Shown: positions 1 to 32,000 of the stretch, one piece after another
How positions within the stretch are numbered: the stretch's first letter is position 1
How the letters are laid out: every line of letters begins with the position of its first letter
The notes under the pieces: model-generated
What the model was told of the DNA's origin: nothing
The model's database searches: none
Seen by the model: the letters and a program-made list of their open reading frames with translations, nothing else
Translations under genes and position numbers: made by a program
Origin: Cylindrospermopsis raciborskii Cr2010
GTDB taxonomy: Bacteria; Cyanobacteriota; Cyanobacteriia; Cyanobacteriales; Nostocaceae
Direction of reading: 5' to 3'
Length of the DNA stretch: 32,000 bases
Assembly: GCF_003367075.2 (NCBI RefSeq)
Contig: NZ_CP065936.1
Location: forward strand, 330,001 to 362,000

Positions 1-224
1 CAAAAAAAAACATATATACTTCTCAAAAAATTTACTGTTAACAATTCACATCATATATCTTAACAGTTCAATTAGCAAGTCTCACCTCCACACCCGATGG
101 TTTTTAAAAACTTACCACCACAAGAAGTAAACCGCAAAATAATCTCCACGAATAATTCCCCATCTATCCAGAAACAGTCATAATAGGAATGACCTACTTA
201 AAAAATTTTTGGGCGTGAGTTTTT

Positions 225-374
225 ATGAGTGCTACTCCCTATACCACAGAACAAATCGCAGGCGGAAAACTTCCTGCGAACAGCAGGTGGCGATCGCAAT
301 TAGTTGGGTTACGTTTCCGCGCTTTGTCCTATCTTGCAGATGATTGTCAGGAGGATATTTCCAAATACATCTAG
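225..374 (+). CDS. possible small protein (49 aa), unknown function
   Basis: ATG at 225 and TAG at 372-374; below the ORF-track length cutoff. Translation MSATPYTTEQIAGGKLPANSRWRSQLVGLRFRALSYLADDCQEDISKYI. Ends 21 nt before the obg ORF on the same strand. No family recognised. Confidence 0.25.
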   Translation: MSATPYTTEQIAGGKLPANSRWRSQLVGLRFRALSYLADDCQEDISKYI

Positions 375-386
375 AGATGGCTATAA

Positions 387-1454
<1,068 letters not shown>

Positions 1455-1626
1455 GAACGAAAAAATATGGATGGTAGATCAACATCACCCACCCCGAACA
1501 AACCCTAGACACCTCACGGAAGCAAGGCGGTCAAGCTCTGGAGATATCTAGGAGCAACAACTTGCTATTGTTTATATACTATTGGTAGTGTTAAGAGTGC
1601 CGAGATTTTTATAGTTTGTCCTCTGA

Positions 1627-1917
1627 CTATCCTTTGGAGTGTCCTTTCCTTGGTCTATTCTCCCTATTATTCTCCTCTTTTGGTTTAGCTTTGTTCACTC
1701 TTAGTTGACGACCCATCCATTCTGCACCGTCCAATTCTGATATGGCAGCATCTTCTTGTGCATCTTCGTTCATTTCAACAAAAGCGAACCCGCGCATCTT
1801 TCCTGTTTCGCGGTCAGTAGGTAAAACAACTCTTTTTACCTCGCCATAATCTGCAAACACGGCTTTTAAGTCTGCTTCAGTTGCGCGGTAAGAGAGATTT
1901 CCAATGTAGATAGTCAT
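1627..1917 (-). CDS. RRM-type RNA-binding protein (cyanobacterial Rbp, short C-terminus without a glycine-rich tail)
   Basis: RNP2 IYIGNL and RNP1 RGFAFVEM motifs. 96 aa. C-terminus is basic (KAKPKEENNRENRPRKGHSKG), not Gly-rich. Confidence 0.93.
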   Translation of the reverse strand: MTIYIGNLSYRATEADLKAVFADYGEVKRVVLPTDRETGKMRGFAFVEMNEDAQEDAAISELDGAEWMGRQLRVNKAKPKEENNRENRPRKGHSKG

Positions 1918-2311
1918 TGTGAGTCACGTAATTTTCAACAAAGGGGGATGGTTAGTAAAAAAATGCAACTTGGCAATTTTTTAGCGTTGGTTTGTGGACA
2001 AGTAGGAAGCCGATTAGACGCTCTCAGATTTGCCACACCACTCAACACAGCCATCCATTAATATATTGACATAAGCACTGACCTAGAAGATCAGGGATTC
2101 TTGACGATTGTCCACAACTTGCTACCTAAGTAGTATTGTTGCTTTCACGTCCGTTTAAAGTCTGCCAATTCCTCATGCCGACCACCTATGTATTTTACAC
2201 TGGTTTACTCAAAATGGCAAGTAGTTTGGCAAAAATAGCCCAAAAATATGGTTTAAGCACCTGCATGAAGGTGAGCTATAATGCTTACTCATCATGGGTT
2301 CTAGACTTTGA

Positions 2312-2542
2312 TTAATCAATAGAAATTTGTTGAGGTTTATTTTTGGCTCCATTTTGGTCATCAGTGGCACTTTTACAAGACTGACATGAGGAAGTTTGCT
2401 TATCCAGCCAGGTTTTTACCGGATCCTCAGTCAGATTGATTCGTAATAGTCCAGAGACAAACCCGCTGAGAAAGGAAACGGGATGCTCTTTTAGCTCTTG
2501 AAACAGAGGCGATAATTCACTGATAAACATTACACTCTCCAC
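2312..2542 (-). CDS. small hypothetical protein (76 aa)
   Basis: ORF with no competing frame. Divergent from the 2613 gene. No motif recognised. Alternative start at M5 (2530). Confidence 0.5.
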   Translation of the reverse strand: MESVMFISELSPLFQELKEHPVSFLSGFVSGLLRINLTEDPVKTWLDKQTSSCQSCKSATDDQNGAKNKPQQISID

Positions 2543-2612
2543 CCATAATGTAATAATGTAAAAACTTATTATAGATTATAGCTGTAGTCACTCGCAAGGG
2601 GGGAATGGGCTT

Positions 2613-3467
2613 ATGTTAACTAATTGGCGCAATTTTCTCAAAAATGCTGGGGAGTGGAGGGGCTCATTCACTCGCATCTCTGGTCAAGGGGAGATTTTGG
2701 ATTCTACTCTGAGTATTTTAAACTTAGAGGCTACTAATAACAACGAAACTGTATTGTTTAGACTACGACGTTTCCAAGGTCATGATTATGATAGTCCTGT
2801 TATTCAAGACTATCAACAGGAATATACATCCCTGGCTAAAGAGAATATTTTTTTTGAAACAGGTGCTTTTTCTAAGGGAACCGTGCAACTGGCCCCCTTT
2901 GCTGAATTTGGTGCGGAATATGGTTTTGTCCATGAGAACCGCAGGTCTCGTTTGGTGCAATTATATAATAAGGACGGTGAACTAAGTGGTTTAACGCTAA
3001 TTAGGGAGTTTCGTAGTTTTACGGATGCACAGGAGAGACCCCAACTAACAGTAGAACAGCTAATCGGTAAGTGGCAAGGAATATCGCATACGGTTTACTC
3101 AGATCTAAGACCATCCAATAAAGAAACAACTTACTTGGAAATTAAAAAACTAGATAATGGGCATTTAGAAAAACAGCAATTGTTTGCTGGGGAAGAAATG
3201 ATTTCTCTCGGTAAAATAGTAGACAACAGGTTGATATTTGAACCATCATCCAGACAACAATCTAATCAAAAGTTAAACAATGAGGAAATACTTTTGCCAG
3301 ATGGTGTGTCTAGCAACGTTCCCCCAAAACTGGAGCGGAGAAAAGAGTTTTTCATCGAAGCAGGTTGGTTAGTCAAAGATACAGAAAGACAAAGACTGAT
3401 TCGTAGTTATAATGCTCAGGGAGAATGGATTAGCTCCAGCCATATAGTGGAAATCAAAATGGCATGA
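2613..3467 (+). CDS. conserved cyanobacterial hypothetical protein (resembles the DUF3598 family)
   Basis: 284-aa ORF. The N-terminus NWRNFLKNAGEWRGSFTRISGQGEIL resembles DUF3598-type proteins as I remember them; the family label is unverified. Confidence 0.7.
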   Translation: MLTNWRNFLKNAGEWRGSFTRISGQGEILDSTLSILNLEATNNNETVLFRLRRFQGHDYDSPVIQDYQQEYTSLAKENIFFETGAFSKGTVQLAPFAEFGAEYGFVHENRRSRLVQLYNKDGELSGLTLIREFRSFTDAQERPQLTVEQLIGKWQGISHTVYSDLRPSNKETTYLEIKKLDNGHLEKQQLFAGEEMISLGKIVDNRLIFEPSSRQQSNQKLNNEEILLPDGVSSNVPPKLERRKEFFIEAGWLVKDTERQRLIRSYNAQGEWISSSHIVEIKMA

Positions 3468-3496
3468 TGGCTGCATCCACCTCCGTTTTTAAAAAC

Positions 3497-5542
3497 CTAC
3501 GACTTTTCTATAAGCTGTTCGGGAAACATACATTTGTCAGAATCACAAGCAGTTGGCCCTGATTCTATTAATTCACCTAAATCATAACGACTTAGAGCTT
3601 GACAAAAATCTTCCGTTCTCCGTCGCAACTTTACCTGAGCGGATAACATTTGATATGTTTTCTGATCTATCGGTTCAAAGGGTAGACGAGGAAAGGTTTG
3701 AATATCATCAAATCTCCCTAGTATGGCTGCTGAAATATACCCTTCATCCTTCTGAATGGCTTCATATATGCGAGTTCCTAAGCATTCAACTTCGTCAGAT
3801 CTCAATTCTAAGGTTGCTGAGGTATTATGGGTAGTATAACACCTCTGTACCTCCATGACAAAATCTAACTGAGCCAAAGCAGAAAATTTGGATACATCTA
3901 TTTTGTCTGCTCCTGGTAAATCCGCCCAAGAAACCGCTACGGGGATTTCTACTAACCACTCACTACAACGGGGGTCAAAGGGATTATCCAGTAAATTACC
4001 TTGTTCGTCTTTATCAGATTGGGAAGGTATGACACTGTACCCATAATCCAAACAAGCTAGAGCTACTGGGTCGTTTTTACGGAAAGTAATCCGACGAATA
4101 AATCGTTGCGCTTTGGGAGGGTGCCAACCAGGAGAAGCACCTGTTAATAAGGATTTTGTGCCGCTAGGTTGAACAGTGGTACAACGATTGGGCCTTTTAA
4201 TCCCATGTTTGTCGCAATATTCCCAAACGGTTTGATGTACTATTTCTCGCCATTTATTGAGATATTTTTGCTCACCCCGTTTAAATATTAGTCCTTCCTG
4301 GGTTTCTGGTCTTCCCTGTTCCCACCAATGTAACCACTCCACACCAAAAGCATGAACAAAGAAGTCAAACAACCCCGTGAAGGAAACACCAACAATGGGA
4401 TCCAATTCTCGACTATGTTGATAGCGGATCTCCTGAAATTTGTGATTTAATAAGGCAGCTACGGATATAGCAGCTGCTTTAAAGGCTTCCTCCTGTTCCT
4501 TATAGTTATCAGGATCAATTTGGTTTAAATGTACTTCGGCTAAGTTACAATGGAAGTCAGCACCAATAATTTCACCACAGGGGTTTAAACCATATCTACC
4601 CAAACGATGTTCCAGCTCTGAATCTTCCATCTCTGGATAATTTTCTTTTATCCATGTTCTGGCCTGTCCTGTTGCATAAGCATTCAGAAACTGTTTTTTT
4701 AGTTCAAGGGTTTTGAGTAAATCAATATTTGCTCTAGCTACTGTTTCACCAGCCCATTGAATTGCTCCTTCACCACTATAATACTGTTTCTGAACAGCTG
4801 CAAGGCATTCTTCTAAAGTAGGTTTGTGATGAAACACTCGAGTATGATTGGCCATGCGCAAAGCATCTCTTTCTGGGTCTATGCTCCAGTTTCCTTGAGC
4901 ATCTTGTTTCCACAGATTATCTTTGGCTGTTGCTCCATTTTCATCCTCTGCAATGAATTGTCTCATACCCGCCGATCTCCGAATATTACCAGCAACAATT
5001 GATACGGCAGCTTCGTCTATTAATAGACAGCATTCGACGGAATTTAACTTTCTACCTACAGCTTGGTTGAGAATAGAAGCACAACGAGTATATAATCCGG
5101 ATAATTTGACTGGGTTAGCAACACCACCAAATCCCTTGAGGGTTTCTCCGGAGCGACGCACATCATCAAGATTTACACACACTTGAATATCATCGGTAAA
5201 GCGTATATCCGTAGAGAGTTCTAGAAGGGTTTGGTAGGAATTTACCCAACCTTCTCGACTATCTCCTACATAAATAGTCACCCGATTACCTTCTATAACT
5301 GTTTCTGTAAACTCCCGACGGTCTTTTTCTGGAGTGTTGCCAATTTTCCCCTGAATGGTCACCTGTAACCGATTACGAATGGGGGGTAATTGATTAATAT
5401 ACTGGGGTTCAATCACTGCTCCTGTACCACAACCCATCATGGCCAGATCCATCATTAAACCAAATGCTTGCCAATCTATGAGGTTTGTAGAAGTGCAGTT
5501 ATAAGCTCCAGAGAAATTTTTCGACTTTTTTAACCATTCCGT
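3497..5542 (-). CDS. nrdJ: class II (adenosylcobalamin-dependent) ribonucleotide reductase NrdJ, exon 2
   Basis: The frame is open from 5542 (TEWLKKSKNFSGAYNCTSTNLIDWQAFGLMMDLAMMGCGTGAV...) through the stop at 3497. It includes RNR active-site-type segments (NPCGEI, TTVQPSGT). An in-frame TAG lies immediately upstream of 5545, inside the intron. This exon encodes 681 aa. Confidence 0.9.
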   Translation of the reverse strand, partial: TEWLKKSKNFSGAYNCTSTNLIDWQAFGLMMDLAMMGCGTGAVIEPQYINQLPPIRNRLQVTIQGKIGNTPEKDRREFTETVIEGNRVTIYVGDSREGWVNSYQTLLELSTDIRFTDDIQVCVNLDDVRRSGETLKGFGGVANPVKLSGLYTRCASILNQAVGRKLNSVECCLLIDEAAVSIVAGNIRRSAGMRQFIAEDENGATAKDNLWKQDAQGNWSIDPERDALRMANHTRVFHHKPTLEECLAAVQKQYYSGEGAIQWAGETVARANIDLLKTLELKKQFLNAYATGQARTWIKENYPEMEDSELEHRLGRYGLNPCGEIIGADFHCNLAEVHLNQIDPDNYKEQEEAFKAAAISVAALLNHKFQEIRYQHSRELDPIVGVSFTGLFDFFVHAFGVEWLHWWEQGRPETQEGLIFKRGEQKYLNKWREIVHQTVWEYCDKHGIKRPNRCTTVQPSGTKSLLTGASPGWHPPKAQRFIRRITFRKNDPVALACLDYGYSVIPSQSDKDEQGNLLDNPFDPRCSEWLVEIPVAVSWADLPGADKIDVSKFSALAQLDFVMEVQRCYTTHNTSATLELRSDEVECLGTRIYEAIQKDEGYISAAILGRFDDIQTFPRLPFEPIDQKTYQMLSAQVKLRRRTEDFCQALSRYDLGELIESGPTACDSDKCMFPEQLIEKS

Positions 5543-5583
5543 ATGACCCTAAGCCACATTGTCTCCAATATGACTCGGCTTCA
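5543..5583 (-). ncRNA. group II intron domain VI with candidate branch-point A (5550)
   Basis: RNA reads UGAAGCCGAGUCAUAUUG-GAGA-CAAUGUGGCUUAGGGUCAU. CAUAUUG pairs with CAAUGUG around a GAGA loop, and the stem extends outward. An unpaired A lies 7 nt from the 3' splice site. Confidence 0.65.
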
Positions 5584-5617
5584 GAACCGTGCGTGATACT
5601 TTCGCATCACACGGCTC
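5584..5617 (-). ncRNA. group II intron domain V (catalytic hairpin)
   Basis: Minus strand reads GAGCCGUGUGAUGCGAAAGUAUCACGCACGGUUC, 34 nt. It has the AGC triad at positions 2-4, a GAAA tetraloop and a 2-nt bulge (CG) on the 3' arm, as in the DV consensus. Confidence 0.9.
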
Positions 5618-5635
5618 CTCAATGATTTGGCTCTT

Positions 5636-6919
5636 TTAAGAGTACCAATTTGGGGTTGATGTCTTGGTATAGGTGTCACACTGCTTGACAGCGTTGAGAA
5701 ATCCATGATGGTAGGTAAGGTACACCGGTTGACTTTCTTCAAACGCACGAAATACCCAATTAGCTTGGTCTTTGGAGCCAAAATATTTCTCGACCCACTG
5801 TTTGGTGGATTTGTGATTATGTCTGGCCTTCACCCAGGCAATTAATTTTAAGGTCATTAGGTGGTCTAGCTTTTGGAATGTTTTAGCACTATTAACAGGG
5901 AAATAATAGTTACTCCATCTGGTAATGATGGGATTTAGTCGTTTAATTAAGTCTAATTGGGATTGACAAGACTTAAATTTATCTATTTCTTGAGCTAGTT
6001 CCCCATAATGGGTTTTAATTGCTTCTTGACTGGGCTGGATGAAAGTTTGATACCTTTGTGGTTGGGAATGGGTTTTGATTTCATATTGGCGGATATTAAA
6101 GTCCAGAAAATTGAACCCAGGGGATTTTGTACCCTTGAGAGTTTGCTCCAAGTTGATTTGTATACCTAGATCACTCAGAAACTTCTCAATCAGTATTTTA
6201 GCCTTGATAATTACATCGAATTCAGAATCTAGCAGTGCAAATTCGCTGCCATGTCTAATCAAGGTTATTTCCTCTTTTTTACCTGGAATAGTTTTGCCAT
6301 ATTCTCGGACAATTTTTTCCATGCCATGGAGAGCAATACTGACTAAAAGCGGGGAAAGTAAACTACCGGGATGGATTATCTCTTGATTTAATAACCATGA
6401 GTTAAGATTGTATATACCCGATTTCATTCCTACCCTTATTTGCCTACGGAGTTTTGGGAAAGTATTTATCTTACTTAATAGCTTTTCGTAGTCAATTTGC
6501 TCGAAGTGTTGGGCAAGATTGGCACTGATAACATACTTGCTACCATACCTCATTGCCTCTTTAATAGCCATTATAGGATCCATATAAGTTTTACCCGGTC
6601 GGAATCCATAACTATGAGACTCAAATTTAGCCTCCCACTCAGGTTCTAGAGCCAGTTTAATCAATAATTGTTGTGCTTGGTATTCTGTTCTTACTTGGCG
6701 AATAGCAAGCATTTTGGCAGACCAGGAATTCAGCAGAGTCTTTTGCAGTTTACGCACTACCTTAACATCTCCCCGACTAGAGGCTTGATAAATTCTCTGT
6801 TGCAACTTGTACACAGCCCTTTCTAGCTTACGCCAGTTTATCTGTGCCCATACCACCATCGGTGTTTTCCGTGTTTTAGTCATTTTCATTGCTATATGAA
6901 ACTCTATCTTCCAAATCAT
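5636..6919 (-). CDS. group II intron-encoded protein: degenerate reverse transcriptase retaining the maturase (X) domain, no En domain
   Basis: RT0-like INWRKLERAVYKLQQRIY, ALEPEWEAKF, SYGFRPG, SPLLVSIALHG. X-domain RLNPIITRWSNYY. YADD position reads HGSE; RT1/RT2 (TAGVDG, RPLGIPT) are absent. Likely start at MKMTKT (6889). Confidence 0.9.
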   Translation of the reverse strand: MIWKIEFHIAMKMTKTRKTPMVVWAQINWRKLERAVYKLQQRIYQASSRGDVKVVRKLQKTLLNSWSAKMLAIRQVRTEYQAQQLLIKLALEPEWEAKFESHSYGFRPGKTYMDPIMAIKEAMRYGSKYVISANLAQHFEQIDYEKLLSKINTFPKLRRQIRVGMKSGIYNLNSWLLNQEIIHPGSLLSPLLVSIALHGMEKIVREYGKTIPGKKEEITLIRHGSEFALLDSEFDVIIKAKILIEKFLSDLGIQINLEQTLKGTKSPGFNFLDFNIRQYEIKTHSQPQRYQTFIQPSQEAIKTHYGELAQEIDKFKSCQSQLDLIKRLNPIITRWSNYYFPVNSAKTFQKLDHLMTLKLIAWVKARHNHKSTKQWVEKYFGSKDQANWVFRAFEESQPVYLTYHHGFLNAVKQCDTYTKTSTPNWYS

Positions 6920-7126
6920 CGGGAATCTGTCAGCTTATTCATACCCATTACAGGTAGACCTTTGCTTCTGATTCCATCTCTTTTTATTAGAGCTTGCGGA
7001 TTGGTTCCTACTTCCCTATCGACCCCGGAAAGAGCTGCTAATAAAATTACTTCGTTCCGTATAACCATTGATTTGAGTGTTTAGGATGGCACTACTCAGC
7101 CGGAGACAGGAAAGCGTGACCTTAAT

Positions 7127-7132
7127 GGTGGT
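7127..7132 (-). other. candidate EBS1 of the intron
   Basis: Minus strand ACCACC is perfectly complementary to the last six nucleotides of exon 1 (GGUGGU, 7509..7504). It lies about 370 nt into the intron. Confidence 0.5.
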
Positions 7133-7503
7133 ACTTTTGGGTTCCTTAATGTCTCTTTGTCTTTTGACAGCAGCGTATCAACCATTTTTTTCGCTACTTG
7201 CTAGGTGACGACTGTTTAGATGTACCTTCACTTTCGTTATCCATGCACTCCTGCTCGCTGGGATTCACCTCATGGTTTGGTGTTACCAGCTTTTTTCCCC
7301 GCTTTACCCTTTGATTACCAGTCCCTAGGTAGGGGAAATGCTTTCACTCCCACGCTTGGAGGATAGGACTCTGTGTCTATCACATCACCTATAAGGTTAT
7401 ACAGTTATTTGGGTTCGGTTAACCGTACTTTTTTATTCGGTTGTTGAACCCACCGAATCATCCCCCGGTTCAATTAAACCAGTTTCGATTCAACGAATCA
7501 CAC

Positions 7504-7761
7504 ACCACCAACCCACAACCATCTTCCACTCGGTAAGGCTTTCATCTGTAGTTGCATTTTTTCTAACAGTGCAGTTTCTTCCAAGTTGAGTTTTCCTAAC
7601 TCTACTAGTCCTTTTAAAGTGCGATCGCATACATCGCTCCAGGATTCTCTTAATCCTGTTTGGGTGCGACGGCTATAGGTCCTGAAAAACACAGGATTGG
7701 CTGCGGGAGCAGTTTCGGGAAAGGACGCAATCTGGCGTGGACGTTTCAGTTCTTGAACCAT
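7504..7761 (-). CDS. nrdJ: class II ribonucleotide reductase NrdJ, exon 1 (86 aa)
   Basis: MVQELKRPRQIASFPETAPAANPVFFRTYSRR...SGRWLWVGG. The ORF-track stop (7498-7500) lies inside the intron 5' GUGUGA. Confidence 0.9.
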
Positions 7762-7909
7762 AATTAGTTGGATAAGGTTTACTGACTAACAGATTAAGAC
7801 TATAACCTCAAGTAGTTTTAGGATCAAAGATTGCTAAATTTGCCACTTTATGCTCTGTTGTTTTTGTATTGGAAGTTACAAATCTATCCACGGAAGATGA
7901 TCGATAGTG

Positions 7910-8518
7910 CTATAGTACAATTAATCCCAAGAGAATACCTAGGATTTTATTAAGATCACTGATATAGTAGTTATTTAGGTCAATCAATAACTTGCTTTCT
8001 ACTAACTGCAAAAATTTCCAAATGTCCCCTGTGGTTAAGGCTCCATAAATAGTTTTAATTTCAGGTGATCCATTATGTTGCTGTTGATTGAACAGCTGAG
8101 CTGCTAACATGGTAGCTGCACACTGACCCAAGCCAGCTTTAATGTTTTCATTTTTTGCTTCGACAATAATTGCCACAGGAGCATTAATAATTAATTGCTC
8201 CCGAGAGAGACTGATAATAAAATCACAATAGCCAGTTAAACCTTGTTCAGGATCCACATTAAAATCACTGCCAGAAAACAGACTAATTTGATAATTGGCC
8301 CTGCGTCGTACTTCCAACAAAATAGGGGCGATGATGAATTCTGATCGCGCTTTTTCCGTATTGATTGCTAGGGCCATTTCCATAGTTTCCCCCAGAGTGC
8401 TGATTAATTTATCACTAGGTTCCACGGAGTTGACATGGGCAAATAAATCCGGATCTTCATTAATTTCGATGTGAAATTTATTTCTAAATTGAGTTAAACT
8501 AAAATCACTGTACGCCAT
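7910..8518 (-). CDS. stand-alone PD-(D/E)xK nuclease-fold protein (HsdR-N-terminal-like), paralogue 1
   Basis: Motifs TEKARSE ... GYCDF ... IIVEAK ... GLGQC match the E / D / ExK / Q core of restriction-endonuclease-like folds. Clear homologue of 19225..19827. The ATG at 8518 (MAYSDF) matches the paralogue start; the track start at 8527 is GTG. Confidence 0.8.
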   Translation of the reverse strand: MAYSDFSLTQFRNKFHIEINEDPDLFAHVNSVEPSDKLISTLGETMEMALAINTEKARSEFIIAPILLEVRRRANYQISLFSGSDFNVDPEQGLTGYCDFIISLSREQLIINAPVAIIVEAKNENIKAGLGQCAATMLAAQLFNQQQHNGSPEIKTIYGALTTGDIWKFLQLVESKLLIDLNNYYISDLNKILGILLGLIVL

Positions 8519-8594
8519 TTTCTTCACCTTTGGTGCGGTATATAATTACAATTAAAAACACCAACTAAAAATCCCCCAATATTTTTTCACCATA

Positions 8595-10541
8595 ATGATT
8601 ATGGAAACTACTGTTCAAAATGCTATTCAAAATAATAATCACCATAACATTGAATTTCAAGATGCTTATGATGTAATTGTAGTAGGCGCAGGTCATGCTG
8701 GTTGTGAAGCAGCTTTAGCTGCTGCTCGTCTTGGTTGTCCTACCCTATTGTTAACCCTGAATCTGGATAAAATCGCTTGGCAACCATGTAATCCAGCGGT
8801 GGGAGGTCCAGCCAAATCCCAACTCACCCATGAAGTGGATGCTTTAGGTGGGGAAATTGGTAAAATGGCAGACCGTACCTACCTGCAAAAACGAGTCCTG
8901 AACTCCTCTCGAGGTCCAGCAGTTTGGGCCCTACGAGCTCAAACTGATAAACGTGAATATGCAGCTGTGATGAAGGGAATTGTGGAAAACCAAGAGAACC
9001 TGACCATTCGGGAAGCTATGGTAACCGACTTGGTTTTGGGCAAAAACGATGAAATAATTGGGGTTGAAACCTATTTTGGTGTGGCTTTTGCATGTAAAGC
9101 TGTGATTTTAACTACAGGAACCTTTTTAGGAGGGAGAATTTGGGTAGGAAATAAATCCATGGAAGCTGGTCGAGCAGGAGAATTTGCAGCAGTGGGTTTA
9201 ACTACCACCCTCCATCGCTTGGGTTTTGAAACTGGAAGATTGAAAACTGGAACTCCCGCTCGGGTGGATAAGCGATCTGTAGATTACAGCAAAATGGAAA
9301 TCCAACCGGGAGATGGGGAAGTCCGTTGGTTTAGCTTTGACCCGCAAGTATGGGTAGAAAAAGAGCAAATTCCCTGTTACATGACCCGCACTACTCCAGA
9401 AACCCATCGTCTCATTCAAGAAAATCTAGGTCTATCTCCCGTATATGGGGGTTGGGTGGATGCTAAAGGTCCTCGTTATTGTCCCAGCATCGAGGATAAG
9501 ATAGTGCGGTTCGCAGACAAGGAAAGTCATCAGATATTTATTGAACCAGAAGGAAGAGATATACCCGAACTCTATATTCAGGGTTTTTCCACGGGATTAC
9601 CAGAAACTTTGCAAATCCTCATGTTGAGAAGTCTTCCGGGTTTGGAAAAATGTGTGATGTTACGTCCAGCTTACGCTGTGGAGTACGACTACTTGCCTGC
9701 AACTCAATGCTACCCATCTTTAATGACTAAAAAAATAGAAGGTCTTTTTTGTGCCGGACAAATTAATGGGACAACGGGTTATGAAGAGGCAGCTGCTCAA
9801 GGATTGGTGGCGGGCATTAATGCGGTTCAGTTTGCCCAAGGTCGAGAAATGGTGATTTTTCCCCGGGAACAAAGTTATATTGGCACTTTAATTGATGATT
9901 TGTGCACGAAGGATTTACGAGAACCCTATCGTATGCTCACCAGTCGCTCAGAATATCGGTTGTTACTAAGATCTGATAATGCGGATCAACGTATGACCCC
10001 CCTAGGAAGAGCAATAGGTTTAATTGATGACAGAAGATGGAATTTGTTTACTAGAAAACAAGAACAAATTATTGGGGAAAAGGAAAGACTCCATTCCACC
10101 AGAATTAAGGAGCATGAGGATATTGGTAGGTTGATTACTCAACATACTCAACAGGTTATTAAGGGTTCCATCACCCTCGCAGATCTGTTGCGTCGTCCAG
10201 AAATCCATTATTCTGATTTGGAAAGATACGGACTTGGCAATCCCCATCTCCATGGAGCGGAAAAGGAAGGTGCGGAAATAGATATTAAGTATTCTGGGTA
10301 TTTAGCCAGACAGCAAAACCAAATCGACCAAATCGCTCGTCAAGCAAATCGCCATCTACCCCCCAATTTGGATTATAATTCTATTACCACTCTTTCTAAG
10401 GAAGCTAGGGAAAAACTCACCACGGTTAAACCTCTCACGGTTGGACAAGCATCCCGCATTGGAGGAGTTAACCCTGCTGATATTAATGCCCTACTTGTCT
10501 ATCTGGAAACTAGACAAAATTTGACCACATCCCCTTGGTAA
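8595..10541 (+). CDS. mnmG: tRNA uridine 5-carboxymethylaminomethyl modification enzyme MnmG (GidA)
   Basis: FAD motif [16 protein letters not shown]. GidA signatures [41 protein letters not shown]. 648 aa. Confidence 0.95.
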
Positions 10542-10549
10542 TAATGGAG

Positions 10550-11092
10550 TTAATGTTCTATTATATAGCCAGCCCACATAAAACTAGCAGTTAATACGGT
10601 AGCTAGACCCACCAAAATACCCCTTAATAGTTTGACCTGGGAGCGGAGTTGTGTTACTTCATGGTTAACTTCATAAATTTGGTCTTGAGTCATGGGAGGT
10701 AGGGAATTAATATCTTTAATTACTTCCACCCTAGGACTTGGTAAGGGTGTAGGTTGGGGGGGTTTAAACTCTATTTGGGTATGTAACCAGTCAGCAATGA
10801 GTTGGGGGCAATTTTTTTTGAACCATTGCCAAGCAATCATCCGGAATGCGGGTTTGGATGTTTTCGAGATCCATTTTAAGAGCTTATTTATAGTACCGTA
10901 GCGAAACTTTTGGTTAATTAGATTATTGGCACCGATATCATAAAGACAATTCAAGATTAGTTTAATAGTGGACTCTTCCCTTTGAAACATACTAGATAAT
11001 AGTATTAACACATCCTGCATTAGTTTTTCTTCTAATTGAGCTTCGGTGGGTAATTTCCCGAATTGGTTGGGTGCGGGCAATTGTTGAGACAT
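10550..11092 (-). CDS. hypothetical protein with C-terminal transmembrane anchor
   Basis: 180-aa ORF. Hydrophobic C-terminal segment LLRGILVGLATVLTASFMWAGYII and a proline-rich linker PPQPTPLPSP. No family recognised. Confidence 0.6.
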   Translation of the reverse strand: MSQQLPAPNQFGKLPTEAQLEEKLMQDVLILLSSMFQREESTIKLILNCLYDIGANNLINQKFRYGTINKLLKWISKTSKPAFRMIAWQWFKKNCPQLIADWLHTQIEFKPPQPTPLPSPRVEVIKDINSLPPMTQDQIYEVNHEVTQLRSQVKLLRGILVGLATVLTASFMWAGYIIEH

Positions 11093-11368
11093 AAATTTGA
11101 CACACTCTCAGTAGAAGCAGTGTAAGTTAAAGTGAGTATTTACAAGGTGGGAACACACTTGAAAATACGGATAATTAACGTCCTTGCCAAAAGATAGCAC
11201 CTTGAGCGGTATTAATTAACCAGTATTCAACCGATTGTTAAAAAAACTTAATATCCGGATGAAAATTACCAGAACTGGAAAGCACTATATGAACTGGTAG
11301 ATAGATTTTTAATTTTTGTGGCGTTGCAGCAGTGTTGAATCTGATATGGCAAGTGTTGTACCGTAGCG

Positions 11369-13303
11369 ATGATAGTGTATACATTTTTGGAAGTGAGTCC
11401 TGCGATGGTTAAACTCCGTCAATCTTCCTTTAGACGAATTTTAGTAACCAGAATATTACTGGTCTTTGTTCCGGTTTTATTAATTGGGGAAATAGCCGCA
11501 CTGAATAAAGCACGTTCAAGCTTGCTAAATAATGTTCGGCAAAATTTAATTGATAGTGCGATTAATAAAGGAGAGAAAATTACAGATGCGATCGCCACCC
11601 TAGAAACCAATTTACTGACAGCTACTCAGACTCAAGCGATAAAATCGGGGTCAGTTATAGAAGTGGAAAAATTAATCAAGCAAATAGAGAGATTATTGCC
11701 CAATCAAATTGATTGTATTCAACTCAATCATCTTGATAATAGGGATGATAGGAATCCGGTGATTGCTAGTAGCTGTGGCGATCAACCTTTGATAGAAAAT
11801 AGTATGTCATGGATTAATAGTCAATTTTCTGGTGGAATTAGTCATCAGGTTCACATTACACCAGTTTTACCATTGAAATCGGGAATTACTGGTAAACGTC
11901 CTGCAGAAAACCAACTGGAATTAGTTTTGTCAGCACCAGTGTATAATCAGCGGGGAAATTTGGCTTATGTTTTAATTATTAAAACTACACTACACCGACA
12001 AATGGAAAATCAACGAGGTTCTCTCATTGGTGCTTTAGTAGTGATTAGTGAAGACGGGACTATTCTGGCCCATCCATCTTTAGAAACCATAGGAACTAAT
12101 ATTAATAAATATACAGATTTGCAGCAGCTAAAAGGAGTTATTAAAGATGCTCTTGAGGGTAATAATAACTCCATAAATTTTCATTTTAGCGACGGAGAGG
12201 ACTCGGTAGCTGGGTATACAGCTATTCCCAATCCCATTACTAAACAAAGACAGGAAAAATGGGTGATATTAGCTGTTGCTAGTGTTAGAGATGCTCTTTT
12301 AGGATTAGATCAGATTAAACTGATACTTATTGCTTTAACAGTTGGTTTGGTAGGTGCTAGTTTATTGGTTTCCTTGTATTTGGCACCTTTGTTAGCAGAT
12401 CCTGTAGAGGAGTTAAGGGACTATGCTTTAAATATTCACAGTCATCATGCAGTACAACCAATTCCGCGCAATTTTAGAATTAAGGAGTTTAATCAATTAG
12501 CTCAAGCACTGGATCAAATGGTGGAACGACTGAAAGCATGGACAGAAGAGTTAGAAATGGCTTGGAAGGAGGCTAAATCAGCTAACACCGTCAAAAGTCA
12601 GTTTTTAGCCAACACATCCCATGAATTGAGAAATCCCCTCAATATTATTATTAACTGTGTGCGTTTAGTGAGAGATGGTTTATGTGACGATAAGGAGGAG
12701 GAATTAGAGTTTTTAAAAAAAGCTGATGATACAGCAATTCATCTTTTAGGGATTATTAATGATTTGTTAGATATTTCTAAAATAGAAGCTGGTAAACTTT
12801 CGGTGGTGATGATTCCGTTGGAATTACGCCAATTATTACTAGAAGTAATTAATTTACAATCAGTCAACGTGCAAAAGAAGGGACTGCAATTAAAATGTGA
12901 AATATCAGAGCAAGTTATCCCTATTAAGGGTGATAGAATCAAACTCAAACAGGTGCTGATCAATGTTATTGGTAATGCCACTAAATTCACTGAAGAAGGA
13001 AGTATTACAATTAGCACTAAAGTTATCAAACAACATAGTAAATTATATGTGGTTATTTCCGTGGTGGATACTGGTATAGGTATAGATCCACAGCAGCAGC
13101 AAAAATTATTTCGTCCCTTTGTGATGGTAGATGGTACGACCACGCGCAAATTTGAGGGAACGGGTTTAGGATTAGCTATTTCCCGCAATTTGATTGAATT
13201 AATGGGGGGGAAAATTACTTTGGAAAGTTTGGGTTTAAATCGGGGAACAACGGTTAAGATTATTCTACCACTTATAGATATTTCTCTGCTTATTAGTAGT
13301 TAG
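11369..13303 (+). CDS. sensor histidine kinase (periplasmic Cache-like domain, HAMP-like linker, HisKA, HATPase_c)
   Basis: N-terminal TM and second TM (LILIALTVGLVGASLLVSLYLAPLL). H-box SHELRNPLN. N-box INVIGNATKFT. G-boxes DTGIGI and GTGLGL. No adjacent response regulator. Alternative start at 11405. Confidence 0.9.
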   Translation: MIVYTFLEVSPAMVKLRQSSFRRILVTRILLVFVPVLLIGEIAALNKARSSLLNNVRQNLIDSAINKGEKITDAIATLETNLLTATQTQAIKSGSVIEVEKLIKQIERLLPNQIDCIQLNHLDNRDDRNPVIASSCGDQPLIENSMSWINSQFSGGISHQVHITPVLPLKSGITGKRPAENQLELVLSAPVYNQRGNLAYVLIIKTTLHRQMENQRGSLIGALVVISEDGTILAHPSLETIGTNINKYTDLQQLKGVIKDALEGNNNSINFHFSDGEDSVAGYTAIPNPITKQRQEKWVILAVASVRDALLGLDQIKLILIALTVGLVGASLLVSLYLAPLLADPVEELRDYALNIHSHHAVQPIPRNFRIKEFNQLAQALDQMVERLKAWTEELEMAWKEAKSANTVKSQFLANTSHELRNPLNIIINCVRLVRDGLCDDKEEELEFLKKADDTAIHLLGIINDLLDISKIEAGKLSVVMIPLELRQLLLEVINLQSVNVQKKGLQLKCEISEQVIPIKGDRIKLKQVLINVIGNATKFTEEGSITISTKVIKQHSKLYVVISVVDTGIGIDPQQQQKLFRPFVMVDGTTTRKFEGTGLGLAISRNLIELMGGKITLESLGLNRGTTVKIILPLIDISLLISS

Positions 13304-13334
13304 GTTGACCCAATAATTTAAGTGTTATTTGACT

Positions 13335-13356
13335 CCCCGGTCTAAAGACACGGGGG
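13335..13356. terminator. stem-loop between convergent genes (kinase / cysE)
   Basis: CCCCGGTC-taaa-GAC(a)CGGGG gives 8 bp with one bulge. No U-tract on either side, so terminator function is inferred only from its position. Confidence 0.35.
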
Positions 13357-13407
13357 TTCAGGAGAAGTCAACCATATTTGCACATTTTAGACCCAAATTT
13401 TTGATAA

Positions 13408-14196
13408 CTAAATACCCGCACCATCCAAAAATTCTTGTATGGCTTTATCGCGAATATGACAGAGTTTCTGTTCCCTAGGTGATTCTTGATCTGCTATTAG
13501 TTTACCCACTAAAACTGGGCTCTTCAGATAACTAGGGAAAGATGGAATTGGGTCTTTGAGATTTTTGATTTCTTCCTCTAGCATTTCAATACGATTAACT
13601 AAAGCTCGAATTGCTTCTGCTTCAGAATCAGGTAGATTATTATGTTCCAAGGGAGCAATACGCACCCCTGAACGATAGATAATTCTCCCTGGTATACCAA
13701 CAACAGTACAATTGGATGGTACATCCCTGAGTACTACCGAACCTGCACCAATACGAACATTACTACCTATTTGGAGATTACCTAACACCTTAGCACCCGC
13801 ACCAACAACCACGTTTTCTCCCAGGGTGGGGTGACGTTTACCGCTTTGTTTACCCGTACCACCTAGGGTTACACCCTGATATATAAGAGCATAATCACCC
13901 ACAATGGCAGTTTCTCCAATCACCACTCCCATACCATGGTCAATAAATACTCCTTTACCAATTACCGCACCTGGATGTATTTCCACACCCGTGAAAAATC
14001 TAGCTATCTGGGAAATGAGACGGGGAATTAGGGGAATACCCATGGTATGTAGGGTATGTGCTATTCTATGGAAGATGAGAGCTTGTAAACCCGGATAGCA
14101 AAATAAAACTTCCAACCAGTTGCGAGCAGCTGGATCCCGTTCAAAGATAATACGAAAATCGTCACGCAGTGTAGATAGCATCGAGATATTATCCAA
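13408..14196 (-). CDS. cysE: serine O-acetyltransferase
   Basis: SATase N-terminal region ([27 protein letters not shown]) followed by hexapeptide repeats ([31 protein letters not shown]...). Confidence 0.93.
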
Positions 14197-14269
14197 AAAA
14201 GCTACTTTCTTATTTTAAATCATAGGGCACTAGATTTCCAACTCTGGTGAAAAATATTGGTCAAAGTCT

Positions 14270-15961
14270 TTAATCTTTAAGCTGGAAAAACACTCCACCT
14301 TTCCACATCCCTGGGTTCTGACCATAATTGTTAATTGTGAGCGATCGCAAGTTTTTAAAAAGTGGTTGAGCGAACAATTCCCCCAATGGAACTAGGGGTT
14401 GTTGACTTTCGAGAAATCTTTGACTTTTTTGCCAGTCCATATACACATAACCCTGGTTGGTTTGTGATCTATGACCAGCAGCTGTCTTAAATTGGCGGTT
14501 TTGGGTAAGGGGATTTTCTTGATGGGTGAGGATTTTTTCCATTGTTAAAATATCGGAAGCAAAAATTTCATAGTTATCAACTGTTGTATGAAGACCTATG
14601 ATTTGTGCATCTACAACTTTATTAAGGAATTTTAGTTTTGTCCATGCAAAAATTGTTTGGTCATTTAATGGGAACGAACTAACATTAAATCCCTGTTTTA
14701 CAGCTACAGTATTTAAGTGAGCAATCCCCTGGATTAGACTGGGGGAATTTTCCACAATAAAGGTCCAATGAGTATTATCCTCCAAACTAGGAAAAATCCC
14801 CAGAGCATATTCGCCATCTATCCAACTGAAAATATCATTGGCCAAGGTGATTCCTAATTGTTCTTGAATTTCCCACAAATGTGGTAATAACCTACGAGTA
14901 CCTATAGTTGGGGATCCGTAAATAGTAGTTGTTGCTTGTTGCCAAAGTTTATTTATACTACTCTCCTCCTGGAGATTAGCGCCAATAATTGCTAAACCAA
15001 CAGATTCCGGAAGATAATTCACAGCATTATTTAACCTTGCCCTAGATGCTTGGTTAGGAACCGGGGATGGGTTAAAAAATCCAGTTTCTACCAACAAACC
15101 ATCAGGATTTAACACTAAGGAAAGAAGCTGACTATCATAGTTGGCAGAACTTGATGTTTCTGGAAACTCTAAATTTTGCCATCTTGCCAAATATGGTAAA
15201 TTAAAATATCCCAGAGCTAGGGCATTTTTAGGCAGTTCTTGAATAGCTTTTTGATATTTGGGAGAACTGACTAAATTCAAATTCGGAGCTTGAACATTAT
15301 TAATTGACTCTTTTAAAACCTTGATATCATTGGCAAACAAAACATATTTACCTACAACCGCACCAGCTAAAGAACTGTTGATTTCAAACCCCGAAAATTG
15401 ACTGGATATTAACTTGTTTTCACTGGGCAGATCATAAACCAACTTTGTACCATTATATTTTGCAACTTCTAGTGTTTTTCCTAATAAAGCTCTTTGAGAA
15501 AATAATAATTTAATAAACTCCCGGCTTTCAGTTGGATCCTCCGTTTCCAATATCATTAAATATCCCGGTTGCATGCCATTATCTGGGTTACGGTCTAGAT
15601 CCCCAGTGGTAACAACCAAGCTAATTTCCTTACCTAACCAGGATTGAATATCATTAGTTATATTTTTTGCCAATAATTTGGCGATCGCCTGAGTAAATTC
15701 CCGGTCTAAAGATTGTAACTCCTGGGGATTAACCAGTAGAGATATCATTGCAGGTGATGTTCGAGAAACAAACATACTAGCCCCCGGGTGAGAAATGGGG
15801 GTAATAGTCTTACTTGTATGGGGGAGCCAGTATAAGCCAGTAGTAGCAATTAACAGCAAAGTAATAATACCAGCCAAGATCCAACCAAAAGATAAGCGTT
15901 GATAATTCGCGTTCAAATTATTCACTTTTAACCTACTTTCCCGCTTTTTTGTCGCCACCAT
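14270..15961 (-). CDS. N-terminally membrane-anchored conserved cyanobacterial protein (DUF3352-like)
   Basis: Long ORF. TM helix WILAGIITLLLIATTGLYWL after a basic N-terminus. Start chosen at the ATG at 15961 (MVATKKR) to avoid overlap with the divergent gene. The family label is from memory and unverified. Confidence 0.7.
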   Translation of the reverse strand: MVATKKRESRLKVNNLNANYQRLSFGWILAGIITLLLIATTGLYWLPHTSKTITPISHPGASMFVSRTSPAMISLLVNPQELQSLDREFTQAIAKLLAKNITNDIQSWLGKEISLVVTTGDLDRNPDNGMQPGYLMILETEDPTESREFIKLLFSQRALLGKTLEVAKYNGTKLVYDLPSENKLISSQFSGFEINSSLAGAVVGKYVLFANDIKVLKESINNVQAPNLNLVSSPKYQKAIQELPKNALALGYFNLPYLARWQNLEFPETSSSANYDSQLLSLVLNPDGLLVETGFFNPSPVPNQASRARLNNAVNYLPESVGLAIIGANLQEESSINKLWQQATTTIYGSPTIGTRRLLPHLWEIQEQLGITLANDIFSWIDGEYALGIFPSLEDNTHWTFIVENSPSLIQGIAHLNTVAVKQGFNVSSFPLNDQTIFAWTKLKFLNKVVDAQIIGLHTTVDNYEIFASDILTMEKILTHQENPLTQNRQFKTAAGHRSQTNQGYVYMDWQKSQRFLESQQPLVPLGELFAQPLFKNLRSLTINNYGQNPGMWKGGVFFQLKD

Positions 15962-16001
15962 ATAGTATAATTTGAGTTGGCAGTTTAACAATTATGTTAC
16001 G

Positions 16002-16349
16002 ATGACTGATCAATCTTTTAAAGAAATTCGAGTTCAAGAACTACAACAACGTTTAATCCAGGATGGTTCAAATTTACAGTTACTAGACGTGCGAGAACCA
16101 CAAGAGATTGCCATAGCACAAATTTCTGGTTTTGTCAATCTCCCCCTGAGTGAATATAATCAATGGCAAGGAGAAATTTCCACCCGTTTTGATACTTCTA
16201 AGGAAACCCTGGTATTATGCCACCATGGTTCAAGATCTGCTCAAATGTGCCAATGGCTTTTATCTCAGGGATTTAGAGACGTTAGTAATATTGTAGGTGG
16301 GATAGATGCCTATTCTCTCTTGGTCGATAACTCCATACCTCGATATTAA
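16002..16349 (+). CDS. rhodanese-domain sulfurtransferase (single domain)
   Basis: Active-site loop CHHGSRS (CxxGxR-type) and LLDVREPQE. The track start at 15972 is TTG; ATG at 16002 (MTDQSF) is preferred. Confidence 0.85.
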   Translation: MTDQSFKEIRVQELQQRLIQDGSNLQLLDVREPQEIAIAQISGFVNLPLSEYNQWQGEISTRFDTSKETLVLCHHGSRSAQMCQWLLSQGFRDVSNIVGGIDAYSLLVDNSIPRY

Positions 16350-16386
16350 ACACTGTGTTTACAGATAGGAAGTGCTTCATCATCTT

Positions 16387-16411
16387 GCTACCCATTAAAA
16401 GGTAGCTTTTT
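16387..16411 (+). terminator. rho-independent terminator downstream of the rhodanese gene
   Basis: GCTACC-cattaaaa-GGTAGC followed by TTTTTG, 38 nt after the stop codon. Confidence 0.6.
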
Positions 16412-16637
16412 GTATCAGCAAGCACAAACTTTTGTAGAAAATTTATGGGAAGATTGTAGAATGGTTGGATATGGGTGATCCAGTATAAGTAATACAAATA
16501 TAGACAGGTACTGCAACTTGTTAGACTTTAGGTTTGTTAAAGTAATAGATTTTTAATTTCCCTTTATTTTTCCCTTGTCCGTGTCGCGAGACAAACTTTT
16601 GCACCCCTTAAAATACGCCTTCACCAAAATATACTTT

Positions 16638-17720
16638 ATGCAAGTCCAGCTGACAAATCGACAACAACATATACTATGGGCAACGGTAAGACATTACATT
16701 GCCACGGCGGAGCCAGTTGGTTCAAAAGCTTTAATTGAAGAGTTTGACCTTGGTATTAGTTCTGCCACTATTCGTAGTGTGATGGGCGTTTTAGAGAAAT
16801 CGGGTTTATTGTACCAACCCCATACTTCTGCGGGTAGGATTCCCTCGGATTCAGGTTATCGTATATATGTGAATCAGCTGATGAAACCGTCAGCAGCTTT
16901 AGTCAAGGAAGTGGAATCCACCTTACAGCAGCGACTACCTTGGGATGATTGGAGTTTAGAAGCCTTATTACAGGGTGCGGCACAGATTTTAGCGACTTTA
17001 AGTGGCTGTATTACCCTAATTACCATGCCACAAGCTAACACTACCCAAATCAGACACTTACAACTTTTACAAGTGGAAACGGGAAAAGTCATGGTGATTG
17101 TGGTCACTGATGGATATGAAACCCATTCCAAAGTGGTGGACTTGTTCCCAGAATCGGGTGTAAATCAACTGGAAGCAGAAACGATTGACAGAGAACTACA
17201 AATACTTTCTAACTTTTTAAATACCAGCTTGCGTAACTATACCTTATCAGATCTAGCCAATATGAATTGGAGTGAATTAGATCGGGAATTTCAAAGTTAT
17301 GGAGAACTGTTGAAAAAGTCCTTGACAGAATTACTCAAGCGTGCATCCAATCCACCAAATAGCCAAATTATGGTGCGGGGTGTGGGAGAGGTATTAAGAC
17401 AACCGGAATTTTCCCAGGTGCAGCAAGTACAAACAATAATGCATCTCCTAGAAGAAGAACAAGAACAACTATGGAAATTAATATGTGACGAACCGGAGAT
17501 AGAAGAAACTGGTCAACCCAAGGTAACAGTGCGCATTGGCACAGAAAATCCCTTAGAACCTATGAGAACCTGCTCCCTAATTTTTTCTAGTTATCGTAGG
17601 GGTACAGTACCTGTTGGAAGGGTAGGAGTTTTGGGACCAACTAGGTTAGACTATGAAAATGCCATTGCAGTGGTAGCAGCAGCAGCAGCATATCTTTCGG
17701 AAGCATTTAACTACTATTGA
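16638..17720 (+). CDS. hrcA: heat-inducible transcription repressor HrcA
   Basis: N-terminal winged-helix [28 protein letters not shown] plus [35 protein letters not shown]. The track start at 16575 is TTG; ATG at 16638 fits the usual HrcA N-terminus. Confidence 0.92.
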
Positions 17721-17768
17721 TTTGCTATTGATGTTATGGTTTTAATTGGTGTGTAGAGGCGTGACAAA

Positions 17769-18416
17769 ATGTTCAGAAGAATCATGTTATTGGCAATATG
17801 GCTAGGGTTTGTCAGCTACGCCTTTTTCCTTGCTCCCCCTGATAACTTTCCCTTAACTGTAGAGCTAATCAAAAACCTGTGTATAGGAAATTGGCAAGGT
17901 ATTAATCCTGTGATTATCGCCCTATTTTATTTAATGGGAATTTGGCCTTTGGTGTATAGTGCAGTCTTGTTTTTTGATGGAAGGGGACAAAAAATAGTGG
18001 CTTGGCCATTTGCGTTTGCATCCTTTGGCGTTGGTGCTTTTGCCATTTTGCCCTATTTAGCTTTAAGAGCAGAAAACCCAGAATTTACGGGGGATAAAAA
18101 CTGGTTTTTAAAAAATTTCGACTCTCGATGGACAGGAATTTTATTAACTTTAGCAGCACTGGTTTTGGTAGGATATGGGTGGAGAGGGGATGGGTTTGAT
18201 TTTGTTCATCAATGGCAAACCAATAGATTTATTCATGTAATGACCCTGGATTTTTTGCTACTGAGTCTATTATTTCCCATACTATTGGGAGATGACATGA
18301 CGCGACGGGGTTGGCACAATCATCGATTATGGTGGTTATTTGCCTTGATTCCCCTTTTTGGTCCTTTGGTTTATTTGTGTGTTAGACCACCCATAAAAGA
18401 ATCAACCTCCCAATAA
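17769..18416 (+). CDS. multi-pass integral membrane protein, unknown function
   Basis: 215 aa with about 6 hydrophobic segments (LLAIWLGFVSYAFFLA, VIIALFYLMGIWPLVYSAVLFF, AFASFGVGAFAILPYLAL, ILLTLAALVLVGYGW, LDFLLLSLLFPILL, LWWLFALIPLFGPLVYL). Confidence 0.75.
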   Translation: MFRRIMLLAIWLGFVSYAFFLAPPDNFPLTVELIKNLCIGNWQGINPVIIALFYLMGIWPLVYSAVLFFDGRGQKIVAWPFAFASFGVGAFAILPYLALRAENPEFTGDKNWFLKNFDSRWTGILLTLAALVLVGYGWRGDGFDFVHQWQTNRFIHVMTLDFLLLSLLFPILLGDDMTRRGWHNHRLWWLFALIPLFGPLVYLCVRPPIKESTSQ

Positions 18417-18453
18417 TACCGGAGGTCAACAGTTGATAAAATAGATAAAATAT

Positions 18454-19212
18454 ATGCAGATCAACGAAAAAACAGATATTAAGAAACCACAACCTAGTCA
18501 AGATGAAAGCTTCTCAGCTAAAGAGTTTTTCAATAGACAGTGGGAAGTTTATCAAAAGGTATTAAACAATAATTACATGGGACATCAGGAAATATATGAT
18601 GTGCTACACAAATTATTAGCTGAATGGTCAAAACCCTTTACTATGCTAGATTTAGGGTGTGGGGATGCCAGTTTCACTAGTGGAGCTTTATTAAACACCC
18701 AAATTACTGAATATACAGGTGTAGACGTATCCACAGCTGCGTTGGTGGATGCTGAACAAAACATTGCCCTAATTGGATGCGAGAGAAAACTTGTGTCAGC
18801 AGACTGTTGGCAATTCACCAATGATTTAGTCCAAGATGGAACCCACAAATTTGATGTTGTTCTCATATCCTTCGCTCTTCACCATTTGCAACCGGAGGAA
18901 AAAGAACGGATAATTAATAATATCAGAACCCTGTTAAATCCCCATGGAGTTTTCATCCTTATTGACATCATCCGTCGAGAAAAGGAAGATCGGGAAAGTT
19001 ATATACAACGTTATTTAGGGAATGTGAAAAGGGACTGGTCTTTAATTGACCCCCAAGAGTATACAATGGTAGAAAATCATATTTCATCCAGTGATTTTCC
19101 TGAAACTCAGTCTTGGTTTCAAACCATCTCTCAAAAACTGGGTTTTAGCAACTTCACACCGGTTTATTGTGACAATTTAGATACTACAGAGCTATTGTGT
19201 TTTTATCGCTAG
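18454..19212 (+). CDS. class I SAM-dependent methyltransferase (small-molecule type)
   Basis: Motif I LDLGCGDASF, then an acidic post-I residue (GVDVS), then VVLISFALHHL. No DPPY/NPPY or PC/ENV DNA-methyltransferase motifs. Confidence 0.85.
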   Translation: MQINEKTDIKKPQPSQDESFSAKEFFNRQWEVYQKVLNNNYMGHQEIYDVLHKLLAEWSKPFTMLDLGCGDASFTSGALLNTQITEYTGVDVSTAALVDAEQNIALIGCERKLVSADCWQFTNDLVQDGTHKFDVVLISFALHHLQPEEKERIINNIRTLLNPHGVFILIDIIRREKEDRESYIQRYLGNVKRDWSLIDPQEYTMVENHISSSDFPETQSWFQTISQKLGFSNFTPVYCDNLDTTELLCFYR

Positions 19213-19224
19213 AGACTAGGAACT

Positions 19225-19827
19225 ATGCCATACAGTCAGTTCACATTTAGTAAAGTCAAAGAACAGTTTGACCTTACAGTTACTGAAGGCGTCCGGTTTT
19301 TTCCCCCAGATATTGACCCAATTGTACCTAGTCAAAAATTGCTAGCAATTTTAGAAGATATCCCATGGGCGATCGCAGTTGATACGGAAAAAGCTCGTTC
19401 TGAGGTAATTATTAACCCGGTGTTGTTAGAGCTGAGGCGTATATTTGATCGCCAGATCAGCATTTTTTCTGGGGAGGAATTTAGCGTTGATCCTGGAATA
19501 GGACTAACTGGATTTTGTGATTTTCTCATTAGTAAATCAGCGGAGCAGTTAGCTATCGAAGCACCTGCTATGGTAATTATAGAAGCAAAGAAGGCGGATT
19601 TAAAGGTTGGAATTGGGCAATGTATAGCGGAAATGGTAGCTGCACAGAGATTTAATCAAGCATGTAACCGACAAGTTTCCACAGTATATGGTTGTATTAG
19701 CAGCGGTACACAATGGCGATTTTTACAACTGGAAGGTTCCGTTGTTACTATTGATTTAACAGACTATCCTTTACCTCCAGTGGAGGTGATTTTAGGTTTT
19801 TTGGTTTGGATGATCAAAAACTGTTAA
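19225..19827 (+). CDS. stand-alone PD-(D/E)xK nuclease-fold protein, paralogue 2
   Basis: TEKARSE ... GFCDF ... VIIEAKK ... GIGQC. Colinear with 7910..8518 (shared YS-F, PS-KL, FSG--F-VDP--GLTG-CDF, EQL-I-AP, EAK, GQC, AAQ-FN, W-FLQL). Starts 12 nt after the methyltransferase stop. Confidence 0.85.
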   Translation: MPYSQFTFSKVKEQFDLTVTEGVRFFPPDIDPIVPSQKLLAILEDIPWAIAVDTEKARSEVIINPVLLELRRIFDRQISIFSGEEFSVDPGIGLTGFCDFLISKSAEQLAIEAPAMVIIEAKKADLKVGIGQCIAEMVAAQRFNQACNRQVSTVYGCISSGTQWRFLQLEGSVVTIDLTDYPLPPVEVILGFLVWMIKNC

Positions 19828-19850
19828 TAATAAACAGCATACCTGTGTTT

Positions 19851-20297
19851 TTAAAAATAACTTTGATTCAAAAGCTGTTCTAAACTGTAAGGACAATCTT
19901 GAGGGAAACTAACCTCAAATCTAGTTTTCTGTCGCACATATCTGAAAGCACCTTGGTATATCTTTTCTAGTTCAGTATAAAGATAATTGTGCAAGTTAGT
20001 TGTTAATAATCTCTCAAGTTGGTTCCGGAAACCGACAATTTCTGTTTGCCAATGATTTCTATTAATTTCAGACTCCTCGTGCCAATATTGCAATAATAAA
20101 AGATGCCTAATAATCTGCTCCAAAAGACTAGCTACAGCATTTTTATCTCTTTTACTCAATGCTTCTAGCTCCTCAACCAAATGCTGTAAATCCAAGTCAT
20201 AAAACCGTTTTTCTTTGAGCAAAACAATTGTTTTTTCCAACCATAAATTCTCATCTATATCATAAAGCAAGTGTAAATTTTCAGAACTGCTATACAT
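19851..20297 (-). CDS. DUF29 family protein
   Basis: LYDIDENLWLEKTIVLLKEKRFYDLDLQHLVEELEALSKRDKNAVASLLEQIIRHLLLLQYW is the characteristic DUF29 N-terminal pattern (YE-D---W-------L----F--LD---L-EE-E-----). Confidence 0.8.
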   Translation of the reverse strand: MYSSSENLHLLYDIDENLWLEKTIVLLKEKRFYDLDLQHLVEELEALSKRDKNAVASLLEQIIRHLLLLQYWHEESEINRNHWQTEIVGFRNQLERLLTTNLHNYLYTELEKIYQGAFRYVRQKTRFEVSFPQDCPYSLEQLLNQSYF

Positions 20298-20303
20298 GAT
20301 TAT

Positions 20304-20750
20304 TTACACCTCACATTCCCGTTTAGTAATAAAATGACGGTAGCGAAACATTGCTTCCAATTGCACTTGAACCACCCACCCACCTATTAATTCTAGTCTT
20401 TCAGCACCGGGGAGAGAATATTTAATATTATCAGTTAATCTTGTTTGACCATTTTCTTCCATAAACTCATGACGATGTACCCATGAATCAAAAGGTCCTG
20501 ACACCTGTTCGTCAGTAAACAGTCGATATTTCTCACATTCAGTATGACGCGCTAACCAGGTCAGGGGTAGTACCCCCACAAACAATCTAAATTCTGTGAT
20601 AGCACCTTTATTGAGTCCCCCCTCCCGACGCAACACTTGCACAGGTTGCCAAGGAGGAGTAAGGAGCTTCAAAACATCCTGTCTCTCATGGAATTCCCAA
20701 ACTACTTGGACTGGTGCATTAATAATTGAAGAATGAGAAAAGTGTAACAT
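20304..20750 (-). CDS. SRPBCC (START/cyclase-dehydrase-like) ligand-binding protein
   Basis: 148 aa. N-terminus SIINAPVQVVWEFHERQDVLKLLTPPW is typical of SRPBCC-superfamily members. Family-level call only. Confidence 0.7.
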   Translation of the reverse strand: MLHFSHSSIINAPVQVVWEFHERQDVLKLLTPPWQPVQVLRREGGLNKGAITEFRLFVGVLPLTWLARHTECEKYRLFTDEQVSGPFDSWVHRHEFMEENGQTRLTDNIKYSLPGAERLELIGGWVVQVQLEAMFRYRHFITKRECEV

Positions 20751-20775
20751 GAATAAAACCTAAATTGAATTTTTT

Positions 20776-22416
20776 CTACCTGTTGACTTTAAGTGGGGAA
20801 AGAGAACGAAAATGACTAGTTGCTATTTCTAAATGTTTAATTAGGGTAGATGGTGGTAATGGTCCTTGTAGGTGATTCCAAGGGAGGATTTGCTGGGGTG
20901 ACCAGTGACTATGAACGTAAAAGTCTAAATCGGGAATTTTACCTTTTAATTCCTTAAATGCTCGTTTATAACTTCCTAAAGAGTCACCAAAATTACGGGT
21001 TAGTTCTAACAAATAAGAAAGACGACGGTCTCCCCTAGACAACAAAGACTGAATCACAGACCAATTATAACTTTCGGGACGAAAATCTATACCTTGGGGT
21101 TTTAGTTGTTTTTGTAAGAACTGTAACCTCTTTTCCGCACTCTTGTTAACTCCAAACCATTGGAACGGAGTATGGGACTTAGGAACAAAGGTGCTACATC
21201 CTAGAGTTAATCGTAATCCGGGGGTAGCCTTTTTTATATCTCTCATCATAGTCACCGTAGCATCTAAATCTTCAGGTTCCTCCCCGGGAATACCCACCAT
21301 GCCATATAATTTTAACCCTGATAAACCCCCAGCTTTAGCATTAATAGCAGCTTGAATAATTTCTTTATTATCTAATTTTTTATTAATAATCTGGCGGAGT
21401 TTTTCTGAACCACTCTCTACAGCAATGGTCAAAGAATGGCAATCTCTTGTGGCTAAAGTATGAGCTAATTTTTGGGTAACCGTATTGGTTCTTACAGAAG
21501 CAACACTCAATCGCACATCATCATATTTAGGTTGACTAATATAATCCAAAAGGTCAGAAAATTCTGGATGTTGAGTTACAGATGCACCCAGTAAACCTAG
21601 ACGATTAGTAATTTTTAAACCCTGTTCAATAGCAGGAATTAAAGAACCTTCCAAACTGGCGGTTCTAAAGGGCAAAGTTAAATAACTGGCTAAACAAAAC
21701 CGACACATTTCCGGACAACTGCGCACCACCTCCACCATGAAAATATTTTCCCATGCTGCTTTTTGTGTCACCACTGTGGAAACCGAAAGATTATTTCCTC
21801 TATAGGTCTGCTTGTGAACAAGGGGAGGAATATCAACCTCCAGAGGGTAAATAGCCTTGATTTCCCCATCTTCACCCCAATATTCAACATCATATAAACT
21901 GGGAATATAGATTCCCGGTACTTGAGCTAAGGTTCTAAGTTGAACACTTTTAGGAGCTTGTCTAACTTGCTTATAACAATCAATAAAACTCTCTAATAAA
22001 GTCTCTCCATCACCCAATAGCACCACATCAAAAAAATCAGCAAAGGGTTCGGGATTAGCAGTTAAAACCGGACCACCACCAAAAACCAGCGGATATTCCA
22101 AACCCCGATTACTTGCACGTACAGGAATTTGTAAAGACTCTAAAATCTGCAAGATGTTCACATAATCCAATTCCCAGGACATGGAAAAACCAATAATTTC
22201 CGCTTGTCTAGGGAGAGGTTCTTGCACATCGGTAAATAAGCGACTTACTTGTAGATCATTGCGCATTGCTAAAGTTGCCCATACCACCTGATAACCAAGA
22301 CTAGTGATACCCACAGTGTATTCATTGGGGAAGGCAAAAATCACAGGGATAGGATTAGTGCTGGGTTGAGCTGGGGTAAATAACAGACGTTCGGACTCAA
22401 ATACGGATGGTGTCAC
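20776..22416 (-). CDS. radical SAM protein with N-terminal B12-binding-like domain (TIGR03960-like)
   Basis: CxxxCxxC cluster motif CPEMCRFCLASY. N-terminal Rossmann-like region (VIFAFPNEYTVGITSLGYQVVW ... VVLLGDGE). 546 aa. Confidence 0.85.
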   Translation of the reverse strand: MTPSVFESERLLFTPAQPSTNPIPVIFAFPNEYTVGITSLGYQVVWATLAMRNDLQVSRLFTDVQEPLPRQAEIIGFSMSWELDYVNILQILESLQIPVRASNRGLEYPLVFGGGPVLTANPEPFADFFDVVLLGDGETLLESFIDCYKQVRQAPKSVQLRTLAQVPGIYIPSLYDVEYWGEDGEIKAIYPLEVDIPPLVHKQTYRGNNLSVSTVVTQKAAWENIFMVEVVRSCPEMCRFCLASYLTLPFRTASLEGSLIPAIEQGLKITNRLGLLGASVTQHPEFSDLLDYISQPKYDDVRLSVASVRTNTVTQKLAHTLATRDCHSLTIAVESGSEKLRQIINKKLDNKEIIQAAINAKAGGLSGLKLYGMVGIPGEEPEDLDATVTMMRDIKKATPGLRLTLGCSTFVPKSHTPFQWFGVNKSAEKRLQFLQKQLKPQGIDFRPESYNWSVIQSLLSRGDRRLSYLLELTRNFGDSLGSYKRAFKELKGKIPDLDFYVHSHWSPQQILPWNHLQGPLPPSTLIKHLEIATSHFRSLSPLKVNR

Positions 22417-22455
22417 AGATGTGCAATAGTTTGTTCTACTGGTCTTACCATTATA

Positions 22456-23367
22456 TCACAATATTTTACCAGTAAAATCTAAAATGTGCTGTGCCGTAAT
22501 TTCTGGCTTTTCTACATGAGGAATGTGACCACAGTCGGGAATCCAAATTAATTGACTTTGGGGAATTGCTTGTCTAAATTTATCCCCATCCTTCGTCCCT
22601 AGTATTCTATCACTGTCTCCCCATAAAATTAGGGTTGGTTGCCCAATTTTCCCTAACTCCTCTAATTTAAAGGCTTGATAACCACCACTTTGGGTAAAGG
22701 TAATTAATGATTCCTTCCAATTTGCCATTTCTATGTGCAGGTCACGACAACATAAGGTGTCATCATTAATTAAATTGGGATTTTTGTAAGCAGAACGGCA
22801 AATGCGATCGCGCACTTGGGAATTACGCAAAAACTCTGCTGCTAATGAGTATAGTTGGGGGAACATTAATTTACTTAAAGCCGAACCCCCTTTTAAACCA
22901 GCACTATCAATTAAGATTAGCTTTTGTACCAATTCAGGATAGGTAAGAGCAAAATCAATAGCTGCTGCGCCCCCCATAGAAGCTCCTAGCAGAATCACAG
23001 GTTGACCAATAAGGGTTTTCCAAAAATGATACAGATGGGTTTTAATCGCAGCAGGACTATACCCAATATCCCGTTGTCTTTCGGTAAAACCAAACCCCAG
23101 CAAATCTACCGCCCAAGTTGGATGGGTAGGAGCTAACAAGGGCAAAAGTCGGCGGAACTCCAAAACCGAACTATCAAAACCATGAATTAATAATATGGGG
23201 GTGTTCCCACTACCCTGGACGACATAGCTAGTCCTAATTGGTTGGGGACTTAAAGGAGTAATCATCTCCTCAATTTGGATACTTTGAGCTAAAGCTACAG
23301 AAGTTGGTTCCGAGAGTTGTTCAATAGCTGACGGCAAAAAAATCATTCTGTCCCAAGAGGTAGTCAT
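22456..23367 (-). CDS. alpha/beta hydrolase
   Basis: Oxyanion-region ILLIHGFDSS, nucleophile elbow GASMGG, C-terminal His in CGHIPHVE. Confidence 0.85.
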   Translation of the reverse strand: MTTSWDRMIFLPSAIEQLSEPTSVALAQSIQIEEMITPLSPQPIRTSYVVQGSGNTPILLIHGFDSSVLEFRRLLPLLAPTHPTWAVDLLGFGFTERQRDIGYSPAAIKTHLYHFWKTLIGQPVILLGASMGGAAAIDFALTYPELVQKLILIDSAGLKGGSALSKLMFPQLYSLAAEFLRNSQVRDRICRSAYKNPNLINDDTLCCRDLHIEMANWKESLITFTQSGGYQAFKLEELGKIGQPTLILWGDSDRILGTKDGDKFRQAIPQSQLIWIPDCGHIPHVEKPEITAQHILDFTGKIL

Positions 23368-23479
23368 TAGTTATCAGATTGTAACTTTGGCATTATGAAT
23401 TTGGGCGCTGACTTTCTTATAAAGAAACTATAGGTATGTAACACCTTTTAATCATTAAGTCTGGTTTATCATTAACACT

Positions 23480-23483
23480 GGAG
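23480..23483 (+). promoter_or_regulatory. Shine-Dalgarno (GGAG) for the small peptide gene
   Basis: GGAG lies 6 nt upstream of the ATG at 23490. Confidence 0.5.
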
Positions 23484-23489
23484 TATGTC

Positions 23490-23690
23490 ATGTTAAAACC
23501 AAATACCCTATCCCATATCCTACCAGAGTTGTCTGTGGAAGAACAACAACTAATTTCTGGGGGTGGACATTGGAAAAAATTCCCCTACCATGGTCATTAC
23601 CGTCCGTGGCATCGTCATGACCACAGAGTATATTATTACAATTCTTCCTGTAATAATAACTGTGGATATGATGACAGATGCTGCGACTAG
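23490..23690 (+). CDS. double-glycine-leader peptide precursor (bacteriocin/RiPP-like), 66 aa
   Basis: The leader LPELSVEEQQLISGG fits the LSxxELxxIxGG double-glycine pattern (L-12, S-11, E-8, I-4, G-2, G-1). Core GHWKKFPYHGHYRPWHRHDHRVYYYNSSCNNNCGYDDRCCD. An SD is present upstream. The opposite-strand ORF is a mirror ORF. Confidence 0.65.
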   Translation: MLKPNTLSHILPELSVEEQQLISGGGHWKKFPYHGHYRPWHRHDHRVYYYNSSCNNNCGYDDRCCD

Positions 23691-23696
23691 TCAAAT

Positions 23697-24578
23697 TCAG
23701 TAACTATGGATCCACTCTTGTAAAAGAGAATTTACCAATTCAGGAGCTTCATCCTGGGGACAATGTCCCACTCCTTCCAGAGGAATAAATTTTTGCACCT
23801 GGGGAAAATTGGCTAACTCCCTACCTAGATCGATTGGTTCCCAGGGGTCAGCCGTTCCCCATAAAATGATTGCCTGACAAGGTAATATCGGTAACAAGTC
23901 CTCCGGTAAGGGTCCGCTGGAATAGTTGGTGAAGGCTAAGAATACATCAGCAGCACCAGGGTCTCTTGCTGGTTTCATCAAAATATCTACCAATTCATCC
24001 GTAACTGCTTCTTTAACATTATAAGCTTGCAAAAGAATTCTTTTGATGGTTTTGGGTTGAGCTAGTTGACTAAAAAAGAAGTTGCCAATGGATTTAATAG
24101 ATAGGAATTTTTGTAACAGGGGGGTTCCTACCCGCCTAATCCAGGGTAAATTTTGCCGTTTGCGGTCATGTAATAATCTCAGGGAGCAATTTAGTAAAGC
24201 AATTGATAAAGCTATATCCGGACTGCTAATAGCTGCCTGCATTGCTACAATACAACCAATAGAGTTACCAACTAAAAATGCGGGCTTGCCTACTACTTGT
24301 TGACAAAAGTCAACTATTTGCTTTCCCCAAGTTTCTAGGGTGTAAGTGATTTTTTCATTGGGTTGGGGTTTAGCAGAAGCTCCAAAACCAATTAAATCAA
24401 TGGCGTACACCTGACAAGTTTCCGCAAGGACAGGTATGTTTTTGCGCCAGTGTCCCCAAGAAGCACCAAATCCATGTACTAAAATTACCGCTGGTCCTTT
24501 AGTCCCTTGCATTTGATAGGATATAGGTAGTCCTTGCCAAAACCAAGTTTTTGTAGATGTGAATGTGGTAGAATTCAT
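23697..24578 (-). CDS. alpha/beta hydrolase
   Basis: ILVHGFGAS, nucleophile elbow GNSIGC, C-terminal GVGHCPQDE. 293 aa. Confidence 0.85.
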   Translation of the reverse strand: MNSTTFTSTKTWFWQGLPISYQMQGTKGPAVILVHGFGASWGHWRKNIPVLAETCQVYAIDLIGFGASAKPQPNEKITYTLETWGKQIVDFCQQVVGKPAFLVGNSIGCIVAMQAAISSPDIALSIALLNCSLRLLHDRKRQNLPWIRRVGTPLLQKFLSIKSIGNFFFSQLAQPKTIKRILLQAYNVKEAVTDELVDILMKPARDPGAADVFLAFTNYSSGPLPEDLLPILPCQAIILWGTADPWEPIDLGRELANFPQVQKFIPLEGVGHCPQDEAPELVNSLLQEWIHSY

Positions 24579-24768
24579 AAGTTGTCAGCTCAAAAACTGC
24601 CAAGGCAAAAAAATGGGTTTAAATAATGTTACAAATTACAAATCATAAACTATAAATGTAAAAATAACAATAAGTTACAAAAATCAATTTAGGACTAGAC
24701 ACAGATTGCCACTCTACTGCTATCTTAAATTGGAGGCAATTGCAACTTATTTCATAAAGCGTAACTTC

Positions 24769-25497
24769 ATGGGAACGAATTACCAACGGGTTTTACTGAA
24801 ACTGAGCGGTGAGGCCTTAATGGGCAACTTGGGCTATGGCATTGATCCAGAAGTAGTCAAGGGAATAGCTCAAGAATTAGCAGAGGTCGTGGCCACTGGT
24901 GTTCAAGTCGCTATCGTGGTTGGTGGTGGCAACATTTTTAGGGGCGTTAAAGCAGCATCAGCAGGTATGGACAGGGCAACTGCTGATTATATAGGAATGA
25001 TTGCCACAGTAATGAATGCCATGACTCTACAGGACTCCCTAGAGAGGATAGGAGTACAAACAAGAGTACAAACTGCGATCGCCATGCAAGAGGTGGCTGA
25101 ACCATATATTCGTCGTCGTGCCATCCGTCATTTAGAAAAAGGACGAGTGGTAATTTTTGGTGCGGGTTCAGGAAATCCTTTCTTTACCACGGACACCACT
25201 GCTGCTTTAAGAGCAGCGGAAATCGAAGCAAATGTGATTTTTAAGGCTACTAAGGTAGACGGTATCTACAACGCAGACCCTAAAGTTCATTCCGACGCCA
25301 AACGCTATAAAACCCTCACCTATGGTCACGTTTTGGCGGAGGATTTGCGAGTGATGGATAGTACCGCAATTGCCCTATGTAAAGAAAATAATATTCCAAT
25401 TCTCGTCTTTGACTTAACGGTACGGGGAAATATCCGTCGCGCAGTCATGGGAGAATCTATTGGTACTCTTGTGGGAGGTTCTTGTGAAATTAGCTGA
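24769..25497 (+). CDS. pyrH: UMP kinase
   Basis: [62 protein letters not shown] at 24769 fits the usual N-terminus; the track start at 24706 is an upstream extension. Confidence 0.95.
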
Positions 25498-26032
25498 AGC
25501 TGAAAGTACAATGAATAAGACCGTTGAAGCTACGCAAAGAGCTTTCAACAGCATTCGCACCGGTCGTGCCAATGCTAGTTTGCTAGATAAAGTACAAGTC
25601 GACTATTATGGATCCCCTACTTCCCTGAAATCCCTGGCCAACATTACTACACCGGATGCAACAACTATTCTCATCCAACCCTATGACAGAACCAGTCTGA
25701 ATATAGTGGAAAAGGCTATCTCCTTGTCTGATGTAGGTCTAACTCCTAGTAATGATGGTTCTGTGATTCGCCTAAACATACCACCTTTAACATCTGACCG
25801 GCGTAAAGAATTAGTTAAACTAGCTGCCAAGTATGCTGAAGAAGGTCGGGTAGGAATTCGCAATATTCGACGTGATGCTCTAGACTCAATCCGCAAGCAG
25901 GAAAAAGCGGGGGAGGTTTCAGAAGACGAATCCCGGGATCAGCAGGACAAATTGCAAAAGATCACCAGCAAATATACTGCGAAAATTGATGAATTGCTTG
26001 CAGAAAAGGAGAAAGATATTACTACAGTGTAG
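25484..26032 (+). CDS. frr: ribosome recycling factor
   Basis: (V/M)[29 protein letters not shown] ... [11 protein letters not shown] start at 25484 overlaps the pyrH 3' end by 14 nt. Confidence 0.93.
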
Positions 26033-26034
26033 AT

Positions 26035-26076
26035 GGGGTGGGGGGTCATGAGATCTCTAAAAACCCCATAACCCCC
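26035..26076. terminator. GC-rich stem-loop between convergent frr and cyAbrB
   Basis: GGGG-T-GGGGGG ... CCCC-ATAA-CCCCC form nested G/C arms around a loop containing TCATGA and AGATCT palindromes. No flanking U-tract. Confidence 0.35.
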
Positions 26077-26090
26077 ACTCCTATTGGAAT

Positions 26091-26552
26091 TTATTCCTCT
26101 TCATCGCTGTCTAAATCGTCATCATCATCAGTTTCTAAACTGTCATCATCACCATCAGTCTCGGAAGATAGTAGTTTTTTATCACTTTCACTTAGTTGAA
26201 TCAGGTGAATATGTTTATAACCCAGACGAATTTCAAATTCATCTCCGGGTTTTAAACCCATGGCCTTGGTGTAAGTAGCACCAATGACAATTTGACGGTT
26301 TTGATGGACACTTACACGATAGGTTGGTTCTCTTCCTCTTCCATCTTTCGTTGATTCTGGACTGAGGGGAATACCTCTAGCAGATAACAAAGCATCATAA
26401 AAATCCGTGAGGTTAACACGCACCTGATTATTTTTAGTTACGGTGTAATACCCACATTGCTTTGCTCTTTCTCGGCGGGGTAAATTGGAAAGTTCTTTTA
26501 CCCTAGACAGCAATGCTTTTCCTGTTAATGGGGCACTTGCGGTTTCAGTCAT
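26091..26552 (-). CDS. cyanobacterial AbrB-family transcriptional regulator (cyAbrB) with poly-acidic C-terminal tail
   Basis: cyAbrB-type N-terminal region (GKALLSRVKELSNLPRRERAKQCGYY) and AbrB/SpoVT-like domain (IVIGATYTKAMGLKPGDEFEIRLGYKHIHLIQL). Tail ETDGDDDSLETDDDDDLDSDEEE. ATG at 26552; the track start at 26561 is TTG. Confidence 0.88.
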   Translation of the reverse strand: MTETASAPLTGKALLSRVKELSNLPRRERAKQCGYYTVTKNNQVRVNLTDFYDALLSARGIPLSPESTKDGRGREPTYRVSVHQNRQIVIGATYTKAMGLKPGDEFEIRLGYKHIHLIQLSESDKKLLSSETDGDDDSLETDDDDDLDSDEEE

Positions 26553-26588
26553 TATGCTCAAAATTCCCTTAATCTATGCAAACAGATC

Positions 26589-26612
26589 ATGTAAAGTAGT
26601 CTAGTTTTACAT
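26589..26612. promoter_or_regulatory. perfect 7-bp inverted repeat in the cyAbrB leader
   Basis: ATGTAAA-N10-TTTACAT, located 37-60 nt upstream of the cyAbrB ATG. The function (operator or RNA hairpin) is not established. Confidence 0.3.
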
Positions 26613-27369
26613 TTAGCTTGCAGCCAATGTTCATAGCTACTTAAAACTTGCAGTTTAACTGTGAATTACCTGCTTATATTATCAGCCCTGTCACCTTCAT
26701 TTGGGTTATTCGCTCTGTGAGAGGTTTATCCAGGGACATTTATGAGGTGATTCTACAACACTTTCAACCATTATTCACCATCAGCAAAAACTGACCTTAA
26801 TTTTTGGGCGCTCCCAAAGTGATGTAATGCCAGTGGTGTAATTTTAAGGCACCTTTGCAAATTGGGCTAGTTCCACTCCTAAAAAGTGGTAGATACGATA
26901 AGTCGCAGGGTTTTCACTTTTAGTTCTTGCTGTTGAGTTGTAGGTTGGTACCCACTCCCCATCTTGAGCTAGAACCCAGTATTCTCTAAAGCACATACAC
27001 CCGTTGATCTGACCTGGAAAATTTAGAAAATTCTCCCAGTCTGTTTATCAACAAAGCACTATCAACCGCACTTGTACGACTGTTAGTCCTGCTCTTGGTG
27101 CAGTTTCATATCAAATACTATCATGAATCAATAGTAGCAAAATATTTCTTTAATTGAAAAAACAATTTACAATTTATTATCTATCCATTAGACATCTCCC
27201 CCAGAGGGGTCATTTATCAAGTCATCGCAAAAGTCGCGGGCATTTTTTCTGAGGTTTATGCTCCTGGATCTATATTTATATAATAAGGATGAGTCTATTG
27301 ATTATTATCTGGCAATCTGGGTTAGATGGAGCAGCCAGGTTTTTTAAAAATAAAACAGGAGCCTTATAT

Positions 27370-28383
27370 ATGGAAGTTATTTTGCAGATTATTCGTCAGC
27401 AACCCAATTCTACTCCCGTGGTTCAATCCTATAATCTACAGGTGGATCCCGGAAATACAATCTTGGATTGTCTTAATCGTATTAAGTGGGAACAAGATGG
27501 AACTTTGGCATTCCGCAAAAACTGTCGTAATACTATTTGTGGTAGCTGTGCTATGGTGATTAATGGACGTTCCGCTTTAGCTTGCAAAGAAAATGTTGGC
27601 AGCGAACTGGCTAGGTTAACAAATATTTCTGCTTCTGTTTACCCGGTGGATCATCATACCATTAATTCAATTACCGTCGCCCCCCTGGGAAATATGCCTG
27701 TAATTAAGGATTTGGTGGTGGATATGACCAGTTTTTGGGATAATCTGGAGGCGGTTACACCATATATTAGTACAGCAGCACGACAAATCCCAGAAAGGGA
27801 ATTTCTTCAAACCCCCCAGGAGCGATCGCTTTTAGACCAGACGGGAAATTGTATTATGTGTGGTGCATGTTATTCCGAGTGTAATGCTCGTCAGGTCAAC
27901 CCAGATTTTGTTGGTCCCCATGCTTTAGCTAAAGCCTATCGTATGGTAGCAGATTCCCGTGATGACAATCAAGAAAATCGCTTGGAAGAATATAATCATA
28001 CAACTCAAGGTGTGTGGGGTTGCACTCGCTGTTTCTATTGTGATTCTGTATGTCCCATGGGAGTAGAACCTTTAGCACAAATCAACAAAATCAAACAAAA
28101 GATTTTAGAACGTAAACAAGCTAATGAAAGTCGTTCTATTCGCCACCGTAAGGTACTGGTAGATTTAGTTAAACAGGGAGGATGGATAGATGAGCGTCAG
28201 TTTGGAGTACAAGTGGTTGGCAATTATTTTCGCGATCTCAAAGGACTACTTTCTCTAGCTCCCCTGGGTTTAAGAATGTTAGTCCGAGGCAAGTTTCCTC
28301 TTTCCTTTGAGCCATCAGCAGGTACCCAGGAAGTAAGATCTCTTATAGAGTCCATCCAAAAGGAGGAATCAAAATCACATTAG
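27370..28383 (+). CDS. sdhB: succinate dehydrogenase/fumarate reductase iron-sulfur subunit
   Basis: 2Fe-2S cysteines CRNTICGSCAM...C, 4Fe-4S CIMCGACYSEC, 3Fe-4S CTRCFYCDSVCP. AGGAG lies 8 nt before the ATG at 27370; the track start at 27289 is an upstream extension. Confidence 0.9.
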   Translation: MEVILQIIRQQPNSTPVVQSYNLQVDPGNTILDCLNRIKWEQDGTLAFRKNCRNTICGSCAMVINGRSALACKENVGSELARLTNISASVYPVDHHTINSITVAPLGNMPVIKDLVVDMTSFWDNLEAVTPYISTAARQIPEREFLQTPQERSLLDQTGNCIMCGACYSECNARQVNPDFVGPHALAKAYRMVADSRDDNQENRLEEYNHTTQGVWGCTRCFYCDSVCPMGVEPLAQINKIKQKILERKQANESRSIRHRKVLVDLVKQGGWIDERQFGVQVVGNYFRDLKGLLSLAPLGLRMLVRGKFPLSFEPSAGTQEVRSLIESIQKEESKSH

Positions 28384-28922
28384 GATATATTTAATTTTTG
28401 ACCAAATCGGTCACAAACCAAAATATCCCATTGTCCATCATTGGTGAACTCAAATGCAATTCTATTGCCATCAGCACTAATGGTGGGATTGCGGAATTGA
28501 GCTACTAAATTGGTGGTTAAGTTACGAGATTGGCGTGTTTCTCTATCATAAAGAAAAATGCCAGATTTTCCTTGACGACTAGCAGCAAAAACAACATAAC
28601 GACCATCCTGACTTACCGCAGGATGGTCAGCCATGGTGTCAAAGGTATTCAGTCCAGGTAAATCTACTAGACTCCTAGTAATTGTGTCAAATAAATACAC
28701 ATCTTGGCTACCCCCACGGTCAGTAACAAACACAATATATCTACCACTAATCTGTGGGTTAAACTCAGAAGCTAAACTGTTTAAACCACGACCACCAGAG
28801 TCAAAAGGATAACTTAATATTCGCGGGTAACCAAAACATCCAGCTAACAAACCTGAGATCAAAACCAAGCTCAAGAGTAAAATGGCAGATGACCTAGATA
28901 ACTTATGTAAATTATATAACAT
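28380..28922 (-). CDS. TolB-like PD40 beta-propeller-repeat lipoprotein (3 blades), copy B
   Basis: Lipobox LLAGC. Three PD40-type repeats (NPQISGRYIVFVTDRGGSQDVYLFD, HPAVSQDGRYVVFAASRQGKSGIFLYD, NPTISADGNRIAFEFTNDGQWDILVCD). ATG at 28922 removes the overlap with the upstream gene. Confidence 0.8.
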   Translation of the reverse strand: MLYNLHKLSRSSAILLLSLVLISGLLAGCFGYPRILSYPFDSGGRGLNSLASEFNPQISGRYIVFVTDRGGSQDVYLFDTITRSLVDLPGLNTFDTMADHPAVSQDGRYVVFAASRQGKSGIFLYDRETRQSRNLTTNLVAQFRNPTISADGNRIAFEFTNDGQWDILVCDRFGQKLNIS

Positions 28923-28935
28923 ACCACCCTTCAGA

Positions 28936-29448
28936 CTAATTTCCCACCGCCCTACCATTAGGAATATCTAACTCCACAGTTGGTCCACGATCTAAAACTT
29001 CAATATCCCATTGTCCACGACCAGCAGATTGGAAGACAATATAACGCCCATCAGGACTAATATCCGGATTTTTAATCCAACCCCCGTATGTGGGAGTTAA
29101 CACTTGTGACCGTTTTGTAACCCGGTCATAAAGAGCTATCACTGGTTTAGCGCGATCGCTTGTTAAATAGCAAATATAACGACCAGTGTAGCTAAGACTA
29201 GGATTTTCCACAATAGTTTCTCGTCGGTTTAAACCAGAAATGGGAGCAAAGCCTTGATTTTGCAAATCATAGACCAATAACTGCTGACTACCACTACGAT
29301 TAGAAACAAAAGCTAGAAACTTTCCATCACCACTCAAAGCAGGATCCTGTTCTGTATAGCGGGTATTGACCGAAAAAATATCCATCCTCACTTCACCAGT
29401 GCCACAAGAGACCAGTAAAATAGCCAGTGCCAAAATTAGGACTTGCAT
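28936..29448 (-). CDS. TolB-like PD40 beta-propeller-repeat lipoprotein (3 blades), copy A
   Basis: Signal peptide and lipobox MQVLILALAILLVSC. Three PD40-type repeats (DPALSGDGKFLAFVSNRSGSQQLLVYD, NPSLSYTGRYICYLTSDRAKPVIALYD, NPDISPDGRYIVFQSAGRGQWDIEVLD). Confidence 0.8.
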   Translation of the reverse strand: MQVLILALAILLVSCGTGEVRMDIFSVNTRYTEQDPALSGDGKFLAFVSNRSGSQQLLVYDLQNQGFAPISGLNRRETIVENPSLSYTGRYICYLTSDRAKPVIALYDRVTKRSQVLTPTYGGWIKNPDISPDGRYIVFQSAGRGQWDIEVLDRGPTVELDIPNGRAVGN

Positions 29449-29512
29449 GAAAAAGTGAGGAGGGGGAAAAAAGAACCGAATTAGATGCACAGCAGATTCA
29501 AATTACGCGTAA

Positions 29513-30403
29513 TTAACTAATATCATCCAAATCATCAGAATTATCTGGTTTTCGGGTTGGTGTTTCTATGGGATTATAGGGTACATAATCAGCATTAATG
29601 GGCTCATCAGACATAAAAGACTCCACGGGGGGACGACGCCTTCTTGGTCTGGTGGGGGGTTCATTCTGAGGAAATTCTGGAGATTGAGGTTTACGAGGAC
29701 GAGACGGTTTTCTGGTTTCTGAACGGGGAGATTCCCAGTCATCAACTGGTCTAGGAGGAGCGCCCCAATTTTCATCAGACTCATAACTATTAGGACGGTT
29801 TGAGGAGCTTCCATAACCAGTGCGGCCTTTTTTAGTTCGTGAATCTGGTTGTTCCCGACCACTACGACGTGGTGTCCTTTGGGGAGTGTCTTCGTAGTTC
29901 TCTTGACTGGGACGATCATCCCGACTACCGCGAATTCTAGGACGTTGGGGGGGTTCCACTTCTTCCTCTTCGTAGTATGGTAGTGGATCTAGATCTTCAT
30001 CTACTTCTGCTTGATAATTACGACGTTGAGAATAAGAATATTTTTTACTAACTTCCCGCTCATCATCTACAATGGGCGTATTACGTTTAGCTTGTTGAGT
30101 AGCAATACTCCTTAACCTAATACTTTCAACTGCAAAAAATACTGTAGAGCCAACCAACAGCAACTGGCCAAATTGCAAAATCGGGTCAAGTCGCCACCCT
30201 TGAAAGATAAGAATAAACCCGCACAATAGTCCAACAGCGGCGAAAAATATATCCTGATCCCGTGAAAGTTCGGGACGCACAGTACGTAGGAAATACAGTG
30301 CTGCTCCAGCTACTGCTAGAAAAATTCCCAGCACACTAGCTGAATTAGCCCCGAAATTTACCTGAGCTAGAAGACCAGTCCCATTGATCCCAAAATTTAT
30401 CAT
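29513..30403 (-). CDS. ycf66: Ycf66 family membrane protein with long disordered C-terminal extension
   Basis: MINFG...NSASVLGIFLAVAGAALYFLRTVRPELSRDQDIFFAAVGLLCGFILIFQGWRLDP is the Ycf66 signature. Start at ATG 30403; the track start at 30451 adds 16 non-conserved residues. Confidence 0.88.
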   Translation of the reverse strand: MINFGINGTGLLAQVNFGANSASVLGIFLAVAGAALYFLRTVRPELSRDQDIFFAAVGLLCGFILIFQGWRLDPILQFGQLLLVGSTVFFAVESIRLRSIATQQAKRNTPIVDDEREVSKKYSYSQRRNYQAEVDEDLDPLPYYEEEEVEPPQRPRIRGSRDDRPSQENYEDTPQRTPRRSGREQPDSRTKKGRTGYGSSSNRPNSYESDENWGAPPRPVDDWESPRSETRKPSRPRKPQSPEFPQNEPPTRPRRRRPPVESFMSDEPINADYVPYNPIETPTRKPDNSDDLDDIS

Positions 30404-30472
30404 TGCTCTTTTCCTTGTGATATCAATGACTGATGAGGGTTCATCAGTCATTAGTTAACCTGTCTACATTGT

Positions 30473-30592
30473 CTAATTGCGTTGGACCTTATCTTTTTGG
30501 CTGATAAAAATCAAACCTACGGTAGCAGGGATAACTACAATAGCAGTACCCCAAAGTAGACTCCAAAGGAAATTTGCTAAAGAGGGTGTCAT
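30473..30592 (-). CDS. psbX: photosystem II reaction centre protein X
   Basis: Hand translation gives MTPSLANFLWSLLWGTAIVVIPATVGLIFISQKDKVQRN (39 aa), the PsbX sequence pattern. Absent from the ORF track because of its length. Confidence 0.9.
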   Translation of the reverse strand: MTPSLANFLWSLLWGTAIVVIPATVGLIFISQKDKVQRN

Positions 30593-30681
30593 AATTCTTA
30601 ACCTGATTTTTTTACACAATTCATCCTGATTTTAGCAAAGAATGAACTCAATTGTGGTACTATTGGATTTAACTAATAGTC

Positions 30682-30990
30682 ATGACTAGTGTTATGAGTG
30701 GTGTTGACCTGATCTCCTGGACTGTTGGACCCCTTCTGGGTGTCATGACCTTTTTATTTATTTTCCGGATCATTTTGACTTGGTATCCCCAGGTGAGTCT
30801 TAAACAGTTACCGTTTAGTCTAATTGCCTGGCCAACCGAACCTTTTTTGATCCTACTCAGAAGAATTGTACCACCTCTTGGTGGTGTGGATATCACTCCC
30901 ATTATTTGGGTAGGTATCTTCAGCTTGGTAAGGGAGTTTTTACTAGGTCAGCAAGGATTACTGACCATGGCGGCACGATTAAATGGGTAG
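30682..30990 (+). CDS. YggT/Ycf19 family membrane protein
   Basis: FRIILTWYPQV and PPLGGVDITPIIW motifs typical of YggT. 102 aa with 2-3 TM segments. Confidence 0.85.
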   Translation: MTSVMSGVDLISWTVGPLLGVMTFLFIFRIILTWYPQVSLKQLPFSLIAWPTEPFLILLRRIVPPLGGVDITPIIWVGIFSLVREFLLGQQGLLTMAARLNG

Positions 30991-31006
30991 TTACTATCAA
31001 CAACAA

Positions 31007-32000
31007 CTAGGGAAGTTTCATATCCTGTATGAAACTGGTGTAAACCTGACCTTGTAAAAACTGTGGATGTTCCATAATCCTTTGATGAAATCCAATGGTT
31101 GTAGGTAATCCGGTAATTGCACATTCCCTTAGGGCCCGTTTCATACGATTAATAGCTGTATGGCGATCAGGTCCCCAGACGATTAATTTACCAATCAGGG
31201 AATCGTAGTAGGGAGGGATTTGGTAATCTGTGTAAACATGAGAATCAATTCTTACCCCTGGTCCTCCTGGTGGTAAGTAACCACTGATTTTACCAGGTGA
31301 TGGACGAAAGTCATGATCTGGGTCTTCAGCATTGATGCGACATTCGATAGCATGGCCTTGGAGGGTGACCTTATCCTGGTCAAATTTGAGTCTTTCACCT
31401 TGAGCAATACGAATTTGCTCCACCAGAAGATCCACACCGGTGACCATTTCAGTCACTGGGTGTTCTACTTGAATCCGGGTGTTCATTTCCATAAAGTAGA
31501 AATGATCTGACTTATCTAAGAGAAATTCAATGGTTCCAGCACCTGTGTAGTTGATAAACTGTGCTGCTTTTACAGCTGCATGTCCCATTTTTTCACGTAG
31601 ATCTTCATCTAGAGCAGGACTAGGAGCTTCTTCTAATAACTTTTGGTTACGACGCTGAATAGAACAGTCCCTTTCTCCTAAATGGATGACATTACCATAG
31701 TTATCCGCCAGGATTTGAAATTCGATGTGTCGGGGACGTTCGATAAATTTTTCTATATAGACACCAGCATTACCAAAAGCGGCGCCAGCTTCTCCTTGAG
31801 CTGCATGGAACAGCTTAATAAACTCATCTTCACTACGCACAAGACGCATACCCCTTCCACCACCTCCAGCAGTGGCCTTGATCATCACAGGGTAACCTAT
31901 CTGGTGAGCGATCGCCAGTCCTTGGGTTTCAGTTTCCACCAGTCCATCACTACCGGGAACTGTGGGAACTCCAGCCTTTTGCATGGTTTCCTTGGCTGTG
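31007..32000 (-). CDS. accC: acetyl-CoA carboxylase biotin carboxylase subunit (partial, 5' end beyond the window)
   Basis: ATP-grasp motifs KATAGGGGRGMR, EMNTRIQVEHPVTE, HAIECRINAEDP. The frame stays open upstream of the internal Met to the window edge (..TAKETMQKAG). Confidence 0.95.
   Translation of the reverse strand, partial: TAKETMQKAGVPTVPGSDGLVETETQGLAIAHQIGYPVMIKATAGGGGRGMRLVRSEDEFIKLFHAAQGEAGAAFGNAGVYIEKFIERPRHIEFQILADNYGNVIHLGERDCSIQRRNQKLLEEAPSPALDEDLREKMGHAAVKAAQFINYTGAGTIEFLLDKSDHFYFMEMNTRIQVEHPVTEMVTGVDLLVEQIRIAQGERLKFDQDKVTLQGHAIECRINAEDPDHDFRPSPGKISGYLPPGGPGVRIDSHVYTDYQIPPYYDSLIGKLIVWGPDRHTAINRMKRALRECAITGLPTTIGFHQRIMEHPQFLQGQVYTSFIQDMKLP

What the first reader, a model, noticed from the sequence alone, without database searches (positions are those of the whole stretch)
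5543..7503. The essential ribonucleotide reductase gene nrdJ is split by an apparently splicing-competent group II intron
Seen in the sequence: two minus-strand ORFs (7498..7761 and 3497..5455) are the N- and C-terminal parts of one class II RNR. Exon 1 reads ...SGRWLWVGG and then runs into GUGUGA. The exon-2 frame is open from 5542 (TEWLKKSKNFSGAYNCTSTNLIDWQAFGLMMDLAMMGCGTGAV), directly after an in-frame TAG and the sequence ...GGGUCAU. Joining 7504 to 5542 gives a continuous 767-aa protein. The 1,961 nt between them carry a 5' GUGYG, a textbook 34-nt domain V (5584..5617: AGC triad, 2-nt bulge, GAAA loop), a domain VI hairpin with a bulged A 7 nt from the 3' end, an ORF in the domain IV position, and ACCACC (7127..7132) complementary to the last six exon nucleotides GGUGGU. 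Bacterial group II introns usually avoid essential coding sequence, so a host whose only visible RNR depends on splicing is unusual. As far as I recall, group II introns inside a cyanobacterial RNR gene have been reported for Trichodesmium erythraeum; whether this insertion site is the same is unknown.
Basis: partly seen in the sequence, partly recalled or inferred. Interest (0 to 1): 0.75.

Follow-up and report, generated by a model that had tools for sequence, protein, structure and literature searches.

The report
Fixed, immobilised intron splitting nrdJ
The gene for the cell's B12-dependent ribonucleotide reductase is really interrupted by a self-splicing group II intron. The same kind of intron, at the same site, is already known from Trichodesmium, but this copy has lost its mobility enzymes and kept only the protein part that helps splicing.

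Summary
Minus-strand exons 7761..7504 and 5542..3497 join in frame into a 767-aa class II ribonucleotide reductase (RTPR type), and the join is seamless against the family profile. In 79 other cyanobacterial nrdJ genes the two parts are contiguous at exactly this codon boundary.

The 1,961 nt between the exons are a group II intron:
- The 5' end is GUGUG, and Rfam detects domains V/VI.
- A bulged A lies 7 nt from the 3' end.
- EBS1 co-varies with the exon sequence.
- The D1-D3 fold is supported by 44 compensatory pairs.

1. The intron protein is degenerate. RT motifs 1-2 are deleted, YADD has become HGSE, and the HNH domain is gone, but domain X is kept. It evolves under purifying selection (dN/dS about 0.2).
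2. The intron belongs to a lineage that always sits at this nrdJ site. Full-length mobile copies occur in Nostoc, Calothrix, Microseira and Trichodesmium.
3. No intron-less allele was found in Cylindrospermopsis/Raphidiopsis. The ribozyme changes about 20-fold more slowly than synonymous sites.

It is a new member of a known kind, and splicing was not tested directly. Moderate interest.

The parts
7504..7761 (-). nrdJ exon 1 (86 codons, ends ...RWLWVGG). IBS2 is UGGGU at 7515..7511 and IBS1 is GGUGGU at 7509..7504.
   Evidence: Pfam RNR_Alpha and TIGR02505 profile positions 18-90. Contiguous with exon 2 in 79 other species.
5543..7503 (-). Group II intron, 1,961 nt, with GUGUG at the 5' end and CAU at the 3' end.
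   Evidence: The boundaries are identical in 11 homologous introns at the same nrdJ site.
7051..7497 (-). Domain I. It holds EBS2 (ACCUA, 7206..7202), EBS1 (ACCACC, 7132..7127) and a tetraloop-receptor-like CAUGG/CCUAAA pair.
   Evidence: RNAalifold consensus with compensatory pairs. EBS1 co-varies with IBS1 across loci. Coordinates.
6982..7046 (-). Domain II.
   Evidence: Helices 24-27 of alignment A2. In helix 24, 7 of 13 pairs show compensatory change.
6922..6975 (-). Domain III.
   Evidence: Helices 28-30 of alignment A2, with 6 compensatory pairs.
5620..6921 (-). Domain IV. The closing stem pairs CGAUGAUUUGG (6921..6911) with CCAAAUCAUUG (5630..5620).
   Evidence: Read directly from the sequence. 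Both strands are conserved in the full-length relatives.
5636..6919 (-). Intron-encoded protein, an ORF of 427 aa. The likely start is ATG 6889 or 6883. It is maturase-only: RT0 plus a degenerate RT3-7 region plus domain X. RT1-2 are absent, YADD has become HGSE, and there is no DNA-binding or HNH domain.
   Evidence: Pfam RVT_N, RVT_1 and GIIM. TIGR04416 scores 141 bits against a cut-off of 300. Alignments A1 and A4. dN/dS 0.22. The AlphaFold model matches the T.el4h maturase with TM 0.70.
5584..5617 (-). Domain V: 34 nt, with an AGC triad, a 2-nt bulge and a GAAA loop.
   Evidence: Rfam RF04357 and RF00029. Alignment fold A3.
5546..5579 (-). Domain VI, with the bulged branch-point A at 5550.
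   Evidence: The stem is kept through U-G / C-G / U-A changes in relatives.
3497..5542 (-). nrdJ exon 2 (681 codons plus stop). The first 29 codons have no start codon of their own.
   Evidence: TIGR02505 profile positions 91-723, 675 bits. The first 29 codons show 7 synonymous and 1 non-synonymous difference against L081. dN/dS 0.08-0.09.

Best explanation
A chloroplast-like (probably IIB-type) group II intron sits between codons 86 and 87 of nrdJ. The organism is Cylindrospermopsis/Raphidiopsis-like.

Proposed mechanism:
- The pre-mRNA is transcribed through the intron.
- The ribozyme (D1-D3, D5, D6) folds and recognises the 5' exon by two pairings: EBS1 ACCACC with IBS1 GGUGGU, and EBS2 ACCUA with IBS2 UGGGU.
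- The ribozyme splices by branching at the bulged A at 5550, joining ...GGU to ACG... and producing the mRNA for a 767-aa NrdJ.
- The 427-aa protein encoded in domain IV acts only as a maturase. It binds the intron RNA through its RT0, palm-remnant and X/thumb surfaces and promotes folding.
- That protein can no longer reverse-transcribe or cut DNA, so the intron is immobile and is inherited vertically as a fixed part of the gene.

The intron descends from a mobile lineage with an RT-X-HNH protein that homes into this one conserved nrdJ site in many cyanobacteria.

Shown here: the anatomy, the homology, the insertion site, the covariation and the selection patterns. Inferred: splicing in vivo, the maturase activity and the branching pathway.
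For: Join and host gene:
- The join is seamless against TIGR02505, which matches positions 18-90 in exon 1 and 91-723 in exon 2.
- The gap is 0 nt in 79 intron-less loci.

Ribozyme:
- Rfam detects DV/DVI above the gathering score.
- The D1-D3 consensus has 154 pairs and 97.1% of cells paired. It has 44 pairs with compensatory change, against 17.2 +/- 2.8 in shuffles (0/500) and 4-9 in slid controls.
- The DV/DVI fold has z = -4.85.
- The middle pair of IBS1/EBS1 co-varies: U:A here, C:G in L085, U:G in L086, A:U in L088.

Selection (window versus L081):
- Synonymous divergence is about 0.2, but the ribozyme differs at only 4/584 and 1/93 positions.
- dN/dS for nrdJ is 0.08-0.09. For the intron protein it is 0.22, and for its X domain 0.11-0.15.
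- The 29 exon-2 codons that lack any start codon show 7 synonymous and 1 non-synonymous change.

Degeneracy of the intron protein:
- Only the 4 Cylindrospermopsis-type sequences of 87 lack the 57-73-residue RT1-2 block and carry S/N in RT3 and HGSE in place of YADD. All 4 also lack the HNH region.
- The AlphaFold model (pLDDT 74) matches the T.el4h maturase in intron RNPs: 8FLI_B with TM 0.70 and 6ME0_C with TM 0.68.

Lineage:
- Full-length relatives in Microseira, Nostoc (two loci), Calothrix and Trichodesmium lie at the identical site.
- No junction-spanning NrdJ above 82% identity was found.
- Trichodesmium nrdJ introns splice in vivo (PMC4143802, Table 2).
Against: - No RNA data were available, so splicing, the branch point and the maturase requirement are inferred.
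- Peripheral D1 hairpins are shortened relative to the full-length relatives. This could reduce self-splicing.
- EBS2 has a G-U wobble in this copy (ACCUA against ACCCA in L001).
- L087, and L088/L092, show one mismatch each in EBS1-IBS1.
- Assignment to the CL/IIB class rests on similarity to T.el4h and cyanobacterial relatives, not on a formal phylogeny.
- Rfam's RF00029 alignment in the window chose a DVI that runs into exon 2 (to 5501). Only its DV part is reliable there.
Confidence: 0.88

Rival explanations
1. The intron is a dead insertion and nrdJ is a pseudogene. The cell would make dNTPs with another RNR encoded elsewhere.
For: The intron protein is degenerate. The rest of the genome could not be inspected.
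Against: Both exons keep intact frames in every copy seen. Their dN/dS is 0.08-0.09 at a dS of 0.12-0.19. The ribozyme is about 20-fold more conserved than synonymous sites. DV, DVI and EBS1/2 are all intact.
Confidence: 0.02
2. This is a fractured gene. The 87-aa and 652-aa ORFs would be translated separately and assemble without RNA splicing.
For: Gene callers annotate two ORFs. Split RNR genes exist in phages (PMC2677866).
Against: The 29 codons between the 3' splice site and the first ATG of exon 2 have no start codon and follow an in-frame UAG. They are nevertheless under strong protein-level constraint, with 7 synonymous and 1 non-synonymous change. This model gives no reason for the extreme conservation of the ribozyme.
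Confidence: 0.03
3. The intron splices on its own or with host factors. The ORF would then be a decaying relic, or would serve something other than splicing.
For: Some bacterial group II introns self-splice without any intron-encoded protein (C.te.I1; PMC4424553). The C-terminal tail of the ORF evolves almost neutrally, with dN/dS 0.3-1.0.
Against: The ORF is open in all five sequenced variants. dN/dS is 0.22 overall and 0.11-0.15 in domain X. The RT0 and X residues that are invariant in mobile relatives are retained.
Confidence: 0.07
4. The intron is still mobile, using an RT/endonuclease supplied in trans by another intron in the genome.
For: Trans-acting intron-encoded proteins are documented in a cyanobacterium (Meng et al. 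2005, as cited in PMC4649490 and PMC4424553).
Against: Every copy found in genomes and metagenomes is in nrdJ at one site. No second copy lies in the window. The phylogenetic pattern fits vertical descent, with intron and exon dS of similar size.
Confidence: 0.03

Closest known systems
Trichodesmium nrdJ (RIR) group II introns (Liu, Yang & Meng 2003, J Biol Chem 278:46826; in vivo splicing in Pfreundt et al. 2014, PMC4143802)
   Same: The host gene is the same. For the 5'-most intron the codon boundary WVGG|TEW is also the same (L090, L092). The ribozyme is alignable, with compensatory changes. The intron proteins are homologous, with 42% BLAST identity.
   Different: The Trichodesmium copy keeps RT1-2 and the HNH domain (563 aa), although its motifs read YADN and LDAEI. 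The Trichodesmium gene also carries further introns and inteins, whereas the window gene has only this one interruption.
Full-length nrdJ-site introns of Nostoc, Calothrix and Microseira (L085-L089)
   Same: The insertion site is identical. The ribozyme 5' part is 85-87% identical and the 3' part 92-97% identical. The D4, DV and DVI sequences match.
   Different: These encode 599-612-aa proteins with RT, X, D and HNH regions and an intact YADD. Their ORF reads through DV and DVI. The window copy has lost about 170 codons and stops before DV.
MatK / trnK intron and other organellar introns with degenerate intron proteins (PMC4424553)
   Same: The state is the same: an RT-dead protein with domain X conserved, an immobile intron in an essential gene, and vertical inheritance.
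   Different: MatK belongs to a IIA chloroplast intron and serves several introns. This is a bacterial chromosomal intron from a cyanobacterial lineage. There is no evidence that its protein serves other introns, and it is not a phylogenetic member of the MatK family.
T.el4h intron RNP of Thermosynechococcus (PDB 6ME0, 8FLI)
   Same: It is the closest solved intron protein by sequence (E = 5e-37) and by predicted fold (TM 0.68-0.70). Both are cyanobacterial chloroplast-like introns.
   Different: T.el4h is an active retroelement that is not located in nrdJ.

Membership tests
Group II intron ribozyme | Domain V: a 34-nt helix with a catalytic AGC triad, a 2-nt bulge and a GNRA loop. | tested here: met
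   RF04357 scores 54.4 bits (gathering score 53) and RF00029 scores 51.5 bits (gathering score 40). Fold.
Group II intron ribozyme | A 5' GUGYG and a 3' AY at boundaries that restore the host reading frame. | tested here: met
   GUGUG...CAU. The join is in frame and seamless against the profile and 79 orthologues.
Group II intron ribozyme | Domain VI with a bulged adenosine 7-8 nt from the 3' splice site. | tested here: met
   The A at 5550 has 7 nt downstream of it.
Group II intron ribozyme | EBS1/IBS1 and EBS2/IBS2 pairings with the 5' exon. | tested here: met
   ACCACC pairs with GGUGGU and co-varies across loci. ACCUA pairs with UGGGU.
Group II intron ribozyme | A six-domain secondary structure supported by covariation. 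| tested here: met
   44 of 154 pairs are compensatory, and 0 of 500 shuffles reach this number. The D4 stem was read directly from the sequence.
Group II intron ribozyme | Splicing with lariat formation. | not testable with these tools
   No RNA data were available. Splicing is inferred from selection on the exons and the ribozyme.
Mobile group II retroelement (RT-maturase-endonuclease intron protein, TIGR04416) | An intact RT active site (RT3 Asp, RT5 YADD) and the fingers motifs RT1-2. | tested here: not met
   ISANL replaces LDADI, HGSE replaces YADD, and the RT1-2 block is absent. The score is 141 bits against a cut-off of 300.
Mobile group II retroelement (RT-maturase-endonuclease intron protein, TIGR04416) | A DNA-binding region and an HNH endonuclease domain. 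| tested here: not met
   There is no PF01844 hit. The region is deleted in the alignment.
Mobile group II retroelement (RT-maturase-endonuclease intron protein, TIGR04416) | A maturase domain X (GIIM). | tested here: met
   PF08388 with E = 7.5e-16. dN/dS 0.11-0.15.
Class II monomeric ribonucleoside-triphosphate reductase (NrdJ/RTPR, TIGR02505) | A full-length match to the equivalog profile above its cut-off. | tested here: met
   Exon 2 alone scores 675 bits against a cut-off of 340. Exon 1 supplies profile positions 18-90.
nrdJ WVGG|T-site intron lineage (includes a Trichodesmium RIR intron) | The same insertion point, with a homologous ribozyme and intron protein. | tested here: met
Chloroplast-like (CL) class / IIB ribozyme | Placement of the intron protein in the CL clade, and IIB-specific motifs (EBS3, coordination loop). 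| not tested
   The evidence is indirect only. The nearest relatives are cyanobacterial and the nearest solved structure is T.el4h. No class phylogeny was built and EBS3 was not mapped.

The most novel reading that the evidence does not exclude
The intron may have been kept in the smallest known Nostocales genomes because the host now uses maturase-dependent splicing as a gate on ribonucleotide reductase production. This would make it a domesticated regulatory intron in a free-living bacterium, rather than a merely tolerated relic. The ORF's retreat from DV/DVI, which uncouples translation from ribozyme folding, would be part of that adaptation.
Probability: 0.1. Interest if true: 0.65.

Novelty: new member of a known kind. 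Interest (0 to 1): 0.4.

Why it matters
Most bacterial group II introns behave as selfish retroelements located outside housekeeping genes (PMC4424553). This copy shows the organelle-like end state inside a free-living, culturable bacterium. It sits in an essential DNA-precursor gene, no intron-less allele was found across the genus, it cannot move, and its protein is reduced to a maturase that is still under selection.

Mobile full-length relatives sit at the very same site in other cyanobacteria. Together they form a natural series for studying how a retroelement turns into a splicing-only intron. That transition is usually studied only in chloroplasts and mitochondria.

There is also a practical point. 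Automatic annotation splits this nrdJ into two "genes" and labels the maturase a reverse transcriptase.

Tried and rejected
- **Metagenome scan with the intron-protein alignment.** It returned mostly unrelated group II lineages. Only L091 and L092 were nrdJ-site introns.
- **Literature.** Liu 2003 and Meng 2007 are not held. No held paper mentions an intron in Cylindrospermopsis or Raphidiopsis.
- **An alternative EBS2.** AACCCA near intron position 95 was considered and rejected, because it is not conserved in relatives. The conserved D1 loop at 7206..7202 fits instead.
- **Gamma-gamma' covariation.** I looked for it by eye, comparing Trichodesmium (3' ...AAC) with the others (3' ...AU), and it was not evident.
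- **Rfam on related loci.** It found no additional intron family that would explain the downstream break at about codon 410.
- **Other features of the window.** Tandem-repeat and tRNA scans were empty. The neighbouring genes are ordinary housekeeping genes, and no second RNR lies in the window.
- **A sampling caveat.** The 80 loci were ranked by a contiguous exon-2 match. They therefore under-sample nrdJ genes that carry other interruptions, and "1 of 80" is not a true frequency of the intron.
Full report
**1. Checking the observation**

The minus strand carries an 87-codon ORF (7761..7498) and a 652-codon ORF (5455..3497).
- Exon 1 reads ...SGRWLWVGG and is followed by GUGUGAUUCG.
- The exon-2 frame is open from 5542, directly after GCU-UAG-GGU-CAU.
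- Joining 7504 to 5542 gives 258 + 2046 nt in frame, a 767-aa product.
- NCBIfam's equivalog model for the adenosylcobalamin-dependent ribonucleoside-triphosphate reductase (TIGR02505) matches profile positions 18-90 in exon 1 and 91-723 in exon 2. The join therefore neither adds nor removes a residue.
- I fetched 80 cyanobacterial nrdJ loci with exon 2 and located both parts by tblastn. In 79 species they abut with a gap of exactly 0 nt. Only Raphidiopsis brookii D9 has an insert (1,962 nt) at the same place.
- The junction lies in the nearly invariant motif PSGRWLW(V/I)GG|T(E/D)W.

**2. The intron ribozyme**

- **Rfam.** At gathering thresholds it reports only two hits in the whole window, and both are here. 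They are a group II D5 model (54.4 bits, E = 7e-10) and Intron_gpII (51.5 bits against a gathering score of 40) at 5620..5580.
- **Domains V and VI.** Domain V is 5617..5584 and has the AGC triad, a 2-nt bulge and a GAAA loop. Domain VI is 5579..5546 with a bulged A at 5550, 7 nt before the 3' splice site. The 90-nt 3' segment folds with z = -4.85.
- **Domains I-III.** I aligned the 5' ~600 nt of ten introns that occupy this same nrdJ site. RNAalifold gives 154 pairs forming D1 (7497..7051), D2 (7046..6982) and D3 (6975..6922).
- **Covariation.** Counting on that alignment gives 97.1% of cells paired and 44 pairs with changes on both sides. Shuffles give 17.2 +/- 2.8 (0 of 500 reach 44), and versions with partners slid by 1-3 columns give 4-9. 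The structure was derived from these same sequences, which favours it in the slid control. The shuffle result on the number of pairs with a change on both sides is the more trustworthy figure.
- **Domain IV.** It is closed by CGAUGAUUUGG (6921..6911) pairing with CCAAAUCAUUG (5630..5620).

**3. Exon recognition**

- Its middle position co-varies with the third base of the Gly codon in IBS1: U:A here, C:G in Microseira (L085), U:G in one Nostoc (L086), and A:U in Calothrix (L088). There is one U:U mismatch, in L087.
- EBS2 is the conserved D1 loop (A)ACCCA, which reads ACCUA here (7206..7202). It pairs with UGGGU (7515..7511).
- Variation in the target occurs only at codon third positions.

**4. 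The domain IV ORF is a maturase remnant**

- The 427-aa ORF (5636..6919, with the probable start at 6889 or 6883) hits RVT_N, RVT_1 and GIIM. It reaches only 141 bits on the RT/maturase equivalog, whose cut-off is 300.
- I aligned it with about 600-aa relatives (A1; 87 sequences in A4). The window protein and its three close variants are the only ones that:
  - lack the 57-73-residue block holding RT motifs 1-2;
  - read ISANL where 78-80 of 87 read LDADI;
  - read HGSE where 77-83 of 87 read YADD.
- All four also lack the C-terminal DNA-binding/HNH region, which is deleted in the alignment.
- Domain X and the N-terminal RT0 region retain the invariant residues.
- The AlphaFold model (pLDDT 74, pTM 0.66) is most similar to the T.el4h maturase as seen inside intron RNPs. 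The best matches are 8FLI_B (TM 0.70) and 6ME0_C (TM 0.68).
- This protein should therefore bind the intron. It cannot polymerise DNA or cut a target, so the intron cannot home by itself.

**5. Evidence that it still works**

Five sequence variants of this degenerate intron exist. They are the window, R. brookii D9 (L001), and three metagenome or SRA contigs (L081, L083, L084). All lie in nrdJ at this site.

| Comparison | Result |
|---|---|
| Window vs L081, synonymous divergence | about 0.19-0.22 in both nrdJ and the ORF |
| Window vs L081, ribozyme 5' part | 4 of 584 positions differ |
| Window vs L081, ribozyme 3' part | 1 of 93 positions differ |
| nrdJ dN/dS | 0.08-0.09 |
| Intron ORF dN/dS, whole | 0.22 |
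| Intron ORF dN/dS, domain X | 0.11-0.15 |
| Intron ORF dN/dS, RT remnant | about 0.2 |
| Intron ORF dN/dS, last 40 residues | 0.3-1.0 |
| First 29 codons of exon 2 | 7 synonymous, 1 non-synonymous difference |

The first 29 codons of exon 2 have no start codon and follow an in-frame UAG. They can only be translated after splicing, yet they are clearly constrained at the protein level. Taken together, these patterns are hard to explain unless the RNA splices and the protein helps.

A search with the junction-spanning N-terminal 282 aa found uninterrupted NrdJ proteins only at 82% identity or less (Sphaerospermopsis and others). No intron-less allele from the Cylindrospermopsis/Raphidiopsis group appeared.

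**6. Origin**

- The closest full-length proteins (47-57% BLAST identity) were traced to their contigs. They come from Microseira wollei (L085), two Nostoc (L086, L087), Calothrix (L088/L089) and Trichodesmium (L090, L092).
- All are in nrdJ at the identical codon boundary.
- Their ribozymes are 85-87% identical (5' part) and 92-97% identical (3' part) to the window copy.
- This is therefore a site-specific homing lineage. The window copy is a derivative that lost mobility once, in the ancestor of the Cylindrospermopsis/Raphidiopsis group.

**7. Comparison with what is known**

- Group II introns and inteins in the Trichodesmium RNR gene were described by Liu et al. 2003. Three nrdJ introns were shown to splice in vivo (PMC4143802, Table 2).
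- A trans-acting intron-encoded protein was shown by Meng et al. 2005 (cited in PMC4649490).
- The Zimmerly and Semper review (PMC4424553) makes three relevant points. Most bacterial introns avoid housekeeping genes. Some cyanobacterial CL introns do reside in them. RT-dead proteins such as MatK are chiefly an organellar phenomenon, with "limited numbers" in bacteria.
- I found no held paper that describes this Cylindrospermopsis/Raphidiopsis intron.

**8. Verdict**

The feature is real and was correctly interpreted. It is a new member of a known kind.

The added value is that it is an immobilised, maturase-only, lineage-fixed copy with mobile siblings at the same site.

Direct proof of splicing, proof of the maturase requirement, and a check for a second RNR elsewhere in the genome all remain to be done.

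Noticed in passing
L085:5717-5806 (also L087, L088); window 5543..5638 (-): In the full-length relatives the intron protein's ORF reads straight through domains V and VI (…EEPCDAKVSRTVLKPSHIGDNVA*). Its UAG stop codon contains the bulged branch-point A. In the window the ORF stops at TAA (5638..5636), just before the 3' strand of D4, although the old downstream frame is still readable.
   Followed up: partly
L090:2106-3797 (P0032, Trichodesmium sp. MAG_R03): The Trichodesmium intron protein at the same nrdJ site keeps RT1-2 and HNH but reads YADN and LDAEI at the catalytic motifs. It may also be impaired as a reverse transcriptase.
   Followed up: no
L085:5909-9065, L087:5909-8219, L088:5909-9800, L090:3972-8797: Other cyanobacterial nrdJ genes that carry this intron have further interruptions downstream: inteins with LAGLIDADG domains and a break near codon 410. 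About a hundred NrdJ database entries stop at roughly 410 aa. Rfam at gathering threshold names no extra intron there. The window gene has none of these interruptions.
   Followed up: partly
P0008 and P0012 (alignment A1, columns 130-145): Two full-length nrdJ-site intron proteins carry a 15-residue insertion (HGSRYNGGNPRNALP) inside RT motif 2 that their siblings lack.
   Followed up: no
window 7910..8527 (-): A 205-aa ORF immediately upstream of nrdJ has no Pfam match. The 180-aa ORF at 10550..11092 (-) also has none.
   Followed up: no
window 7420..7480 (-); L001:6039-6617: The peripheral D1 hairpins are progressively trimmed. Full-length relatives have about 55 more nt than the window copy, and R. 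brookii D9 and L083 lack a further 23 nt (while carrying a 5-nt insertion elsewhere in D1). This suggests ongoing size reduction of the ribozyme periphery.
   Followed up: partly

What the first reader, a model, noticed from the sequence alone, without database searches (positions are those of the whole stretch)
5636..6919. The intron-encoded protein is an RT-dead, maturase-only derivative
I compared the sequence with the usual bacterial group II IEP layout. The RT0 region and the motifs ALEPEWEAKF, SYGFRPG and SPLLVSIALHG are recognisable. Three changes stand out. (i) The segment that normally holds RT1/RT2 (..TAGVDG.. and ..RPLGIPT..) is missing: the sequence goes from LAIRQVRTEYQAQQ straight to LLIKLALEPEWE, roughly 55 aa short. 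(ii) The RT3/4 aspartate context DxDIxxCFDxI reads SANLAQHFEQI. (iii) The catalytic YADD reads HGSE (LIRHGSEFALL). The thumb/X maturase region (RLNPIITRWSNYY, KLIAWVKARH) is well preserved, and there is no C-terminal HNH/En domain. I infer that the protein cannot reverse-transcribe, so the intron is immobile, but it is kept under selection as a splicing factor for an essential host gene. That would be a bacterial parallel to organellar MatK/nMat domestication.
Basis: partly seen in the sequence, partly recalled or inferred. Interest (0 to 1): 0.7.

Follow-up and report, generated by a model that had tools for sequence, protein, structure and literature searches.

The report
RT-dead maturase in nrdJ intron
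A self-splicing group II intron sits inside the ribonucleotide reductase gene of a Cylindrospermopsis/Raphidiopsis cyanobacterium, and its encoded protein has lost everything needed to copy RNA into DNA or cut DNA but is still kept by selection, most likely as a splicing helper; this is rare in bacteria, though the kind is already described.

Summary
ORF 5636..6919(-), probable start 6883, lies in domain IV of a 1961-nt group II intron (7503..5543, - strand). The intron splits a class II ribonucleotide reductase gene (nrdJ/RTPR).

Full-length relatives occupy exactly the same nrdJ site in Nostoc and Microseira. Against them, this protein:
- lacks 58 codons covering RT1/RT2;
- lacks all three catalytic aspartates (DADIAKCFD to SANLAQHFE, YADD to HGSE);
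- lacks the RT4 QGG motif;
- lacks nearly all of the D and HNH domains.

RT0 keeps 23 of 25 family-conserved columns and the X/thumb keeps 31 of 33. The AlphaFold model still superposes on the T.el4h intron protein (TM 0.71-0.74).

Seven DNA versions (88-99% protein identity) all keep the ORF open, and indels within this clade are in frame. dN/dS is about 0.22 (p about 1e-12), with dS equal to that of the nrdJ exons. The ribozyme 5' part is 98-99% identical and has a canonical D5, a D6 branch A and a 6-bp EBS1-IBS1 pairing.

Reverse-transcriptase loss is near certain. Maturase function, immobility and nrdJ essentiality are inferred, not tested.

The kind is known (MatK; O.i.I2 in Oceanobacillus). 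I found no description of this case. Other IEPs at this nrdJ site show milder active-site decay.

The parts
7504..7761 (-). nrdJ exon 1 (86 codons, ends ...WLWVGG). The last 6 nt, GGUGGU (7504..7509), are IBS1.
   Evidence: ORF list. Splice-site alignment with Nostoc and Microseira loci. The spliced product matches TIGR02505 in a single stretch.
5543..7503 (-). Group II intron, 1961 nt, chloroplast-like (probably IIB2). 5' end GUGUGA, 3' end ...GGGUCAU.
   Evidence: Rfam D5 and Intron_gpII hits. Boundaries from alignment with orthologous introns and from exon continuity.
6920..7503 (-). Ribozyme domains I-III and IVa. 97.9-99.3% identical among the four diverged short-clade loci compared with the window, far below the synonymous divergence of the flanking coding sequence. 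The two peripheral stem-loops near the 5' end are trimmed relative to Nostoc and Microseira.
7127..7132 (-). Candidate EBS1 (ACCACC). It forms 6 Watson-Crick pairs with IBS1 GGUGGU.
   Evidence: Microseira L006 covaries (exon GGCGGU with ACCGCC).
5636..6919 (-). Intron-encoded protein ORF (427 aa at its maximum extent). The likely start is the ATG at 6883 (M13, MTKTRK...), giving 415 aa. Stop TAA at 5636..5638, just upstream of D5.
   Evidence: The M13 start is shared with full-length homologues, which have a stop codon upstream of it. NCBI annotates C. raciborskii proteins of 410 aa, a length that fits a start at M13.
6683..6850 (-). RT0 / RVT_N region (aa 24-79), retained.
   Evidence: Pfam RVT_N 9.9e-19. 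23 of 25 family-conserved columns are kept.
6676..6677 (-). Junction of the 174-nt (58-codon) in-frame deletion that removed RT1 and RT2.
   Evidence: DNA and protein alignments.
6500..6526 (-). RT3 remnant SANLAQHFE, in place of DADIAKCFD. The first catalytic Asp is replaced by Ser.
6242..6253 (-). RT5 remnant HGSE, in place of YADD.
5780..5983 (-). X / thumb (maturase) domain core, aa 313-380.
   Evidence: Pfam GIIM 7.5e-16. 31 of 33 conserved columns are kept. dN/dS about 0.15.
5692..5693 (-). Junction of the deletion of about 231 nt that removed most of the D domain and the whole HNH domain. At least the last dozen or so of the downstream residues are read in a frame shifted from the ancestral one.
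   Evidence: For aa 411-427, dN/dS is about 1 on very few sites and is not significant.
5584..5617 (-). Domain V: 34-nt hairpin with AGC triad, AC bulge and GAAA loop.
   Evidence: Rfam RF04357 at 54.4 bits and RF00029 at 51.5 bits. Fold.
5546..5582 (-). Domain VI helix with the bulged branch-point A at 5550, 7 nt before the 3' splice site.
3497..5542 (-). nrdJ exon 2 (681 codons plus stop), starting TEWLKKSKNFSGAYNC.

Best explanation
The locus is a splicing-competent, chloroplast-like group II intron fixed in nrdJ of the Cylindrospermopsis/Raphidiopsis lineage.

It descends from a full retroelement: an RT0-RT-X-D-HNH IEP still occupies the identical nrdJ site in Nostoc, Microseira and Trichodesmium-like genomes. 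In this lineage the IEP lost the RT1/RT2 fingers, all catalytic aspartates, the dNTP-binding QGG and the DNA-binding and endonuclease domains. It therefore cannot reverse-transcribe or cleave DNA.

What is kept is RT0, the fingers/palm scaffold and the X/thumb. In solved group II RNPs these hold domain IVa and contact domain I.

I infer the following mechanism. The protein is translated from the unspliced nrdJ transcript. It binds its own intron (domain IVa is conserved) and stabilises the catalytic fold. The intron then excises by branching at A5550, joining WLWVGG to TEWL and giving a functional RTPR.

Shown here: the loss of RT and En determinants, the retained fold, purifying selection on the protein, very strong constraint on the ribozyme, and a correct exon junction.

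Inferred: maturase activity, dependence of splicing on the protein, immobility, and essentiality of nrdJ.
For: - Anatomy.
- Conserved-column audit against 113 longer relatives. Columns kept: RT0 23/25, RT1-2 0/33, RT3 core to RT5 27/51, RT6-7 11/22, X 31/33, D+En 1/31.
- TIGR04416 bit scores fall from 330 (Nostoc, Microseira) to 141.5 here.
- The AF2 model (pLDDT 77.6, pTM 0.72) matches the T.el4h IEP in its RNP (8fli_B, E 5e-18, TM 0.74; 6me0_C, TM 0.71).
- Selection: dN/dS about 0.22 with p 2.6e-12. The RT remnant gives p 2.5e-9 and X gives p 1e-4. ORF dS equals exon dS.
- Seven intact versions of the ORF.
- Ribozyme: the 5' part is 97.9-99.3% identical while dS reaches 0.22-0.26.
- Canonical D5 and D6 with a branch A. 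EBS1-IBS1 forms 6 bp, with covariation in Microseira.
- The spliced protein matches TIGR02505 at 755 bits in one stretch.
- Literature: YADD-to-YAHH mutants assist splicing as well as wild type (PMC8643678), so RT catalysis is dispensable for maturase function.
Against: - No experimental or transcript evidence for splicing or for protein-RNA binding was available.
- dN/dS of 0.22 is higher than that of nrdJ (about 0.09), so constraint is moderate.
- The RT-remnant region has diverged strongly from intact relatives (44-66% identity against 74-94% for an intact comparator), so the binding surfaces may have changed.
- I could not scan whole Cylindrospermopsis genomes for other introns or for an intact helper RT.
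- Selection on a protein does not say which function is selected.
Confidence: 0.75

Rival explanations
1. The ORF is a slowly decaying relic with no function. The ribozyme self-splices or relies on host factors, and the open frame is a historical accident.
For: Large deletions and replacement of about half of the conserved RT-core columns show that constraint was relaxed in the past. The C-terminal tail looks neutral. There is a strain-specific 6-aa deletion, plus a further 5-aa deletion in one strain's protein.
Against: dN/dS is about 0.22 with p about 1e-12 at synonymous divergence up to 0.26. There are no frameshifts or stop codons in seven versions, and every indel among the short-clade sequences is in frame. 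RT0 and X are almost untouched.
Confidence: 0.08
2. The protein is selected for a function other than, or beyond, cis-maturase activity. It might be a general maturase for ORF-less sibling introns elsewhere in the genome (as reported for the Trichodesmium RIR intron protein), or a regulator that couples nrdJ expression to intron excision.
For: The Trichodesmium precedent is cited in PMC4649490 and PMC12584367. The RT remnant remains under purifying selection although it is catalytically dead.
Against: Only one D5 is present in the 32-kb window. The genome-collection scan, which can only find close relatives, found the protein once in R. brookii D9. These genomes are small (3.2-3.9 Mb; figures quoted in PMC3610870 from Stucken et al. 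2010, PMC2821919). No data here point to other targets.
Confidence: 0.12
3. The intron is still mobile, either through residual polymerase activity of this protein or through an intact RT supplied in trans by another element.
For: ORF-less introns can be mobilised in trans in Thermosynechococcus (PMC2882425). The ribozyme, EBS1 and D5/D6 are intact.
Against: All three catalytic Asp positions, RT1/RT2, QGG, D and HNH are missing. Every copy found sits at the single nrdJ site. No second copy was seen.
Confidence: 0.04

Closest known systems
Full-length IEPs of the orthologous nrdJ intron in Nostoc sp. DSM 114159 (P0010), Microseira wollei (P0009) and Nostoc sp. (P0012)
   Same: The insertion site in nrdJ is identical (GGUGGU|GUGUGA ... 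AU|AC). The ribozyme core is near-identical. RT0, X and domain IVa are shared. Protein identity is 47-54% by BLASTP and about 60% in the alignment.
   Different: They keep RT1/RT2, DxDIxxCFD, QGG, YADD, D and HNH, and they pass TIGR04416 (330 bits). Their ORF reads through D5 and D6.
Thermosynechococcus T.el4h intron RT/maturase (PDB 6ME0, 8FLI)
   Same: It is the best solved homologue (E 5e-37). The predicted fold superposes at TM 0.71-0.74. It belongs to a cyanobacterial intron protein lineage.
   Different: T.el4h is an active RT once YAGD is restored to YADD, and it is mobile (PMC2882425). It has RT1/RT2.
O.i.I2 of Oceanobacillus iheyensis, the only bacterial degenerate IEP listed by Zimmerly and Semper 2015 (PMC4424553)
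   Same: A bacterial group II intron in a protein-coding gene. Its IEP lacks YADD and other RT motifs but keeps an open frame, and it is inferred to be maturase-only.
   Different: O.i.I2 is of the ML class, sits in radC and is in a Firmicute. The present case is chloroplast-like, sits in nrdJ, has a defined RT1/RT2 deletion, and has comparative evidence for purifying selection and intact orthologues at the same site. I did not examine the O.i.I2 sequence here.
Chloroplast MatK (trnK intron) and plant nMat proteins
   Same: These are IEP derivatives that lost RT motifs but keep domain X and act as splicing factors for introns in essential genes (PMC4424553).
   Different: They are organellar or nuclear. 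MatK serves several introns. MatK lacks alignable RT0-RT4, whereas here RT0 and RT3-7 are still alignable. No homology closer than the general IEP family was tested.
Trichodesmium erythraeum RIR (nrdJ) intron protein acting as a general maturase (Meng et al. 2005, cited in PMC4649490 and PMC12584367; the paper itself is not held)
   Same: The host gene is the same. A Trichodesmium MAG IEP (P0032) sits after an 85-aa exon 1, apparently the same site. It carries YADN instead of YADD.
   Different: It is full length (563 aa) with RT1/RT2 and HNH. It is documented to serve ORF-less introns in dnaN. I did not verify which of the RIR introns P0032 corresponds to.

Membership tests
Group II intron ribozyme | 5' GUGYG and 3' AY termini | tested here: met
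   GUGUGA at 7503..7498 and ...GGGUCAU ending at 5543.
Group II intron ribozyme | Domain V hairpin with AGC triad, 2-nt bulge and GNRA loop | tested here: met
   Rfam RF04357 at 54.4 bits (gathering 53) and RF00029 at 51.5 bits (gathering 40). The fold shows AGC, an AC bulge and GAAA.
Group II intron ribozyme | Domain VI with a bulged branch-point A 7-8 nt from the 3' splice site | tested here: met
   A5550 is the single bulge in the D6 helix, 7 nt before the 3' end.
Group II intron ribozyme | EBS1-IBS1 pairing with the 5' exon | tested here: met
   ACCACC (7127..7132) pairs with GGUGGU (7504..7509). Microseira has a compensatory change.
Group II intron ribozyme | Excision restores a continuous host reading frame | tested here: met
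   The joined exons give a 767-aa protein that matches TIGR02505 at 755 bits in one stretch, residues 10-759. The junction aligns with L. leichmannii RTPR.
Group II intron ribozyme | Splicing observed in vivo or in vitro | not testable with these tools
   No transcript data are available.
Group II intron reverse transcriptase/maturase (TIGR04416 equivalog) | Score at or above the curated cut-off (300 bits) | tested here: not met
   141.5 bits, matching profile positions 76-353 only. The Nostoc and Microseira orthologues score 330.
Group II intron reverse transcriptase/maturase (TIGR04416 equivalog) | RT1 and RT2 finger motifs | tested here: not met
   A 58-codon deletion. 0 of 33 conserved columns are retained.
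Group II intron reverse transcriptase/maturase (TIGR04416 equivalog) | Catalytic Asp triad (RT3 D, RT5 YADD) | tested here: not met
   S132 and HGSE in the window and the four short relatives in the alignment, and in the translations of the other DNA versions.
Group II intron reverse transcriptase/maturase (TIGR04416 equivalog) | RT0 N-terminal extension and X/thumb domain | tested here: met
   RVT_N 9.9e-19 and GIIM 7.5e-16. Columns kept: 23/25 and 31/33.
Group II intron reverse transcriptase/maturase (TIGR04416 equivalog) | HNH endonuclease domain (present in this lineage's full-length members) | tested here: not met
   No PF01844 hit. The region is deleted.
Degenerate, maturase-only IEP (MatK / O.i.I2 type, as defined in PMC4424553) | Descent from an RT-type IEP, located in domain IV of a group II intron | tested here: met
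Degenerate, maturase-only IEP (MatK / O.i.I2 type, as defined in PMC4424553) | Loss of YADD and other RT motifs with retention of domain X | tested here: met
Degenerate, maturase-only IEP (MatK / O.i.I2 type, as defined in PMC4424553) | ORF kept open and under purifying selection | tested here: met
   Seven intact versions. dN/dS about 0.22, p 2.6e-12.
Degenerate, maturase-only IEP (MatK / O.i.I2 type, as defined in PMC4424553) | Demonstrated maturase (splicing-promoting) activity and absence of RT activity | not testable with these tools
   This needs splicing and RT assays.

The most novel reading that the evidence does not exclude
The nrdJ-site intron of filamentous cyanobacteria may be a long-resident, host-dependent intron whose protein is repeatedly being converted from retroelement enzyme to pure splicing factor.

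The relatives form a natural graded series:
- intact YADD IEPs in Nostoc and Microseira;
- single active-site substitutions (YADN, YASD, YADH, YAED, YAAD, YADY) in Trichodesmium-like and other relatives;
- a fully stripped RT0-scaffold-X protein with a trimmed ribozyme in the genome-reduced Cylindrospermopsis/Raphidiopsis clade.

That would be a bacterial, still-ongoing equivalent of the organellar path to MatK. It could be dissected experimentally with orthologous introns at a single site.
Probability: 0.35. Interest if true: 0.65.

Novelty: new member of a known kind. Interest (0 to 1): 0.5.

Why it matters
Bacterial group II introns are normally selfish retroelements that avoid essential genes. 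Conversion to immobile, splicing-only introns with a dedicated maturase is regarded as an organellar trait and as a step on the road to spliceosomal introns. A 2015 review knew a single bacterial degenerate IEP (PMC4424553).

This case adds a clear second example with stronger evidence:
- the host gene encodes a class II ribonucleotide reductase (a core DNA-precursor enzyme);
- intact orthologues occupy the very same site;
- there is measurable purifying selection on a catalytically dead RT scaffold.

It defines a minimal protein (RT0, fingers/palm scaffold and X; about 415 aa; no RT1/2, D or En). That protein could be used to ask which parts of an IEP suffice for maturase function.

In practice, such proteins are annotated as 'reverse transcriptase N-terminal domain-containing protein' or 'hypothetical'. 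The split nrdJ is called as separate fragments on the public contigs looked up.

Tried and rejected
- Rfam scan of the intron at a permissive E-value, looking for a D1-D4 family: only D5/D6-type families matched. Ribozyme integrity was therefore judged from alignment with orthologous introns and from folding.
- Scan of the genome collection for siblings: only one locus came back (R. brookii D9) because the tool finds close relatives only.
- Metagenome scan: only two further orthologues and one unrelated 33% hit.
- Literature searches for Cylindrospermopsis with group II intron or intron, and for nrdJ with group II intron, found no description of this locus. Stucken et al. 2010 does not mention introns or RTs.
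- The two Trichodesmium primary papers (Liu 2003, Meng 2005) are not held, so their content is cited only through later papers.
- I considered that low dN might reflect RNA-level constraint on the ORF. I rejected this because ORF dS equals exon dS.
- I considered the 427-aa start at 6919 to be real. More likely the start is M13 (6883). The upstream 12 codons lie in conserved domain IVa RNA, are closed by a stop codon in Nostoc, and M11 is ATA in L001.
Full report
**Where the ORF sits**

ORF 5636..6919 on the minus strand (427 aa) lies between two minus-strand ORFs that are the two halves of a class II ribonucleotide reductase gene. Rfam places a group II domain V/VI at 5501..5620(-) (RF04357 at 54.4 bits, RF00029 at 51.5 bits).

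I fixed the intron boundaries by aligning the region with three loci that carry full-length relatives of the protein: Microseira wollei L006, Nostoc sp. DSM 114159 L007 and Nostoc sp. L008. The intron runs from 7503 (GUGUGA) to 5543 (...GGGUCAU) and is 1961 nt long.

Joining 7761..7504 to 5542..3497 gives a 767-aa protein. It matches TIGR02505 (adenosylcobalamin-dependent ribonucleoside-triphosphate reductase) at 755 bits in one uninterrupted stretch. The junction PSGRWLWVGG|TEWL aligns with PSGRNLWISGTDY of the Lactobacillus leichmannii enzyme.

**Check of the observation**

- Pfam finds RVT_N (9.9e-19) and GIIM (7.5e-16) but only a weak RVT_1 match (45 bits).
- The NCBIfam equivalog for group II RT/maturases scores 141.5 bits against a cut-off of 300. 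The match begins only at profile position 76. The Nostoc and Microseira orthologues score 330 bits over the whole profile.
- The protein and DNA alignments show a clean 174-nt, 58-codon deletion between EYQ and AQQ (6677|6676). It removes RT1 (TAGxDG) and RT2 (RPLGIP).
- DADIAKCFD is replaced by SANLAQHFE (6500..6526), TPQGG by IHPGS, and YADD by HGSE (6242..6253).
- There are three smaller in-frame deletions of 12, 21 and 21 nt.
- A deletion of about 231 nt after N409 (5693|5692) removes most of the DNA-binding region and the entire HNH domain.
- The alignment with the solved T.el4h protein (6me0_C, E 5e-37) shows the same substitutions.
- No profile places an alternative RT1/RT2 or an Asp-containing active site elsewhere in the protein.

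**What is lost and what is kept**

I aligned the protein with 117 relatives (A2). I then audited the 228 columns that are at least 90% conserved among the 113 longer sequences. The table shows how many of those columns all five short proteins keep.

| Region | Conserved columns kept |
|---|---|
| RT0 | 23 of 25 |
| RT1-RT2 | 0 of 33 (30 deleted) |
| RT2a / N-terminal RT3 | 24 of 33 |
| RT3 core to RT5 | 27 of 51 |
| RT6-RT7 | 11 of 22 |
| X/thumb | 31 of 33 |
| D + En | 1 of 31 |

I also measured identity to four full-length nrdJ-site IEPs, beside an intact comparator of similar RT0 distance.

| Region | Window protein | Intact comparator (P0020) |
|---|---|---|
| RT0 | 83% | 82% |
| RT2a | 66% | 94% |
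| RT3 core to RT5 | 52% | 79% |
| RT6-7 | 44% | 74% |
| X | 68% | 78% |

The acceleration is therefore concentrated in the polymerase core.

The AlphaFold2 model (pLDDT 77.6, pTM 0.72) still has the group II IEP fold. Its best PDB matches are the T.el4h protein in its ribonucleoprotein: 8fli_B (E 5e-18, TM 0.74) and 6me0_C (TM 0.71). Low-confidence segments are the N-terminus, residues 157-172 (the former RT4 region) and the C-terminal tail.

**Is it maintained?**

I collected six further DNA versions of the locus:

- four that are 88-96% identical in protein: L001, L003, L004 and Raphidiopsis brookii D9 (L005);
- two more from metagenomes, L013 and L014.

All sit in the same nrdJ intron. All keep the frame open, and every indel among them is in frame.

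| Segment | dN/dS | Fisher p (window vs L001) |
|---|---|---|
| Whole ORF | about 0.22 (dS 0.223, dN 0.051) | 2.6e-12 |
| RT remnant | about 0.2 | 2.5e-9 |
| X | about 0.15 | 1e-4 |
| aa 411-427 | about 1 (very few sites) | not significant |

At least the final dozen or so residues are read in a frame shifted from the ancestral one.

ORF dS (0.11-0.26) equals the dS of nrdJ exon 2 (0.10-0.24). The low dN is therefore a protein-level constraint, not an RNA-level one. nrdJ itself has dN/dS of about 0.09.

**The ribozyme**

- Domains I to IVa are 97.9-99.3% identical among these loci, far less diverged than synonymous sites. The core is nearly invariant even against Nostoc and Microseira.
- Domain V (5584..5617) has the AGC triad, AC bulge and GAAA loop.
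- Domain VI has a single bulged A at 5550, 7 nt from the 3' end.
- ACCACC at 7127..7132 pairs perfectly with the last six exon nucleotides, GGUGGU. Microseira shows the compensatory pair GGCGGU/ACCGCC.
- The two peripheral stem-loops near the 5' end are trimmed in the short-IEP clade, and trimmed further in the L003/L005/L014 subclade. Such stem-loops are typical of cyanobacterial IIB2 introns according to PMC8643678.
- The intron is about 600 nt shorter than its Nostoc counterpart.

**Mechanism**

Shown:
- the protein lacks every determinant needed for polymerisation and DNA cleavage;
- it retains the IEP fold, RT0 and X;
- it is under purifying selection;
- the ribozyme has all catalytic hallmarks and is under very strong constraint;
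- excision restores a conserved enzyme.

From established knowledge:
- RT catalysis is not needed for maturase activity. YADD-to-YAHH mutants splice normally (PMC8643678 and references there).
- IEPs bind domain IVa through the N-terminal RT region and contact the ribozyme through the thumb (my own knowledge of the LtrA and T.el4h RNP structures).

Inferred:
- the protein binds its own intron in the nrdJ pre-mRNA and promotes folding and branching at A5550;
- the intron no longer moves;
- the arrangement is held in place because nrdJ is needed. I did not test whether nrdJ is the only RNR here.

I put 0.75 on this reading. Rivals are a functionless relic (0.08), a different or broader selected function such as a general maturase for other introns (0.12), and residual or trans-supplied mobility (0.04).

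**Comparison with what is known**

[quoted passage not shown] It is typified by MatK. They state that such degeneration is rare in bacteria, with O.i.I2 of Oceanobacillus iheyensis (in radC) as the only known example at that time.

In Trichodesmium the nrdJ (RIR) gene carries several group II introns, and one IEP acts as a general maturase (cited in PMC4649490, PMC12584367 and PMC4143802).

My searches found no description of the Cylindrospermopsis/Raphidiopsis locus. Public annotations call the protein 'reverse transcriptase N-terminal domain-containing protein' or 'hypothetical protein'.

The protein fails the membership test for an RT/maturase equivalog: score, RT1/2, catalytic Asp and HNH are all not met. 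It meets every sequence-testable criterion for the degenerate, maturase-only class. I therefore file it as a new member of a known kind.

**An extension**

Among the closest relatives, ten longer IEPs have a broken catalytic motif:

- P0019: YASD
- P0022: YADN
- P0025: YADY, plus degenerate RT3 and RT4
- P0026: YADH, and En-less
- P0028: YAAD
- P0029: YAED
- P0030, P0031 and P0032: YADN
- P0100: keeps YADD but has N in place of the RT3 aspartate

P0025, P0026 and P0032 sit after an 85-86-aa nrdJ exon 1, apparently the same site. Their TIGR04416 scores are intermediate, at 229-278 bits.

The nrdJ-site intron lineage may thus be losing RT function repeatedly, with the Cylindrospermopsis/Raphidiopsis form as the end point. 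I did not test whether these are independent losses or whether those proteins are under selection.

**Verdict**

Maturase activity, immobility and essentiality remain inferences. Interest is moderate, at 0.5. A group II intron specialist would find this a clean and useful natural example rather than a new principle.

Noticed in passing
L006 about 5250-5400, L007 about 5250-5400, L008; window 5549..5551: In the full-length relatives the IEP reading frame runs through domains V and VI (…EEPCDAKVSRTVLKPSHIGDNVA*). Its UAG stop codon contains the branch-point adenosine of domain VI. In the window the same RNA sequence is kept but is no longer translated, because the ORF now stops at 5636, upstream of D5.
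   Followed up: partly
P0019, P0022, P0025, P0026, P0028-P0032, P0100; loci L009, L010, L011/L012: Ten longer relatives have single substitutions in the catalytic motifs: YASD, YADN, YADY, YADH, YAAD, YAED, or N for the RT3 Asp. Three that I checked (P0025, P0026, P0032) lie in nrdJ after an 85-86-aa exon 1, and their TIGR04416 scores are intermediate (229-278 bits). This suggests recurrent RT decay in this intron lineage.
   Followed up: partly
window 7445..7476; L003, L005, L014: The two peripheral stem-loops near the 5' end of the intron are shortened by about 20 and 28 nt relative to Nostoc and Microseira. A further 23 nt is missing in the L003/L005/L014 subclade. The ribozyme has been trimmed together with the ORF.
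   Followed up: partly
window versus L004 (3497..6919): The IEP ORF of L004 is much closer to the window (dS 0.039) than nrdJ exon 2 is (dS 0.156). The other loci show similar dS in both. This suggests recombination or gene conversion within nrdJ between strains.
   Followed up: no
P0008, P0012 (L008 about 3830-3880): Two otherwise intact IEPs carry a 15-aa insertion (HGSRxNGGNPRNxLP) inside RT2, just before PLGIP.
   Followed up: no
L006 6592-8565, L009 3972-7797: nrdJ of Microseira and of a Trichodesmium MAG carries additional insertions (LAGLIDADG/intein-type domains) downstream of this intron. The window's nrdJ has only the one intron and no intein.
   Followed up: no
window 6884..6919: The 12 codons upstream of M13 (MIWKIEFHIAMK) lie in conserved domain IVa RNA. 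In Nostoc the same ATG is followed by a stop codon. In the short clade the frame is open but M11 is ATA in L001. The annotated 427-aa start is therefore probably not the real one.
   Followed up: yes
window 5580..5620: The best Rfam match for domain V is a plastid family (Plastid-ndhA-ndhB-2 D5) rather than a bacterial one. This fits a chloroplast-like intron lineage.
   Followed up: no
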